From IMG/VR virus record IMGVR_UViG_3300019776_000212, positions 32,212-96,211 of that record: a stretch of DNA of 64,000 bases, one strand, 5' to 3'. Source of the DNA: a virus. The notes under the pieces were generated by a model. The model saw nothing but the letters and a program-made list of their open reading frames with translations, was not told where the DNA came from and made no database searches. Of the stretch, positions 1 through 64,000 are shown piece by piece (position 1 is the stretch's first letter; each line of letters opens with the position of its first letter). Position numbers and translations under genes: made by a program.

Positions 1-270
1 CTTGTGCGTGCAATCAATCTGCACAGGCTCAGGCCCTTTGAGCTTGGCGATACGCTTAGCTAACGCCTGCTGCCTACCCTCTAAGATTGCCCTAAGGTCA
101 AAGTAGTCATCCGCATCCATCTGGCCAGACTGAGACTCAAGCTCTGACAACAGCTTGTCTAAGTGGTCTGCCTGTTCTGCCGTTGGGTCTATCCGATAGC
201 GTAGGGGCTTTGGTGGCTTGGGCTCTTTTGCATTCTCAACCCAACTGGGCAAGCGTTGACGTCTGGCCAT
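1..270 (-). CDS. hypothetical protein, runs off window start
   Basis: Manual translation MARRQRLPSWVENAKEPKPP..., open to position 1, GAGG upstream; not in ORF track. Confidence 0.65.
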   Translation of the reverse strand, partial: MARRQRLPSWVENAKEPKPPKPLRYRIDPTAEQADHLDKLLSELESQSGQMDADDYFDLRAILEGRQQALAKRIAKLKGPEPVQIDCTHK

Positions 271-285
271 ACATAGTCCTCAGGT

Positions 286-317
286 GTAAAAATGCCCCGG
301 TGTTAACCGGGGCTTGG
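286..317 (-). terminator. intrinsic terminator
   Basis: GCCCCGGT/ACCGGGGC hairpin followed by T-run on minus strand. Confidence 0.65.
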
Positions 318-320
318 GCA

Positions 321-620
321 TTATCGAGAGTTCAGCAGGTAGTTGATATGTTCGGCGGTTACCCAACCGGCCTCCACCTTTGGTGAGACTTTAAAACCGT
401 CCGTTGCATTGCACACGCTGGCATTGCTGACCCCCAAGGCTTCGACAAGGGACATGTAAATGTCCCCTTTCACAGGGTGAACCGAGCATCCTGTCAGAAT
501 GACAAGCAGGGCCATCTGTTCAGCCGTAAGGCCCAGAATGTCGAAAGTTTCTGGCTTGGCTTCTGAGATAACCACCAACTCGGTTACCGCAGCACGGGCT
601 TTGTTCTTGACTACTTCCAC
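321..620 (-). CDS. early hypothetical protein (paralog of 635-946)
   Basis: AGGAG SD; N-terminus AVTE-x-EAKP-x-TFD-x-GL shared with neighbour. Confidence 0.8.
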   Translation of the reverse strand: MEVVKNKARAAVTELVVISEAKPETFDILGLTAEQMALLVILTGCSVHPVKGDIYMSLVEALGVSNASVCNATDGFKVSPKVEAGWVTAEHINYLLNSR

Positions 621-634
621 ATTCTTTCTCCTTG

Positions 635-946
635 TTAAAACTCTTTGCCGAATTCCGCCACGCAGTTATCCACGTGGGTTTTAGTGATTTCAAGATTCTG
701 GCCTCCGTTACTGGGACTCTTGTTCAGGTCGAAAAAGAAGTTATTGGGAAGTCCCGCCAACTTCCTCATACCCTCATAAAGGGCATAGCTCTGCTTGTTG
801 TCACCGCAAGTGCGTGCAACGGACATGATCAACACGGCCAACTGCGCTTCACTCAAACCTGTGAGGTCAAAGGTAGCGGGCTTGGCTTCTGTTACAGTTA
901 CAATTTCAGTTACTGCTGGAGTTGCTTGATGTTTGGTCAGTTGCAT
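635..946 (-). CDS. early hypothetical protein (paralog of 321-620)
   Basis: GGGGAG SD; shared N-terminal motif. Confidence 0.8.
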   Translation of the reverse strand: MQLTKHQATPAVTEIVTVTEAKPATFDLTGLSEAQLAVLIMSVARTCGDNKQSYALYEGMRKLAGLPNNFFFDLNKSPSNGGQNLEITKTHVDNCVAEFGKEF

Positions 947-948
947 AA

Positions 949-1080
949 TTACTCCCCTTGTTCAGTTTGGCGGCGAATGTCACGGCCAGCACGTTTCGAC
1001 TTGTCAGCTTTACGCAGTTCTTTCTGTGCTGCGCGGTATTCACGGTCGCTTGCGAAGTCCGAGGCTTTGAGTTGACGCAT
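949..1080 (-). CDS. small basic hypothetical protein (43 aa)
   Basis: Start reassigned to MRQLKASD, downstream of promoter and AAGGA SD. Confidence 0.65.
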   Translation of the reverse strand: MRQLKASDFASDREYRAAQKELRKADKSKRAGRDIRRQTEQGE

Positions 1081-1113
1081 TTTGTTTCTTCCTTTGTGTG
1101 TGTAGAGGTGTGT

Positions 1114-1142
1114 AGTATGTCTGCTATAAGGACTGCTGTCAA
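1114..1142 (-). promoter_or_regulatory. sigma70-type promoter
   Basis: TTGACA-17-CATACT. Confidence 0.75.
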
Positions 1143-1163
1143 GCAATCCCTATAACAAATTTT

Positions 1164-1415
1164 CTACTTACGTGGTGCCAGTGTGAGGACACCAGCATAC
1201 TGCCCGGTATTGGCAAGTTGCACCTGCCAGCCCAAGCTTTTACGGCACACCCCAGCAGCGCGGAGGGCTTCATAGATGGCACTCATGCCGCCACCGTAGT
1301 TGAACTGACCCACCACATTAAGCAGCAATTCAGCTTCATGTGCGGACAGATTGAGTGTTACGCTGCCAGCTTCCACAACTACTGTACGATCAGGGTTTTT
1401 GATTGCAGTTGCCAT
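1164..1415 (-). CDS. early hypothetical protein
   Basis: Tight gene packing; weak similarity to 321/635 family (TLxLSxxEAxLL...IYxAL). Confidence 0.75.
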   Translation of the reverse strand: MATAIKNPDRTVVVEAGSVTLNLSAHEAELLLNVVGQFNYGGGMSAIYEALRAAGVCRKSLGWQVQLANTGQYAGVLTLAPRK

Positions 1416-1418
1416 GTC

Positions 1419-1730
1419 TCAACCCTCTTTAGTTTGTTTGTCGAATCGATACTCAATACCGGCTACCTTTGCATAGGTGAGGGTGTCGAGATTGATAGTA
1501 CGGAATGCGTCAGCCGCACCAACATCCGCTACAGTGTAAAGCTCTGGCTTGTGTGCAGTAGTGGACTTTTCACGCTTGTTCTTGTCACCGCTTGCGAGCA
1601 TACGCTCTACAAACTTCTTGCACTGCATCTTACGGATGCTGCCGTCTTTCTTCACGAATTCAACAGCAAACATCTGACCTTTTGCAGAGTCGAGAATTGC
1701 GCGCTTACGTTCGATAGTTACGACTGCCAT
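1419..1730 (-). CDS. WYL_2/SH3-like putative nucleic-acid-binding protein
   Basis: FAVEFVKKDGSIRKM...FRTINL motif typical of this phage family. Confidence 0.55.
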   Translation of the reverse strand: MAVVTIERKRAILDSAKGQMFAVEFVKKDGSIRKMQCKKFVERMLASGDKNKREKSTTAHKPELYTVADVGAADAFRTINLDTLTYAKVAGIEYRFDKQTKEG

Positions 1731-1769
1731 TTTTTTTTTGTGTTACTCCGTTGCTTTCTGATGTTTGTC

Positions 1770-1797
1770 ATTCTACAGCGTTGTGGCTAGGTGTCAA
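1770..1797 (-). promoter_or_regulatory. sigma70-type promoter
   Basis: TTGACA-16-TAGAAT. Confidence 0.75.
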
Positions 1798-1812
1798 GCT
1801 TTTATTTGTGCC

Positions 1813-2172
1813 TTATTGCCCTCGGTTGTACAGTTGTTTGATCAGGACTTCGAACCACTGCACTTTGTAGGCATGGCATTTTGGGCAGGTAAGGCCACCT
1901 TCTGCCCTCATCTGTTTGAACTCTGGGTCAGTGCGAGCCAGAAGGCCACTAATGGAGATTGAGGTGTTCACCCCGCCCACTTTGTGTTCATAGTGGGCGC
2001 CCATTTCATTTGAGATTTCACGCTTGGCGTTTTCACGCTCAGCGTTCGACAACTTACCTTCTGCAAACATACCGTCAAGTACGTGGCACAGGTAGCTGCC
2101 CGGTCTGTAGGCTGGGCTTGAAAGGGCGGCACGCAGTACCTTGGAAGTGCGGCGAACTTTTGGGAGCGCCAT
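1813..2172 (-). CDS. hypothetical protein
   Basis: TAATG coupling to upstream gene; CPKC near C-terminus. Confidence 0.75.
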   Translation of the reverse strand: MALPKVRRTSKVLRAALSSPAYRPGSYLCHVLDGMFAEGKLSNAERENAKREISNEMGAHYEHKVGGVNTSISISGLLARTDPEFKQMRAEGGLTCPKCHAYKVQWFEVLIKQLYNRGQ

Positions 2173-2360
2173 TACTTAGCCCCCTTGCGGATCACCAGAA
2201 CGGGTGAGCCACTGATATTGTGCACGGTGCTCATCACTTCTTTACGTTGGCGGCTGCTGGCGTGAACGTCTACACCCCAGCGACGTACGGCCATCGCACC
2301 GTTATCTACAGCTTTGCCGAACGCACGGGCAGCAGAACGGGATTTGAATTGAATTTGCAT
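2172..2360 (-). CDS. small conserved phage hypothetical protein
   Basis: CAACGGAG SD; FKSRxAARAFGKxVDNG...RW motif. Confidence 0.75.
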   Translation of the reverse strand: MQIQFKSRSAARAFGKAVDNGAMAVRRWGVDVHASSRQRKEVMSTVHNISGSPVLVIRKGAK

Positions 2361-2401
2361 GATACTCTCCGTTGTAGGCTTGATTGCCTTGTGTGGTAAA
2401 G

Positions 2402-2430
2402 ATTCTAATCAATGCTGCTAACCTTGTCAA
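2402..2430 (-). promoter_or_regulatory. sigma70-type promoter
   Basis: TTGACA-17-TAGAAT. Confidence 0.8.
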
Positions 2431-2448
2431 CAGCATTTGTTAAAAGCT

Positions 2449-2661
2449 TTACTCAACCGTACACCAATTGTCTGTTCCGTAGTACTGGTGCACGAACCAT
2501 TCGCAATCGTCGAGGAAATCGGCCACTCCGTGCTCTTCCCAGTGAATCACGATCTTACCATCTTCACCACGTTTGATCGTATATACGATCTCATGGTCGT
2601 CACCTTGTGCAGTGAAGCGGTAACCGTCTGGTACATGGCTATTGTCAATGTTTCGTGTCAT
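2449..2661 (-). CDS. hypothetical protein
   Basis: TAAGGAG SD. Confidence 0.75.
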   Translation of the reverse strand: MTRNIDNSHVPDGYRFTAQGDDHEIVYTIKRGEDGKIVIHWEEHGVADFLDDCEWFVHQYYGTDNWCTVE

Positions 2662-2683
2662 GTTGTCAACTCCTTACTCAGAT

Positions 2684-3166
2684 TCATTTGTTTTCTACCC
2701 AGAAAAGGCGGTCAAGTGTTTCGTCCTTTGGACGGCTCAGCAGGTAACGGCCTGCCATATTGGTGCGGCGGTTCGTTGTCTTGCTAAGCAGCTCTACTGT
2801 ACCATCTGGATTTTTGATTGCCAAGCGGTATTTGTTAGGCTTTACAACAAGGCCAACGTCTGGCCCCTTCCAACGTGCAACAGGGTGTGCACCAGTTTTA
2901 AGGCACCACTGTTTCCACACTGGCCCGTGACCGTGACCCGGCCCTGCCAGAGCGTGTGCCACTTCATGCTTGATCGTATCCACTACCAGCTCTTCGCTGT
3001 TGTTCTCAACGTAGAAGGTGCCAAGCTCGATTTGCTTCTTAGTGTAGCAGCACTGGCCCAGACGGCGAGTGGTGCGATTATTGAATACACCTTTCCAACC
3101 TTGAGCCCGTAGTCCCCACTTTTCCAGCTCTTGGATGAGGATGCGAGCCGCGTCTGCCTTATTCAT
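2684..3166 (-). CDS. SprT-like zinc metalloprotease
   Basis: HEVAH zincin motif, LGQC and HGxxWK; start MNKAD after its own promoter and SD. Confidence 0.8.
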   Translation of the reverse strand: MNKADAARILIQELEKWGLRAQGWKGVFNNRTTRRLGQCCYTKKQIELGTFYVENNSEELVVDTIKHEVAHALAGPGHGHGPVWKQWCLKTGAHPVARWKGPDVGLVVKPNKYRLAIKNPDGTVELLSKTTNRRTNMAGRYLLSRPKDETLDRLFWVENK

Positions 3167-3194
3167 TTGCATCTCCGTTGTCTTGATGAGGTAT

Positions 3195-3222
3195 ATTCTA
3201 CAGGGTTCTGATAAGCTGTCAA
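3195..3222 (-). promoter_or_regulatory. sigma70-type promoter
   Basis: TTGACA-16-TAGAAT. Confidence 0.75.
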
Positions 3223-3578
3223 CCGATATCAAAGAAGATTTCGTCATTCTCTGCATAGATGGAACGTGGCCCCATCGCCTTTGCAATCTCGTGAAGCTTG
3301 TCGCCAACGTCACCCCAACCACGATCCCAAAAACCCGTCCCGTGCCCGTTACGGGAAAGCCAGAGGTTGTGACCGATATCCGACCAATCAAGGTCAAGAC
3401 GTTCAAGGATTTCAGCAGCATCGGAAACAAACTTTGCAGCAACTTCCTTTGCCTCTTCGATTGCTGCGAGTGACCAGCTTGCACAAGTGTAGTCACCTTC
3501 ACACCCGTCAGCCCATTCAGCAGTTTCACGATACTGAACAGCGATTGCGATGATTGCGGTGTCGTTGTAATGCTTCAT
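3219..3578 (-). CDS. conserved acidic phage protein
   Basis: GHNLWLSRNGHGTGFWD motif seen in phage early proteins. Confidence 0.8.
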   Translation of the reverse strand: MKHYNDTAIIAIAVQYRETAEWADGCEGDYTCASWSLAAIEEAKEVAAKFVSDAAEILERLDLDWSDIGHNLWLSRNGHGTGFWDRGWGDVGDKLHEIAKAMGPRSIYAENDEIFFDIG

Positions 3579-3611
3579 GTGATTTATTCCGTGTTCGTTT
3601 CTGATGTGGTC

Positions 3612-3639
3612 ATTCTACACCGTCTAGAGAACACGTCAA
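3612..3639 (-). promoter_or_regulatory. sigma70-type promoter
   Basis: TTGACG-16-TAGAAT. Confidence 0.7.
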
Positions 3640-3731
3640 CAACTATTTTCAAAAAGATTTAGAGAATCTACCTATAAAGGAACGCGCACACGCGTAGCAA
3701 ATACAATGCCAACATTTGTTTGCACAAAGGC

Positions 3732-3760
3732 TTGTTTTCGCTGTTTGTGCCTAGTATAAT
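3732..3760 (+). promoter_or_regulatory. sigma70-type promoter (plus strand, no downstream ORF)
   Basis: TTGTTT-17-TATAAT. Confidence 0.6.
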
Positions 3761-3766
3761 GGCCAC

Positions 3767-3850
3767 AGCGGGCAACGGAGTACGGAGTACGGAGTACGAC
3801 CACCGGAGACAAACAGGGAGGGTGCCCGAGATTTAGTGTGGCACGGACTT
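3767..3850 (+). ncRNA. candidate GGA-repeat (Rsm/Csr-like) small RNA
   Basis: Three ACGGAGT tandem copies, six GGA motifs, closed by CGGGCA/TGCCCG. Confidence 0.4.
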
Positions 3851-3883
3851 TGCTAGGTCATAAAAATGAATGTGATTTGGTAG

Positions 3884-3911
3884 TTGACAGGGTATTCCGT
3901 TGGTGTAAACT
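3884..3911 (+). promoter_or_regulatory. sigma70-type promoter
   Basis: TTGACA-16-TAAACT. Confidence 0.5.
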
Positions 3912-4263
3912 GGCAGCACGTTTCAAAGCTGGCCCTCGACGGGGTCGGTGCCCATTCGCCTAAGCGCAGCCAATGCGAGGCTTGTTTGTGCCTGCCGTCT
4001 TTATGTTGGCACGAGACTTGCTAGCTCCAAAGTGTGACTCGATCCTAGTTTCTGGTCGAAAACGTGGAACACTCAGGAATCTCCGTGGAACAATGCTTAG
4101 CTCGCTAACTAAAATAGTTAGCCTCCTATCGAAATTGAGTAGCTCGCTAACTATCTCAACCCTCCCAGAAATATCTCCGCTCCCCCTGTGAAAAACTGTC
4201 CAGTTCCCAAATTTTAAAATCGCCCCAGTTCTAAAAATCTGTCGAGTTCCTAATTTTCCACAG

Positions 4264-4293
4264 ACAAAGAAAAGCCCCACACTTGGCGGGGCT
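4264..4293 (-). terminator. intrinsic terminator
   Basis: AGCCCCGCCAAGTGTGGGGCT followed by TTTCTTT. Confidence 0.75.
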
Positions 4294-4328
4294 CCTTCTT
4301 TCAATGCAGTTGTTCACGAGGTTCCTGA

Positions 4329-4538
4329 CTACCTCTTGCTGGCTTTCTTTACACTGTTGTCTACAGCACCTGCGGATGCTGGTATACCGATGAACAGCCA
4401 GCACACCACGAAGAACAGGCGGCCTCCTGAACTCCAGAGCGTCAAGTCCCAGCTGAAAGGGATAAAGCCTACAACACCCCACAGGAACAGGAATACACCA
4501 AACAGCACTGAAACAAAGATAGCAAACTCACGCATCAC
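4329..4538 (-). CDS. small membrane protein
   Basis: Two hydrophobic segments; AAGGAG SD. Confidence 0.75.
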   Translation of the reverse strand: MMREFAIFVSVLFGVFLFLWGVVGFIPFSWDLTLWSSGGRLFFVVCWLFIGIPASAGAVDNSVKKASKR

Positions 4539-4578
4539 AACTCTCCTTTTAAAATCAAGCTTATAGGGCCACCCCTAG

Positions 4579-4642
4579 AATCGCACGGAAAATAATCGCA
4601 GCGAATAAATAAGGGTGGCACCAATAATCGCACGGAAATAAT
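4579..4642 (+). repeat. direct repeats AATCGCACGGAAA
   Basis: Two exact copies plus a degenerate AATCGCAGCGAATA copy in an intergenic gap. Confidence 0.7.
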
Positions 4643-4659
4643 TACAGTGCAACCAATAA

Positions 4660-5739
4660 TTAAGCTTTCTTGTACACCTTGCAGGAGTAAGTTGATTGAG
4701 TAAGTCCTTTGCGAGGCCCTTCGTAGCTGTTACGAATGCAGTCTTGTTTCTCGTACAGCTTCTTCACCCGCTCAGGGCAGTCACCTCGTCCATCATTGTA
4801 GTAGATGTGCTTGGACAGTGCAACATCCAAGTTTGCATACTCAGGGCCAACCACACCTTCACGGCGTTCAGTGATCTTGACGCTGTTGTTTTCGATCACA
4901 ATACCCGGCTCTTTAGGCCCGTATTCATACTTAGGTTGGCCACCGGGGTACTCCCCAACTTTGATTTGGGTTGTCACGATGTCACTTGCAAACAAGCCAA
5001 CCCACTGGCTGTCTTTCAGAGTCTCGGTGCCGTCATCACGGATGTTAACTTGTTGGGTATAACGGCCACCGTAGTAGCGGCTTTGGTTTCGTTGGTACTC
5101 AGTGTCATACAACTGTCGATGCTGAGTCCACTCAAGCTTCACCATGCCCAAGAACTGGACTTCCTTACTCTCACGGCCAAAGGTGTGTAACTTCACCCAA
5201 TCGCCCGGCATCAAATCTTTGATCTTCAAGGCTTCTTGCACTTTCTCGATCTTGACCACTGCCTTACGGTACTCTTCGGTGTGCACAGGAAGCAGTACAT
5301 GCTTGTTGTCTGTACCCCATACGCACTCTTCCTGAATCACACCATTGATGATGGTGCAGTACTGCATCAGAGTGGTGAGGTTGCCCACTTCCACCTGCAC
5401 CTTGAATCCACGCGGATCTTCAATTTCAATGTATGTGGCCTCAGTAGTCCAACGGCCCGCCTGCCCAACAACCTTAAAACCTTTCACTGGGATGTTGTCA
5501 TAGAAGGTTTCAATACCTTCGTTTGCAGGGATTTTCGGGCCATCATACACCCACTTACCGTCCTCATACTTGGTCGGCTGGTGAGCACCGTTTCTTGCCC
5601 ACTTACGCCCTGTCTCCATCTTCTTAGATGTGGCAGCATCAGGGCTGCCATCTTTCTTTGTAGTCACTTGGGTCATATACGCCAATGGCGTACGGTTCTG
5701 GTCAACTACACTCCAGATTTGGGATTCGATCTTGATCAT
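4660..5739 (-). CDS. conserved phage hypothetical protein
   Basis: 359 aa; EDPRGF...NL...ING...CVW motif. Confidence 0.85.
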   Translation of the reverse strand: MIKIESQIWSVVDQNRTPLAYMTQVTTKKDGSPDAATSKKMETGRKWARNGAHQPTKYEDGKWVYDGPKIPANEGIETFYDNIPVKGFKVVGQAGRWTTEATYIEIEDPRGFKVQVEVGNLTTLMQYCTIINGVIQEECVWGTDNKHVLLPVHTEEYRKAVVKIEKVQEALKIKDLMPGDWVKLHTFGRESKEVQFLGMVKLEWTQHRQLYDTEYQRNQSRYYGGRYTQQVNIRDDGTETLKDSQWVGLFASDIVTTQIKVGEYPGGQPKYEYGPKEPGIVIENNSVKITERREGVVGPEYANLDVALSKHIYYNDGRGDCPERVKKLYEKQDCIRNSYEGPRKGLTQSTYSCKVYKKA

Positions 5740-6146
5740 TTTGCGGCCTCCATTACAATGCGTTTGAATTCACGAAGTTTCTCCACTTCCTCACGAAGCT
5801 CTTGGAGTTCGGAATCCATTCGGATAATGCCTTTGGCGTAATCCACCATCTGACGATTTGATGGTGGCACAATTTCTGTCCGAGTAACGCCCCCAGAGGA
5901 GATGAGTACGAAGTTTGAGAGATGTGGGCCGTCCCCGTAAGGCTCCAAGCCAAGAATCAAAGTATCACCATCCTCGTGCCGTGTGAAGCCAACTACCTTG
6001 AATACCTCACCATCTTTGCATTGGTGGGACACCCCGCCGTCTGCCCAAGCTGCTGAAAACCCCATCCTTAAGGCTGCTCCCTTGTAAGTGGAGTAGCAGC
6101 GTCCCGAGTCAGTGACGGTAACGATATCGCCCTTTTGGTATTCCAT
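5736..6146 (-). CDS. hypothetical protein
   Basis: AAGGAG SD, ATGA overlap. Confidence 0.8.
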   Translation of the reverse strand: MEYQKGDIVTVTDSGRCYSTYKGAALRMGFSAAWADGGVSHQCKDGEVFKVVGFTRHEDGDTLILGLEPYGDGPHLSNFVLISSGGVTRTEIVPPSNRQMVDYAKGIIRMDSELQELREEVEKLREFKRIVMEAAK

Positions 6147-6160
6147 AAAATTCTCCTTTA

Positions 6161-6688
6161 TTAGCTCCAGAATTTAGGTGAGATGCCCCACCAGCTTTTG
6201 TTTTGAAGGGTGATCATACCACCAGCTTCCACCACTTGGCAAGGGATTGTTTTTCGGTGAGGTGCCTTTGTGATTTCACCCATCTTGTGCACCGGGTTGT
6301 GAAATTCTCCGACACGCTCTCGCATCATCTGATCGTGCAATGCGAAAGCCATAACCTCATGCGGATCTTTCTTAACCTTTACACCCTCACGGCGCTTTCT
6401 GTCCCAGTGACGGCCACGTTGGTTGCCAGTAAACTGGCGTTCAGGGTACAGACCCGGTGCAATATCCCACTGCACTTCATCATGGTGGCTCATGCAGCGA
6501 AGTTCAAGATTGGAGAAGTCTGGGCTCTCAAGGCTGATGTAACCAATTCCGGTGCTCTTGGCCATAGCCATGCTTGCAGCACTTGCTGCAAGCTCTTCGA
6601 TGTAAGCTTGCATAAAACTGCTCTTACCATTCATGCCGTAGTGAAGTCCGTACATGATGGTCTTCTGTGCTTGGCGGTCCATTACCAT
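6161..6688 (-). CDS. hypothetical protein with PolA-like motif fragments
   Basis: RQAQKTIMYGLHYG and DFSNLELRCMSH. Confidence 0.75.
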   Translation of the reverse strand: MVMDRQAQKTIMYGLHYGMNGKSSFMQAYIEELAASAASMAMAKSTGIGYISLESPDFSNLELRCMSHHDEVQWDIAPGLYPERQFTGNQRGRHWDRKRREGVKVKKDPHEVMAFALHDQMMRERVGEFHNPVHKMGEITKAPHRKTIPCQVVEAGGMITLQNKSWWGISPKFWS

Positions 6689-6963
6689 TTACCCTCGTAG
6701 AAGAACTTGTGAACTGGAGTTGATTCTGCGCCCTCTATACGTGGTGCTGCAAACAGTGTAACCTCTCCAGTCTCGTAGTTGGTGATCTTAACAGAGATTC
6801 TCTTGTCCTGTCTACTGTCTTCGATCAGAAACTTACCGCGTTGTGTGTAAGTTTTTACATCATAACAGATGCGGCCGCGCTTACCATTCGAGTAGAGGCC
6901 TCCTACACTCTCGCACCAACTACGTGCTTCCCACTCTACTGACTGAAATGCTGCTGCGTCCAT
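6682..6963 (-). CDS. hypothetical protein
   Basis: CAACGGAG SD. Confidence 0.75.
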   Translation of the reverse strand: MDAAAFQSVEWEARSWCESVGGLYSNGKRGRICYDVKTYTQRGKFLIEDSRQDKRISVKITNYETGEVTLFAAPRIEGAESTPVHKFFYEGKW

Positions 6964-7018
6964 TTGTGTAACTCCGTTGTTTGATTGATGTACTCAGTTA
7001 TCGCTTCGTTGTGTGGGT

Positions 7019-7046
7019 AGTATACAGGGTGCAGATATGTTGTCAA
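7019..7046 (-). promoter_or_regulatory. sigma70-type promoter
   Basis: TTGACA-16-TATACT. Confidence 0.75.
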
Positions 7047-7069
7047 CCACTAAATCACTTTTCTACAGG

Positions 7070-7096
7070 CAAAAGAAAGCCCGCACATGGCGGGCT
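7070..7096 (-). terminator. intrinsic terminator
   Basis: AGCCCGCCATGTGCGGGCT followed by TTCTTTT. Confidence 0.75.
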
Positions 7097-7271
7097 AGGG
7101 GTTGGAACGTTCAGCTAGAAGAACCTCAATAAAAGCCATTCTGTCAGCAATCCATTGCCTACGTGGAGCCTTGTAAGTGACATCCATCTCAGCTTTAAGA
7201 GCCGAATATTCGGCCTTCAAATCCCTTGAACTTGTGTCCTCTAGGTGAGAGCGTTCTCTCTCATTGAGCAT
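7095..7271 (-). CDS. small hypothetical protein (58 aa)
   Basis: Manual: MLNERERSHLEDTSSRDLKAEY..., GGAGG SD, own TTGACA promoter near 7320-7349. Confidence 0.7.
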   Translation of the reverse strand: MLNERERSHLEDTSSRDLKAEYSALKAEMDVTYKAPRRQWIADRMAFIEVLLAERSNP

Positions 7272-7349
7272 TAGTCATGCCTCCTATTGTTGTAAAGAGT
7301 AATCCTTTACTCTCACCATATAGTAGCACAGTCTAACGCTCAGTGTCAA

Positions 7350-8243
7350 TCACTTAATCACTCGCTTACCCACCAGATCAACCCACACCAATTCGTAATC
7401 ATCGCCATCCCGATAACGAGGATCATCTGCGTTATCACGGAAATGGATCATATTGCTGTCGTCGGCATCGTCTGTGAGTGTGAACACGTCACCGATCTCG
7501 ATATCAGTCTCGGAATCGTTTACACTCTTCACCTTCATACCGACCTTCCATTGACTTGGATCTTTGCTGATCTGGTAGATCTGCTCCAGAGTGTAATACT
7601 CGACCACCTCCGCAGGGGCAGTGGCAATCACCGCTTTCGCCTCAGCAATCTGTTGCTTAAGGGTTTCTTGCTCTTTCTGCAAGCCATCGAAGGCTTTATT
7701 CACCTCAGCCAGTCGCTTCTCTGCACGACCTTTCTTACTGCCAGTGCGAGTAAGACGTTTCTGTACCTTGTCCAGTACGCTCTGGAGATTGCTCAACACC
7801 TTCTCTACTGATGTTGGGATAGGTTCCTGAGTTTCGGGGTATGCATTGATGTAAGGGCCAACCCACTCAAGTCCACGATCTTGGGTAAGGAATTTCTCCC
7901 GGTAGAAGTACCAGTTACCCTCTGCATCAAGCTTGTGCCAGCGATTAGTGTGACCAGCATAGCCGCTGTAATGGGTTGCACCATGTGGTGCATCGGACCA
8001 TTTTACGTCCCGATTTGACTTAGGACCAACACTTTCATCAACCTTGGTTACACAGTCAAGGCGAACAAACCACTCATTCTTGCCGTCAGTGAACAATGGG
8101 GCGAAAGAGCCATCATCTCGTTTAAGGGTCACTACCTGACCAATTTTAAACTTGTGTACTGCAATGAGGTCTGCTGGCTTATGTTGGGCCGTGATCAGCA
8201 CTTTAACGCCTTTTACGATACCCAGTTCAGATGCTTGAGACAT
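7350..8243 (-). CDS. multidomain hypothetical protein with coiled coil
   Basis: 297 aa, TAAGGAG SD, WSDAPxGATHY motif. Confidence 0.85.
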   Translation of the reverse strand: MSQASELGIVKGVKVLITAQHKPADLIAVHKFKIGQVVTLKRDDGSFAPLFTDGKNEWFVRLDCVTKVDESVGPKSNRDVKWSDAPHGATHYSGYAGHTNRWHKLDAEGNWYFYREKFLTQDRGLEWVGPYINAYPETQEPIPTSVEKVLSNLQSVLDKVQKRLTRTGSKKGRAEKRLAEVNKAFDGLQKEQETLKQQIAEAKAVIATAPAEVVEYYTLEQIYQISKDPSQWKVGMKVKSVNDSETDIEIGDVFTLTDDADDSNMIHFRDNADDPRYRDGDDYELVWVDLVGKRVIK

Positions 8244-8252
8244 AACTACTCC

Positions 8253-8465
8253 TTATTCTATGTTAAGTGTTACAACGAAACCCAGCTCTTTGGTGTACAT
8301 AAGAAGAGCATCAAGGCTGATGCCTTTGAGCTTGAGGTTTACGATCAGGTTTACCCGAGGCTGTGTGGTGTTAAGAAACACAGCCACCTCAGCCTGAGTC
8401 ATATTGTTGTCTTTTGCCCACTGTGCAATGTTCTTTGCCAGTTGCACTTTCAGTGCGTCAATCAC
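8253..8465 (-). CDS. XRE-family HTH DNA-binding protein
   Basis: MTQAEVAVFLNTTQPRVNLIVN...SLDAL. Confidence 0.75.
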   Translation of the reverse strand: MIDALKVQLAKNIAQWAKDNNMTQAEVAVFLNTTQPRVNLIVNLKLKGISLDALLMYTKELGFVVTLNIE

Positions 8466-8719
8466 TTCAACTCAATCCGCAAAGCTTCAAGAGTCAGTGC
8501 GTAGTCACCTTCACCCTCAGGGAGGCCGAGGGCCCGTACGATGAACGGGAAGCTGCGTGGAGGGACGCACTCCAAAGTCTCGCACACATCCATCAGATGC
8601 TCCATGTCGTAATCTTCGTCCAGCTTCATCACGTTGTGCTTCACACCTTTCTGCTCCATAAGACGTTGAGCTTGGTCGCAGGCGGCACAATCCTTCTTAC
8701 CGTAGATAATGTAAATCAC
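8462..8719 (-). CDS. glutaredoxin
   Basis: IYGKKDCAAC redox motif; RSFP cis-Pro motif. Confidence 0.8.
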   Translation of the reverse strand: MIYIIYGKKDCAACDQAQRLMEQKGVKHNVMKLDEDYDMEHLMDVCETLECVPPRSFPFIVRALGLPEGEGDYALTLEALRIELK

Positions 8720-9039
8720 AGCGATGCCTCCAATTCTTCGAGTTCTTCTTTCAGCTGTTGGATACGACGAAGCTTTTCAGTATTCTTGTTGTCGTAATGG
8801 TAGGCGAGCATATCACCCAGTGTATCGAAGTGCAACTCTTCTTTGGTGCTACCACGGAAGATATCGTCAAGGTCGAAAGTTACGAGGCCACCCTCCATAT
8901 CCTCTACCGAATCCTCTGCAAAGCTATAGAAGACAGTATAGCCGAGGTTGCGAAGGCACTCACGTGCGGCCATTGTCTCGCCACGGTTGCGGCAGGACAC
9001 CGTGAACCGCTGGTGCAGTTGGAATTCAAACTTACTCAT
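8716..9039 (-). CDS. hypothetical protein
   Basis: Coupled by 4-nt overlaps. Confidence 0.75.
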   Translation of the reverse strand: MSKFEFQLHQRFTVSCRNRGETMAARECLRNLGYTVFYSFAEDSVEDMEGGLVTFDLDDIFRGSTKEELHFDTLGDMLAYHYDNKNTEKLRRIQQLKEELEELEASL

Positions 9040-9521
9040 TTCATTTCTCCTTGTTTGTTCAGTTGTTGCTGGGCATTATCCAGAGCTTTGTTTGCGTTGT
9101 CAAGTGCTTTCGTTGCACCTTCCACCGCAACACCGGCCTTCTCTTTCAACTTGGCAGCATCAGTTTCATTGATGTTCTCACGTGCCTTCTTGATCAGGTC
9201 ACGGAACATGTCGTAGGTTTCACCAGCAATCTGCTTGGTTGCATCAGCGGTGGCCACTTTCTCAGCAGCGTAGGCACCGATCATATACCAAGTCACTTCC
9301 TTGTTCGGGGTCAATGCACCGATGATGACCAGAGCTACGCAAAGCTTCAACCAGCCGCTCTTGAACCAGAGCTTGATGTATTTGAGCTCACCCTCACTGA
9401 ACAACCAGAGCAACCCGAGAATAGCGGTGACAATCGCCGTCACGAAGAGTGCAGCACCGCCAAGCGAAATGATGAAGGGCATGACAACCATAGTGAGGTA
9501 AACGATCAGGGCCAAGAACAT
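9036..9521 (-). CDS. membrane protein
   Basis: N-terminal TM helices, C-terminal coiled coil; TAAGGAG SD. Confidence 0.8.
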   Translation of the reverse strand: MFLALIVYLTMVVMPFIISLGGAALFVTAIVTAILGLLWLFSEGELKYIKLWFKSGWLKLCVALVIIGALTPNKEVTWYMIGAYAAEKVATADATKQIAGETYDMFRDLIKKARENINETDAAKLKEKAGVAVEGATKALDNANKALDNAQQQLNKQGEMK

Positions 9522-9531
9522 GAAACTCTCC

Positions 9532-9717
9532 TTATTTGATTACAATTTGACCCATAAGGGCGGTGAATGGGATAACTTTAGTCCCGAGGTGATCACTATT
9601 ACGATCCTTGAGAATGTCGATTACAACGTGTCCGTCCTCTGTAAGCTTTACGATTCGGTAAACCATCCCAGCCCGCTTGGCATGATTGAACTGATTACAA
9701 TTCATTTGTTCACGCAT
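9532..9717 (-). CDS. hypothetical protein
   Basis: Downstream of promoter TTGACG-17-TAAGAT (9749-9777). Confidence 0.65.
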   Translation of the reverse strand: MREQMNCNQFNHAKRAGMVYRIVKLTEDGHVVIDILKDRNSDHLGTKVIPFTALMGQIVIK

Positions 9718-9751
9718 CTGAATCCCCTGTCTGTGTTTGATGTTGTGTATC

Positions 9752-10057
9752 TTACTTTGCTGCTTTCACTGCGTCAAGCGCTTTTTGGAATTTATCTCGT
9801 GCTTCGTGCAATTCAATAGCAGCTTGCACAAGCTCTTGTTCCAAGCTTGACAGGAAGCCCACTGGGACAGATTTTACGGGCTCGATCAACTCAAGAGATG
9901 TTGCCAGCCATCGGGTAAAGTCTCCATCGCCAAGCTGCACCCGAACCATCTGCACACCTCCAGCCCCAATGGTGTTCTCGGCAACGACGCCAACTTTCCC
10001 GAAGAAAGTTGAAGGATAGATAATTTTCACTTTGTCGCCTACAGTAAATTTGTTCAT
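9752..10057 (-). CDS. hypothetical protein, SH3/KOW-like N-terminus
   Basis: FTVGDKVKI...GKVGVV. Confidence 0.75.
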   Translation of the reverse strand: MNKFTVGDKVKIIYPSTFFGKVGVVAENTIGAGGVQMVRVQLGDGDFTRWLATSLELIEPVKSVPVGFLSSLEQELVQAAIELHEARDKFQKALDAVKAAK

Positions 10058-10069
10058 TCCTTTTCTCCT

Positions 10070-10300
10070 TTATGCCCATGCCTTGAAGTAGTCTGTAGTG
10101 TATGTGGTGCCACCTCCGTCTGTCAAGCTCTTTAACACTTGGACAACACCCTTAAGTGTTACGTTGTTTCCGTCAACAAACAGTGCATCACCCTCACGAG
10201 GTGCACAAAGTGTTATGTATTTGATGTTCTTGTCAGGCCAGAACATCAGTTGGAAGCCTGCCCGTTGGGTGACATTCAGGGTGAGGCTTGGCCTTACCAA
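10070..10300 (-). CDS. hypothetical protein
   Basis: Gene packing; start uncertain. Confidence 0.55.
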   Translation of the reverse strand: MVRPSLTLNVTQRAGFQLMFWPDKNIKYITLCAPREGDALFVDGNNVTLKGVVQVLKSLTDGGGTTYTTDYFKAWA

Positions 10301-10517
10301 GCACTGTCAACTCTACGAGTATGTTCCACTCCACCTTCCAAACAGGCGATCCATCTTCAATGTCACGCCAAGCTTTTACACATTTACCGGATGCAAGGAG
10401 GTGTGAGACACGCTCCGATGCGGCACTGAACATATAGTATTTCTCGAATACACCCATAAAAATAGCCTCCATTGTGGAAGACGTTGTGTCTTCGTAATGG
10501 AGGCTAGTCTACTCAGC

Positions 10518-10871
10518 TTACGGGTGGCCGTCAAGACCTTTTACGTAAGATTCGAAAGCAAGTTTTGTTGTCGTTTGCACGTAGTCGAAATTGGCATCCT
10601 TGACAAGTGCTTGGCTGTTCCAAGCCAGAAGCTCTGCACCCATCTCAGTTTCGAAGTAGGCTTGGTTTGTACGCTTCGTTTCAAGGTCACGGGCGTTTTC
10701 TCCTGTGTACATGCCGTTGGCGATTACACGGCTCTGTACAGGAGTCACATCGAAGTTGAAGTCAGGGATGGAAGCGTCCCCAAGCATCTTGAAGTTGGTG
10801 CCAGTGTCGCTTGTAGTGACTGTAAATAGGCCACTGGTTGGTAGGGTTGTTACTGTGATTACTGGAGTCAT
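10518..10871 (-). CDS. hypothetical protein
   Basis: AAGGA SD, follows nrdA. Confidence 0.75.
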   Translation of the reverse strand: MTPVITVTTLPTSGLFTVTTSDTGTNFKMLGDASIPDFNFDVTPVQSRVIANGMYTGENARDLETKRTNQAYFETEMGAELLAWNSQALVKDANFDYVQTTTKLAFESYVKGLDGHP

Positions 10872-10922
10872 TGTCTGTTCCTTGTGTGAAGGGGCAGTAT
10901 TGCCTGCCCCAATTATACCACG

Positions 10923-12659
10923 TTACATACACATCTCGCAAGATTCAACACGAGAAATATCACCAGCCCCACGCTTGGAGTAGATGTAATACAGGGAAAG
11001 AATTCCCTCATCTTCCATTGCCATCTTGTGAATGCGGCTGATGTATTCTTCACTGTCGTTTGAAGTGAAGTAGAGGTTGATACTTTGTGCTTGGTCGATG
11101 TATTTCTGACGTTGAGAGCACAGACGCAAGTGATCTTCCATTGGAATCTCAAACGCTGTACGGAACACAGCCTTCTCTTCATCGTCCAGCCAATCCACCT
11201 TCTGAACAGAGCCACCCGCATCAATGATTTGCTTGACGCATACGTCGAAATCAAGGCCACGCTCTTTGATGATCTCCAGCAACACCTTGTTCACACGGAA
11301 GAATTCGCCACCAGCAGATTGCTTGGTAAATGCCATGGCAACATCCAACCCAATGCCCTCAGAAGCCCCTGCCATCAGCTCTGCCGTCGATTTGGTCGGA
11401 GGCATCATCATTGTAGTGGCATTACGTTGCCCCAGCCCTTTGCAGCCCTCAGGCTCTCCCAGCACCACTGCCAACCACTCTGTGGCTTCGTAGGCTTGCT
11501 TCTTCATGCCTTTGAAGATTTGGGTGTTCAAGAACATAGCCTCCATGCTCGACACACTCATACGCTCACGTTGGAGCAGTGTGTGGAAGCCAAGCACACC
11601 AGACCCAAGTGCACGGAATTCTTTAGTGAATTTCATGATCTTGGCCATTGCACGGCGGTCTTGCTCGGACAGAGTCTCTTCCATGGTTTCGATGTATTCA
11701 CTGATGTTGCAGTCAGACATCACTTGACCAATGAACACCAAACGCTTAGGCCATGTACGGTACAGCTCAAGGTTGTAGTTGAGGATTACGCAAGAGAACG
11801 TGTACAAGTCCGAAGACGGCAAGCAGGTTTCTTGGCAGAGGTTGCTTGCTTCGACGCGCAAGCCCATACGCTTAAACGCTTTCGCCAAGTGACGGTTCAT
11901 CTTATCAATGAAGGTGAAATAGCCCTTACCCCTCACCATCTTGATCCAGAGGATTCGGTTCCAGAACTTCAACACTTTCGGGTTCTTGGCTTTCATCTCT
12001 TCTTGCCACTTATCGCACAGCAACCAACCTACGTTGTTACTCTCTGTACGGTTGTACAGGTGATCAGCCACTTTCTCAGCATCGCCATGGAATGGGCTGA
12101 TAGAGTATGCACAGGAACCAGCACGCGGGCCTTGAGCCACGTCCTCCATCACATCAATAGTGTCGTGGACGATTGGCATTACACCTTTCGAATAGCCACC
12201 ACGGATCTTCTGGCCTTCGTGTGGCCATGCGTTCAACGAGAATGACGTACCGTGAGAGTGCTTTGTAAGGATTGCAATCTCAGTCATCATGTGGTAGCGG
12301 TCATACAGGTTGTTGTTGATTACACCACCAGCACAGCTCACTGTAGTGCCTTGATGACGCAAGCCAGCGTTCGCCAGCATTGGCGTAGACGGGCTGATAA
12401 AGCCATCCCACAGGGTGTTAAAGAACACCTGCTCCCAACTCAAACCCTTGGTGTAAGGATCTTCATTCCACCATGTTGGTGTAATTGTTGGTGCGTGTTT
12501 TGCCATAGTCCTTGCAAGGGTTTGGAACCGGCTTCTCACCGATTCCCCCTTGTGGCTATAGCGTTTCATGAACAACTGGAATCCACCAGTGGTGTACCAG
12601 CTTGGGCACTCACCGTCAATGATTGCCTGTTTACGTTGTGCACTATAGTCTACTGTCAT
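10923..12659 (-). CDS. nrdA: ribonucleotide reductase class I alpha subunit
   Basis: SPSTPML, SNLCQE, PTKST, QSINL, LYY and C-terminal CEMC; start MTVDY coupled to nrdB stop. Confidence 0.93.
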   Translation of the reverse strand: MTVDYSAQRKQAIIDGECPSWYTTGGFQLFMKRYSHKGESVRSRFQTLARTMAKHAPTITPTWWNEDPYTKGLSWEQVFFNTLWDGFISPSTPMLANAGLRHQGTTVSCAGGVINNNLYDRYHMMTEIAILTKHSHGTSFSLNAWPHEGQKIRGGYSKGVMPIVHDTIDVMEDVAQGPRAGSCAYSISPFHGDAEKVADHLYNRTESNNVGWLLCDKWQEEMKAKNPKVLKFWNRILWIKMVRGKGYFTFIDKMNRHLAKAFKRMGLRVEASNLCQETCLPSSDLYTFSCVILNYNLELYRTWPKRLVFIGQVMSDCNISEYIETMEETLSEQDRRAMAKIMKFTKEFRALGSGVLGFHTLLQRERMSVSSMEAMFLNTQIFKGMKKQAYEATEWLAVVLGEPEGCKGLGQRNATTMMMPPTKSTAELMAGASEGIGLDVAMAFTKQSAGGEFFRVNKVLLEIIKERGLDFDVCVKQIIDAGGSVQKVDWLDDEEKAVFRTAFEIPMEDHLRLCSQRQKYIDQAQSINLYFTSNDSEEYISRIHKMAMEDEGILSLYYIYSKRGAGDISRVESCEMCM

Positions 12660-13735
12660 TACTGTTCCTCTGTCCAAGCAGCCGAGAAGCATTCTTCCTT
12701 CCAGCCCATTTCGTATTCCATTCCCATGCCACTTGAGAAGAAGTCAACCATCTTATAGGCGTAGGTGTTCATTTCAAACCAATCTTTGATTGGGGTTTCA
12801 TCGTCCTCAAACGCAGGATCAAGTCCGATTCGAGTAAGGAAGATATTCAGACGATAGCGAACGAAGGCTTTGAAGTCTTCTTTTGTCATGCCGTTCAGCT
12901 TATCAGTGAGGAACGCCATATCGATGATTCGGCATTCATGCTCGTAAGCATAATTCACAGCCTCGTAAATCTTGACCACACGTTCTGTATCTTCTTTAAG
13001 TGGCCTTCCAAGCTCTCTGTACCGTTGGTTGATAATCTCAGCCGACATGACGCCGTGCAAGTCTTCGTCAACAGCACTCTGGTTTGCACCACGAGCAATC
13101 ACAGAGATTTCATTGTGACCATTTGACTGGAACGACTTAAGAATGGCGAACGAGGAGAACAACAGAGCTGTCTCTGTCATGCTGAACACGATAGTGGACA
13201 ACACTTTGTCTTCACCAGACAACACCTTATCAAGCCATTCTACACGTGCAGCAAGAACTGGATCGTCAGCGAACGCCAGATAATCCTCATCCTTGTCCAT
13301 TCCCAACACTTGGTTGATCTGGTTGTAGAATTCAGCGTGCACAGCAAGTTCCATCATGCCGAGGATGGAAGCAGCAAGCTTAACCTCTGGCCGTGGGAAC
13401 TCACGAATTACCATACCGTTCCAGAACTCTTCACCAACAATCAACTCATAACGCAGGAAGAGCTGCAACACGGTCTTAACAGCGTGGAGTTGTTCAGGGC
13501 TAAGTTCGTACAGCAGCTGCATCTTATCACGCTCTACGATCATCTCGCTAGAGAACCACAGCTTTTCTTCAAGCTGTTGGTTTGCAAGCTTCACAATCTC
13601 AGGGTAGTGACGTGTGTAAGAGAGGGTTGGGGTTTGAATCTGTGTCTTGCGGTTCCAGTCAAACACTCCTGTGCTGTCGAGCACTGGTGTCTGAACAAGA
13701 GGGGCCTGTACGGCCCCAGTTGTTGCTTCTGTCAT
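12659..13735 (-). CDS. nrdB: ribonucleotide reductase class I beta subunit
   Basis: YEL, ELAVHAEFY, ETALLFSSF, DEDLH ligands; DFF...EY C-terminus. Confidence 0.9.
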   Translation of the reverse strand: MTEATTGAVQAPLVQTPVLDSTGVFDWNRKTQIQTPTLSYTRHYPEIVKLANQQLEEKLWFSSEMIVERDKMQLLYELSPEQLHAVKTVLQLFLRYELIVGEEFWNGMVIREFPRPEVKLAASILGMMELAVHAEFYNQINQVLGMDKDEDYLAFADDPVLAARVEWLDKVLSGEDKVLSTIVFSMTETALLFSSFAILKSFQSNGHNEISVIARGANQSAVDEDLHGVMSAEIINQRYRELGRPLKEDTERVVKIYEAVNYAYEHECRIIDMAFLTDKLNGMTKEDFKAFVRYRLNIFLTRIGLDPAFEDDETPIKDWFEMNTYAYKMVDFFSSGMGMEYEMGWKEECFSAAWTEEQ

Positions 13736-14091
13736 TCGTAGCGCTCCGATGTTCCTTGGTAACTCATTACACGAAGATCTTTGCGGAGGTGCTTGTCACC
13801 TACAGCAGCGATACGTGCGTCCATACTTGCACAGCCAGTGGCCAGCCAAGCTTTATCAGTACGCTCAAAGCCCTGAACACGAATACCGGTAAACTCAATC
13901 CGGTTGATTGTTCTATGTGTGCAGCGGTGAAGTTCATACCCCTTAGTGAGGTCAAATCCGTTTGTATGAAGTGTGGCTTCTACAAACTTGGTGTTGCCGT
14001 TTTCGTAAGCTTCTTTGAATCCTGTAATCAAATACAGATCATGAAAACTCAGGGCATACTCTGGGCTATTATGTTGTTTATTGTCAGCCAT
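13732..14091 (-). CDS. hypothetical protein
   Basis: Coupled between thyX and nrdB. Confidence 0.8.
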   Translation of the reverse strand: MADNKQHNSPEYALSFHDLYLITGFKEAYENGNTKFVEATLHTNGFDLTKGYELHRCTHRTINRIEFTGIRVQGFERTDKAWLATGCASMDARIAAVGDKHLRKDLRVMSYQGTSERYE

Positions 14092-14093
14092 AA

Positions 14094-15041
14094 TTACATC
14101 TCCTGCTTGACGTTATTCGGAATCAATTGACGATGTTGCACGAAGCCAAGCAAGTTACCAGACCAGAAACGCCCTTGTCGATCAAGGTGTGTTACACCAG
14201 CTGGCCAGTCAGCGTCTCCTGAACTTTGGCAGTCGAAGCAGAAGAACTCAAGGTCAATCGGAGTTGCTTGGTGTTCGAACGGGCTGGCATGCACAGGTTC
14301 ACTCTCAACCAGACGTTTGTAAATGTCCTTGGCTTTCTGCAAGTCATCATTCAATGCACGGAAACTTACCTGAGCACAACACGAAGCACTCACCATCAAG
14401 GCGTCTTCAAGAGTGTACTCTGTCATCAGACCCAGTGGCTTGTCGAAGTAGCGGATACGCCCTTCAAGGTCACGCACGGTGTAGATGTACGGAAGGTGCC
14501 AGTCACCCGGTTCAAGGTCGAATGGTTCAGCAGAATCCAGAGCTTCGATTGCAACACGGGCCAGCTCTTTGATCTCGGGTTGTGCATCCTTGTGGAAGCG
14601 AAGCCAGTTCCAGTTTTCCCAGCATGTCGATGTAACAACAGTCTTCATAATCTGGAAGGGTTCCAGAACACGATTCACCACCTGCTTGTGCAAACCGATA
14701 CGATCCATACCCTCAGCAGCCCCAGCGGCAAGCTGGGCTGCGTTCTTCCACAGGTAGATGGCTACCTTACGGAGGATTGGGTTAAGCTCTTCCTGAGCTT
14801 GCATACCAGCCTGATTACGCCCCCAATGAATCGGGAATGCAGGGTTTGTCTTCACCTGTTCAATCATTTTCTTGATTGGAATGGCACGAGAGCTTGCAGC
14901 GTTACGGGAGAACAGACGATGAGTCATCAGTTCACCGTGAATGAAACGGGGGTAGTAGAACTCGAAGGTTGCGATCTTACGGCCTGTGCGTTTGCAGCGG
15001 CTGTAGGCAATTACTTTTGCTGTGATTTGTACCGGGGTCAT
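14094..15041 (-). CDS. thyX: flavin-dependent thymidylate synthase
   Basis: THRLFSRNAASSR motif, HKQxxNR, AQPEI, HASPFEHQA. Confidence 0.9.
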   Translation of the reverse strand: MTPVQITAKVIAYSRCKRTGRKIATFEFYYPRFIHGELMTHRLFSRNAASSRAIPIKKMIEQVKTNPAFPIHWGRNQAGMQAQEELNPILRKVAIYLWKNAAQLAAGAAEGMDRIGLHKQVVNRVLEPFQIMKTVVTSTCWENWNWLRFHKDAQPEIKELARVAIEALDSAEPFDLEPGDWHLPYIYTVRDLEGRIRYFDKPLGLMTEYTLEDALMVSASCCAQVSFRALNDDLQKAKDIYKRLVESEPVHASPFEHQATPIDLEFFCFDCQSSGDADWPAGVTHLDRQGRFWSGNLLGFVQHRQLIPNNVKQEM

Positions 15042-15218
15042 GCCCAAACTCCAACATGGGAAAGAGCGATGGCCATGAAGCAATACAGCTCCATGATCTG
15101 AGTCATCAGAAATGGACCAATGGCACACTCGGTTTTAAATTCTTGCCACATGATTATCTCCTTGTGTTGTTGAGGGAGAAGATTGTACTCCAATCCTCCC
15201 CTATATGTCAACTACTTG

Positions 15219-15827
15219 TTAACGCTCCTCTGCAAACTCACCACGGAGCAGCAGTTCCAGCTGGGCCAGCACTCCGAATGCCTCGTGAGCCTTGTGCACG
15301 ATCTTGCTTTCATGATCCACACAATCAGTTGGTGCAAGGCTGTCAACGATACGTTGCTTGATGTAGTCTGTACGGTGACGGCTTGCAGCGGCAGCAAGAG
15401 CCACCTCAGCGTTCGGAAGGTTCTGCCAGTCGTGGTCTTTGTAACCTTTGGCAGTTTGTGCCCAAGTCATCACTTTGGCCACTTCCCGAAGTGCCAGAGG
15501 GAATCCATCGTCTACAAGCTCCACCCTCACCTTACCAACTTTTCGGGTGGTCAGGTCAGGTCGATACACACCTTCTACATCAGCTGGTGTAATCGTATCT
15601 GGACAGTTGACAGTGTTGTCCACTTTTTGTGGGGATTCAATGATGGCCCATTCGCCATCATCAACAAAGCGAGTGACCTGATCAACTGTCCAGTCAATCT
15701 TATCGGTGGTTGTATGGCCCTCTGACTTATACCAACTTACAATGTACCCACCATCAAGAAGCTCTGCATGGTAAACTTCGTTGTCCCCATAAAGGAACGA
15801 GAACGATTTTGGAAGATTATTACTCAT
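15219..15827 (-). CDS. DUF5664-like dATP/dGTP diphosphohydrolase-domain protein
   Basis: C-terminal ALREVAKVMT..KGY..W...AAxRH...DxES..HxAH pattern. Confidence 0.6.
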   Translation of the reverse strand: MSNNLPKSFSFLYGDNEVYHAELLDGGYIVSWYKSEGHTTTDKIDWTVDQVTRFVDDGEWAIIESPQKVDNTVNCPDTITPADVEGVYRPDLTTRKVGKVRVELVDDGFPLALREVAKVMTWAQTAKGYKDHDWQNLPNAEVALAAAASRHRTDYIKQRIVDSLAPTDCVDHESKIVHKAHEAFGVLAQLELLLRGEFAEER

Positions 15828-16032
15828 CTTTCACCTCCACTTCCACAGGTTTAATTCCAAGAGTCTCAAGCTCTTTTTCGATTGTCTGTGCTGCAACTTT
15901 GAGGCTCAGGTAGATGGACAAGGCTGCCTCATCATCTCCATCAAAGCGATCAAACAGTTCTGCAACTGTAGTGAGTACAGCTTGATATACGTCAGGGCGG
16001 ATAAGCCCGTCTCCATTTGCTTGGGTCATCAT
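15820..16032 (-). CDS. hypothetical protein
   Basis: TAAGGAG SD. Confidence 0.75.
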   Translation of the reverse strand: MMTQANGDGLIRPDVYQAVLTTVAELFDRFDGDDEAALSIYLSLKVAAQTIEKELETLGIKPVEVEVKDE

Positions 16033-16038
16033 TTCTCC

Positions 16039-16314
16039 TTAACAAATTGCTGGTGGAATTCCAGTGTGAGTGTGACCAATTTTAGTCCAGTCAATTACCC
16101 TTGGTGGCATCCATCCGGGTGTAACCTCATCTTGCACAATTTTTGGCCATTTGAGATCCACTGGTTGTTGGACTCCATTATCTCGATTAGGGGTCTGCTT
16201 GTCAAACACTTTTGCAAGGTGATCTTTGATGATGAGCCACTGTACATCGTTCGGAGTTTGTCCATTAATCTCTACATAACCTTGGAGCCAGTATGCAAAA
16301 TTAAGTGCTTCCAT
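16039..16314 (-). CDS. conserved phage hypothetical protein
   Basis: NFAYWLQGYVE...QW.IIKDHL motif. Confidence 0.8.
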   Translation of the reverse strand: MEALNFAYWLQGYVEINGQTPNDVQWLIIKDHLAKVFDKQTPNRDNGVQQPVDLKWPKIVQDEVTPGWMPPRVIDWTKIGHTHTGIPPAIC

Positions 16315-16356
16315 TTATATCTCCTATAAAGAAAGGGCGCTTAAGCGCCCTATTGG

Positions 16357-17148
16357 TTAGGCGTACTTCGCCTTGAGGTAGTTAAGGGACACAGGCATTG
16401 GAAGGCCAAAGCCATCTTTCACTTCATGGATCAACGTGATGCCACGGAAATGGTCATTGCCCTGATGGCCTTTGTACTCTTCGTCATGATCATAGCATGC
16501 ACCGTTGATCAAGCCGAGCTTCATCTTACCACACAGTTGGTTGTCAAGGATAGCAATATCCAGAGTTTGACGATGACCCATCACGAAGCTGTCACCAACT
16601 TGCTTGAGGATGTTAAGAGCCTTGCCTCCCATAGCCTTGCCGTTCATTGGGTGTTGGATGTAATGTACATAGTGGATGCCGTCCACCTTTACAGGCTTCA
16701 AGAACTCGCCCACTTTCCAACCCATTTCTGAAAGTGGGAGGGTATCTACACCAACAAATCCATCAAGCTCTGGGTTGTCATTTGCGTAACGGTTGAAGCG
16801 CTCTTCATGGTTGCCCGGAATGAAGATGAGTTCGGGATCATATACTTTCTTTCTGTTTGCACGCTGTCGTTCTTGAAGTGCACGAAGTGGAGCAAGCAGA
16901 AGTCGCATACCCTCGTTACCCGCTTCAATGTCGTCCTTCAAACGACGGCCTTCCATCACTCGCTTACCCTTATCGTAGCTCGACAGGCTTGGGAAGTCAT
17001 AGTGATCACCGATGTGAATCCAGACGTCAGGACGCTTCTCAACAAGGTACTCACCAACCCAACGCATATAGTCAAGACTTACTCCGGGTTTTGCCTGTGT
17101 ATCTGCAATTACAGCGTGTGTACGCCCAATCTTAACTTTCTTTGCCAC
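16357..17148 (-). CDS. calcineurin-like metallophosphoesterase
   Basis: DxQ, GDHYD, GNHE, GH motifs. Confidence 0.85.
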   Translation of the reverse strand: MAKKVKIGRTHAVIADTQAKPGVSLDYMRWVGEYLVEKRPDVWIHIGDHYDFPSLSSYDKGKRVMEGRRLKDDIEAGNEGMRLLLAPLRALQERQRANRKKVYDPELIFIPGNHEERFNRYANDNPELDGFVGVDTLPLSEMGWKVGEFLKPVKVDGIHYVHYIQHPMNGKAMGGKALNILKQVGDSFVMGHRQTLDIAILDNQLCGKMKLGLINGACYDHDEEYKGHQGNDHFRGITLIHEVKDGFGLPMPVSLNYLKAKYA

Positions 17149-17531
17149 TATTGGTTCTCCTTTCTAAAACGGTTGGCCTCTGCAATGAGGTCAGGGTACT
17201 GAGACTCAATGTCTGTGTGGAACAAGGCGTCTTGGAGGTCGAAGATAAGCTCCAGAGCTTTCTTAAGCGAGCCCGGCTTCTCCAGTTTGTACTCCATCAC
17301 CTCAACAATGTCAGACACTTTGTCAAATGGAATGCTGTTTCGATAGCTTTGGCGCCGCTCTTTAAGGTATGGGTGATCAGGGAAAACTTCAAGAAGTTCA
17401 CGCATGCTGGAGTAGGACAGACCAGAGGTGGTCATGGAAGCCTTGGCGTGACCAGCAGCATTCCAGATATACTTACCACTGTTCATGTGCAGAAATTTGT
17501 CTGTACCTTTGATTCTGAGTTTGACTGGCAT
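17148..17531 (-). CDS. hypothetical protein
   Basis: GGAGG SD. Confidence 0.75.
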   Translation of the reverse strand: MPVKLRIKGTDKFLHMNSGKYIWNAAGHAKASMTTSGLSYSSMRELLEVFPDHPYLKERRQSYRNSIPFDKVSDIVEVMEYKLEKPGSLKKALELIFDLQDALFHTDIESQYPDLIAEANRFRKENQ

Positions 17532-17556
17532 TACTTACCTCCTTTAGGATGAAGCC

Positions 17557-18099
17557 CTATTTCAGGGCTTCTACAATTTGCTTTCGGCGTTCAGCAACAG
17601 TTCGTGCTGGCTCTATGCCGCGTTGAAGAAGCCACGACTTTACCACAGCAGCAGGCTGTTTGCAAATGGCAATTGCTTCTTTTTCACGTGCAGCGTCTTC
17701 CTTACTCATCCCTTGACGTTCTGAGTAGGTTTTGATCTTGTGGCATGATTTGCAGAGGATTGCAAGGTCTTCCTTCCTGACGAACACAATGCCCTCCACA
17801 AACGCCTGAATGTCAGATGACTTTCTGAGGCTGTGTTCACCTGTCTTGTGATCCACTTCAATCTCTTTCTGTGTTACAAGCTTATTACACTCTTCGCACT
17901 GTGCACCCCATACCTGAGCCTTAGCGCCTTTACGTGTAGAGGGGTTTGGGATCATCACGCGACGGTCTTTCATAAACTCCAACTTCACTGGGTTCTTAGA
18001 CCAGAGATACCTCCTAATCCCACCCCTGATCCAAGATAACCAAGCCGACTCTGTTTTCCAGATTTCAGGGTAAATTTCCCAAGGACGATACTCAGCCAT
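17557..18099 (-). CDS. HNH endonuclease-like protein
   Basis: CEEC...EVDH...LCKSCHKIKT. Confidence 0.75.
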   Translation of the reverse strand: MAEYRPWEIYPEIWKTESAWLSWIRGGIRRYLWSKNPVKLEFMKDRRVMIPNPSTRKGAKAQVWGAQCEECNKLVTQKEIEVDHKTGEHSLRKSSDIQAFVEGIVFVRKEDLAILCKSCHKIKTYSERQGMSKEDAAREKEAIAICKQPAAVVKSWLLQRGIEPARTVAERRKQIVEALK

Positions 18100-18598
18100 G
18101 ATTAAAATACCCCTTATGAGCCTTCTCACGGTAAGCTACCATAGCTTCACGTGCCTCTTCGATACTTGAAAAGAGTCCGATCTGTTTGTGCCTACCATTC
18201 TCAGAGATAGTGGCTCGCCATTTTGAAGTGGCCTTGTGCCAGCTGACACCTTTGACGCCAGATGTGTTCCTTTTTGTGAGCTTCATATTGTACATGTTCT
18301 GCCTGTTTGTTGCCAGCCTCAGATTATCAATCCTATTGTCCTCCCCATTACCGTTGATATGGTCAATGAGTCTTGGCGCTGGTTCGCCGTAATACAGGAG
18401 CCAGCAAACCCTGTGTACATAGTATTGGACTTTATTGTAGTGCAACCTGAGGTGCCCCTTACCGTTCGAATTTCCGGCGACAGAGCCTGCAAGACACTTA
18501 CCTGCACGAACCTTTCTGATAAGGTTTCCAGTTGTGCTGTCGTAAGAGAAGAGTTTATCAGCCTCTTCAAAGCTCAAGTCATTAACCCCATTCGGCAT
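18092..18598 (-). CDS. HNH homing endonuclease with AP2 domain
   Basis: VHR...IDHINGNGEDNRIDNLR, NTSGVKGVSW, LGxF..EEA. Confidence 0.88.
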   Translation of the reverse strand: MPNGVNDLSFEEADKLFSYDSTTGNLIRKVRAGKCLAGSVAGNSNGKGHLRLHYNKVQYYVHRVCWLLYYGEPAPRLIDHINGNGEDNRIDNLRLATNRQNMYNMKLTKRNTSGVKGVSWHKATSKWRATISENGRHKQIGLFSSIEEAREAMVAYREKAHKGYFNHG

Positions 18599-18740
18599 GA
18601 TATGCCTCCTCCGGTGTCATCCCACATTCATGATAGTCTTCATACATGAATGGTGAGTTTACAATAAGGTCGGTAATGCCACAGGTGCCAGATTGACTGG
18701 AATAATCCACAAGTGCAAAGAACCACTCTTCAAAGCTCAC
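18582..18740 (-). CDS. small acidic hypothetical protein (52 aa)
   Basis: Manual: GTG start MSFEEWFFAL...GMTPEEAYHAEWG; AAGGAG SD. Confidence 0.6.
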   Translation of the reverse strand: MSFEEWFFALVDYSSQSGTCGITDLIVNSPFMYEDYHECGMTPEEAYHAEWG

Positions 18741-18978
18741 TCGTGGTACTCCTTACATAGGCTTTGGATGCCTCATACAAACACGCAATCAAATCAATTT
18801 TCATTGGGTCACCAGCCTTCACAAGTTGGTGAGGGTTGTTGGTGTAGAGGATGGCCCAATTAATCCACTCAAATGGTATATGTTGAATTGCGTACTCGCC
18901 TGTTGCCAACCTGAACATAACATCACTGTTTGGCTTGGAAACCCAAGTGTCTTCCCCTACTATACGTTTAGACATCAC
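18730..18978 (-). CDS. hypothetical protein
   Basis: Coupled to exonuclease. Confidence 0.7.
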   Translation of the reverse strand: MMSKRIVGEDTWVSKPNSDVMFRLATGEYAIQHIPFEWINWAILYTNNPHQLVKAGDPMKIDLIACLYEASKAYVRSTTSEL

Positions 18979-20030
18979 AACACCCCCATCTTGGCCAACA
19001 TCTCTTGTACATTAATCCGATCACCACTCCAACGTCTCATATGTGCACAGTCAAAATACACTTGCATGATTTCAATGTAATCTTTGAGTTGTGTTTGTCC
19101 GAAGCAGTCTTTGTACAGTACCGGTTCTGGATACCACTCTTCAAACTGTGCGGCAAGAGTTCTGAGGGCTTCACGGTCATTTGTGCAATCCTTGAGGAGG
19201 TTGTAAGCAGCAACTTCCCCAAACTGTGCCTTCCTTCCTTGCCTATCCTCTTCAATCTTCCAGAGGTCTGCGGCGTGGTAACAGTCAACGTCGTCACCGT
19301 ACAGCACTTGGAAGTAGAGCCAGAGACGCCCTGTACCCTTAACATCAGCTTCTTTACCCTTCTTAATTTCACGGTGAAGCTCACCGAACCCTTGGATAAA
19401 CCGTGGGGCTTTGTCTTTGTCAGGGTTGAACAGCCAGCCAGAGCATTGCAGGGCATCTTTGTCAGAGGTCACTTGGACAATCTTCCCTTCGCCCTTAAAG
19501 CCGCTGTAAGCGCGAATAGAGGACATATCATCCACCTCCTGCCCATGTACAGGCTTAGCACCCAACTCACGCTGCATGAAGTCTCTGAGCTCTTTGAGCT
19601 GTACAGGTCGAATGTTGCCCTCTCGCTTGCCTTTGTATGCACCAGCCCAAACAGGGTCAGTGCCCTTCTTCTTATTCACTTCGCTAGGCTTGTAAGCCTC
19701 TGGAAGTGGGATCAGGTCACGGAAGTTGTCATCACCGCTGATGTAGATCTCCCTACGGGAGATGCCTGTACGCATGCTGTAGCCCTTGAGCATATCACGG
19801 ATAAGGTTTTCACCATAACTCAAGTGCTTTGGCTCTTGGATATCCTCAATGGTGTACATGTCTTCTGTGTGGTTTGTTGTGGACAGATACTGTCGGAATG
19901 CTGTGCGATGGTCCCATGTTTCAGGGATGCCAGTGTCTTGGTGCACAGTTCGGATACGACGTCGTTCGTTTGCAGCGGCTGCCTTGTATGCAATGCTATC
20001 TGCGTCACAAATCAGAGCATCATTATTCAC
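18975..20030 (-). CDS. 5'-3' exonuclease (FEN/T5 D15-like)
   Basis: DADS, NFR, YKGKR, EVDD, DKD, GDxVD acidic motifs. Confidence 0.88.
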   Translation of the reverse strand: MNNDALICDADSIAYKAAAANERRRIRTVHQDTGIPETWDHRTAFRQYLSTTNHTEDMYTIEDIQEPKHLSYGENLIRDMLKGYSMRTGISRREIYISGDDNFRDLIPLPEAYKPSEVNKKKGTDPVWAGAYKGKREGNIRPVQLKELRDFMQRELGAKPVHGQEVDDMSSIRAYSGFKGEGKIVQVTSDKDALQCSGWLFNPDKDKAPRFIQGFGELHREIKKGKEADVKGTGRLWLYFQVLYGDDVDCYHAADLWKIEEDRQGRKAQFGEVAAYNLLKDCTNDREALRTLAAQFEEWYPEPVLYKDCFGQTQLKDYIEIMQVYFDCAHMRRWSGDRINVQEMLAKMGVL

Positions 20031-20211
20031 CCATCACCTCCAGTTTGGTGAAACCGATCAAACCCTCTTCGTAAACCTCTTCGTAGGTCATTTCACACTC
20101 AACCTCAAGCCAGTTGTTGAATTGTTCTCTTGCCCACGCAACAGCAGACTCTCGGGTGACCCACACGCGGTCTTGCTGACCAATCTCCCATTCACACCAG
20201 ATTGAATACAT
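20023..20211 (-). CDS. hypothetical protein
   Basis: GGAGG SD. Confidence 0.7.
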   Translation of the reverse strand: MYSIWCEWEIGQQDRVWVTRESAVAWAREQFNNWLEVECEMTYEEVYEEGLIGFTKLEVMGE

Positions 20212-20260
20212 TTCATTACCTCCAGATGCAAGAAGGGGCGCACGAAGCGCCCCTTGTTAA

Positions 20261-20527
20261 TCACTTATTGTAGCCGGTCAGTCGTTCGTATGTGTTCTGG
20301 ATATCACCAGTACGTTCTGCATACTCTTCATACTGAGCGTCAGCTTCGATCTTTGCACAAGTGGCAACGATACTCACTCGGGCTGCGGGAAGGCCCTCGG
20401 GGTTGTCTTTCTTGTGATATTTTGCTGCATCTTTAGCGCCTTTGACAGCGTCATTGGCTGCCATTTGAGCAGTGATCAGCGGGACCAGTGCATCAAACAG
20501 TGCCTGCTCTTGTTCGTTAAATTGCAT
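20261..20527 (-). CDS. hypothetical helical protein
   Basis: TAAGGAG SD, followed by terminator at 20231-20255. Confidence 0.75.
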   Translation of the reverse strand: MQFNEQEQALFDALVPLITAQMAANDAVKGAKDAAKYHKKDNPEGLPAARVSIVATCAKIEADAQYEEYAERTGDIQNTYERLTGYNK

Positions 20528-20536
20528 TTTTACTCC

Positions 20537-20731
20537 TTACCGGCGACGACGGTGAATTTTACTATCTGCCACAGCTACGAAAGCTGCACCCAGACAAATG
20601 AAAACGATCCAGATGATTGGGATAATCCAGAATGGGGCCAACACCCAAACCCAGCTAAGGGCAATCAACCCACAAAGCTTCAAGATCACCAGCACAACTC
20701 CAATTACACCAAGCAGGCTCATTTCAGCCAT
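20537..20731 (-). CDS. small membrane protein
   Basis: LKLCGLIALSWVWVLAPFW motif. Confidence 0.7.
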   Translation of the reverse strand: MAEMSLLGVIGVVLVILKLCGLIALSWVWVLAPFWIIPIIWIVFICLGAAFVAVADSKIHRRRR

Positions 20732-20970
20732 CCCAGCTCTTTGGCTTTCTGGAGAGCTTTGATCAAGTTGTCTGCGTGTTCAGCAGAGCTGATAACAACA
20801 TAATCACCACCATCAGAGATGGCTACACTATTCTCGCCTTTACTTCGTTGCTTCCAACGCTCGATTGAAAATCCTTGGATGTAGTTAGGGCCTTCGCCTC
20901 GGTTGAAATCTCGTTCTGCGAATTGAATTGTGTGAATCTCAGCCTCTGGCTTACGTACGTCGAAATTCAT
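20719..20970 (-). CDS. hypothetical protein
   Basis: AAGGAG SD. Confidence 0.75.
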   Translation of the reverse strand: MNFDVRKPEAEIHTIQFAERDFNRGEGPNYIQGFSIERWKQRSKGENSVAISDGGDYVVISSAEHADNLIKALQKAKELGWLK

Positions 20971-21056
20971 TCTAGTCTCCTTGTTTGTTTAGATGGGGCC
21001 AATGCCCGAGGAACGAGGGCCACTTTACCAGCTGGCCCTTCCTGAGTCAAGCCCTA

Positions 21057-22082
21057 TTAAAAGGGAATATCCTCATCAAACTCGTCTTCCTTCTGAGGAA
21101 TCGGAGTCACCTCTGGCTTCGGAACAGCTTGTTCAGCTGGCTTGTCGCCTTGTGGCTTGTAACCTTCACCGATTACTGCTTTCAGAGGGCTGTCAGTGAC
21201 GACGCCTTGTTCTTCACGGGTGAAGTTCAGAGCTTTACGCTGGTGGTTCTTGATCGAAGCACGGGCTTCAAGAGCCGCGTTCTTGTCAAGATTGGTGTCC
21301 CACATTTGCACCAGAGCCAGAGTTACATCAGCTGGCAGCTCAGGAATCGGCAAGCCTTCTGGCACCATACCAGCGAGGTTGATTCGCTCGGTGTAGAAGC
21401 CTTTGGCGTTGTTGAACACCTGAATCTGGAACTGTACAGTTTTGCCAAGCAGCTCGTCAATACGCTCCGCCTTGAACAGACCATCAGCATCCAGCAGACC
21501 AGCAGCTTCTGCCAACTTGTGGATACCGTTGTTCTTGGCCAGTGCCCACTTTGCAGCACCCGGTTTGCCTTGGTTGTGGTTCATCGAACGCAGGTTGTAG
21601 GGGCGTTGCACCAGACGATTGAACTCACCGTTCAGAATCAGGCGAAGTGGCATTGGCTTGGATTCACCAGTGATGAACGAGCCTTTGTCAACCATGATCT
21701 GAGGGAAGTCAGCAGCAATAGCGATTTGCTGAACAGGTTTTTGCTTGTAGCGGAAGCACATATTACCTTCGAACATCTCGAAGCGAGCATCTTCACGCTT
21801 GCTTTCAGAGATGATTCTCTGGGCATCAGCCCCAGCCACATCACCGTCGAATGGGCCAACACGTTTCAGCCACTCAGCATCAGTGATCTGGATTGCTGCA
21901 TCTGCAAGCTCTTGCAGACCCAAGTCGTAAATGCCGGTGATTGTGCCGGGCAGAGAACGTGGTTTGCTCTGAGTATTGGCAGCGTCGATGACGTGCTGAT
22001 TCATTGCCTTGTAATCAACTTGACGGCGTGGAGCCTGCTCGCTGCCGGAAGTTTGTGCGTTACCTGCTGTCATGAAAGCCAT
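21057..22082 (-). CDS. putative ssDNA-binding protein
   Basis: Acidic C-terminus EDEFDEDIPF; located in replication module. Confidence 0.6.
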   Translation of the reverse strand: MAFMTAGNAQTSGSEQAPRRQVDYKAMNQHVIDAANTQSKPRSLPGTITGIYDLGLQELADAAIQITDAEWLKRVGPFDGDVAGADAQRIISESKREDARFEMFEGNMCFRYKQKPVQQIAIAADFPQIMVDKGSFITGESKPMPLRLILNGEFNRLVQRPYNLRSMNHNQGKPGAAKWALAKNNGIHKLAEAAGLLDADGLFKAERIDELLGKTVQFQIQVFNNAKGFYTERINLAGMVPEGLPIPELPADVTLALVQMWDTNLDKNAALEARASIKNHQRKALNFTREEQGVVTDSPLKAVIGEGYKPQGDKPAEQAVPKPEVTPIPQKEDEFDEDIPF

Positions 22083-22166
22083 TTGCTTCTCCTATCTAAA
22101 TTGCCCACTTACTGGGGCTGAAATGAAAAGGGAACCTTTTCGGGTTCCCTTATTTATTGGAAGCTC

Positions 22167-22877
22167 TTACCGAACTTCTTTGTGTGCGTTGTACTGGATG
22201 ATGACAACGCCTTTCTCTTTACCGCCGAGGGTGGCCTTGATAGCCCGAGCCCGCTTACGGTTCTTTGTGAGCAGAATGGATGTGCCATCGCTCAGCTGCA
22301 CTTCGTAAACAACCTTGGTGCGTGGCTTCACTTCCTCTGCCTTATGTTTGACAGTGTACTGCGGTTTCTGTTCTGTGTCAACAGCCTTCTCAAGCTTTTT
22401 CACACGGAAGAAAGTGGCTACTTTGAGATGCCGCTGCACAAACCACAAACCATTATCGAAGGTTTCACCAAACTGGAGGTGATAGTGTTCAGAGCCATTG
22501 TCGATGGCGAGCACAGTGAATACCCCACCAGCCACAACACCATACTGACTGTTCTCAGATCCATCTTCTGCAATGTTACTTGGGAGATAGTTTTTGGTGT
22601 AGGCTACATCACCTACCCCCAGCTTGTCAAGGCTGACGATCTCCATCTCAACAACGTCACAGGCGTGGAGACATTGTGAGTAGTTGTCGGACTTAGCCCA
22701 CTTAGACTCCGAGCACGCCGGACGTCCGAAGACCAGCTCGGCTGTGGTGGCGCCGCTGAGGTATACGTTTCTACTGTCGGCGTAGCCAGTCAGAATCTGG
22801 CCAGCTTTGTAACCGTGCATGATTCGTGGGCGTTGTTCGGATTGGTAGTCACGAAGTACCATGAAATACTGAGTCAT
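22167..22877 (-). CDS. hypothetical protein
   Basis: 236 aa, followed by terminator at 22126-22150. Confidence 0.8.
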   Translation of the reverse strand: MTQYFMVLRDYQSEQRPRIMHGYKAGQILTGYADSRNVYLSGATTAELVFGRPACSESKWAKSDNYSQCLHACDVVEMEIVSLDKLGVGDVAYTKNYLPSNIAEDGSENSQYGVVAGGVFTVLAIDNGSEHYHLQFGETFDNGLWFVQRHLKVATFFRVKKLEKAVDTEQKPQYTVKHKAEEVKPRTKVVYEVQLSDGTSILLTKNRKRARAIKATLGGKEKGVVIIQYNAHKEVR

Positions 22878-23050
22878 TATTTACTCTCCTTTTTGAGATG
22901 ATCTTTCTTCACGTAGCTTTGAATACCACGTGCATTCTGGCAAAGATAACCCTCGAAGATGAAATTGTAATTGGCGATGGCTGTTACAACCTCACCATGC
23001 TGGAACAGGTGGTCAAACTTATTTCCACCCACTACAACGTATTTATCCAT
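22877..23050 (-). CDS. small hypothetical protein (57 aa)
   Basis: Manual: MDKYVVVGGNKFDHLF..., coupled on both sides. Confidence 0.65.
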   Translation of the reverse strand: MDKYVVVGGNKFDHLFQHGEVVTAIANYNFIFEGYLCQNARGIQSYVKKDHLKKESK

Positions 23051-23283
23051 CAGCCTTCGCCTCGATCAATTGCTTCCTGAGCTTTAGCGGCTTCCTCAAA
23101 TTTCTTCAAGGCTTTGCGAAGCTTCTTCGACCCTTCTACGTCGAGGATGACGTTATCGCCGGTGAGGTTGATGGCGAATGATGCATACTGCTTACCTTTG
23201 AAGCCTCCCTTAATGACGTCCAAATCGACACCAAGGGTATCTCCGTAGATATCTGTGAATTCGAGACGATGTTCTTGTTCCAT
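23050..23283 (-). CDS. hypothetical protein
   Basis: AAGGAG SD; promoter TTGACA-17-TATTAT upstream. Confidence 0.75.
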   Translation of the reverse strand: MEQEHRLEFTDIYGDTLGVDLDVIKGGFKGKQYASFAINLTGDNVILDVEGSKKLRKALKKFEEAAKAQEAIDRGEG

Positions 23284-23366
23284 ATTACTCTCCTTTGTTT
23301 GTTGTGCTTCGATGAGGTGAATAATACATACTTCACCTCACCTTGTCAACACCTAAAATACCTAAA

Positions 23367-25634
23367 TTAGTGAATGTCGCTGTATCTTGGGCCGAATTGA
23401 GTTTCGCAGTCAAGCTTACGACGCAGACCATAGTCCTCATTCACCTTGTGTACAGCATCCTTGATCATCTTTGCGATGATCAGGCGGTTTGCCTCAGTGT
23501 CACCCATGCAGATGATGCATTCGTCGTGGAACGAGCCCGACAGCCGCTTCACACCCCATTTAGCTTTCATTGCAGTCAGGATGTTATCCACCCACATATC
23601 GAAGAAGAACGAGCCAGTGCCTTGGGCCAGTGTAGAGAATCGGTCACTCTCCTTACGAAGAGAGTAGCAGAAGCCGTTGATTGGGTTTACCAACCACTTC
23701 GCACCACGTGCATCCCGAATCACCACCTGCTCTTCTGCAATAGCCTTAACGCTCCAGTTCAGCTCCCAGTAAGCTTTGTGCAGAATGATGCCCTCAGCCT
23801 CAGGAACACCTGCTGCTTGAGCAATCTTAGCAGCGCCAGCGTTGTACACGGAAGCGTAGTTTGTAGTCTTACCCTTCTTACGTGCTGCTACAGCGTTCTT
23901 ACTCTTCTTACCAGCCTTGAAGTCGTCAAACTCTTGCTGGGTCACCATCTTGGCGATAAGCGCCATCAGGATGTGTGGATCGAAGTCATCAGCCTGCATC
24001 GTCTCAACATACTCTGGGTCATGCGGGAGCATGAAGTGGTGCTTCACACGGTCTTCAAGAGACGACATGTCAGAGCCTACCAGAATCTTCTTCAAGCCTG
24101 CAATCAACCCGCCACGAATGTCATAGCCATAAGCCTTGTCCACGCCCGGCAGGTTTACCAGCTCACGGTGCTTAACACGCAGGGTGTTAGTGAATCCACC
24201 AATGCGCGCCTTCAACCATTCTCCATCCTCCAGAGCTTCAAGGAAGCCCTCAAGAACACCCAGACGGTTTTTGGCCACAGTGTAGTCAGCATACACCTTA
24301 ATCTGTGGAACCTCTTCTGCCAAGTCTTCCAGAGAAGGGCAAAGCTCCTTGCCGTCATCACCAGCTCGGGTTACTTGTGGAATCTCACGTTCTTTCGGAC
24401 GGTTCTCCTTCCACTCTGCCCAAGCTCTTTGGTTCTTTGCATTCTTGCCTTTTGGCTTGCTGGCCACCCATTTGTTGAAAGCCTCTTCGTCTTTCTCGTA
24501 TTTGAAGGTTTGAGGAATCCAACCCATCGCAAACAAGAAGTCTTTCACCTGTGCAGGGGAGCCACAGTTTGGTTCTTCGTTCTTGTTCCACACACGATAA
24601 TACTGCTCACCACGCTCATCCACTCCATCTTCTGGGTTGATGTAGACAAGCACCTTACCCGTTTCTGGGTCTGTTGCTTGATCTGCGTAGTCAGCCATTA
24701 CACCGTCCCACTTAATCCAGTGGGATGCCCTGTCGCCGTTCTTTTTGAACGGGTCGATCTTCGGTGAACTCTTCTTGACATACTTTGGCACCTTTGGCAT
24801 TACGCTTTCCAGCTCTGCCTTGGCAGCCTCTACGATCTTTGCGAGCTTGTCACGGCTAGCGATCACAGTGGGAACATCCACCTGCCAGCGAGTCTTCTCC
24901 TGCAACCGTGCACAATCCATTTTGAACATCAGGAATGTGAGGATACTGTCAACTGCACTGTCAACCGAACGTCCAACCATATCGTCAATTGGAATCCACT
25001 CATCAGCATGCTGACGTCGGCCACCGACGTTCAACCAGTTGCCCGTCTTTTGATCTTCAACACCATTGTCAATAGCATCTTGAGCAATCGTGTAGATGTT
25101 CTCAAGTCGAGCCATGTGGTCGTCCCACAGTGCCCAGTTGATCTTAACGTCCTCTTGGCATCGGTGAGTCATAGAGTCCAAGAACTCTTCAAGGGTTTCA
25201 CCCTCTTGTTGCTCCCAGTGCTCGATAGCTGGCTTGGCAATGCCGTAGTCGGCAAAGAACGAATCCAAGCCGTGCATGTTACGGTCTGGGCTCAAGTACC
25301 AGCTAGTTGCCAGAGTGTCGATCACCATCAAATTGGTGAGATCAATTCCAAACAGCTTTTCCAAAGCTGGTGCGTCGTAGCCGATACCGTTGTGCATTAC
25401 AATTGGAATGCCATTCTTGATGTGGTAGTCAAGGAAGGCAACCACTTGGGCCTTATAGTCACGGCCCTTTGCATCCAGACGATCACGACGAATGGTTTTT
25501 TCGATGAATGCACCTTCCAGACCGGGGCTGTGCATCTTGTAAGACAACACGTGCATCTCAGTTACTGCGTACAACAGGCCATTGGCCTCGACGTCAGCTA
25601 CAGTGGCCTTACGCCAGTTTGTCACCTGTTTCAT
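23367..25634 (-). CDS. DNA polymerase, family A with 3'-5' exonuclease
   Basis: DVE, HNGIGYD, RCQEDV exo motifs; DMSSLEDR (A), RKKGKTTNYASVY (B), HDE (C). Confidence 0.93.
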   Translation of the reverse strand: MKQVTNWRKATVADVEANGLLYAVTEMHVLSYKMHSPGLEGAFIEKTIRRDRLDAKGRDYKAQVVAFLDYHIKNGIPIVMHNGIGYDAPALEKLFGIDLTNLMVIDTLATSWYLSPDRNMHGLDSFFADYGIAKPAIEHWEQQEGETLEEFLDSMTHRCQEDVKINWALWDDHMARLENIYTIAQDAIDNGVEDQKTGNWLNVGGRRQHADEWIPIDDMVGRSVDSAVDSILTFLMFKMDCARLQEKTRWQVDVPTVIASRDKLAKIVEAAKAELESVMPKVPKYVKKSSPKIDPFKKNGDRASHWIKWDGVMADYADQATDPETGKVLVYINPEDGVDERGEQYYRVWNKNEEPNCGSPAQVKDFLFAMGWIPQTFKYEKDEEAFNKWVASKPKGKNAKNQRAWAEWKENRPKEREIPQVTRAGDDGKELCPSLEDLAEEVPQIKVYADYTVAKNRLGVLEGFLEALEDGEWLKARIGGFTNTLRVKHRELVNLPGVDKAYGYDIRGGLIAGLKKILVGSDMSSLEDRVKHHFMLPHDPEYVETMQADDFDPHILMALIAKMVTQQEFDDFKAGKKSKNAVAARKKGKTTNYASVYNAGAAKIAQAAGVPEAEGIILHKAYWELNWSVKAIAEEQVVIRDARGAKWLVNPINGFCYSLRKESDRFSTLAQGTGSFFFDMWVDNILTAMKAKWGVKRLSGSFHDECIICMGDTEANRLIIAKMIKDAVHKVNEDYGLRRKLDCETQFGPRYSDIH

Positions 25635-25696
25635 TTTCGCCTCCTTTAAAATGACGAAAGGGAGAGTACCCTAAGGCACCCTCCCATGTCAACTAC

Positions 25697-27580
25697 TCAG
25701 TCCTCGCTACCTTCGGCAGCAAGCTTGTTTGCTTCCCACTCTTGCCTCACCTTCGGATGACGGTCCATATAATCCTCAAGATCATGGATGGTGTGGGTTT
25801 CGTTATCGTAATAATACTCGCCCGCCTTGGGGCTCGTATTGCCAGTCCAACGGCACTTGGTCATCTTCATGCGAGTGATGTTACGCTCGATTGGGCACTC
25901 AGCCTCTTTGTTACGGGTGAACAGCAGGTTGCATGCACCAGACTTGAAGATTGCAGAAGACCCTTGGAAGTCCTCTTCGCTCAGGTCTGCACCTTGCGAG
26001 TTCTGCTTGCCGCCACCAGCACTCTTACGGACGTGGTTGATGTTGATGAACGTCACCTTGTGGGATTTGTTCATACCCTTCTGCCAACGCATGAATACAG
26101 CTTGCTCTTCGTTCGACATTCCGTCAAGGATATCTTGCAGAGGGTCAAGGATGATCACCTTGCAATCACAGGCAACAATCAGCTCCATGATCTTCGCTTT
26201 CAGGTCATCCAATCCACCATCACGCTCATCCATCAGGTAGTAGCGGTGGCTGCCATCTGGGAGGAATTCGATATCAGTTTGTTGAGCTTCAACCTCTGGA
26301 CGGCACAGATACTCATACTTGTCCTGAGGCGATTCGATAAGGTCAATCTTCAACCCCATCTTACGAGACAGCAGTTTGATGCCGTATTCGTCAACGTCCG
26401 ACTCCAGAGACACAACACCAATCTTGTGCGGAGACTCATAAATCCAGAACAACACACATTCGTCAACGATGGTTGATTTACCAGTACCAGATGCAGAACC
26501 CAAGTTGATGATACGCCCAAGTGGGAAACCACCAGCAGTCATCTTTTGCAGCTTCTTCATGAACGGAGGCAGTGGAATCTTTGGAACCAGAACACTCTGC
26601 TTCATACGGTCCATCATGCCACCACTACCAACAATACCGTTTGGTGTATGTGGAAGTGCACGGAAGACACGGTTTACGAAGTCTTCATGCTTACCCTTCA
26701 CAAGGTATTCGTTAGGATCTTTCAGGTCCATAGACATGATGTGGCACTTGCCCTTCGGCATTGCCTTCACCAGCTTCTCAGCGGCATCTTTGCCAGCTTC
26801 GTCACTGTCCATGCAGATGATGATCTTCTCGAAACGGTCAAACCACTGGTAGTGCTTGACAGCTTGTTTGTGTGCACCAGCCTCACCGATGGTGGACGAT
26901 ACAACAGGAATCGGATCATACTGAGTGCCGTTACGGGCGTTAGCTTTGTCTTGGTAGTCTTTCAGCATCTGGAATGCTGACAGTTGATCCACCTCACCGC
27001 CGACAACGATTACTCGGCTGCCCTTGCCACCCATATGGTTTTTGAAACGGAAGTAGCCAAACAGGTCGGCGTCCTTACCAGTTTCACCCAATGGAGGTTG
27101 ACTGAAATCCTTGGGGATACGACGGATTTTGTAGCCGGTCAATGCACCGTCAGTCGTGCAAGGATAGTATTGTTTTGCGACTTCACCAGTCTTTGTGTCG
27201 ATCTCATGTCGTACACCAAAGAACGTGGTAATTTCAGCACGGATGCCACGGAAGCCTTTGCTATCAGTTGTTGTGATAGCTTTCAGGTCTTCGTGGATCT
27301 GCGGATTGAATGCTGTACCCACTACATCAAACTCCTCTTCATGTGGCTCTTCGCCACGTGCTTCAATCTCTTCTTCGCTCAGGAGGGTGTATCCACAACG
27401 GCCACCCCAACAGAACGCTCCTTTGTGCTTACCAGTGGAGTGATCAGTGCCATACACCATAAGGTTGTCGCCACTACTGTCTCCACCTTTCTGTGCACAC
27501 TTCGGACACTGCACTTTACCCTCTTGGTAAAGATCAATGCCGTACAACCTCAACACTTTTTCGTGAAGCTTTTCTTTCAT
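25697..27580 (-). CDS. DNA primase-helicase (T7 gp4-like)
   Basis: CPKC Zn finger, TOPRIM GGEVD/DSD/KDPNE, Walker A SGTGKST, IILD, HVRK. Confidence 0.93.
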   Translation of the reverse strand: MKEKLHEKVLRLYGIDLYQEGKVQCPKCAQKGGDSSGDNLMVYGTDHSTGKHKGAFCWGGRCGYTLLSEEEIEARGEEPHEEEFDVVGTAFNPQIHEDLKAITTTDSKGFRGIRAEITTFFGVRHEIDTKTGEVAKQYYPCTTDGALTGYKIRRIPKDFSQPPLGETGKDADLFGYFRFKNHMGGKGSRVIVVGGEVDQLSAFQMLKDYQDKANARNGTQYDPIPVVSSTIGEAGAHKQAVKHYQWFDRFEKIIICMDSDEAGKDAAEKLVKAMPKGKCHIMSMDLKDPNEYLVKGKHEDFVNRVFRALPHTPNGIVGSGGMMDRMKQSVLVPKIPLPPFMKKLQKMTAGGFPLGRIINLGSASGTGKSTIVDECVLFWIYESPHKIGVVSLESDVDEYGIKLLSRKMGLKIDLIESPQDKYEYLCRPEVEAQQTDIEFLPDGSHRYYLMDERDGGLDDLKAKIMELIVACDCKVIILDPLQDILDGMSNEEQAVFMRWQKGMNKSHKVTFININHVRKSAGGGKQNSQGADLSEEDFQGSSAIFKSGACNLLFTRNKEAECPIERNITRMKMTKCRWTGNTSPKAGEYYYDNETHTIHDLEDYMDRHPKVRQEWEANKLAAEGSED

Positions 27581-27786
27581 ACCAACTCCAGTTCAGACGC
27601 ATTGAACCACAATGCGGTTGCGTCCACTTCATTGTACTCAGAGTCTTCTATTACTCCGAGATTCACTTCGTACTCTGGACAGTCAGGATCATCCCAAGTT
27701 TCCTTAGCATACACCTTAGTGATGGTGCCGATCATACCATAGAACGGCCCACTGTCAAGCACCCTTACCTGATTTCCACGCTTCAC
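27577..27786 (-). CDS. hypothetical protein
   Basis: Coupled; KOW-like start. Confidence 0.7.
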   Translation of the reverse strand: MKRGNQVRVLDSGPFYGMIGTITKVYAKETWDDPDCPEYEVNLGVIEDSEYNEVDATALWFNASELELV

Positions 27787-27995
27787 TTCAACACCTCCAC
27801 ATAACCTTTTTCTGCCCAGATGTGATCCACTCCGTATCCAAGCTCATCGTGGTATGTGCACATACCCATGAACTCTACGTAAGCCGGGTCGTTGTCAGTA
27901 ATGGTTTTGACAGTGAACTGATAACCACTCTTAAGCCCAGTATTGTCGCTATCGACCACAACAAGCTTAGTTCCAATCTTAAGGATATCCATCAC
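27783..27995 (-). CDS. hypothetical protein
   Basis: Coupled. Confidence 0.7.
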   Translation of the reverse strand: MMDILKIGTKLVVVDSDNTGLKSGYQFTVKTITDNDPAYVEFMGMCTYHDELGYGVDHIWAEKGYVEVLK

Positions 27996-28165
27996 ATTTT
28001 CACCAGAGTAATCTGGAGCTTGTCGTCACGGGAAGCGGCATGTTCGATGGCCAGCTTGGCTCGGTCACGTTCAGGTACGGAGGCAAACTCCACAACGGAG
28101 GTGGACCCGCCTTCAAGCTCCCAGCCATTTTTCATGAATTTTATGATGATGAGCAGTTTGTACAT
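27992..28165 (-). CDS. small hypothetical protein (57 aa)
   Basis: Manual: MYKLLIIIKFMKNGWELEGG..., AAGGAG SD. Confidence 0.65.
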   Translation of the reverse strand: MYKLLIIIKFMKNGWELEGGSTSVVEFASVPERDRAKLAIEHAASRDDKLQITLVKM

Positions 28166-28296
28166 TATTCATCTCCTTTGTGTTTGTGCTTTGGTTTTCT
28201 ACGGTACACACCCTTCTTAGGTGTTTCCACCTTGTGCTTGTTAACTCTCCGATTTGGAGCTGCAAGTGGGTTTCTGTTCAAATCTGTCTCACCCAT
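28165..28296 (-). CDS. small basic protein, ArfA-like C-terminus
   Basis: Manual: ...RNPLAAPNRRVNKHKVETPKKGVYRRKPKHKHKGDE. Confidence 0.55.
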   Translation of the reverse strand: MGETDLNRNPLAAPNRRVNKHKVETPKKGVYRRKPKHKHKGDE

Positions 28297-28537
28297 GTCC
28301 ACTGAGATTCAATAGGGTTGCTGTGGTTTACCCAGTATTTGTCTTCACGGCCTTTGGCATCAAAAACCACGACAACAGACTCACAATTTAAGGATGGATA
28401 GATTTTTACGTCATACACACACCCTCGTGGTCATCATACAGCTTCTTCGCAAACTCCACAAGCCTTTCAGTGACCTTATCCATGCTTCCTCCAAATTCAG
28501 GCGTAAAAATGGCCCCGCGTGAGCAGGGCCGATAAGC

Positions 28538-28780
28538 TTAGAAGCGTTTGATGCTCAGGGTAAACTCACCGTGCTCGACAATACGGCCATACTCCAGCAC
28601 TTCGTAATGACCAGTGTCGTAAGCAAGGAGCAGGGAGCACCCGTCGAAGCGGTCAAGGCCGCTCAGCAGCTTGAAGTCACAGCTGTGGAAGACTACACCA
28701 GCATCACCGATGTTTTCCCAGCCATCATAACTTTTCAGGAAAGCTTTTTCAACACCCATTTCACGTTCAAAAATACGCAT
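28538..28780 (-). CDS. hypothetical protein
   Basis: GGGGAG SD; terminator at 28504-28530. Confidence 0.75.
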   Translation of the reverse strand: MRIFEREMGVEKAFLKSYDGWENIGDAGVVFHSCDFKLLSGLDRFDGCSLLLAYDTGHYEVLEYGRIVEHGEFTLSIKRF

Positions 28781-28790
28781 TCATCTCCCC

Positions 28791-29114
28791 TTATTTAAAA
28801 TATTCGTCGATATAAACCAGAGCCTCAGCCTTAGTCATTGGCTTGCCCTCAACTTCGATGCAAGAGCGTTTGATCTCAGAGACAGCTACCACAAATTTTG
28901 GAACACCCTCTTCATGGGGCTGTTCCCTCCAGTAACTGAGGGTGTCACCTACCGTGATGCTGCCATTGCGCTCTGTGTAGAAATAGAGACGGTCAAGATT
29001 GCGCATGCCATCACCCCCGCTAGCCCAAGTGTAACCAAGGCTGAACAGGTGGCGAAGAAGAGCTTCCGCCTCATCGCGAGTGCTCACTTTGAATTTCAGG
29101 CGTTTAAAGTTCAT
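28791..29114 (-). CDS. hypothetical protein
   Basis: LFSLGYxW motif; AAGGAG SD. Confidence 0.75.
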   Translation of the reverse strand: MNFKRLKFKVSTRDEAEALLRHLFSLGYTWASGGDGMRNLDRLYFYTERNGSITVGDTLSYWREQPHEEGVPKFVVAVSEIKRSCIEVEGKPMTKAEALVYIDEYFK

Positions 29115-29125
29115 AAACTGCTCCT

Positions 29126-29533
29126 TTAATGTTTGCTTGCTCGTTTGCCAGCCGTGAATATACAGCCCTGTTCCTTGTTGGGTGCATCGTTGTCAACAGC
29201 CCAAGGGTTGTCGTCAATCCAAATTGCCACTTCAATGCCTTGGGACTTCATGTATTCACGTTTGGCTTGCAGTGAAGTATAGAACACAACGAATCCCGCG
29301 TCAACAAGAAATTGGAGGTCTTCTGGATACACATCTGGTGCCCGCCAAGTGCAAATCACCACGTGGTAGCCAATACGCTCCAAATTGCGGAGGATCTGGA
29401 GCCAGCCAGATTCATTATCGCTGATTGTTTCGTCGAAGTCCACAGCAACAACCTTCGGCTCTTGCATCATGAAATCAGTACGAGCCCACGGATCAATATT
29501 CCGTGGTGGTTTAAATCCAGCCAGTGTTTCCAT
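29126..29533 (-). CDS. HAD-superfamily phosphatase
   Basis: VAVDFDETIS, ICTWR, K, IDD motifs. Confidence 0.75.
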   Translation of the reverse strand: METLAGFKPPRNIDPWARTDFMMQEPKVVAVDFDETISDNESGWLQILRNLERIGYHVVICTWRAPDVYPEDLQFLVDAGFVVFYTSLQAKREYMKSQGIEVAIWIDDNPWAVDNDAPNKEQGCIFTAGKRASKH

Positions 29534-29735
29534 CAGTTGCTCCTTTAGCGAACCTGTAAATGTAGTTTTTAACAACCTCACAACCCCATCCATCGACAAC
29601 GGCCAACCCTTTAATGTGGGACGGGATGGCATAGTAGGCCATGTCAATCACGAAGTCTTTTGGGCTATCGTTACCGGCAGCAACGAACGCATCATAGATG
29701 GTGTCGTAAGCTGCCTTTGGTGCTTGTAAAGCCAT
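29511..29735 (-). CDS. hypothetical protein
   Basis: GGGAGG SD before MALQAPK. Confidence 0.65.
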   Translation of the reverse strand: MALQAPKAAYDTIYDAFVAAGNDSPKDFVIDMAYYAIPSHIKGLAVVDGWGCEVVKNYIYRFAKGATDGNTGWI

Positions 29736-29736
29736 A

Positions 29737-30012
29737 TTACCTCCCGTAGTACTGCCACATGACAGCGTTACAATAAGCGTGGACTGCACCCTCTGTCAGC
29801 CCGGTTTTGTGGTCGTGTTGCAGATGTACAGGATATTTAAGGAAGTTCGGTGGAAGCCGCTTCCAATTGATATCCAGCAATGCTACAGCTCTTGGCACTG
29901 GTTTGTCAAGTGGTGATGAGCAAAAGAGGCAGATGCCCTTCTGGTACTTTACATACTCTTCCCGCTTAAGACGTCTCTCATAAGGTGTGAGGTTATCGTA
30001 GATTACGTGCAT
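29737..30012 (-). CDS. endonuclease VII/HNH-like Zn protein
   Basis: QKGICLFC...HLQHDHKTG...VHAYCN. Confidence 0.7.
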   Translation of the reverse strand: MHVIYDNLTPYERRLKREEYVKYQKGICLFCSSPLDKPVPRAVALLDINWKRLPPNFLKYPVHLQHDHKTGLTEGAVHAYCNAVMWQYYGR

Positions 30013-30213
30013 ATTTCTCTCCTTTATTGCTTGCTTTTGATCTTGCTCTTAAATCCACAATGGGTTTCGCAGCAGAAGGCACATCTATCCCAAGGAACGC
30101 CATACACAGTGAAGTGCCTAAGACGTACCTTTGGATGTACCTCATGTCATCGTTCCACAATTGGGATCGCTGGCAGCCTACATGTGTAGGAATTGGCTGA
30201 GAGCCTTCCCTCG

Positions 30214-30324
30214 TCAGAGGTCATCACTACGCTGTTCTCTCATAAACATCTCAGCTTGGCCAGTAGCCCACTCTTCATAGCCATACACTGTCAGGTCGGT
30301 GAGGGATGGCTTACGCCGCGACAT
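30214..30324 (-). CDS. small hypothetical protein (36 aa)
   Basis: Manual: MSRRKPSLTDLTVYGYEEW..., GGGGAG SD after promoter. Confidence 0.5.
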   Translation of the reverse strand: MSRRKPSLTDLTVYGYEEWATGQAEMFMREQRSDDL

Positions 30325-30344
30325 ATCTCCCCTGACACATGAGC

Positions 30345-30406
30345 GATATTACCATAGAAAATTCTTTCGTCAAGGGGGTTGACTGGTTTGTTCGATGGTG
30401 TATGAT
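30345..30406. promoter_or_regulatory. back-to-back divergent sigma70 promoters
   Basis: Minus TTGACG...TAATAT; plus TTGACT...TATGAT. Confidence 0.7.
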
Positions 30407-30435
30407 GGCCTCACATTCAACAGTAAGGAGTAACT

Positions 30436-30684
30436 ATGAAATACGAATTCCACATCCCAACAGACAAGAACACCGACTTCTTCAACGGGCCTGTAATCTT
30501 CCGTGAAGACGGTAGCTTCATGGCATTCTGCAACATGCATGGTCGTGGCCAAGCTTGTGTGGACGAAGTGTCTACTGCTATTAGCTGGGGCGACGGCTGG
30601 CTGCCAGCCGAAGAAGACAAAGACGTCCGTAAGCAAGTGGCCGTTGAGGGTATGTTTGAGATTTTCGTTTTGGAGGTGAAGTGA
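30436..30684 (+). CDS. hypothetical protein
   Basis: TAAGGAG SD after plus-strand promoter. Confidence 0.8.
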   Translation: MKYEFHIPTDKNTDFFNGPVIFREDGSFMAFCNMHGRGQACVDEVSTAISWGDGWLPAEEDKDVRKQVAVEGMFEIFVLEVK

Positions 30685-31079
30685 TGACTGTTATGACCAA
30701 CACCCAAGTGCGGGAAGGCCAGCTGCTGCAAGCTGCCATTTACGAAGGTAATGTGAAAGCAGGCTGGTGGACAAACCTGCTCACTGGTGAGCCAAAACCA
30801 CGTGGTGATGTTGAGCAGATTCTCTCCAAGCTTGCACTGGTGCACAGCGAAGTTAGTGAGGCGTTGGAGGGTGCTCGTAAAGGTCTGATGGATGACAAGC
30901 TCCCGCATCGTAAGATGATTGAGGTTGAACTGGCAGACGCCGTCATTCGTATCCTTGATCTCGCACATCATGAATGTCTCGATGTGTTTGGTGCAATGCA
31001 GGAGAAGCTGGCGTATAATGCTGTACGTGCAGACCACAAAATCGAAAACCGTCTCGCTGATGGCGGCAAGAAGGCATAA
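30681..31079 (+). CDS. MazG-like nucleotide pyrophosphohydrolase
   Basis: LALVHSEVSEALE...VELADAVIRILDL...KLAYN.R. Confidence 0.85.
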   Translation: MMTVMTNTQVREGQLLQAAIYEGNVKAGWWTNLLTGEPKPRGDVEQILSKLALVHSEVSEALEGARKGLMDDKLPHRKMIEVELADAVIRILDLAHHECLDVFGAMQEKLAYNAVRADHKIENRLADGGKKA

Positions 31080-31089
31080 GGAGAAAGAA

Positions 31090-31509
31090 ATGGTACACAG
31101 TATTATCAAGTATAAAATTCAGGAAATCCGTGAAACCCGTGAGATGTCAATCCTCACGGATAACCGTGATCAACTTGTAGAGCTTAAACGTATGTTCTCA
31201 GAGGCTGGAATTCCTGCAACCTCTGGAAGTTCGGAGCTTCGCTTACACTTCCGTTACGCCAACTGTCTCGGTTATTACTGGACTTCCGACTTCCGTGGTG
31301 GCGGCGGCACTTTGGTGATTAGCTTCACAGACTTTATCCGCCGATACTGTGAGCTTCCGGCAGAAGAGCCACCAAAACTGCCTAAGCTGCATGACAAGCA
31401 GGTACTCCAACTGGCCGCCTTGATCGGAGTTCAAGACTCTCTTGTCGAGCAGCTGAAAGCCAACGGTAATGCAATCAAGGCCCTTAAGGCCGAGATGGGT
31501 ATTGCCTAA
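31090..31509 (+). CDS. hypothetical protein
   Basis: TAAGGAG SD before MVHSIIKY. Confidence 0.75.
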   Translation: MVHSIIKYKIQEIRETREMSILTDNRDQLVELKRMFSEAGIPATSGSSELRLHFRYANCLGYYWTSDFRGGGGTLVISFTDFIRRYCELPAEEPPKLPKLHDKQVLQLAALIGVQDSLVEQLKANGNAIKALKAEMGIA

Positions 31510-31520
31510 CGAGTGGATAC

Positions 31521-31556
31521 AAAGAAGCCCCGTACCAATTAGGTCGGGGCTTTTAG
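31521..31556. terminator. bidirectional terminator between convergent units
   Basis: AAGCCCCG/CGGGGCTT hairpin with A- and T-runs on either side. Confidence 0.7.
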
Positions 31557-31859
31557 TCTTGCTCGCAAATCATCAATTTCACGTTTCAATCCTTTGATAT
31601 CGTCATCCGTAGCCTCAGTGCGTTTACGGTGCACAAACTCAAGAGAGTTGATTTGTTCTTGTAGTCTATTAATGGCATCAGTGTATCTCCTGTCCTGATC
31701 AGCCATATCTCTCTTGTGTTGTTGCTGGGCAACTTCTATCTGCATTTGTATATTCTTGTTTTTATTGTCAGGAGCAGCCAGTAGCATCAGACATACAATG
31801 ACGATGATTGTCAGGCAACCTAGCGCCACATAGAGCGGTACGGTTTTATCTGAGCCCAT
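31539..31859 (-). CDS. membrane-anchored coiled-coil protein
   Basis: N-terminal TM helix; end of lysis module. Confidence 0.75.
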   Translation of the reverse strand: MGSDKTVPLYVALGCLTIIVIVCLMLLAAPDNKNKNIQMQIEVAQQQHKRDMADQDRRYTDAINRLQEQINSLEFVHRKRTEATDDDIKGLKREIDDLRARLKAPT

Positions 31860-31870
31860 GCCCTTTCCCC

Positions 31871-32176
31871 TTATTTCTTATACAAGCTGTCTGCGATCCT
31901 TTCTAGCAGTCTGTTCTGAGATTGCATCTCGCTACGAATCAATCCAACTTCACGTTGCAAGTTGCTGTTAATACGTGCCTCAGTGTCTTTCAGCTTGTCC
32001 TCTGTGATACTGCTCTTCTGGAGTTCTAGAATCCACGCAGCCTGTTTGTCTTGGTCAGCCTTGAGCCCATTGTAAGCCGCCCCAGTTACACCAACCACAA
32101 TCATCAACAGTGCACCAGCAATCCAGCCAGCAACACTCTTCACAATCTCAAACGTATCTCTACTTGGTTCTGCCAT
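31871..32176 (-). CDS. membrane-anchored protein (lysis module)
   Basis: Single TM helix plus coiled coil. Confidence 0.75.
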   Translation of the reverse strand: MAEPSRDTFEIVKSVAGWIAGALLMIVVGVTGAAYNGLKADQDKQAAWILELQKSSITEDKLKDTEARINSNLQREVGLIRSEMQSQNRLLERIADSLYKK

Positions 32177-32447
32177 AAATCTTCTCCTGCTCTGATCTCC
32201 AATCTCTCAGGGAATCAATTTGACTTCCACACTTGAGCAGATCGAATGCCGTCTTTACGTGTGCAACACCGACAGCCTGCATGTTATTTTCTGCCACCTT
32301 GGTTGGCTTGTTGCAAGCCATCACCAGTGACTCCGGTGGAACAATAAGGATCGTTTCCGTTTCCTTCACAATACGCGTCGTTGAGCAGCCTGACATACTC
32401 AGGATCAAGCTCGAACACAGAAGCGCTTGTAGGGCCTTTCTCAGCAT
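32160..32447 (-). CDS. o-spanin (Rz1-like lipoprotein)
   Basis: Lipobox MSGC, PP motif, overlaps i-spanin. Confidence 0.8.
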   Translation of the reverse strand: MLRKALQALLCSSLILSMSGCSTTRIVKETETILIVPPESLVMACNKPTKVAENNMQAVGVAHVKTAFDLLKCGSQIDSLRDWRSEQEKIYGRTK

Positions 32448-32757
32448 CTTTCACCTCAGGCTTAGCCTTGGTTGGGGTCTTCTTTGAAAGCTTCTCCAGC
32501 GTGCTCTCCTGAGCCTTGCTGAGCGTATTTTCCTTCTCAATCTGAGCCTTTAGAACACCAACAGTGCTTTCACAGCTTTCGATGTACGCATTTAGAGACA
32601 GCTTATTCTTTTCTGCTGCATCCACGGCAATATCACGCTCGCTGATGAGGGTGTTCACACGCCCCTCCAGCTTGGTAATATCTGTCTGGTGTACAAAATA
32701 CGATACACCTAGGTATGCGATAATTGCACCCATGATTGCAATGATATACTTACTCAC
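32284..32757 (-). CDS. i-spanin (Rz-like)
   Basis: N-terminal TM helix and coiled coil; GTG start. Confidence 0.8.
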   Translation of the reverse strand: MSKYIIAIMGAIIAYLGVSYFVHQTDITKLEGRVNTLISERDIAVDAAEKNKLSLNAYIESCESTVGVLKAQIEKENTLSKAQESTLEKLSKKTPTKAKPEVKDAEKGPTSASVFELDPEYVRLLNDAYCEGNGNDPYCSTGVTGDGLQQANQGGRK

Positions 32758-32995
32758 AATTACCCTCCACTTTACAAACTGTTGGAATGTCCTCCAGCTG
32801 TTCATTACCAAATTTACCGATAGCCAACATCACTCCAAAAACGATTGCGTTGATTACCAGAACAGGTACTGAAACATACGCAGAAAGCACTCCAAGGATT
32901 GCGAAAGCAGCAGCAGCGATTGCAATCATACAGTTTGTAATAACCATGTATGTGCCATAGTGTGCAAGCAGGTGTTTCCGAATCCTATCTTTCAT
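32750..32995 (-). CDS. putative holin
   Basis: 81 aa, two TM helices, between endolysin and spanins. Confidence 0.65.
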   Translation of the reverse strand: MKDRIRKHLLAHYGTYMVITNCMIAIAAAAFAILGVLSAYVSVPVLVINAIVFGVMLAIGKFGNEQLEDIPTVCKVEGNCE

Positions 32996-33519
32996 TACAG
33001 TTTTCCTTGTCTATACAGTTCAACCACTCGTTCAGCTTCTTCCACTGCCTGCTGGTTGTTTCCTAGGCAAACTTTCAACTCTGACTCACGTCTGTTTGTC
33101 AAACCTTTCACTTCCTTACCACCAGCTTTATTCCAGCGTAGCAGTTGGTAGCATGCCTCTGTATACTTACCTTGGTTCAAGAGTTTAAGAGCTGTGCTCT
33201 TATTCCACTGAGGTCCGCCGATGTTGTACACAAGAGATGTGAAAGCAGCCTCTTGGTAGATTGTGAGTGGCACCTTTACAGGTTTCATCATAATCTCGTT
33301 GTGACGCTTCACTTCCTCGGCGAGTTCTGATGTACATTGAGCGTCAGTTTTTGCCTTTGTTTTGTCAACTCCGTAAGTGTTGCCGTAGCACTGAGTCCAC
33401 ACACCTATAATATCCTTATAGGCAGTCAAACTTAGACCCTCCCAAGGGGCAATCAAGCCCCCTGCGAGAACTAGTGAAGACCCAAGCCCCATTGCAGCAA
33501 GCTTGTGCACCACTTTCAT
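32995..33519 (-). CDS. endolysin, GH24 lysozyme (possible SAR)
   Basis: EG...YxD..G.WT.CYG catalytic triad; GLTNRRxxE; weakly hydrophobic N-terminus. Confidence 0.92.
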   Translation of the reverse strand: MKVVHKLAAMGLGSSLVLAGGLIAPWEGLSLTAYKDIIGVWTQCYGNTYGVDKTKAKTDAQCTSELAEEVKRHNEIMMKPVKVPLTIYQEAAFTSLVYNIGGPQWNKSTALKLLNQGKYTEACYQLLRWNKAGGKEVKGLTNRRESELKVCLGNNQQAVEEAERVVELYRQGKL

Positions 33520-33522
33520 ATC

Positions 33523-34764
33523 TTATACTCCGATTGCAATCCATCTTAGTGTAAAGTTACCAGCTCCCCATGGCCATGCCGTCGCACCAGTTCTAGAGCC
33601 CTCAGAGATAGCAGCACTTGACGGGTTACCGTATGTGTTACCAATAGGTGTACCAGAGATGTGGAACACTGCCGTTGTGAATGGAACTGGGAACGTGATG
33701 TTAGCCGGGCCAGTGCCAAGTACAACTCTGCCCCACTGGATAATCAACCCGCTGCCACCAAGCTTCGCGTACCCGTTAGGGGCTTGCAAAGATGTGAAGT
33801 CGAAGTCACCGGGAACACCAAAGACGTTCTTAACAGCAGCTCCACCAAGTCCAAGGTTGTTCCTTGCATCCTGAGTGTTTGTTAGGTCACTTAGGTTGTT
33901 CCCACTCTGCAACACTTGGTTCAAGTTTAGAACAGACGCTGTACCAAGCCCTAGGTTTGTTCTTGCAGTTGCAACGTTAGCCAATCCAGCTAGGTTATCG
34001 GACTTAAGCAGGAATGCGGAGATGTTGGTTGTTGCTGTTGTGGTAAGCCCTAGGTTTGAGCGTGCAGCTGATGCACTCTGCAAGTCTGACAGGTTCTGTG
34101 CAGATCTCAGGAAGTAGGACTCAGGGAAGGTCGCCGTGCTTGTGATCCCTAGGTTTGTGCGGGCTTGGGCAGGGCTTGGCACATCACCTAGGTTTGCACT
34201 TCTCTCCAACACTTGGCTGAGCCTAGGAGCTTGCTCTGGCTGTGTAGCGAGGGCTACAGCAAACACTTGAGACGTGCTACCACTGACACTCGCAAATCTG
34301 GTATCAGCCTCAGCCTTCGAGTAGACAGACAAGTTGTTCCTTGCTGCCGTTACGTTAGAGATGTTTGAGAGTGTTTGGTAGTTTGCGATATGGGCATTCA
34401 GCTGTGTTTGGACAGCTGCAACAGATCCGTACTCCTCAAATGCGGTAGACCAGTAGTCACCGTTAAGGGGGTTTGTTGGATCTTTGCCGATATTTGTTTG
34501 AATGCACTTATACAGAATACCGTTCGCCCCTTGTGTATAACTTAGGAGTCCTTGATACTCTGTAAGGTTGTCCCACTCAGGGACACCGTGCTGGTTGATG
34601 TGAGCGATGGCTCGGTCTTGGCGGTTGTCTACCCAGTTTTGGTACTGGTAGGGTGGCAATTGCACCACCCATCCAATATTAACCTTCGAGTCGCCCGGAT
34701 CAACTTTAGTGCCACCCTCGGCCCAAATCTTGCTAAGGCCGGAAGGTTTTGTGATATTAGGCAT
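33523..34764 (-). CDS. tail fibre protein with NLSDL...ARxNLG repeats
   Basis: Baseplate-anchor N-terminus, repeats, GLIIQWG...FPVPF C-terminal domain. Confidence 0.88.
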   Translation of the reverse strand: MPNITKPSGLSKIWAEGGTKVDPGDSKVNIGWVVQLPPYQYQNWVDNRQDRAIAHINQHGVPEWDNLTEYQGLLSYTQGANGILYKCIQTNIGKDPTNPLNGDYWSTAFEEYGSVAAVQTQLNAHIANYQTLSNISNVTAARNNLSVYSKAEADTRFASVSGSTSQVFAVALATQPEQAPRLSQVLERSANLGDVPSPAQARTNLGITSTATFPESYFLRSAQNLSDLQSASAARSNLGLTTTATTNISAFLLKSDNLAGLANVATARTNLGLGTASVLNLNQVLQSGNNLSDLTNTQDARNNLGLGGAAVKNVFGVPGDFDFTSLQAPNGYAKLGGSGLIIQWGRVVLGTGPANITFPVPFTTAVFHISGTPIGNTYGNPSSAAISEGSRTGATAWPWGAGNFTLRWIAIGV

Positions 34765-34777
34765 TTCTTATCCTCGT

Positions 34778-35107
34778 TTAAGTTAGGCTATCTGGTGCTA
34801 CAGGTCTTACACTCTTGAAGTGCTCTGACTCTGGATAAGCTCTCAGGAGATTTCTGTAAGCTCTCCACTCAGCCTCTGTTCCAATGTTCTCAGCACCATC
34901 CTGAACGATCAGAAGTTGGATATCAGATCTTCTTAGTTCTGCATCTCTCCACACTCTTTCAAGTACGTCGCTCGTGTCAAGTGCAGCAAGGTGCTTTTCA
35001 ACCTCTGCTTTGGTAAGCTTCTTCATAGCCTGCTTGGCGTACTCTTTATACTCCTGCACAGACTCATAAGCAAAAACCTCACCTGATTCTGTCTTGTAAT
35101 AGACCAT
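34778..35107 (-). CDS. tail fibre assembly chaperone
   Basis: ERxWRDxEL...WRxYRxxLR...RP. Confidence 0.75.
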   Translation of the reverse strand: MVYYKTESGEVFAYESVQEYKEYAKQAMKKLTKAEVEKHLAALDTSDVLERVWRDAELRRSDIQLLIVQDGAENIGTEAEWRAYRNLLRAYPESEHFKSVRPVAPDSLT

Positions 35108-36885
35108 TATCTCAACTCCGCCCATTGTACAACCCCAGTAGCACCTGCGACTCTGTAAGTAGAAGCCACAGGCACAATGAAGGTCATAAAGTAAATATTA
35201 CCACCAGATCCGTTGTTAGCTAGAGAACCTAGCGTAACGCTGTCTACAATAGCTTGTGCTGTAACCCCTACGTTAACAGAGAGACCAACAGAAACAGAAA
35301 TTGGCTTGCCTGTTGTGTTTGTATAGGTTGTCCCGATTACACGAGAACCTGACAACTGAGTCCACGACTGACCAATACCAAGGCCACCACCAGTTGTAGA
35401 AGAGCCATCACGCTTAAGGTAGTTTACACATCTCCAATTACCACCACCCAATGAGACAAACTCTGCCACGTCACCAGCCGACACCGCGATATCGAAGTTA
35501 CCCGGAAGGATTAGTGAGGTTGAGTTGTATGTCAAGGTTAGGGCATTGCTGAATGTAATTCTTCTTGTGTAACCATCTGGAGCCGTGCCGAACGAAGTGA
35601 TCGTGGCCGTGCCTGAGATCGTGATGCTGTTACTTCCAGCAGCGCCAATATCTACAGTTGCAGCCGATGGAATTGTTACGGCCGGTGCCAAGTTTACAGC
35701 TTTGTCGAAGCTGTTGATTGGAAGCCACTGAGTGTTTTGATATCTTTCAAGCTCATTCAGATCCGTATTGTAACGGATCATGCCAGAGGATGGAGACGCT
35801 GTTCTTTGCGAAGTTGTACCAGCTGGTAGCTGTGCAGAGCCTGTAGCTGAATCTCTTATTACCACTGGAAGTGTAATGTTCGCTGTACCGTCAAACAAAA
35901 CACCTTGAATAGTTCTTGGAGTTTGCAAGGCAGTTGCTGTGGCTGCGTTCTTTCCAACCAAGTCATTAGGGAGTCTTGCAAGGGCCACTTGACCTGTTGT
36001 AAGGTTGGTGGCATTATCAGCCCCAATTGTAGTCCTAACAGCCAGAGCATCTGCACCAGCAATAACATCTCTTGCGAAAGGTGTGATGGGGGTTTGTGCA
36101 AAGGAGTCTACACCCGTAGAGTAGGCAAGCTGGTTTACACCAGTAGCCAGCCCAGCTAGGGCAGTTAGGGTTGCGTCAAGAGGTTGTTTTGTGCTAAGAC
36201 CAGCAGACAAGTTGGCGTCAACCTCAGTTGTGCTGTACACTGAGATCAGAGTTCTTGCAGCCTGAGCATCAGCGAGGTTTACAAGTGAACGACCAAAGCT
36301 TGTGATTGGGGTTCCTGCCATAGTTGTAGTGCCAGTGAAGTATGGCAGTACGTTGGTCGCAGCAGTTACGCCTGACAGTGCTGTCAAGTTCGAGTGGCTG
36401 GCTTGCGCGGATAGGGTTGTACGCATAGATGCTGCGTCACTGTTAGCCAAGAGGGTTCTTGAGAACGATGTGAACGCAGTTGTAGATGCAGAGTTAGTGC
36501 CAGTGAAGTATGGCAGCCTGTCCGCAGCAGGAGTTACAGATCCAAGAACACTAAGTGCTAGGCTGTAGTCTGCGAATGCTCTTGCCCAGTGTGTAGGGCT
36601 TGTTACAGGTTGTCCAGTATTAGTGAACAGGCACTTGTAGACAACACCACCAGAAGTTACGAATGACTTGTTGGCTAGGTATTCTGTTGTTGCATCCCAC
36701 TCAGGGATACCTTTTTGTAGCAGATAGGCAATGTTGGAATCTGCACGATACTGCATCCAGTTCCACCATTGACGTGGTACAACTTCAACTGCCCAACCCG
36801 CTCTAACTTTTGCACTATCTGGTGCAACAACGTCACCACTGATAGCCCAAAGATCTGTCATATCCTGTTTTACGATATCGACCAT
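35107..36885 (-). CDS. tail fibre protein
   Basis: Shares N-terminus with 33523 fibre; KQPLDATLTALA, YTNTTGKPI, WAELR. Confidence 0.88.
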   Translation of the reverse strand: MVDIVKQDMTDLWAISGDVVAPDSAKVRAGWAVEVVPRQWWNWMQYRADSNIAYLLQKGIPEWDATTEYLANKSFVTSGGVVYKCLFTNTGQPVTSPTHWARAFADYSLALSVLGSVTPAADRLPYFTGTNSASTTAFTSFSRTLLANSDAASMRTTLSAQASHSNLTALSGVTAATNVLPYFTGTTTMAGTPITSFGRSLVNLADAQAARTLISVYSTTEVDANLSAGLSTKQPLDATLTALAGLATGVNQLAYSTGVDSFAQTPITPFARDVIAGADALAVRTTIGADNATNLTTGQVALARLPNDLVGKNAATATALQTPRTIQGVLFDGTANITLPVVIRDSATGSAQLPAGTTSQRTASPSSGMIRYNTDLNELERYQNTQWLPINSFDKAVNLAPAVTIPSAATVDIGAAGSNSITISGTATITSFGTAPDGYTRRITFSNALTLTYNSTSLILPGNFDIAVSAGDVAEFVSLGGGNWRCVNYLKRDGSSTTGGGLGIGQSWTQLSGSRVIGTTYTNTTGKPISVSVGLSVNVGVTAQAIVDSVTLGSLANNGSGGNIYFMTFIVPVASTYRVAGATGVVQWAELR

Positions 36886-36896
36886 TTAATCCTCTC

Positions 36897-37628
36897 TTAT
36901 GTAATCAAGTTTGACAAAATCCCACCAACCGCTGGGTTGTTGAGGTCGCCAGTGCCGTAGCCACCCGGAAACCCTTCTGTTGCAAACACCCTGTCTGCAA
37001 GGAATTCTGTGTATGTGTATGAGACACCAACTGTCTTTGGCAGTAGTGTACCGGCGCCACTAAGGTCGAACAGCAGTCCACGTTCAACGTTTGTCAAGAT
37101 CTTTCCGATACCAATACGAGCCTCAGCAGGCCCAGATTCTGTAATCGTAACCCTTGACGCACCGAACAAAAACTTATAAGCTTCGATCACGTCCTCAGGT
37201 CTTGACAGAGTTCTGTTCTTGATGATCTTGGCTTTTAGGATTAGTCTGTACTCTTCGTCAGATGGTGCCCTGCTTCTGTCAAGTGGAGCCCCTAGGCTGT
37301 ACCAAGGCGCACCAACTGTTGGGTCTGTTGCAGATCCGAATCCACCTGCCTGCTCTGCACCATCGAATCCGAAGTATGTGAACAGTGTTGCGGATACCAA
37401 ACCTCTTGGTCTTCCTACAATGATACCAATTACATCAAGCTGCGCCCCGACAGCAGTGTCAATACTGCGGAGCGTCTGCACTTGTTCCATGGCATCTTGC
37501 AGAGAGTTTTGATCAGACATAAGCAGTTGGAGGTATTTGTCAATAACTCTCTTGCCTTTGAACTGATCGGTAATACGTTCACGTGCAACCGCTAGGAAGT
37601 TGTCACGCTCAAACTGGTTCAATGCCAC
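36897..37628 (-). CDS. baseplate wedge protein (DUF2612-like)
   Basis: AVGAQLDxIGxIVG, DEEYR. Confidence 0.8.
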   Translation of the reverse strand: MALNQFERDNFLAVARERITDQFKGKRVIDKYLQLLMSDQNSLQDAMEQVQTLRSIDTAVGAQLDVIGIIVGRPRGLVSATLFTYFGFDGAEQAGGFGSATDPTVGAPWYSLGAPLDRSRAPSDEEYRLILKAKIIKNRTLSRPEDVIEAYKFLFGASRVTITESGPAEARIGIGKILTNVERGLLFDLSGAGTLLPKTVGVSYTYTEFLADRVFATEGFPGGYGTGDLNNPAVGGILSNLIT

Positions 37629-37638
37629 AGTGGCCTCC

Positions 37639-39102
37639 TTATACTACAGTGATCTCAATCATGTCTGCTGAGGTTCTAGCCACTTGATCGAAGTTGATTG
37701 TGATGTTAGTCATGCCTGTTGGGCTTGCTGTTGTGCCGATTGTCAAACTCTGCACCATATGCCCCGGAACTTTGTTGATTGGGGTGTACAGTCTTGAATA
37801 AATGACGTCATCGCCAATCTTGTTGTTCTCTTCGAAGTAGTCAGTTAGGTTCTGCCTAACAAGCTGGGCAGCATCACCCGGCAGTGTGCCAGACCCGTCA
37901 GATACAAGCTCCATCTTAATGTAGCAAGGCACCTCTTCTGGCCTGTTAAAGCTGATCTGGTGAGGCAATCCCTGACTATCGACAATCTGCACAGTGCTTG
38001 ACCCATAGGACAAAATTCCTGTAGGCTTGTTTGTCCAGATTGCATTTGCAATGTCAGACGGCAGACCTCCAAGAACAAGAGGCATGAAGCTCTTTCTAGG
38101 CACTCCGTAAATGTCTGTTACGTCACTGTCGTTCTCGTACACCATAACGTCAGTCACGCCTTGAACGTTGTTCAGGGCGTCGATCAGAGCTTCAATGATG
38201 TTGGCAGACTGTACAAACTTAGAGTTTCTGAATCTCTCACGAAGTTCAGAGTCAGTTTCAGTGTATCGACCTGTTGTTGCTGCTGTTGGGTTCCAGATGG
38301 AATCCCATCCGCTAATAGGGACAGAGATTTGATCAATGGAGTTTGCAGGCTGTTCAAATGGACCCGTCTCGTCATCACTGACCAATCCAAGTTTGATAAT
38401 CTTCTCCATCAACATGTTAGGAGACACTTGGAATGTGGATACTTGGAACGGATCAAGTCGAGATATAAACAGTCTACCATCTTGCATGTAGCTTGTAAAG
38501 ACCCCAGCAAGAGAAATGTCTACAGCAGCCTCAAGTTGTGCCAAGATAGAAGCCTCAGTGGCATCTGGTGCAGAAGTGATGGAAACCTCTACGAAGTTTA
38601 CACCGCCGTCACTAGAATATCTGAAAGTGTACAGTGTACTTGGTTGTACGTTACTCACCTTCAAACCAACACCTGAGGCTGCCTGTGGCGTCATCAGGAC
38701 GGGGTTCATGATACTGAATGTACGCTGAGTTGTCGAGCTTCTTACCCTACCCTGAGGGCTGCTGATTACAATGCCGTTATCACCCTCAAGCAATACTTGA
38801 GATCTTGTAGGCTGGGCAGCAAGTCGATTGATACCAGACAGTGATACGATATTGTCTAGCGATACACCAGTTGCTGCGTTAGGGTTGAAGCTGTCGTGGA
38901 TTAGCTGTAGTTGCTCCCAAAGCTCGGCCTCTGCTGGTGCGATTACACCAATCAGACGACCAAGTGTAGAGTTTGGACCCATATCAACAACGTCACCAGC
39001 TGCCACAAGGTCAGCAAACAACGAAGCAGCTAGAGTGTAGAGATCGTTTCTGACGTCATCTAGGTCTTTGATCTCAAGTCCGTTTTCTGTTAGACCTGCC
39101 AT
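37639..39102 (-). CDS. baseplate J-like protein
   Basis: ATGxSLD, ETDSELRxR motifs. Confidence 0.85.
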   Translation of the reverse strand: MAGLTENGLEIKDLDDVRNDLYTLAASLFADLVAAGDVVDMGPNSTLGRLIGVIAPAEAELWEQLQLIHDSFNPNAATGVSLDNIVSLSGINRLAAQPTRSQVLLEGDNGIVISSPQGRVRSSTTQRTFSIMNPVLMTPQAASGVGLKVSNVQPSTLYTFRYSSDGGVNFVEVSITSAPDATEASILAQLEAAVDISLAGVFTSYMQDGRLFISRLDPFQVSTFQVSPNMLMEKIIKLGLVSDDETGPFEQPANSIDQISVPISGWDSIWNPTAATTGRYTETDSELRERFRNSKFVQSANIIEALIDALNNVQGVTDVMVYENDSDVTDIYGVPRKSFMPLVLGGLPSDIANAIWTNKPTGILSYGSSTVQIVDSQGLPHQISFNRPEEVPCYIKMELVSDGSGTLPGDAAQLVRQNLTDYFEENNKIGDDVIYSRLYTPINKVPGHMVQSLTIGTTASPTGMTNITINFDQVARTSADMIEITVV

Positions 39103-39473
39103 TATACTTCTCCGAATGAGATTGTGATTGGAAGCGATTCAGTGTTGTCAATAACCCTAACTGAGAACACCATAGAGTAACCCCTAGAGGCATTCTCAAG
39201 TGTTGACTCAAAAGAAAGGATCTCAATGACGTCAGGATCAGCTGCAATGATTTGTTGGAAGATCAAGTCAACAGATTGCTTACTTCTAATCTTTCCGAAA
39301 ACTTGTTGCACATAAGGAACTCCTACAGATCGATCCAAAAACCACTCACCAAGGAATGTGTACAACGTTACTTTAAGTCTTTGTGAAACTACGCTAATGA
39401 GTTTCTGTGTAACAGGGCAGTCACCATTGACGAATACCATGTCGTTTGTTTCTGAGTCAAGTAGAAGATCCAT
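39102..39473 (-). CDS. baseplate wedge / sheath initiator
   Basis: QRLK..L.TFLGEWFLD..GVPY. Confidence 0.75.
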   Translation of the reverse strand: MDLLLDSETNDMVFVNGDCPVTQKLISVVSQRLKVTLYTFLGEWFLDRSVGVPYVQQVFGKIRSKQSVDLIFQQIIAADPDVIEILSFESTLENASRGYSMVFSVRVIDNTESLPITISFGEV

Positions 39474-39480
39474 ATTATCC

Positions 39481-40296
39481 TTATCCGGCAACAGGGCCGC
39501 TGTTGTTTGGTCCTGACATAACACCGCTGTGGAAGTGTGTATCGAACAGTACGCCGTTGAATCTGGCTTGTCCTGTGATTGAGTAGTTTCCAGTTTGGGT
39601 GTAGTCGCCTGTTTGTGTAACATTACCCATGTGAGTTACGTCACCAGTGTGGTTTATATCGCCGTTCCAGTTTGTTGTATCAACGTTCACATCCATCTGT
39701 GGTGCATTGATCTCCACCTTCTCCCTTGCGTTCACAGTTGCAGTGAGGCTGTTTGTGATCACATTGAAGTCTGTGTTTACGATGATATCGCCATTCTCCT
39801 TCATCTGAATCATAACCTCTGAACCAGAGCCTACGTTATGTGCGATAACAAGGTCTTTTGAAGGATCATGAGGAAACTTTCGAATTGCCACTTTGTTCAT
39901 TGAACGGGCAAAAGTGCGAAGACCGGGGATGGCAATCGCGTCCTGATCTGAAAACTTCCTAAAGTCGTTAGGTGGAGTTGGCAGTCCGTTTGAGATCTTG
40001 AAGTTGTCCATTGATCTCTGTGAGAATACACACAGAACAGTGTCACCAACATTAAGAGGGAAGCTCACAAGGGATGTGTTACTGCCCGGAAGTACAACTG
40101 GTACACTCAAAATCTGTGGTTGTGGGTCAGACGTACCGTCCTTGTAGAGGTTGTTGATAGCTGGCTGCACATCAACCCTCTGGTCACCAAAGTCACCGTG
40201 CACATTAGTGATGATACACGGGATGGCTGTTGCCACTGATCCCATTTCAATCTGGAATTGTGTGGCAACGAAGTCGTCAATTAGGGCTTCAATCAT
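39481..40296 (-). CDS. baseplate central spike (Gp138-like)
   Basis: VDVQP, GDxVLxVFSQR, C-terminal HxH iron-binding motif. Confidence 0.85.
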   Translation of the reverse strand: MIEALIDDFVATQFQIEMGSVATAIPCIITNVHGDFGDQRVDVQPAINNLYKDGTSDPQPQILSVPVVLPGSNTSLVSFPLNVGDTVLCVFSQRSMDNFKISNGLPTPPNDFRKFSDQDAIAIPGLRTFARSMNKVAIRKFPHDPSKDLVIAHNVGSGSEVMIQMKENGDIIVNTDFNVITNSLTATVNAREKVEINAPQMDVNVDTTNWNGDINHTGDVTHMGNVTQTGDYTQTGNYSITGQARFNGVLFDTHFHSGVMSGPNNSGPVAG

Positions 40297-41177
40297 TCTA
40301 GTTCCTCCGAACTCATCTCTGAACAGAAGCACTCAACATACCAGTCATCTGATCTAAAATCTCCTGAGAACCTAGACGAGTTGACTCTGTAGACGCCATT
40401 GATGAACTGTGACTCAAGCTTCACAATAGCACCCGGAATGCACTCTGTGTTTAGGAGTGTTTTGAACTGCACACCGGACTTTCTCTTCTGGCCTTTCTTA
40501 GGTCTTCTTCCCATTTCAGTGGTTGTGAAGGGGACGTCAATCATACCTGTTTCAGCGGAGATCAACGGGGCCATAATCACGTTCTTTGTGTAAGCCCCGT
40601 TGATATCTGAGACATTCAGAACCCCACCAGATACAGCATACTCAATGTCATTGGCTTCGCACAACTTCTTAAGCATCTGTGCAGGAGTCCCATTAAGCCT
40701 CCAACCGAACACGATTGGGTTGTTGAGGTTTGTACCTGTGTAAGCTCCACGGCTCACTCCGGGCATCTGTGCTCTAATGTCTTCGATCACTTGTTGCACT
40801 GTAGATCCCGGAGGAACAATTCCTTTAACAGATTGGTGATTCAGATCACTGTAGCCTTCACCCATCTTAACCTGTGTAATGTACTCTGTGCCGCGTTTTA
40901 CAGTCTTCACCTCAACAACGTTTCCACTCACAACAACCCGAGCACCAGTGTCAGCGTATCCCACTGAGAACGTGCACTCAAGGTAATCTCCTTGTAGGAG
41001 TGCAATCTGGCTCCGATTCAGGTTGTAGATCTCAATTACGGCTGAGTTGCCATTGTTTCTTTTCGAGTCAGCTGTTTTGGAGATATCAAAGGTGATCTGA
41101 GACTCGGTGATTCTAATCCCATTACCTGTCTTGTAATCTCCAACAATAAGCTCGTACACCCTGTTTCTTTGAACCAT
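40293..41177 (-). CDS. baseplate hub protein
   Basis: IYNL...VGY motifs; position. Confidence 0.75.
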   Translation of the reverse strand: MVQRNRVYELIVGDYKTGNGIRITESQITFDISKTADSKRNNGNSAVIEIYNLNRSQIALLQGDYLECTFSVGYADTGARVVVSGNVVEVKTVKRGTEYITQVKMGEGYSDLNHQSVKGIVPPGSTVQQVIEDIRAQMPGVSRGAYTGTNLNNPIVFGWRLNGTPAQMLKKLCEANDIEYAVSGGVLNVSDINGAYTKNVIMAPLISAETGMIDVPFTTTEMGRRPKKGQKRKSGVQFKTLLNTECIPGAIVKLESQFINGVYRVNSSRFSGDFRSDDWYVECFCSEMSSEELE

Positions 41178-41185
41178 ATTGCCTC

Positions 41186-41527
41186 CTAGTCGGCTGTTGT
41201 ATACACGTAGTACAACCTAAAGAACTCTGGAACCGTGCTAAACTCTTCACCAACTTTTGAAGCTAGATCAGGATTTACTGGCAATAGTTCGAAGTGTCCG
41301 TTAAGGCCCACCTCTTCCAAGTTGTAGTCTACGATGATTGGATATTGAGGTACAAGTGCGATCCCAAGTACAATAGGAGTCCTGTCCTCAAGTCTGATAT
41401 CAATATACCAAGACCTTGATTTACGATTCCACTTAAAGGTGAGCGTGTAGGCTCTACCCTCCAAGCTCATACCGTATGTGTAGTTTCTCTCGGCGTAAAG
41501 TGGAAGTTGAATAAAGGTTGTTGTCAT
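41186..41527 (-). CDS. virion/baseplate protein
   Basis: WNxxxxxWYxDI motif; synteny. Confidence 0.7.
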   Translation of the reverse strand: MTTTFIQLPLYAERNYTYGMSLEGRAYTLTFKWNRKSRSWYIDIRLEDRTPIVLGIALVPQYPIIVDYNLEEVGLNGHFELLPVNPDLASKVGEEFSTVPEFFRLYYVYTTAD

Positions 41528-42384
41528 ACTCCCTGTGCCTCCGAGTTTTCTTGAGCATTCTCTTGCAATCTTTTTAGTGCAGACTTCTTAGAAAGGTTTG
41601 TTGGTTGGTTCTGAGAATCATCACCCTCTTCGGTAGGCTTCTTAGTAACCTCACCACTCTTCCTTCCTTTGTTGTTCACACCTTTATTAACCCTTACAGT
41701 TACCCTCACTTTCTCGATATCAGTGTAGTGCACCTTCTCAAAGGCCATCTGAGGGAACAACCCAAGTCCACTGTCAGCATCTTGAGCAAAGGACAATCTC
41801 GTAAACACCATATTGTCCCAGTAGCGAGATACAACGTTACCATCATACTCCATGAGTGTGAAGTTTTCTTTGTTCTCCCACATACTGATAAGTTCGTCCC
41901 TAACTGCCAAAGCTGTCTTCACTTTGTTCTGTGCGGTAACTTCAACAGTTGGGATTGTGTCTTTTGTAAACTGGCTTACAACCTCTGGCAAAAACTTCTT
42001 GAGAGTGCTTCCAGTTGTGTTGTCTTTGATCGTAACTGTGGTGTTTGTTGGGGTGTTGTTCTGATATTGTTTCTGCTGCGTCTTTGGCGGCTTCAAGATA
42101 TCATACAAACCAGTTTCAGGGTTTAGTTCGTAGTTACTGTAAGACAGCTGGCTTTCTACAAGTCTAGGATCATTACCGGTAAGTGATGGCCTGTCCAAGT
42201 TGAAGTCAGCGTCAGATAGGACAGCAGACAGTGTAAACTTCTTGTTGTCCTTGATTGTGTGGTCAGAGATATAGCCACCTGTAGCCACTGGGTGCTTTGT
42301 GACGGTCGATGTGTACGACTCTTCAATACTTGTTACGGCATCAAAGTAGATCACATCGCCGTTTTCACGGCGAAGTACATACAT
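41524..42384 (-). CDS. baseplate/tail tube initiator-like protein
   Basis: FDAV...VTKHPV..G..ISDH; follows tape measure. Confidence 0.7.
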   Translation of the reverse strand: MYVLRRENGDVIYFDAVTSIEESYTSTVTKHPVATGGYISDHTIKDNKKFTLSAVLSDADFNLDRPSLTGNDPRLVESQLSYSNYELNPETGLYDILKPPKTQQKQYQNNTPTNTTVTIKDNTTGSTLKKFLPEVVSQFTKDTIPTVEVTAQNKVKTALAVRDELISMWENKENFTLMEYDGNVVSRYWDNMVFTRLSFAQDADSGLGLFPQMAFEKVHYTDIEKVRVTVRVNKGVNNKGRKSGEVTKKPTEEGDDSQNQPTNLSKKSALKRLQENAQENSEAQGV

Positions 42385-44747
42385 TACTTATCATCCTTCT
42401 GTCTGGCACGAGCATTCTCAATCATCTGTGTGAAGGCTTGCTCTGCGACTTTTTTGATTGGCTGCTCAAGTTGTTGAGACAGGTCTGTAGCGTTTAGCAA
42501 ACTTCCTTCAATTGTGATAGGGATGCTAATTTGCACACCGCCAATGATACCATTTCTGGCTACACCCTCAGCTTGTTGTGCAGCTACGGCAGCCGCTGCT
42601 CTAGCAGCAATCTCTTCCATGTTAAGGAGTGATTGTGCACCCGGAACGTCTGCACTACCATTCGCTGTACGCTGTTGTACGGATTCTGCGGTGATTTGGT
42701 TGCTTTGATCCATTGCCCACTCAGGGCCCATCGCAATGGCTTGGATGTTCCTCAGGTTGGCTTCAAGGGCAGTACCCGTCTGGTTGGCGTTCTGTGAGAA
42801 GACACCAGCAGCAACAAACCTATCTACAAGGTTGTTGAAGGTTTCAAGGATCACTTTAAGTTCTTGCATTGTGGTGATCAGCATGTCAGAGAATTGAAGC
42901 CCTTCCATACCTGCCGCCAGTTTAACAAGTTCCTCAAATGCAGCTTTGATGTTGTTTCCAAACTTCTCAGCTTCTGCTGACAGTTCAGTGAAAGCTGCTT
43001 GAGCTTCTGGTGTAGAGGCCAGCCAGTCACCAAACACAGACTCACCACCTTCCATGAAGGTAATCAGGTCATCGAAGGCAAGAGCAAGGGAGCCAACTAC
43101 AGCAAGAATACCACCGAATGGAAGCATAAGGGTAGAGGCTGCAATACCGATAGCCATCATCTGGCCAGATGTCAGTCCCATTGTACTTGACAAGTTTGCG
43201 AGCCAAGCCACTAGATGTGCACCAACGTTGATCACAGCATTAACTGGTTCAACCAAGTAGCTGAAAGCTTCACCAAGGGCTTTGATCATTGGTGTGGCTG
43301 TATCAAGTCCGTCAGCAAGAGCTTTGAAGAAACCTCCCATACCTTTGTCGAACCCAGCAGCAGAGAACACCTCTACAGAGCGACTGAATGCGTTGTTGAA
43401 TCTACCCTGCTGTGCTGCTGTAGCTTCCATTGCCTTTTCAAGTGCGCCACCTGATCGTGCGCGCTCTGCAAGGATTCCAGCAAACTTCTCCATTACAGCT
43501 TGAGATTTAACTTCACCATTTTCCATAGCTTTGAACAGCTTAGCAACAGAGTCAGCGTCAGAACCAAATCCAGCAGCCTCAGCCATAGCAGAGATCGCCC
43601 CCGGCATACGTTCAGCAAGCTGACCTTTAAGTTCTTCGGACATTACCTGTCCTTTGTTCATCATCTGTTCGATGGCTTTCATGGAACCTTTCATAGACTC
43701 GTTGTCCAAGCCCATAACTCTACCATACTCTGTAACACCTTTGAAGATGTTCTGTACAGATTCTGTAGACATTCCAGAAGTCTTACCAGAGGCAAGCATC
43801 TTGTTGAATGAAGGTCCAACTTGACGGAAGTCGAAACCAATCTGATCAGCAAGGTTTCTAACCCATGCAGTTTGCTCTGCACCGGCTTCCTTACTTCCCA
43901 TTACAGCAGTCATGGCCAAGTTCTGGCCTTGCATCTGTTGGTTGATTTGGTTCAGCTGTGATAGTGCAAATGCCGCTCCAAGCCCCGGAATGGCCCCTCT
44001 CATGAACCCCATGCCAGCACCCATGATACCACCGCCTACAGCACCAGCTCTGCTGCTACGGCCCCCGCCAGCGCCCTTAGGGGCACCACTGGCATCAAGC
44101 TTGATCTTGAACGCATCTTTCAATGCAGCTCTGATCTGCTCACGAAGGTTTTCCTTGTCAACCTGCAACCTCACTTTAGGGTCTTTCAGGTTGATCTTGA
44201 TCTCACCAATCTTGCCTTGAGCATATCTCAGGCTTCTACGGGCATTTGCGATAAGCTTAGCTCTTGAGATATCAGCGTTGAGGTGTAGTTTGAATTTGTT
44301 CTCTGTGAGTGCCTTCCAAGTTTTGAGTTGGCCTTCTGCTTCTTTCATACGAAGGGTAACAGGAAGTTGAAGAGACATCTTTCCAAGTGTTGTGCGGATT
44401 ACGTTACGCTGTGCAAGTAGATCTGTTAGGTTTACTGTGATCCCTCTCAAAGGGATTGGAGTGCTTCCTAGCCTATGTTTGATCTTTGCTGAAATGGCTG
44501 CAACAGCTTCTTCACTCACTGTGAAGTGCTTTAGCACCACCTTGGCATTGGCAGCCTTTTCAAGTTGTGCACGGAGCGAACGAGAGTCGAGGCTTACCTT
44601 GATATTGTATTTCTTGTTAGCTTCTGCTCCAAACTTCTGGAGCATCCCGGTAACTTTCTCAAGACGTTTCTCAAATGCCATCAGTGGGCGGTTGTCAACG
44701 TTAAACTTGAGCGTACCCGTCAGGCGGGCGATTTCTTGTTGAATCAT
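42384..44747 (-). CDS. tape measure protein
   Basis: QMMNKGQVMSEELKGQLAER tape-measure motif. Confidence 0.9.
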   Translation of the reverse strand: MIQQEIARLTGTLKFNVDNRPLMAFEKRLEKVTGMLQKFGAEANKKYNIKVSLDSRSLRAQLEKAANAKVVLKHFTVSEEAVAAISAKIKHRLGSTPIPLRGITVNLTDLLAQRNVIRTTLGKMSLQLPVTLRMKEAEGQLKTWKALTENKFKLHLNADISRAKLIANARRSLRYAQGKIGEIKINLKDPKVRLQVDKENLREQIRAALKDAFKIKLDASGAPKGAGGGRSSRAGAVGGGIMGAGMGFMRGAIPGLGAAFALSQLNQINQQMQGQNLAMTAVMGSKEAGAEQTAWVRNLADQIGFDFRQVGPSFNKMLASGKTSGMSTESVQNIFKGVTEYGRVMGLDNESMKGSMKAIEQMMNKGQVMSEELKGQLAERMPGAISAMAEAAGFGSDADSVAKLFKAMENGEVKSQAVMEKFAGILAERARSGGALEKAMEATAAQQGRFNNAFSRSVEVFSAAGFDKGMGGFFKALADGLDTATPMIKALGEAFSYLVEPVNAVINVGAHLVAWLANLSSTMGLTSGQMMAIGIAASTLMLPFGGILAVVGSLALAFDDLITFMEGGESVFGDWLASTPEAQAAFTELSAEAEKFGNNIKAAFEELVKLAAGMEGLQFSDMLITTMQELKVILETFNNLVDRFVAAGVFSQNANQTGTALEANLRNIQAIAMGPEWAMDQSNQITAESVQQRTANGSADVPGAQSLLNMEEIAARAAAAVAAQQAEGVARNGIIGGVQISIPITIEGSLLNATDLSQQLEQPIKKVAEQAFTQMIENARARQKDDK

Positions 44748-44762
44748 ATAAGCCTCTTATCC

Positions 44763-45029
44763 CTAGCTGGGTTTGTTTTGCTCTGCTGTGAGTTTTGCGA
44801 TAGCTGCATACTCAGCCTTAGCTTCGATAATCTCCAGCATGTTGTACAAGTCCTCGGTGTTACAGACGGTATCAAGCTCTACGTAAGTGGCTAGTGGATG
44901 GTCATCCGACAGCACCATATACACTTCCCAATCCTGAGAGTATGTGTCTTGAAGAGCTTGAATACGAGGATTCACCGTCTGCGATTCAGATTGCTCTAGG
45001 CTACGTCTGAACCGAGCATTGTAAAAACC
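44763..45029 (-). CDS. tail assembly chaperone, -1 frameshift extension (GT-like)
   Basis: Frame open from slippery GGTTTTT (45023-45029) to 44763. Confidence 0.7.
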   Translation of the reverse strand, partial: GFYNARFRRSLEQSESQTVNPRIQALQDTYSQDWEVYMVLSDDHPLATYVELDTVCNTEDLYNMLEIIEAKAEYAAIAKLTAEQNKPS

Positions 45030-45355
45030 GAGCCATAGTTGAACATGAAACTCTCCTTGGCAAGGAGGTACAGCTTGTCATACTCACCAGCAAACTCCAT
45101 ATCGTAGCTTAGTGCAACACCGCCCTTAGAGGCGCTTGATACAAGTTCAGTGATGAGCAAGTCGGAATCTTCGTCCATGGCTTCGATGAAGCTCTTGAAA
45201 GCGTCCTCGATACCCTTGCCAGCTTGTAGGGATACAAAGCCCGGACCCAACACCTTCAACAGCTTCTTAAGAAGCCTCTGACCACGAAGTGTAGGGAATT
45301 GGGTTAGAAGGTAGGTTGTTCCTTTTACAGTAACTTCTTTTTGCTGAATAGCCAT
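44996..45355 (-). CDS. tail assembly chaperone (G-like)
   Basis: Position before tape measure; slippery site near 3' end. Confidence 0.8.
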   Translation of the reverse strand: MAIQQKEVTVKGTTYLLTQFPTLRGQRLLKKLLKVLGPGFVSLQAGKGIEDAFKSFIEAMDEDSDLLITELVSSASKGGVALSYDMEFAGEYDKLYLLAKESFMFNYGSVFTMLGSDVA

Positions 45356-45365
45356 GTCATTTCTC

Positions 45366-45905
45366 CTATGAGATTATGTCTCCGATAGTGTCGGAGGCTG
45401 TGTCAATTACATCAGATGCCAAACCACCTAGGTAGTCAAGAGCACCATTTACAGAGTCGAATACATCAAACCCTTGTCTTGCGTTACCACCAACTCCACC
45501 ATCCAAGAAGTTCAGACATTCAATACCCCACACTCTGGTCTGTAGCTCGCCAGTTAGGGGAATGTCTGGATACTTACCAATAAAGGCTGTGGTGCTTTGA
45601 TAGAATGTCGATCCGCGTGTATCAGTGACAGAGAACTCAAGTCTAGCTGATCTGTTTCTTCTATCTTGGACAAGGATTTGTGTGAGGATGTCATTCGAGA
45701 TGCTGGTTTGTAGCAGCTCAACCTCCACAATAGCATGAAGGTTGTTGTTGAACACTCTTGTGTGCTTTCCGTTCAAACCATGAATAACACGGAATGGGGG
45801 TGGGCCTTGCCACTTTAGTGTCACGGCGACAACGCCAGTAAGAACGTATCCGCAAAGGATAAGTTTAACATCGGCTGGGCTGTACGTCAATACGTTAGAA
45901 GCCAT
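45366..45905 (-). CDS. tail tube-like structural protein
   Basis: TYSP.DV...LLQTS.SNDIL...D..G, paralogous to tube. Confidence 0.7.
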   Translation of the reverse strand: MASNVLTYSPADVKLILCGYVLTGVVAVTLKWQGPPPFRVIHGLNGKHTRVFNNNLHAIVEVELLQTSISNDILTQILVQDRRNRSARLEFSVTDTRGSTFYQSTTAFIGKYPDIPLTGELQTRVWGIECLNFLDGGVGGNARQGFDVFDSVNGALDYLGGLASDVIDTASDTIGDIIS

Positions 45906-45916
45906 GAATTACCTCC

Positions 45917-46420
45917 TTAGAATACGCCAAAGTTTTTGAGCATTGGCAGTGTAGAACTTCCCATCAGAAGCATATCTTCGATGAGGCTTGTGTCACCATT
46001 ACCACCGATTGTAAGTGCAACGTCTGTGCACCCAAAGGTCCAAGTACGGGTATCAAGTTCTGCACCAAATGTAACCTCAGGAATATCAGAGATCCATGCT
46101 GTAGCAGCTAGGAAACTTGTCTGTCCTCTGCCGTCTTTGATGAACAGGGGAATCTTCCCCATGTGTGTGACAGAGTCAACGTTGTACAGCATGGACAGGA
46201 TGTTGTTTGTTGGTGAGGACTGTGCGAGAGTCAACTCAACCTTGTAGCCAGCATCGTCGAAGTATTGACGTGCAATCTCCCCGTCCATAGCTCTCACTTT
46301 GTTGAACGGTTTGATGTCTTTTGTGATCTTAATGAACGTACCATCCGCATACCCTACAACGGAGTGGATACCGGCAAGAGTTACAGTTACGTCCATAGGT
46401 GAATAAGTTGAGATAGCCAT
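45917..46420 (-). CDS. tail tube-like structural protein
   Basis: TYSP.DV, LAQSSPTN motifs. Confidence 0.75.
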   Translation of the reverse strand: MAISTYSPMDVTVTLAGIHSVVGYADGTFIKITKDIKPFNKVRAMDGEIARQYFDDAGYKVELTLAQSSPTNNILSMLYNVDSVTHMGKIPLFIKDGRGQTSFLAATAWISDIPEVTFGAELDTRTWTFGCTDVALTIGGNGDTSLIEDMLLMGSSTLPMLKNFGVF

Positions 46421-46493
46421 TCAGTCCTCCTTAAAACTAAAAGGGCTCCCACCCGTTAAGGTAGAAGCCCGAGTTGGATAACCTTTCGGTTTA

Positions 46494-47024
46494 TTAGCTT
46501 GCGATCCAACGTTGGTCAACTGTGAACCCAAGGGCTGATAGTGTATCCTGATCCTCTGGGGACAGAATAGCGTTACCACCGATGTAAGTGTCAAGGTTGT
46601 GGGCTTGAATTACCCAGTCACGTGTTTGCATGCTGTTTGCAAATGAAGAGTTTGGAACTACTCCAATATAGGCGTCGTCCGAGAAGTATCGGCTACGTCC
46701 CGATGCGTCCGAGATCTGCAAGCTGAACAAACCTGTGCTGTTACGACTGGCAGCGTCATTTTGGTAAAGAGCTGACAGGATGTCGTTAGAGGCAGAAGTT
46801 TGCTGCAAACTCAGAGTAACTGTTGCACTCTTGTTTGCGTTGTAGATGCGGGTTGAAGTGTTATCTGCACCAGTGTACATTGTAAACGTCTCTGCAATAC
46901 GCTCGATGTTTACAATGCTGTCTTCCGAGAAGCCACTGACAATGTGTGCAATACCTGTGTCACGTTGCGTCAGAACAACAGTAACGTCGTTTGGTGCGAA
47001 TGTAGCTAGGCGTTGAACTGCCAT
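46494..47024 (-). CDS. tail tube protein
   Basis: Follows sheath; GAD, LQQTSxSN motifs. Confidence 0.8.
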   Translation of the reverse strand: MAVQRLATFAPNDVTVVLTQRDTGIAHIVSGFSEDSIVNIERIAETFTMYTGADNTSTRIYNANKSATVTLSLQQTSASNDILSALYQNDAASRNSTGLFSLQISDASGRSRYFSDDAYIGVVPNSSFANSMQTRDWVIQAHNLDTYIGGNAILSPEDQDTLSALGFTVDQRWIAS

Positions 47025-47071
47025 ATTTTTCTCCTAGTTAGTGGAAGGGGCCTTTCAGCCCCGAACAATCC

Positions 47072-48364
47072 TTAGACTGTTACAGTACCACGGATTTTAA
47101 CGAAGTGGATGGCACCAGCCAGACGTGCTTCGAATGTGATGCCTTCGAAGATACGTTGTGCTCTCAGGTTTGGTGCAACAGACAGAACATCTGGAACACT
47201 TACTGTTGGAGCAGGGCTGTCAGACAAACCACCAGCACGGATACCGTCATTCAACTGAGCACGTACTTCTGCTTCGATGATTGCTGTACCAGCTGCTGTG
47301 TAAGGGATTTTCTTGCTGTTACGCATACGGAACCACAGGCGCTCTTTCATGCGCTGCTCAAGCCAGTCTACGAACACCATAACGTCGATCCATTCGCCAC
47401 CGAACATCTTACCACCAACAGTGCTGTTCAAGCCACCAATGGTTTCGTAAGTGTTACCGTTCTTGCCTAGGATGTTGGCAGATACAGTGTCGCTCAGTCG
47501 AGAAACCAATACACCAGAAAGCTCCTTGTAGGCCCATGTGTTGCTGCCCGGCTGCTCTTGGAGTTGGTAACCGATCCATGCACACTCTGGGTATTCAGTG
47601 TCAGCTGTTGCCGACCACAGTCCGAATGTACGCTGGTAAGTGAGTGCCTTCATCTGGCTGAATACGTCAGTTGTGCCAGTTGTCTGGATATCCTGAGAAG
47701 CCGAAGATGTTCCAAAGATTTTCTTCTTGCTTTCGATAACAGCAGCAACGTCTAGTACGTCAGCTGGAAGGTGAGACTCGATAGCTAGGGCATACCAAGT
47801 GTCATCAACCGATTGAACAGCTTCAATAGCTGTTGGCCAGCTTTCTGTTGAAGGCGCGTTAGCAATCGACATGTTTGAAGTAACTTTCAACGAGTATCCA
47901 ACCTCTGGGGCTGCCGACACTGTCATGGTTCCATCAAGTTTGTCTTCCAATGTAACACCAGCAACTGGAGATACGTTGTATTCCACCAGCAGACCAGCCA
48001 TGATATCGGCTGAGGTGTCAGCTGTGACAGTTGTGTAAGTGAAAGTTTGACCGCTCACTGTGATCGAATAAGCAACCCCGATAACGACGTTGTTAATGGA
48101 CACTGTAGAACTAGGGACATGTCTGCGACCAATTACAATCTTGGTCGGCTTAAGTTGTTGTCCGAACAGCTTAGTAGCCGCAATGTAGGCTGTGTCGGTT
48201 GTCTCGATGTCTTCGGCAACAGCTTCAATTGTAGAGTATGCACGTGCACGCTCTGGGAACGCCGTGTGGGCAGAGATGAACAGAGGTACGTTGAAGTTTG
48301 TCTGAGTCACTGCCGCAGTTTCGCGTGTGATCTGGATATCAATGATATCTGTAAGTCTAGTCAT
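47072..48364 (-). CDS. tail sheath protein (DUF3383-like)
   Basis: PGSNTWAYK, GEWIDV..DWL, KIPYT.AG, LAGAIH. Confidence 0.9.
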   Translation of the reverse strand: MTRLTDIIDIQITRETAAVTQTNFNVPLFISAHTAFPERARAYSTIEAVAEDIETTDTAYIAATKLFGQQLKPTKIVIGRRHVPSSTVSINNVVIGVAYSITVSGQTFTYTTVTADTSADIMAGLLVEYNVSPVAGVTLEDKLDGTMTVSAAPEVGYSLKVTSNMSIANAPSTESWPTAIEAVQSVDDTWYALAIESHLPADVLDVAAVIESKKKIFGTSSASQDIQTTGTTDVFSQMKALTYQRTFGLWSATADTEYPECAWIGYQLQEQPGSNTWAYKELSGVLVSRLSDTVSANILGKNGNTYETIGGLNSTVGGKMFGGEWIDVMVFVDWLEQRMKERLWFRMRNSKKIPYTAAGTAIIEAEVRAQLNDGIRAGGLSDSPAPTVSVPDVLSVAPNLRAQRIFEGITFEARLAGAIHFVKIRGTVTV

Positions 48365-48394
48365 GATGACTCCTATTCATAGGTTGTGTTTTGT

Positions 48395-48943
48395 TTATTT
48401 GCAAACGGTGATTGGATCAAATTCTGCAATTGCTCCATCATATTGACCTTGAAGTTCCACCGCCTCAATCCAGTCAATCTCGCTTACGATCACATTTGAG
48501 AACGCAAACTTGCAGACCAATTCGTACACCATGTAAATGTCATTGTCCCTCTTCTGGGCTGATCTAGGGAACTTAGTGACACCGTGCAAAGCCAGATTGT
48601 TAGCTGCTAGCAATTGATACCCCTTGGGTGTGCGTAGCATTAGCTGTAGCAAATTGACCATCTCGGATGTCTCTGTGTTGTGATCTTGTAGCCCGATAAA
48701 CTTGAAGCTGACGTCTGCCATGTTGTCTTGGATTGTAACCGAGGTAGCTATGTCTGCCGATGTAGGTGTTGCTAGGCTAGACTGATACTCACGTCCAATC
48801 ATTTTGATCTCCTGCACGTCAATTGAACAGTACGGAGAGAGTTGCGACTCTTCATTGTAGTATGCGAAGATCATTCTCCACTCAGGGAACAAACCTTCCA
48901 GCACATTGAAGATAGAGTCTTCTAGGTTTTGGTATGAGTTCAT
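48395..48943 (-). CDS. tail terminator/neck protein
   Basis: Synteny. Confidence 0.65.
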   Translation of the reverse strand: MNSYQNLEDSIFNVLEGLFPEWRMIFAYYNEESQLSPYCSIDVQEIKMIGREYQSSLATPTSADIATSVTIQDNMADVSFKFIGLQDHNTETSEMVNLLQLMLRTPKGYQLLAANNLALHGVTKFPRSAQKRDNDIYMVYELVCKFAFSNVIVSEIDWIEAVELQGQYDGAIAEFDPITVCK

Positions 48944-49308
48944 GTCAGTGATACCCTCATGCAAATTGCTTTGTAGTGGTTCAACACTCCCATGTCGTAG
49001 TCAATGACTTTCATCACTTCGTACAAATCACCCTTCCAGTAGAATCGGTCAGCAGCCCAGCCATTTGGGCCTTCTTTCAACTGACGGATCTCAGACCCCT
49101 TTGAGTATACTTTTAGGCAGGCTTTGCTCCTGTCTCCCTCTGGCAACAGAATAGTGTCAGTGGATTTCAAAACAGGCTGTACGTTGCATACAACCTGAAC
49201 AACAACTTCTTCACCCGGTACAGGTCGGCCACGATCAGTCCTGCCAGCCTCTCTTCGGATGATATCTAGCTTCACCCTTCCGACAGACAGTAGTGGTGGG
49301 ATTCTCAT
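48940..49308 (-). CDS. head-tail connector/closure protein
   Basis: NVQP..LPEG.R, HYKA motifs. Confidence 0.7.
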   Translation of the reverse strand: MRIPPLLSVGRVKLDIIRREAGRTDRGRPVPGEEVVVQVVCNVQPVLKSTDTILLPEGDRSKACLKVYSKGSEIRQLKEGPNGWAADRFYWKGDLYEVMKVIDYDMGVLNHYKAICMRVSLT

Positions 49309-49316
49309 GATACCTC

Positions 49317-49775
49317 CTATCTGAGTTTGAACTTCACAGATTCAAGCATTATATCTGTGTCACGTAGTGGCGTGTTCTTGCCCTTCCTCTCGATTGTTGC
49401 ACGGGAGTTACTACCGGGCCATGTTAGGATTCTTTTTCTAATCCTGTCGCTGGCTTCTGAACCTAGCTCTTTAAGCAGGCGTTGCACCTGCCTTCCATCA
49501 ATTAGTGATGACTGGAACGTCTTAGACATTATCTTGCCAAGAGCGTCCTGAGTCTCTCTGTCCCCAAAAGTTGTAGCCATGAATGGCCTTCTTGGGTTTG
49601 TAAGTGTGCCACGTTCGTTGAAGTAGGCTACTTGGGCAACTTGAAGGTTGTCGTTCTCAGGTCCGTACTTGTCCTCTTCAAAGAACCCGACGTCCATCTG
49701 AGTACCATCAAGCTTAGTTGTATTTCGAATAACAGATTCCAATTTCTTGGTGTCAAGCTTAAAGGTAAAACCCAT
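49317..49775 (-). CDS. neck/tail completion protein
   Basis: NE.GT...P.RPFM, NS..TI.RKG...PL.DT. Confidence 0.75.
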   Translation of the reverse strand: MGFTFKLDTKKLESVIRNTTKLDGTQMDVGFFEEDKYGPENDNLQVAQVAYFNERGTLTNPRRPFMATTFGDRETQDALGKIMSKTFQSSLIDGRQVQRLLKELGSEASDRIRKRILTWPGSNSRATIERKGKNTPLRDTDIMLESVKFKLR

Positions 49776-50223
49776 TCCTAACACCCTCATTGCAAACTGT
49801 TGCTCTGCTGTTTACACAACAAGGATCGTACATTGTACGTGCACCTGCAATGCCAAGCCTGACGTTTCGTGGGTCACACCTGTTGTTCAGCATGTCAACC
49901 AAATCAATACCACCAGCATAAGGCATAGCGATATCAATGCTGATGTTTGGATTCTTGATTACAAGGGTTAGTGCATCTTTGTAGTTCTTGAACCACTCAT
50001 TACCGTATACGTCAATGTCTCCAGTGCGTTCACGTGTAAAACGAGTGAGCTTGAACAAGATTGCACGAGCAGCATCCATTACAGCTCTTGAGAAACTGCC
50101 AGCCCTGTCAAGGAAGTATTGATAATCAGCATCGGACAACATCTCAAGGTCATCCCAAGTATCACCAACAGTTAGCCTAAGTTCATCGATCTTATTGGTG
50201 GCAGGGTTTCCAGTATAAGGCAT
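49759..50223 (-). CDS. head-tail adaptor
   Basis: RL.VGD...LSD..Y, PYAGGI. Confidence 0.75.
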   Translation of the reverse strand: MPYTGNPATNKIDELRLTVGDTWDDLEMLSDADYQYFLDRAGSFSRAVMDAARAILFKLTRFTRERTGDIDVYGNEWFKNYKDALTLVIKNPNISIDIAMPYAGGIDLVDMLNNRCDPRNVRLGIAGARTMYDPCCVNSRATVCNEGVRNGFYL

Positions 50224-50279
50224 AATCCCTCCTAAGGAACTTTGAACCAAAGAAGGGGCGCCGAAGCGCCCCTCTTCAA

Positions 50280-51329
50280 TTAGGCACCAACGATACCTTT
50301 AACGATCAACTGAGGACGACGAAGAACGTGCAGGAAGTTGGATTCCGATTGCAGTTCGATCATCTGACCACGGTTGTCGCCGTATTCGAAAGCGTACAGC
50401 TCTTTACCAGCAGTGTTCACGAAGTCGAAGTGGCTTGCTGGGCTGAAATATTGAACGAAGTTTTCGCCCATATCAGCTGGCAGGAAGTAGGCTTCGTTTG
50501 CAGGGATGTAACGAACCCCGTCTGGGCCTGTACCACGGTATTCGATGTAGGTGATCGAACCGATAGTGAACGAACGGTAACGGGCGTCGTATCCACCAGC
50601 ACGCAGACGTTCCATCAGGATGTTGGGCTGCATCTGATACGCAAGGTACAGAGCTTTCATTGTTGGGTGAGCAATCAGTTTGCTAAAGAACTCAGGGGAG
50701 GCGATAGCAAAGATTTCACCACGGATGCTACCATCGTGTGCACCGTCTTGGATGTGAGCGAACACTTCCTCGGTCTTGGCGATGATGTCTGTGGTGCTGA
50801 CGTTCAGTTGGAAGTCAACAGTTTTACGTGTTGCACCAAACTCTGTGTACCAGTCGTAGCTTACGTTGCCGTTAGGAGCGTAAGGAGTACCTGTTACGAT
50901 TGTGTGCCAGATGGCTTTTTCTGTGGTAGCCGACCAGCTTTGACGCATAGTTTCCAGCTTACGTGCACGCACGGCAGCAATGGTTTCTAGGATGTCAACA
51001 CCGTAAGCACGCTTACCTTGGATGTCACTTGGAGTGATTGCATCGTCAAGTGTAAAGTGCGGAATCGCGTAGGATTGCATTTTACGGGTTGGGTCGATGC
51101 TCACTTGGTGACGGGCGCCACGGTGAACGTCAGTGATGATCCCGTGACCTTTTGTGATCACTTCAACAACAACTGACTCTTGGCTTACGAAATCTTTACC
51201 AAACAAACCTAGTTGTTGTCCCAGACCCCAGACGTTCGGAACGATCATCAGAGGGGCTGTAAGGTCTTGGTACTCGTAGTTGTTGCCGTCGTAGCTACGT
51301 ACAGCGGCCTTTGCGATTTGAACAGTCAT
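50280..51329 (-). CDS. major capsid protein
   Basis: Lambda E-like features; C-terminal SESN.L...RP; followed by terminator. Confidence 0.9.
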   Translation of the reverse strand: MTVQIAKAAVRSYDGNNYEYQDLTAPLMIVPNVWGLGQQLGLFGKDFVSQESVVVEVITKGHGIITDVHRGARHQVSIDPTRKMQSYAIPHFTLDDAITPSDIQGKRAYGVDILETIAAVRARKLETMRQSWSATTEKAIWHTIVTGTPYAPNGNVSYDWYTEFGATRKTVDFQLNVSTTDIIAKTEEVFAHIQDGAHDGSIRGEIFAIASPEFFSKLIAHPTMKALYLAYQMQPNILMERLRAGGYDARYRSFTIGSITYIEYRGTGPDGVRYIPANEAYFLPADMGENFVQYFSPASHFDFVNTAGKELYAFEYGDNRGQMIELQSESNFLHVLRRPQLIVKGIVGA

Positions 51330-51344
51330 GGATTTCTCCTTCTA

Positions 51345-51734
51345 TTAGTTACGGATGGTGATGTCAAGCTGATCAACAACGAAGATGTTCAGTGTCTTCA
51401 ACTTAGCAAATGCAGCAGGCTTGTCAGCGTCTAGTACATCAGATCCGAATACCAGTGCACGACCACCAACCTTGGCATGACCACGGGCAAGAACTTGAAC
51501 GTTCTTAAACTCTTTCGAAGCTGGTGTGGTCAGGTCGTCAATCAGGATGTAAGTGGCATCGGCAACGGTGGCCTTAACTACCAGCTTACCAGCGCTGTCC
51601 AGAACCGATCCAGTGATGGTGGCGTCTGTAACAACAGTCTTTGCCAGAATCTCGCGGGTTACACCAGATCCAGCTTCTTCTTCGTACTTAAGCCAGTTAG
51701 AAAGGCGTTGTACGTCAGCAGCATATTGAGCCAT
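51345..51734 (-). CDS. head decoration protein
   Basis: Directly upstream of MCP; VLARG motif. Confidence 0.7.
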   Translation of the reverse strand: MAQYAADVQRLSNWLKYEEEAGSGVTREILAKTVVTDATITGSVLDSAGKLVVKATVADATYILIDDLTTPASKEFKNVQVLARGHAKVGGRALVFGSDVLDADKPAAFAKLKTLNIFVVDQLDITIRN

Positions 51735-51752
51735 ATTTTAATTCTCCTAGAA

Positions 51753-52670
51753 TTAGTCTTTGATGCCGTAGCGATCTTTAAGGATTTGTGTTGTACGATC
51801 TACTACAACCGGGTCTTGTTCGCCAGCACCGCTCACGCCTTTTTGCACGAACATGTCAGCGTCAGTTGAAGTTACACTTGCTGGTGAAACAAACTTAAGA
51901 GTTGCAGCGAAAGCTTCATCGCTCAGAGTAGACAGAGATTTGAACAGCTCTTCAACTTGGTCAGCAGGAACTTTGGCAGCAACGATAGCTTCTTTACGAG
52001 CCTTAACTACAGCCTCAGCAGCGGCAGTTTCAAACTCAGCAACTTTGGCTTGTGCAGTGGCCAGTTCTGCTTTTGCTTCATCAAGTGACTTCTGAACAAT
52101 TGCAACAGCGGCAACGCCAGCAGCTTTCTCAACTTCTACAGCAGCGGCGACAGCTTCAATGTGTGCCGACTTTAGGATGGTATCCAATGTTGTTTCCTCT
52201 TGGGTTGTGGTTTGCTCAGAGATATTCCCCAGAGCCTTTTCCAACGTCTCTTGATCTTGCTTGAGAGTCAGGGTTTGTTCTGGAGTCAACTCAGATAGAG
52301 CCTTCTCCACATCCTCAGAACGATAGACAGCTTTCATGATATTCATGGATTCAATCTTCTGATCAATCCAATCCTTACCACTATCGAAATCAGGATATTC
52401 TGTACGACCGTAGCCCATTGCAACAGAAAGAACCTCGGCGTCATCGTAGTACATACCGAAGAACTTACGAAGGAACTCAGGGAATTGCAAAGTTACAGTC
52501 ACTTCCTTTGCCTTTTCAATCACTGCCTCTGGGATAGTGTTTGTGGCTTTGGTAATTAGTGTTGTGTGCCCATTTGCTGCACCGCCTTGGGCGATCCCAA
52601 CAAGGGCAACGTGAGCACCTTCATGCTCAAACTTGATGTCTGTGAGCTTACGAGTAGCTTTAATTGTCAT
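51753..52670 (-). CDS. capsid scaffold protein
   Basis: HVALV...GAANG N-terminus; Ala-rich coiled coil. Confidence 0.7.
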   Translation of the reverse strand: MTIKATRKLTDIKFEHEGAHVALVGIAQGGAANGHTTLITKATNTIPEAVIEKAKEVTVTLQFPEFLRKFFGMYYDDAEVLSVAMGYGRTEYPDFDSGKDWIDQKIESMNIMKAVYRSEDVEKALSELTPEQTLTLKQDQETLEKALGNISEQTTTQEETTLDTILKSAHIEAVAAAVEVEKAAGVAAVAIVQKSLDEAKAELATAQAKVAEFETAAAEAVVKARKEAIVAAKVPADQVEELFKSLSTLSDEAFAATLKFVSPASVTSTDADMFVQKGVSGAGEQDPVVVDRTTQILKDRYGIKD

Positions 52671-53128
52671 TGCACGTCCTCAACGTTGGCTTTAGCTCCG
52701 ATGGAGACGCCAGTGATATCACCAGTTTTTACACCCTCCCAAAGTAGATCGCCTACCTCAGTTTCAGGGAAATGCCACCACTGCAACCAAGTACCCTTCT
52801 GGATAACTCGGCCATCATCTGTGGTGAACGATGCTGGTGTAATGAATGATTGAACGATCTCAGCTTCCTGAGTTTCCACTTTGTGGAACAGGTTTGCTGT
52901 ATTGCAGTGTTGGTTGAAGTTGATACAAGCCTTCTCAATCTCTTCCTCGGTGTATGTGTCACCGTGAAGGTCGGTAGTTGTATCTCCACTCTGTGGCTCA
53001 AGCACAACGAACATTGCCATTCGCTTTTCTTGGTCTACAGACTTGGTCACTTCAACCTCAGGGGAAGTCTTATTAGACTCCCCAAAGGCTTTAGTCAACA
53101 CAGCAACAAGAGTTTCAAGAGTAATCAT
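52667..53128 (-). CDS. XkdF-like prohead protease
   Basis: DLHGD, N..H, GTW, W..VK.G..TG.SIG. Confidence 0.8.
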   Translation of the reverse strand: MITLETLVAVLTKAFGESNKTSPEVEVTKSVDQEKRMAMFVVLEPQSGDTTTDLHGDTYTEEEIEKACINFNQHCNTANLFHKVETQEAEIVQSFITPASFTTDDGRVIQKGTWLQWWHFPETEVGDLLWEGVKTGDITGVSIGAKANVEDVQ

Positions 53129-53136
53129 GATCTCTC

Positions 53137-54579
53137 CTATGCGTTGTTAGCAGCTGAGTTGTCTCTGCCGCTGGCTGTCCTTGATGCTCCATTACCTACG
53201 CCAGCTTTACCGGCTTGTGATTGGCCACCCATGATGTTGTCTTCCTTCACTTCCTCATCATCAGGACGAGGCTTGACGCCCAACACTTCACGCATCTTGT
53301 TCATAATCTCACGATCACGTTCAAGACCACCAACACTACCAATACGCTGCACGGCTTTGGAGAATTCATCCAAGTCAACTTCGTCAAGGTCACCATACTG
53401 CAACTTAGGAAGATCTTTACGAGGTGTAAAGTCTTTGTTCAGTGCAAACAGCTGTGGAATCAAGTCGTTGTTTAGTGTGTCTTGGATCTCTTGTAGGCGA
53501 GCTTCGATAGCCATCGCCATGATGTTTGTTTTTGCACCAGCTAGCGAGTATGAACCAACTTGGTCCTGACCCATCTTCAACATGTCAGCAAACAAAGCCA
53601 TCAGGATCTTGTTGTCCCAACGTTTGATGATTGCGTCAGTGTCGTACATCTTACCGCCTTGTGTGCTCATTAGTTCAAACTTGAACAATGGTTGGCGGGA
53701 ATCAGGATCATACTGCTGAGGAAGAATCAAACCACTCTGCTCGTTCATCTGGATGTTACGGATGACCCTTTCGTAGTAGGCCCTTACTGCCTTCTCGTTT
53801 GGGCTTGCATCATCAGACAAATAGCGTGGTGGAAGGTAGAGAGTTGGCATACCGTTCATGTCACGGGTGACACCAATGGCTTCCTGCTCTTCAATGATTG
53901 TGCGATACTTCCAAGCGTGGTATGCTGCACGCAATGGGCTGTTGCCTTCCGGGTTATCTCTCCGAGCATCTACGCGGAAAAGAAGAAACTTCTTACGAGG
54001 GATCTCTACAGTGCCATCATTACTGTCCATCTTGATATAACGATCTGAACCGTCGAAGATTAGGGACAGGTTTTGTTCAACTCCATTAAGTGTTCTACCA
54101 TCGTCAGAGAAGATCCAACGGCTGATAGTGTCTTGGGAGCGGATTGGCAATGAGCGGATGCCCACTTTACCATCGTCGTAGTCGGAGCCATTTGCGCGGC
54201 TCCGGACTCGATAAACTTTTTCTTGTACTGAGAATCCATATGTGAAGCAGCTTGTCACTTCCTGAATGAATGAACGCCATGAATGTTCCATGTCGTGCAT
54301 GCACTCTTCAAGAAACTTGCCACGAGCCTTAGAACTCTCGTCTGGGTCAACACCCAAGTCTACGGTCCAATCAACTCTGCTCACCATCATCTCAAACAAT
54401 GACAAAGCTGAGTAGATTGTAGCGTCCTGAGCCATCGTTGAGAATGTTCGGCAAGCTTGTGGGAACCTAAGTTCTCTGCGAGCCTCCTCAGCGATGTGTC
54501 CGTTATACTGTCTCAGGCCAACTTGACCAATCTCTCCAAGCCTCATACGAGGGAGAGCTGCTTTGTCAATGTCTTCCAT
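53137..54579 (-). CDS. portal protein
   Basis: YGFSVQEKVY, NPEGNSPL, GSYSLA; follows TerL. Confidence 0.9.
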   Translation of the reverse strand: MEDIDKAALPRMRLGEIGQVGLRQYNGHIAEEARRELRFPQACRTFSTMAQDATIYSALSLFEMMVSRVDWTVDLGVDPDESSKARGKFLEECMHDMEHSWRSFIQEVTSCFTYGFSVQEKVYRVRSRANGSDYDDGKVGIRSLPIRSQDTISRWIFSDDGRTLNGVEQNLSLIFDGSDRYIKMDSNDGTVEIPRKKFLLFRVDARRDNPEGNSPLRAAYHAWKYRTIIEEQEAIGVTRDMNGMPTLYLPPRYLSDDASPNEKAVRAYYERVIRNIQMNEQSGLILPQQYDPDSRQPLFKFELMSTQGGKMYDTDAIIKRWDNKILMALFADMLKMGQDQVGSYSLAGAKTNIMAMAIEARLQEIQDTLNNDLIPQLFALNKDFTPRKDLPKLQYGDLDEVDLDEFSKAVQRIGSVGGLERDREIMNKMREVLGVKPRPDDEEVKEDNIMGGQSQAGKAGVGNGASRTASGRDNSAANNA

Positions 54580-54588
54580 AAGGGCCTC

Positions 54589-56130
54589 TTAGTAAAGTTT
54601 GAAGTGGTTATGTTGAACCATTTCAGGGATAGTGAAATCAGGAATATGAATGTCTGTGGATAGTGCGTTGAATGCATCGGACGTTGCGTCCACCATGTCA
54701 TCCTTGATGTTACGCGATCCATCAAATCGTTCAAGTTCTGAAATATAATCTTCGTTCCAAACATCAACCACCATTTGTACACCACCAGCTTCTGCAACAG
54801 CAGCGAACGGTGCAAATCGGGTTAGCTTGGATTTGTTTGTGGCTTTCATTCGAGCATAGAAGCCGTGCTCTGCCAAGTCCCGCACAAGCTGTGCTGCGTA
54901 TGCTTTACCAGCTGCTCCGGGGTCTTGAGGGATAATGATTTGAACATCATCGCCGTCTTGTTTTGCTGTATCTAGTATTAGGTCAAAAACACCACCATGT
55001 CTACGTCGTTCTCTAACAACGTGCTCAACAGTGTACATTGAGTTTTTGTCCTTCGACATAAGCACACCAGCTGTCCAGTCTGGATCAGGGTTGGTGTCGC
55101 TTGGCATCGTACCGGAGATATCCCACGCTCTGACTCGCTTCAAGGCGTTTAGAGGTGGCATTGGAAGTTTATGTACCCACTCCTCTTTGAAGTAACCTGC
55201 ACCCTCTTCACGGGCCAGCCAAGAGCCATCAAGAAGACGTTCTCGGTCTACACGAGGCTGAGCTTCAAGCTGAGCTACGTAGTCAGGGTTGTTCAACATC
55301 AGGATAGGGTTGTCGAAGCAGTTGGCTGCGATGAACTTGAACGATACAGGCTTCACCTGATCTTCATCATCATACCCAAGGTTTTTACGACCATACAGGT
55401 CGATTGCTTCTTCTCTTGTTGCAGCCCAGTTCATCTTTCCGCCGAGACGGACAAACCAGCGAGTTACACCAGAACGTTCAGGAATGGGAATCCCTGTGTT
55501 AGGGTCAAGCCACCAATCAATCCATTTACGCAAGAATGAGTCATAGTCTGGGTTACATGTAATCTTCATGTGTGGTGGAACTTCTGGACACTTAGGGTTA
55601 CGCATACGTGATTGTAGGTACGTTACCATCGTCTCCAAGAACTGCTGTCCTTCGTCCACCAAGAACTTGTTTACTTCCCAACCTTGGAAGTTGTCACGGT
55701 CAGCCTCTGTCTCAAAGTGTCGAAGGAAGATCGATGCACCAGATGAGAAAACAAACTTACCGTCTTTGTCTTTCCAACGTACTTTTGGGTCAACAAGTTT
55801 GAATAGGTCCATACACTTCTCGTGCAAACCACCCGGCCCTTTTAGCTGGGGAGTTGTCCGGCGTGTCATAACGCCACGGAAGGCAGGTAGGTGAATGTAC
55901 TGTAGGAAGTCCATTACACCGAGGTATGATTTACCAGCACCGGCGGCACCACCAAATACTGTAATGGTGGCATCACTTTGCATAAACTCAAGCTGCTTGA
56001 AACTTTTAGGACCGATTACGTTTTCGCTTAGGTCGAAATTATCTCTGGCCTCTTTAAGGGCATCAGCAATGCGACTTCTAGGCTTGTTAGGTACTGGGGG
56101 TAGCTCGTTGACAACAGTGATCTGTTCCAT
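54589..56130 (-). CDS. terminase large subunit
   Basis: GGAAGAGKS Walker A, LVDE, TCNP, RAWD, DDMVDA. Confidence 0.95.
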   Translation of the reverse strand: MEQITVVNELPPVPNKPRSRIADALKEARDNFDLSENVIGPKSFKQLEFMQSDATITVFGGAAGAGKSYLGVMDFLQYIHLPAFRGVMTRRTTPQLKGPGGLHEKCMDLFKLVDPKVRWKDKDGKFVFSSGASIFLRHFETEADRDNFQGWEVNKFLVDEGQQFLETMVTYLQSRMRNPKCPEVPPHMKITCNPDYDSFLRKWIDWWLDPNTGIPIPERSGVTRWFVRLGGKMNWAATREEAIDLYGRKNLGYDDEDQVKPVSFKFIAANCFDNPILMLNNPDYVAQLEAQPRVDRERLLDGSWLAREEGAGYFKEEWVHKLPMPPLNALKRVRAWDISGTMPSDTNPDPDWTAGVLMSKDKNSMYTVEHVVRERRRHGGVFDLILDTAKQDGDDVQIIIPQDPGAAGKAYAAQLVRDLAEHGFYARMKATNKSKLTRFAPFAAVAEAGGVQMVVDVWNEDYISELERFDGSRNIKDDMVDATSDAFNALSTDIHIPDFTIPEMVQHNHFKLY

Positions 56131-56218
56131 AACTGCATCTCCTGATGAAGGAGACTTTGTTATGAAGGCTTGTGTTGTCTCCGTTAATGTGGTGGGCTTC
56201 TTTGCCCTTATATGAGTA

Positions 56219-56260
56219 GTATGCCACAGAAATTAATCATGTCAACCCCTGTGGCATACA
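56219..56260 (-). promoter_or_regulatory. terL promoter embedded in an 11-bp inverted repeat
   Basis: TTGACA...CATACT; GTATGCCACAG/CTGTGGCATAC. Confidence 0.55.
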
Positions 56261-56267
56261 TTTTGCT

Positions 56268-56609
56268 TTATGGTGTGAATGTCTCACCAATTGCAATTAC
56301 ATGAATCACCGTACCATCTGGTACAGTTCTAACTGTAGGTCCGAGAACCAAAAGGTTTGCACCTCTCACCGCATAGCCACTTGCACTTGTTGTAGTTGGC
56401 GCACCACTCAAACTGGCAAAGCCTCTGTCATAAACGTTGGCGCTGTTCAGCAAGCATGTTGCATGTACAATCGGTGCTTCGGTGAAACCTGCTGCGGTGT
56501 AGTCCACAGACCAAGTCCCGCCAGACACTGTTGCCTTTCCTACCCAAATCATTGGGCCATCCATGATTCCATTGAGGTCGTAGCCCCACACTGCGATATG
56601 ATCTGACAT
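56268..56609 (-). CDS. putative fibre-associated protein
   Basis: F...P...VIAIG gp53/H-lectin-like pattern. Confidence 0.7.
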   Translation of the reverse strand: MSDHIAVWGYDLNGIMDGPMIWVGKATVSGGTWSVDYTAAGFTEAPIVHATCLLNSANVYDRGFASLSGAPTTTSASGYAVRGANLLVLGPTVRTVPDGTVIHVIAIGETFTP

Positions 56610-56618
56610 ATTGCCTCC

Positions 56619-59207
56619 TTACAATACCCTATACATGAAGTTGAAGTAGTGGTCACGAGCAACAGAGCTTCCAGATTGGAACTCAATGATGGCCCTGTCG
56701 TTTGCAGTGTTGGCCATAATAGCTCCAGACTGGTTTGTATCTCCACAAGAAGATACTCCAGCCAAGTCACCAGTGGCTGCCAAGTTTGATGCGATTGGAA
56801 GTGACAACTCAATTCTGGTTGTTGTACCAGAGCTTGTTGGGTCAATATTGATCCTGCCGTTCACAGTCACCATACCATCAACCCTTGTGTACATGCACAG
56901 GAATGCCGTAGAAGCTGCTGTGTTTGTAGAGTTTGTCAAGGTTGGTGTATATGTCCCGCCAACCATTGTAGGTGCCGAGATTGTAATGTCGTTTGTATTC
57001 TGAGTGACTGTAATCAGCCCAGAACCAACAACAGACCTTATGGCTGCGTTACCAGATACGTTACCTTGGTAAACTTGAGCACCAGATCCAACGTTTGACA
57101 GCAACTTGACGTTGTAACCGTTTGTTGTCAGGTAAGTGCCTACTCTTGCATCTGTGTAATACAGATTTGTCAGTTCTGAGATGTTGCTTGTGTTCAGAAC
57201 GACGGCACCAGTAGATCCGTTTACAGACGTCACTGGAGGTGCAGGAACGTTGATTGTGATGTCATTTGTGTTCTGGGTAACTGCTGCTACGCCAGTACCA
57301 ATGATCGACCTAAGTGTGACAGCGCCAGATGAGTTTGTGGCATATACACTGGAACCAGCACCAACGCTTGCAACGCTCTTAACGTTGTAGCCTGTCGAGG
57401 TTAGGTAGTTGCTCACTCTCAAGTCTGTGTAGTAAAGGTTTGACCCTTCTGCTACGTTAGTGGTTGACAGTACAACTGCACCAGTTTGTCCATTGACGCT
57501 TGTAACAGATGCGGCAGGTACGTTAATGGTGATATCGTTTGCATTCTGTGTAACAGTGGCAGCCCCAGTCCCGATGATAGATCTGAAACTTGCGATACCG
57601 CCAACAGCACCTTGGAATACACCTCCACCAGTGCCTACGTTGTTAGCAGACCTGATTGTGTATCCGTTCGCTGCTAGGTACGATCCAACCCTTGCATCGG
57701 TGTAGTATAGGCTGCCGGACTCTGGGATGTTACCTGTGTTAAGGGATACAACCCCAGTGCCACCATTCACAGACTGTACGGGTGCGGCAGCAGACGCCTC
57801 AGCAGCAGTTGTATACTGAGGGTGAGGATCTACAGCAGCGTTGTGCTGTGTAATGCTTAGGTTGATTGCAGCTTGTTGGGCTGTAGACACTGGCTTGTTG
57901 ATGTCAGATGTGTTATCCGCGTTAGCAAGGCCAACATCAGCTTTCACAAGAGTTACGGCCCCAGTCTTACCAGCAACAGACGTGACTGGAATAGCAGAGG
58001 CTGTAATGTACCCAGAATCGTTTGTAAGCTCTGATGTTGACGAAGGGATGGTAGGCTTACCTGTAAGGTCTGCATACGCCCCAGAGGTCGCCACAGGGGC
58101 CAATCCTCCCACATCAGCTGCTGTCAACACAACCACACCAGTACGACCGGCTACACTAACAACACCATCCTTGATGGCAGACATAGATAGTCTGTTTGTC
58201 CCAGTTAGGCTTGTCAGTTTGTCTCTGATGTTAGCTGGCGTGTAATCACGGAGCATTACAACATCTTGGAACGTCCCAAGCTGATCAAGGCCACCAAAGT
58301 ATGCAACACCGTTTGAGTCACCTTTCAGTGCTACAACATCTGCTTCAATTTCAAATCTAACAGCCTGACCTGTTCTAAGGATCAGAGGTGTGTCATTGAA
58401 GTCGAATGTGTTGTCACCAACTGTCCAAGTTAGCCCGCCAACGCCAGTTTCCCAAGCCTCTTTTGTAGGAACATATTTCAGTGCAACATTGTTAGACACT
58501 TGAGTAATCTTGATTCTAACGTTGTGCATTGCTGCAAATGTTCGCATGAACAGTGAGTATGTTCTTGACGTGTTTTGGATTGTATAATCGAACACAAGTG
58601 GATTTGTAGACAGACTGCTTGTATCAACAGGTTGAGCTACAAACTGGAAAGCTTGAGCATCAGCCATGAATGCACTAGGCACCGATGAAGCAGCGTCACG
58701 AGGTGTGTAATAGTCCAGTACAGTGTATGGACGGTTATTCACCATGTTGTTTACTTGCAGGAATCCTGCTGCCTCAGACAGCAACAGAACATCCCCAAAC
58801 TTAACAGAACCTGATTCTACACCAAACCCCGGTGGGGCTAGCAAGCTTCCGTCATCCAGCACTCTCATACGAGATCCACCGAATGTACCGTCAAGTCTCT
58901 TGAATGGAAGTTGACCAACTGGCACGTCAACTAGGGATGCAACCTCTCCCGGCTCACCTTGCAGTACTGGGGTGTAATCAACCCAAACTCCACCAGAGTA
59001 TCCTTGGAATGTTGTGGCTCCAGTGTACACCAATCTAATCAGTAGGTTTGGGTTGCCTTGATAGGCTGCGAACACAGAAGGATTAGAAGTGAAATATGTG
59101 TCTCGGGCAAGCTCAGCCGCAGCCAAGTCTGCACCAGTGAATGTGTTCTGCTCTGGGCCAAGTCTTAGACCCCCAGAGTTGCTACCACCCGGCTTACTCC
59201 AAGTCAT
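56619..59207 (-). CDS. large repeat-containing fibre-like virion protein
   Basis: Repeated VTSVNGxTGAVVL and NLYYTDARV; DPHPQY motif. Confidence 0.8.
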   Translation of the reverse strand: MTWSKPGGSNSGGLRLGPEQNTFTGADLAAAELARDTYFTSNPSVFAAYQGNPNLLIRLVYTGATTFQGYSGGVWVDYTPVLQGEPGEVASLVDVPVGQLPFKRLDGTFGGSRMRVLDDGSLLAPPGFGVESGSVKFGDVLLLSEAAGFLQVNNMVNNRPYTVLDYYTPRDAASSVPSAFMADAQAFQFVAQPVDTSSLSTNPLVFDYTIQNTSRTYSLFMRTFAAMHNVRIKITQVSNNVALKYVPTKEAWETGVGGLTWTVGDNTFDFNDTPLILRTGQAVRFEIEADVVALKGDSNGVAYFGGLDQLGTFQDVVMLRDYTPANIRDKLTSLTGTNRLSMSAIKDGVVSVAGRTGVVVLTAADVGGLAPVATSGAYADLTGKPTIPSSTSELTNDSGYITASAIPVTSVAGKTGAVTLVKADVGLANADNTSDINKPVSTAQQAAINLSITQHNAAVDPHPQYTTAAEASAAAPVQSVNGGTGVVSLNTGNIPESGSLYYTDARVGSYLAANGYTIRSANNVGTGGGVFQGAVGGIASFRSIIGTGAATVTQNANDITINVPAASVTSVNGQTGAVVLSTTNVAEGSNLYYTDLRVSNYLTSTGYNVKSVASVGAGSSVYATNSSGAVTLRSIIGTGVAAVTQNTNDITINVPAPPVTSVNGSTGAVVLNTSNISELTNLYYTDARVGTYLTTNGYNVKLLSNVGSGAQVYQGNVSGNAAIRSVVGSGLITVTQNTNDITISAPTMVGGTYTPTLTNSTNTAASTAFLCMYTRVDGMVTVNGRINIDPTSSGTTTRIELSLPIASNLAATGDLAGVSSCGDTNQSGAIMANTANDRAIIEFQSGSSVARDHYFNFMYRVL

Positions 59208-59470
59208 TATGAAATCACCTCTACTGCGATACGACCAACACCTTTAGCCCACAACCCTGAGATTGTGCCAGTGAGTTCGATGAATTCATTAGGGATCAAC
59301 CAGAATCCATTCAGAGATCCGCTTGAAGGCTGCGTAGCAATGTTTTGTAGATAGACAACATTGCTTGATTTATTTTGCACAGTAACTGCTGTACCCACTA
59401 CGATGCCTGTTGCAGCGTATACGTTTTGGTATGCAGTGCCTGTCAGGGTAACATCTGGAATTGTCGCCAT
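59207..59470 (-). CDS. small beta-rich virion-type protein
   Basis: VQNKS..VYL motif; coupled to fibre gene. Confidence 0.7.
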   Translation of the reverse strand: MATIPDVTLTGTAYQNVYAATGIVVGTAVTVQNKSSNVVYLQNIATQPSSGSLNGFWLIPNEFIELTGTISGLWAKGVGRIAVEVIS

Positions 59471-59618
59471 GTTAAAATTCCCTCTAAGATTGAACGACAA
59501 AACCCCCAGCTCCTAAGAACCGGGGGTTGATTGCAGGCTTATTCAGCCTTGTTTGACAACGAAGCAACGCGTTGTATTTTGGTGTCCTAGGAACGGTGCC
59601 GTTGTCTTCGGACATATT

Positions 59619-59694
59619 TGGTGCACGCTCTTGGTAACGATCCAAGTCCTACGGCTTTTCAAACCGTCGCTTCTACCTAGTTAGCTTAACATGC
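59619..59694 (-). tRNA. tRNA-Phe(GAA)
   Basis: Cloverleaf, CCA; T-loop ATCG variant. Confidence 0.85.
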
Positions 59695-59700
59695 ATTGTT

Positions 59701-59775
59701 TGGTGCGGGTGGAGAGAATCGAACTCTCATCCTCTGGGTGGAAGCCAGACATAATAGCCGTTATACGACACACGC
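59701..59775 (-). tRNA. tRNA-Gly(TCC)
   Basis: Cloverleaf, TTCGA, CCA. Confidence 0.9.
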
Positions 59776-59781
59776 ATTGTT

Positions 59782-59856
59782 TGGAGCACCTTGCTGGAAT
59801 CGAACCAGCCTACGTGGGTTTGCAATCCACGACCTAAGCCACTCGGACAAAGGCGC
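59782..59856 (-). tRNA. tRNA-Cys(GCA)
   Basis: Cloverleaf, U73, CCA. Confidence 0.9.
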
Positions 59857-59942
59857 ATTGTTAGTATTGAGAGGTAGCTTGCTCTGATCAGATTTCGCTA
59901 CAAACTTTCACCAGCCTAGCATCACATGGCCGATCCTCAAAT

Positions 59943-60016
59943 TGGGGTGACAGCGGGTTTCGATCCCTACCTGAGAGGTTCACAGCCTCTCGTGCTCCCA
60001 TTACACTACAGCCACC
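59943..60016 (-). tRNA. tRNA-His(GTG)
   Basis: Cloverleaf with G-1/C73. Confidence 0.8.
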
Positions 60017-60086
60017 ATTGATACTTGGTACAGGGACTCCAGTGGTGCTCATAACCTGCTGGCGCCTTGTTCCTGCCCATTTTAAT

Positions 60087-60160
60087 TGGTCACCCCGCGT
60101 GGAGTCGAACCACGGCCACCTCGTTCCAAACAAGGTACGCTACCGTAACGCTTCGGGGAG
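60087..60160 (-). tRNA. tRNA-Pro(TGG)
   Basis: Cloverleaf, CCA. Confidence 0.9.
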
Positions 60161-60165
60161 ATGAT

Positions 60166-60255
60166 TGGTGCGTCATGGTCGGAATCGAACCACGCAGTCG
60201 AAGGACACCGAGTTTACAGCCCGGCGGGAATCCCAGTTCCCATAAATCACGACGC
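60166..60255 (-). tRNA. tRNA-Tyr(GTA), atypical D/T arms
   Basis: CTGTAAA loop, long variable arm, CCA. Confidence 0.75.
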
Positions 60256-60260
60256 ATAAT

Positions 60261-60335
60261 TGGCTCCAGAGTGTGGGATCGAACCACAGACCAACCGGGT
60301 AACAACCGGACGCTCTACCGCTGAGCTACACTGGA
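60261..60335 (-). tRNA. tRNA-Asn(GTT)
   Basis: Cloverleaf, G73, CCA. Confidence 0.88.
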
Positions 60336-60853
60336 ATTTTACTAATTTCTCTGATGAACTCATCTTTGAAGTGGATTGGAACCCACTCACCACTTTCATC
60401 AGATACTGAGAACTTTTCGAGAAGAAGCTTTTCGGCTTGCCTTCTGTCGAGTGTAAACTCGTAATGAGTTACACTGTATGCTCTATATGGATCATATGTT
60501 TGGAACTGAGACAGCCTCTTTGCAAGGTCTGTAGTCATTCCAATCTTACAATGGTCTGGGAATGCGGGGTTCTCTATAAGATAGACAACTCCAGCTGGTA
60601 TCTCTGTAAGCTTCGCACCAAGATACACGTTATGTTTTATGAGGGTCCTACCTGCTAGCTTCCTAGCAAGTCGTTTGTCAGACGATCTCATCCTACCGTT
60701 ACCAGCTGTAAACAGCTCTCCGTAGGTTTGTACATAATCGGAGAGAATTTCCTCCGTTATCGTGTATGTTGTGTCTGGGATTTTACCAGACTTGTGAAGC
60801 GAATCAAGGACTTTTAACTCCTTGTTAGAGAAACCTTCCACAGAACCTCCCAT
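60326..60853 (-). CDS. GIY-YIG (T5orf172-like) free-standing endonuclease
   Basis: GVVYLI...KIGMT.....RL..FQT.P...E...GEW; likely GTG start at 60841. Confidence 0.75.
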   Translation of the reverse strand: MGGSVEGFSNKELKVLDSLHKSGKIPDTTYTITEEILSDYVQTYGELFTAGNGRMRSSDKRLARKLAGRTLIKHNVYLGAKLTEIPAGVVYLIENPAFPDHCKIGMTTDLAKRLSQFQTYDPYRAYSVTHYEFTLDRRQAEKLLLEKFSVSDESGEWVPIHFKDEFIREISKIPV

Positions 60854-60874
60854 GTAAGTTTGATTAAATTTAAG

Positions 60875-61050
60875 GCCCGTTACTTTTTGACTGCTCCACG
60901 GGGCCGGGACCAGAGATGCTGGATCACCTCCTTATATTGTGTGCACGCACACTATCAAGTTGGCTTACAATCTCACGATTGTGTTCTACAGCTTCTGTAA
61001 TGCACAGTTGTGGCGGACATCAGGGATGTATGGCCAATGTCGTGCATGTT
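60875..61050 (-). ncRNA. candidate ncRNA with 17-nt complement to the 16S rRNA 3' end
   Basis: TAAGGAGGTGATCCAGC at 60934-60918, no start codon downstream. Confidence 0.45.
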
Positions 61051-61053
61051 TGA

Positions 61054-61123
61054 TTTGAACGTGAGGCATGCTTGCTGGGATGTCCACTTAAGGAGGTCTG
61101 GGCTCTGATGCAGCACGTTCAAA
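61054..61123 (-). ncRNA. candidate hairpin RNA displaying anti-SD ACCUCCUUA
   Basis: 10-bp closing stem TTTGAACGTG/CACGTTCAAA. Confidence 0.45.
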
Positions 61124-61125
61124 TT

Positions 61126-61202
61126 TGTATTTGAATGGTTGGACTCGAACCAACGCACACCACTCCTGCGTGGCAGCTCTTCCGACTGAGCTTACATTCA
61201 AA
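61126..61202 (-). ncRNA. tRNA-like RNA with 6-nt anticodon loop, no CCA
   Basis: Canonical D and T arms; GCCAC-GCAGGA-GTGGT. Confidence 0.6.
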
Positions 61203-61204
61203 TT

Positions 61205-61286
61205 TGGTAGCGAGACCGTGAGTCGAACACGTAGGCATCCGGTTATGAGCCGGGTGACAGTACCCTCCAGTCTTAGCCATCTCGCT
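61205..61286 (-). tRNA. tRNA-Met(CAT), enlarged D region
   Basis: CTCATAA loop, TTCGA, CCA. Confidence 0.8.
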
Positions 61287-61292
61287 ATTGTT

Positions 61293-61368
61293 TGGCACAG
61301 AGAGCAGGGGTCGAACCCGCCTAAGCTTCCTTCGTAGGGAAGTGCCTATCCAATCGAGCCATCTCTGT
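61293..61368 (-). tRNA. tRNA-Arg(ACG)
   Basis: Cloverleaf, CCA. Confidence 0.88.
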
Positions 61369-61374
61369 ATTGTT

Positions 61375-61439
61375 TGGCGCCCTATCGTGCCCTTAGTGAA
61401 CACCTATGACGGTGTTCTGGGGCCCAGCACGAATCAGGC
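61375..61439 (-). ncRNA. CCA-ended rod-like hairpin
   Basis: TCGTGC/GCACGA and GAACACC/GGTGTTC stems, loop GTCATA, ends GCCA. Confidence 0.5.
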
Positions 61440-61445
61440 ATAAAT

Positions 61446-61519
61446 TGGTTGCCAGAGTTGGGAACGATCCAACTTCTCTCGCTTATCAGGCGAATGTAAT
61501 ACCTTTATACTATCCGGCA
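61446..61519 (-). tRNA. tRNA-Ile(GAT)
   Basis: Cloverleaf, CCA; T-loop ATCG variant. Confidence 0.82.
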
Positions 61520-61540
61520 GTTGTTTGGATTAACTAAAGT

Positions 61541-61620
61541 TGGTGGAGGTACCGTAGATTCGAACTCGGCTGATATTCACATTGCAAATGTGATGGCCAC
61601 TCCTAGCAGCCCCTACCCCC
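61541..61620 (-). tRNA. tRNA-Ala(TGC)
   Basis: G3:U70 pair, CCA. Confidence 0.82.
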
Positions 61621-61752
61621 ATGAAATTGTGCTTGGTGTGTCTCACTGAGGCAAGCCCCAAAGACATCAGGAATCCGCGTCAGCCCCAAGCAGCTAACCC
61701 TGTCAATTTGCCCGGCGACTACTACAGTAGTCCAGCCTGTCGGCCTGTTGCT

Positions 61753-61826
61753 TTGACGTATCAGGTTGCTAGATCTGATATCTCCTCCAGCACCCCCGGA
61801 GAGCTTTGCCTTTAAGCTAACGTCAA
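61753..61826 (-). ncRNA. degenerate tRNA-like cloverleaf
   Basis: TTGACGT/ACGTCAA, GCTT/AAGC, CTCC/GGAG, ATCAG/CTGAT; no TTCGA, no CCA. Confidence 0.5.
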
Positions 61827-61890
61827 CTAATGGGGCGTCTACCCCGTTCGATCAATAAGCCAGCAATAGGCATGATCCGACATTTGAAAT

Positions 61891-61964
61891 TGGTGCTCCA
61901 TCACAGAATCGAACTGCGTTCACGGCGTTACAAAGGCCGGGTAATACCAATATACGAAAAGAGC
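61891..61964 (-). tRNA. tRNA-Thr(TGT)
   Basis: Cloverleaf, C-C mismatch in anticodon stem, CCA. Confidence 0.78.
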
Positions 61965-62008
61965 ATGGCTGGCCTGTATTTAAAGTCGTCAGGCTCCCCG
62001 CGACTATT

Positions 62009-62084
62009 TGGCGAGTAATACGGGAGTCGAACCCGCAGCGACCACATAGACAGTGTGGCTTCCTTCCCAGAGGAATCATTACCC
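62009..62084 (-). tRNA. tRNA-Asp(GTC)
   Basis: Cloverleaf, G73, CCA. Confidence 0.9.
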
Positions 62085-62090
62085 ATTATT

Positions 62091-62166
62091 TGGTACAGTA
62101 TGTCGGATTCGAACCGACGTCTTCCTGATTGAAAGTCAGGCATCCTAACCGCTAGACGAATACTGT
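62091..62166 (-). tRNA. tRNA-Glu(TTC)
   Basis: Cloverleaf, CCA. Confidence 0.9.
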
Positions 62167-62174
62167 ATTGTTAG

Positions 62175-62251
62175 TGGTAGGGGCGGAGAGATTCGAACTC
62201 TCACTTTACTGATTCTAAGCCAGTCACCTCTCCCAGTTGGGCTACGCCCCC
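62175..62251 (-). tRNA. tRNA-Leu(TAG), short variable arm
   Basis: Cloverleaf, CCA. Confidence 0.88.
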
Positions 62252-62259
62252 ACTATTTG

Positions 62260-62391
62260 TTACTTACCCTGACGTTGTTTACCAGAGTAGGGATTCTTTT
62301 CTTTCAAGCCTTTATTCGGATGACCTTTAGAAGGTGTCTTCGAACGCTCAACTGGAGCATGTTCTTTGGTTGCATCATACGGCTTAGCCAT
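62260..62391 (-). CDS. small basic protein (43 aa)
   Basis: Manual: MAKPYDATKEHAPVERSKTPSKGHPNKGLKEKNPYSGKQRQGK; AAGGAG SD; promoter TTGACA-16-TACAAT near 62425-62452. Confidence 0.65.
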   Translation of the reverse strand: MAKPYDATKEHAPVERSKTPSKGHPNKGLKEKNPYSGKQRQGK

Positions 62392-62480
62392 CTTGTTGCT
62401 CTCCTTGTGTCTGTGTATATGCTCATTGTAGCAGGAAATTTACTCCTGTCAACAACTTTGTGAATCTTTTTTTTTTTATT

Positions 62481-62557
62481 TGGCAGCCCTGCATGGATTC
62501 GAACCATGTCTACAAACTTAGAAGGATTGTGTGCTAATTCCCTTACACTACAAGGCC
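62481..62557 (-). tRNA. tRNA-Arg(TCT)
   Basis: Cloverleaf, CCA. Confidence 0.88.
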
Positions 62558-62567
62558 ATATAAAATT

Positions 62568-62741
62568 GTACAGAGGTGTGCTATTACGCCAAAGGGAGAT
62601 TCAGCCTTACCGTTTCCGGGGTGCCTCTTCACTTTGCCAGTGTACGTCCCTCCACCCCACTACAGAGCTTCAACGAGCTGATAGTACACCTAGTCCCACT
62701 CTTTAAAGGATGGCTGCTTCTAAGCCCACCTTCCACTGTAC
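62568..62741 (-). ncRNA. 23S rRNA GTPase-associated-centre (uL11 site) mimic RNA
   Basis: AGGTGGGCTTAGAAGCAGCCATCCTTTAAAGAGTG...CGTAATAGCACAC, closed by GTACAG/CTGTAC. Confidence 0.7.
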
Positions 62742-62748
62742 TTTAAAT

Positions 62749-62824
62749 TGGCGGGCCACCAAGGAGTCGAACCTTGAACCTGAGGATTTGGAATCCACTG
62801 CTCTGCCAGTTGAGCTAATGACCC
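62749..62824 (-). tRNA. tRNA-Trp(CCA)
   Basis: Cloverleaf, CCA. Confidence 0.9.
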
Positions 62825-62929
62825 TGAATTCGAGGGAGACATTTATAGCACGCTGTCTCCTGAGCGTCAACATGCAAGAGTTGGTTTCTTGCACACATCC
62901 CAAGGCGCTTGGAGTCTCAGGTATGTTCT

Positions 62930-63508
62930 CTAGTTATCACCATAGCCATCAAACGGATTGAACGTTCCGACAAACTGGGCGTAACCTCTTTCAGCAAACT
63001 TATCTGTGGCAATCTTCCATCCCAATCTCACCCGAAGGTCTTTGGTTGGGTTTGCACCAGCCCACGGCTTGATGAGGTAGTATTCGAAGCCTACCAGCTT
63101 ACCACCCTGCTTGTCAAACACTTTCATGAAGTAGTGGCCGGGAATTTTGTACTTGTCGCTGATGTTAAGGTTGCCTGTGTGAGTAATCACATAATCAGCA
63201 CTGTACGGCAACGACATACGTCTTGCAAGCCCGTAGAGCGGATTTCTAAGCATCCAGAACACTCGGTTGATGTAACCCTTGAGCCCTGTCAATTCATTCG
63301 TGAAAGGGGCTCGTTTGGTGTGGTAGCCTTTGTCACCTTGAGGAGGGTTGTCGTGTGTACCCCAAATCCAGCCCCACGTGTATGTGTCTTTTCGCTCCCA
63401 TTCCTGTGCTCTCGTGAACAAAGGGATAATTATGGCAGCTGGCAAAGCCGTGAAGATTAGCATGAACAGATCAAGGATCAGCAATGCAAACCATTTGATG
63501 TAGATCAC
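62930..63508 (-). CDS. conserved membrane-anchored phage protein
   Basis: N-terminal TM helix; YxNRVxWxxRNPxYG motif; AGGAG SD. Confidence 0.8.
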   Translation of the reverse strand: MIYIKWFALLILDLFMLIFTALPAAIIIPLFTRAQEWERKDTYTWGWIWGTHDNPPQGDKGYHTKRAPFTNELTGLKGYINRVFWMLRNPLYGLARRMSLPYSADYVITHTGNLNISDKYKIPGHYFMKVFDKQGGKLVGFEYYLIKPWAGANPTKDLRVRLGWKIATDKFAERGYAQFVGTFNPFDGYGDN

Positions 63509-63525
63509 GCGTATCTCCTATTGTT

Positions 63526-63600
63526 TGGCAGCCCCGCTAGGATTCGAACCTAGAATACGTGAGTCAAAGTCACGTGTGATAACCATTTCACTACAGAGCA
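63526..63600 (-). tRNA. tRNA-Gln(TTG)
   Basis: Cloverleaf, CCA. Confidence 0.9.
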
Positions 63601-63606
63601 ACTGTT

Positions 63607-63684
63607 TGGTAGTCCGTGTAGGATTCGAACCTACATCACACCCGTTTTGAGCGGGCGAAGTCTTCCAGTTGCAATCAACGGACC
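63607..63684 (-). tRNA. tRNA-Leu(CAA), short variable arm
   Basis: Cloverleaf, CCA. Confidence 0.85.
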
Positions 63685-63857
63685 ATAGAATTTGGCGCAG
63701 TTTATGAGGGCTCTTACCCCTGCTCTTTTACCGTCTTCAACCGCGAAATGACGGGGCTAGCTTACTTTCTGTACCGTCGTACAGTTAATTTGATTTGAAG
63801 CTCGGACAATGTACGCTCTATTTGGCAGTCCGATCTTTTTAAGAGACACTTCAAATT

Positions 63858-63946
63858 TGGAGGCGCGTGAAGGAATCGAACCCTTGCCGTATCTCTACAG
63901 CAGCCGGGGGTTCAAGCCCCGTTTGTACCCTTTGTAGCCACACGCC
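63858..63946 (-). tRNA. tRNA-Ser(TGA)
   Basis: Long variable arm, TTCGA, CCA. Confidence 0.8.
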
Positions 63947-64000
63947 AGAAATTGTGAACTGCCCTTGCCAAGGGATTGACGGTGGACCTTGCCACTGCCC

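Follow-up and report, generated by a model that had tools for sequence, protein, structure and literature searches.

Why should a bacteriophage carry, between two of its tRNA genes, a stretch that reads like the GTPase-associated centre (GAC) of 23S rRNA? The GAC is among the most conserved and best-studied RNA domains, being where uL11 binds, where every translational GTPase docks and where the thiopeptides act. The phage genome examined here, of Pseudomonas type, is complete (96,211 bp, with terminal repeats) and holds the GAC-mimic element in a single copy. Within the window, by which we mean the whole 64,000-nt stretch of this genome that was analysed, the element occupies positions 62568-62741 of the minus strand; it is 174 nt long, non-coding and flanked on both sides by a tRNA gene, as read from the sequence and from ARAGORN. 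An earlier note on this DNA had quoted the minus-strand sequence lying between tRNA-Trp and tRNA-Arg, and it is present to the base. From 5' to 3' along the minus strand, with rRNA positions in E. coli numbering, the parts are as follows.

62842-62870, minus strand: promoter-like TTGACG-17-TATAAA upstream of tRNA-Trp (read from the sequence; uncertain)
62749-62824, minus strand: tRNA-Trp (cca), with encoded CCA and its 3' end 7 nt upstream of the element (ARAGORN; Rfam tRNA, 56.2 bits)
62742-62748, minus strand: AU-rich 5' spacer of 7 nt (AUUUAAA), from the tRNA-Trp CCA to the closing stem (sequence)
62733-62741, minus strand: 5' strand of the closing stem, GUACAGUGG, equivalent to 1047-1055; pairs with 62568-62576 with one U.U mismatch and replaces H42
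62698-62732, minus strand: equivalent of A1056-U1090, made up of the H43 hairpin and its 1067 loop, the junction pair U1082-A1086 and, of H44, the 5' strand (GAGU)
62590-62697, minus strand: 108-nt insert at the H44 internal loop
62694-62697 with 62594-62597, minus strand: helix P-i of the insert, GGGA with UCCC; covaries
62684-62690 with 62639-62645, minus strand: helix P-ii of the insert, GGUGUAC with GUACACU, around a variable apical region that has a hairpin at 62663-62680
62600-62633, minus strand: conserved module of the insert, AGUG..GGCACC-CCG-GAAA-CGG-UAAGGC..
62590-62593, minus strand: UUUG linker of the insert
62577-62589, minus strand: equivalent of G1091-A1103, comprising the H44 tip, the 1095 hexaloop (GCGUAAUAGC) and the family-specific A1101
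62568-62576, minus strand: 3' strand of the closing stem, CCUCUGUAC, equivalent to 1104-1112
62558-62567, minus strand: AU-rich 3' spacer of 10 nt (AAUUUUAUAU) ahead of the RNase P site of tRNA-Arg (sequence; ARAGORN)
62481-62557, minus strand: tRNA-Arg (tct), directly downstream (ARAGORN; Rfam tRNA, 50.2 bits)

Likeness to the 23S GTPase-associated centre

The 23S reference was the Salmonella LT2 record, whose segment 1051-1108 is identical to the E. coli sequence that the earlier note had given. The composite of the two ends of the element agrees with this rRNA at 44 of 58 positions (1051-1108) and, in the core (1056-1104), at 42 of 49. Positions 1062-1079, 1081-1088 and 1091-1100 are identical, and thus both the A1067 and the A1095 loops; the claim that had been made for these stretches holds, with the third beginning at 1091 rather than 1092. 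Three pairs, 1054-1105, 1058-1080 and 1090-1101, are changed on both sides relative to E. coli and Salmonella and can still pair, also as claimed. Likewise borne out are the new closing stem in place of H42 and the extra 108-nt domain within H44, closed by GGGA/UCCC. In the Rfam bacterial alignment positions 1088-1090 and 1101 form the internal loop of H44, and the insert enters exactly there, so that no base pair of the GAC is broken. The nucleotides concerned with the fold and with uL11 contact (U1060, A1088, G1059-C1079, A1077, the 1082-1086 pair and the 1067 and 1095 loops) are all present in the window, and across the family of related RNAs described below they are invariant or covarying.

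Compared with the Rfam bacterial consensus, 46 of the 49 core positions are equal, the differing ones being A1056, G1061 and A1101. That consensus has g1058-c1080 and GAguG, the G1058-C1080 pair and GAGU(G) being the commonest bacterial states, and Pseudomonas 23S also carries G1058-C1080. The earlier note had argued from the three compensated pairs that the fold is maintained by selection and is not a scrap of rRNA. A selected fold is supported by the family-wide covariation, while the argument from E. coli is weak: because the compensated pairs are also found in many bacteria, compensation relative to E. coli alone cannot exclude a captured scrap. Six of the 49 core positions differ from the GAC of Pseudomonas fragi 23S (1056, 1061, 1078, 1089, 1090 and 1101), and the family keeps GAGU and A1101 whatever the host. 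Tuning of the element to its host was considered and set aside, the window sharing G1058-C1080 with Pseudomonas and not 1078 or 1089-1090, which is no clear evidence of tuning. The resemblance to the GAC is far beyond chance, and the element is not a recent copy of host rRNA.

A search with the LSU models, which the earlier note had proposed, finds this likeness in the 5' half. The bacterial model (RF02541) gives a local match of 24 bits (E 9e-7) at model positions 1094-1147 only, below its gathering score of 50; over the Rfam LSU models the local matches to the 5' half lie at 21-26 bits (E 7e-5 to 3e-4 with archaeal LSU). At gathering level no Rfam family matches the element, and no rRNA sequence flanks it.

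A phage RNA family with a covarying fold

The BLASTN search for relatives that had also been proposed returned full-length relatives beside tRNA genes in the Pseudomonas phages UNO-G1W1, Astolliot, pf16 and Milchi and in Aeromonas phage 4_4572, that of UNO-G1W1 in the same Trp-X-Arg position, and covariation was found among the relatives. Matches to the 5' half in the jumbo phages XacN1, XaC1 and GAP32 proved on inspection to have the same split architecture with other inserts; XaC1 retains UUUGG though it was not selected by the search pattern. A family-specific pattern for the 3' junction matched at least 119 IMG/VR contigs, and about 90 of the IMG/VR contigs among the matches listed have a co-oriented 5' half, the conserved halves being separated by about 50-380 nt. 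The family samples comprise 89 unique sampled members among the matches listed, 76 of them with standard spacing and anchored by position.

A covariance model (R1, 170 positions) was built from 26 members outside the subfamily of the window and excluding the window sequence, one of which (L026) turned out to carry a related insert module. On the 64-kb window R1 has a sole hit, at exactly 62568-62741, with 104.4 bits (E 5.9e-31) and covering model positions 1-170 of 170. It scores the named phages at 85-105 bits and true 23S at 53-62 bits, and it matches 92 of 100 viral (IMG/VR) loci against eight of 100 cellular loci returned by the same pattern; a raw scan of cellular genomes with the pattern gave mostly chance hits. 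The split form of the GAC is phage-associated. The features by which members are recognised, namely the model match, a closing stem of free sequence, the split H44 and the phage and tRNA context, are all seen in the window, where U1090 and G1091 are separated by the insert closed by GGGA/UCCC, followed by UUUG, and where 1101 is A. This is a large family of phage GAC-mimic RNAs, for which searches of Rfam 15 and of the full-text literature found no description.

Several further observations were made among the matches. Six full-length members (78-104 bits) occur in bacterial assemblies or MAGs (L161, L190, L178, L221, L195 and L230), from Clostridiaceae, Ruminococcus, Acidimicrobiales, Neisseriaceae and others. 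Two IMG/VR contigs carry compact members of about 95 nt with inserts of about 25-30 nt and 72-76 bits with R1 (L018 201-295 and L044 1568-1662), and could serve well as minimal constructs in studies of binding or structure. In Astolliot a second H43-like hairpin stands alone about 320 nt upstream of the full element (L002 1173-1189; R1 positions 16-32, 15 bits, E 0.003), with a weaker counterpart at the same place in Milchi. One match, in Paenibacillus phage Pd_22F (L007; MZ092003.1, about 83.9-84.0 kb), was rejected as a member: it scores 62 bits with R1 and is contiguous, unsplit, real 23S sequence that extends well past the GAC with no annotated genes there, and represents host DNA or an assembly artefact.

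Because the search patterns themselves fixed some positions, 1063-1077 (within two mismatches), UUUGG, 1092-1095, 1098-1100 and 1102-1104 were excluded as evidence of conservation. Among the 76 position-anchored members 1058-1080 is paired in all 76 with all four Watson-Crick types, against a shuffle maximum of 44, while the neighbouring G1059-C1079, U1060 and A1077 are invariant. Pair 1057-1081 is AU in 68 and CG in eight; 1054-1105 is GC in 59, AU in 15 and UA in two; and the tertiary junction pair 1082-1086 is UA in 43, CG in 24 and AU in eight (n=76 throughout). G/A1056.A1103 and U1060.U1078 stay non-canonical across the family, as they are in rRNA. Position 1101, a U in rRNA, is A in 74 of the 76 and G in the other two. 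The closing stem is 70-100% paired per position over 8-9 bp, again with all four Watson-Crick types (n=76), and in register 0 only (0.78, compared with 0.30-0.47 when slid); its pairing decays beyond 1046/1113, and therefore the ends of the RNA are fixed. In the alignment of 26 members eight of the nine pairs of this stem (helix 1) have double changes.

Over the 26 independent members 91.8% of the cells are paired, compared with 67.4% when shuffled and 30-51% when slid, and the covariation score of 0.605 (0.147 shuffled) was reached by none of 500 shuffles. Alifold finds compensatory change at 18 of 34 pairs. The two innermost pairs closing the insert are paired in 26 of 26 members, with three to four pair types. 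Nearest-neighbour folding prefers a structure other than the GAC (-55.8 versus -37.5 kcal/mol) and the single-sequence thermodynamic z-score, at -0.58, is uninformative, both values coming from models that ignore the tertiary fold. The GAC fold of this RNA, with defined ends, is under selection at the RNA level. Some members vary at 1067, 1068, 1070, 1095 and 1096; this fits a constraint from the fold or from uL11, and means that the family replicates the site imperfectly.

The insert of the window is a three-way junction shared by 18 of the 89 unique sampled members, which form a subfamily. Helix P-i covaries over its 4 bp (GGGA/UCCC, AGAG/CUCU, GAAG/CUUC and GAGG/CCUC), and the P-ii arm is present in most members of the subfamily with unrelated sequences. 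The third arm is conserved as AGUR..G(G/U)CACC-CCG-[GNRA or UAAC]-YGG-UAAGG(C/A), and its basal helix shows G-C exchanged for U-A. Many wastewater contigs share only the conserved insert module and the 3' half, the habitat shares being too small to warrant statements about habitat. Over the family the insert length runs from about 25 to 380 nt, and the inserts are unrelated between subfamilies while the GAC part is conserved family-wide. No hairpin of the sarcin-ricin loop (SRL) type (AGUACGAGAGGACC-like) was found in the insert of the window (score against the SRL 11), and a match to the SRL consensus within two mismatches is absent from all 89 unique sampled members. Compared with the whole 23S, the insert scores 21 against a shuffle mean of 20.6, that is, without similarity. 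In the minimum free energy fold GGGGUGG of the insert pairs with the 3' strand of H43; a conserved switch strand was rejected, since the complementarity of insert to core is 5.73 bp versus 5.69 bp for shuffled inserts and the pairing is thus incidental.

Genomic context and expression

All 352 tRNA genes found within 3 kb of the 89 members are co-oriented with the element, and in 39 of the 89 a tRNA lies within 100 nt, often 0-10 nt away. In an all-against-all BLASTP of 2,238 neighbouring ORFs no protein recurred beside the element, the best cluster reaching five of the 89 loci. No uL11, bL12 or RelA/SpoT domain was found in the phage genome in searches that included positive controls, and therefore a partner of this kind would be a host protein.

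The tail genes are about 72% identical to those of Pseudomonas myophages of about 96 kb, such as XD2 and vB_PpuM-Amme-3. Searching complete genomes with R1 located the element in this phage and in UNO-G1W1, and in none of XD2, Amme-3 and UAVern. The array of XD2 is collinear (Leu-Gln-...-Trp-Arg-promoter-small ORF-Leu-Glu-Asp-Thr-...-Ile-Arg-Asn), and its tRNA-Trp and tRNA-Arg(tct) are 5 nt apart, so the element is a discrete accessory cassette of 191 nt; Amme-3 has neither the element nor that tRNA-Arg. The cassette behaves like a tRNA gene in the array and is dispensable in relatives.

Other features of the array were noted. Rfam calls an extra tRNA (40.6 bits; 61130-61201, minus strand) that is not listed by ARAGORN, and the tRNA-Sec model gives two long-arm tRNA-like hits, below threshold at 28-32 bits and also outside the ARAGORN list (60170-60255 and 63861-63947, minus strand); the array probably holds 18-20 tRNAs rather than 16. 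Within the array an ORF of 43 amino acids (MAKPYDATKEHAPVERSKTPSKGHPNKGLK...; 62260-62391, minus strand) stands behind a near-consensus promoter, TTGACA-16-TACAAT (62425-62452), and XD2 has the same promoter and ORF unit at the same place (MAKRPYDATKEHAPFERSGKPTKGHPNKGLKEK), so this is a conserved small protein. At 60918-60934 the minus-strand RNA UAAGGAGGUGAUCC(AGC) is a very long complement to the 3' end of 16S rRNA, about 70 nt upstream of an ORF start (AUGGGAGG... near 60852) and too far for a normal Shine-Dalgarno sequence. Directly after the Rfam-called tRNA there is a 70-nt hairpin (61054-61123, minus strand) closed by UUUGAACGUG/CACGUUCAAA and containing ACCUCCUUA, the sequence of the 16S 3' tail; the Rfam search found nothing rRNA-like there.

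A promoter upstream of tRNA-Trp is doubtful: the promoter scan made no call at the promoter-like TTGACG-17-TATAAA, and its hexamers are not kept in XD2, where the overlapping hairpin is. This hairpin, GGAGACA...UGUCUCC (62834-62860, minus strand), lies just 5' of tRNA-Trp and has a counterpart in XD2 (L262 1510-1538) within differing surrounding sequence. Rather than belonging to a promoter, it may signal processing or termination.

The metatranscriptome data are contigs only. One contig of 177 nt covers 62566-62722 with four differences, a weak hint of expression, since it has a depth of 2 and could derive from DNA. The RNA-seq depth at 62684-62731 is almost all true rRNA of other organisms, because the reads continue into rRNA sequence.

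Possible function and relation to known systems

It would seem most likely, at a probability of about 0.5, that the phage makes a discrete RNA of about 174 nt, processed by the tRNA pathway and adopting the GAC fold, which binds host uL11 off the ribosome. The RNA would be transcribed together with the phage tRNA array, and its position between tRNA-Trp and tRNA-Arg is, as had been pointed out, where tRNA processing would release it. RNase P would presumably free the 3' end by cutting at the 5' end of tRNA-Arg, and the 5' end may arise once tRNA-Trp has been matured at its 3' end and the remainder trimmed back as far as the 9-bp closing stem. The two ends of the RNA would then fold into the GAC tertiary domain, and the insert would project from the H44 internal loop as a three-way junction, one arm of which has a GNRA cap. 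By binding host uL11 off the ribosome this domain might withdraw the protein or compete with the ribosomal site; ribosomes poor in uL11 and weaker uL11-dependent signalling, such as RelA activation, are one possible outcome, and a uL11-RNA particle acting as a decoy is another. The U1060-A1088 pair is cited as the key contact of the C-terminal domain of uL11 (PMC2175356), and constraint in the family is among the strongest at this pair and in the minor-groove region of H43. Among the ideas in the earlier note, titration of L10(L12)4 ranks lowest in likelihood, since the RNA has a stem of free sequence in place of the H42 portion. Against uL11 capture it counts that a sponge for uL11 would face competition from tens of thousands of ribosomes, and that the close relatives XD2, Amme-3 and UAVern do without the element. 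More generally, the RNA probably works off the ribosome as an imitation of the GAC site.

Two explanations that deny the RNA this role are contradicted by the evidence and very improbable. The high identity to rRNA might suggest a functionless remnant of captured host rRNA, or an rRNA fragment split by an intron or intervening sequence, and true pieces of rRNA do sometimes occur in phage records, as in Paenibacillus phage Pd_22F. Against such a remnant stand the compensatory covariation of all variable helices, among them a closing stem for which rRNA has no counterpart, the recurrence of one architecture in viral rather than cellular loci (92 of 100 versus eight of 100), flanks that are tRNAs and not rRNA, and family-specific positions that differ from the Pseudomonas GAC. 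No intron, of group I, group II or intervening-sequence type, is indicated by an Rfam hit, and inserts as short as about 25-54 nt occur in the family. No more credible is a cis-regulatory leader that binds a ribosomal protein and controls a downstream gene, in the manner of the L10 or L1 leaders, despite the classical precedent of rRNA mimicry in autoregulatory mRNA leaders; here tRNA genes lie on both sides, at 7 and 10 nt, a tRNA being the gene that follows, conservation is lacking in the neighbouring ORFs (at best five of 89 loci), the phage has no detected uL11 or bL12 domain, and Rfam gave no leader match (L10_leader and the like) at E up to 10.

The other alternatives accept a working RNA and differ as to its target. 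The GAC might be imitated as bait for an enzyme or toxin that attacks it, an ADP-ribosyltransferase or RNase of a defence system or competitor, the RNA with or without uL11 soaking up the effector and sparing the ribosomes on phage mRNAs. Arrays of tRNA genes, such as the one in which the element sits, are a class of locus that offsets tRNA-targeting defences, and the element is accessory, with the patchy occurrence in close relatives that is often seen for counter-defence genes. A toxin documented to act on the H44 loop is Tre23, which ADP-ribosylates 23S within 1095-1098 and impairs the GTPase of EF-G (PMC8661411), and both GAC loops of the window are identical to rRNA. A substrate decoy neutralises a catalytic toxin poorly unless it binds tightly, and variation at 1067, 1070, 1095 and 1096 in part of the family is odd for bait. 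To our knowledge no GAC-targeting defence system is known, and literature searches found none. A toxin decoy is in our view unlikely but a serious rival to uL11 capture. It is more doubtful still that the RNA imitates the docking site for factors, binding, sequestering or redirecting translational GTPases (EF-G, the EF-Tu ternary complex, IF2, RF3, BipA or HflX) or RelA. The factor-contacting 1067 and 1095 loops are intact in the window, yet these are the loop positions that vary in the family, isolated GAC RNA is a weak binder of factors, and neither the SRL nor other 23S similarity is present in the insert, nor the SRL in any of the 89 sampled members. Equally improbable is that the insert is the working part, with a non-ribosomal target, and that the GAC fold does no more than provide a compact scaffold resistant to nucleases. 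The insert does have its own conserved module, GNRA-like tetraloop and covarying helices in 18 of 89 members and a size that spans about 25-380 nt; what is conserved family-wide is nevertheless the GAC part and not the inserts, which are unrelated between subfamilies, and the near-identity to the rRNA loops exceeds what a scaffold needs.

Capture of uL11 remains our preferred reading. We consider tentatively, as a little short of an even chance, a wider proposal in which the ribosomal stalk base is copied by many large phages as a free-standing ribonucleoprotein, its RNA capturing host uL11 and possibly also the factors or toxins that dock at the site, so rewiring translation control or the stringent response, or disarming ribosome-directed immunity. 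If true, this would be an unrecognised class of virus-host interaction, the mimicry of an rRNA functional centre. Should the RNA bind uL11 or another GAC ligand, it would provide a new viral route to tamper with translation, the stringent response or ribosome-directed toxins, and structural and antibiotic studies would gain a compact GAC variant that occurs naturally and has been tuned by evolution. Carriers are available in culture (UNO-G1W1, pf16, Astolliot, Milchi, Aeromonas 4_4572, XacN1, XaC1 and GAP32), as does a natural cassette-free relative, XD2, so that the proposal is directly testable.

Among known systems, the leaders of ribosomal protein mRNAs, for example the L10(L12)4 site of the rplJ leader (Rfam L10_leader), are likewise RNAs off the ribosome that imitate the site of a stalk-base protein. 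They are cis-acting, lie in the mRNA upstream of ribosomal protein genes and are only loosely rRNA-like, whereas the element is a near-exact copy, phage-borne, placed between tRNA genes and without a downstream target gene. The T4 species 1 and 2 RNAs are non-tRNA stable RNAs in a phage tRNA cluster, and they and the large phage-associated ncRNAs GOLLD and ROOL, which occur near tRNAs, are also co-oriented with tRNA genes and presumably released by tRNA processing, their function being unknown or only recently explored. In Rfam the element matches neither GOLLD- or ROOL-type families nor other RNA families of this sort, and we know of no T4 species 1/2-, GOLLD- or ROOL-type RNA reported to copy a ribosomal functional centre. 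Tre23 and the thiopeptides (thiostrepton, nosiheptide and micrococcin) recognise A1067 and A1095-A1098, which are unchanged in the element; they have no link to this phage, the sole connection being that the site is a known point of attack. The closest comparison is with the 23S GAC itself (E. coli 1051-1108, the 58-nt fragment), with which the element shares the helices, the non-canonical G/A.A and U.U pairs, the 1082-1086 junction pair and the same pattern of invariant and covarying positions. Unlike the 23S GAC, it is stand-alone and phage-encoded, with a 9-bp stem of free sequence in place of H42, a 108-nt domain and UUUG linker in the H44 internal loop, and A at position 1101 where rRNA has a conserved U.
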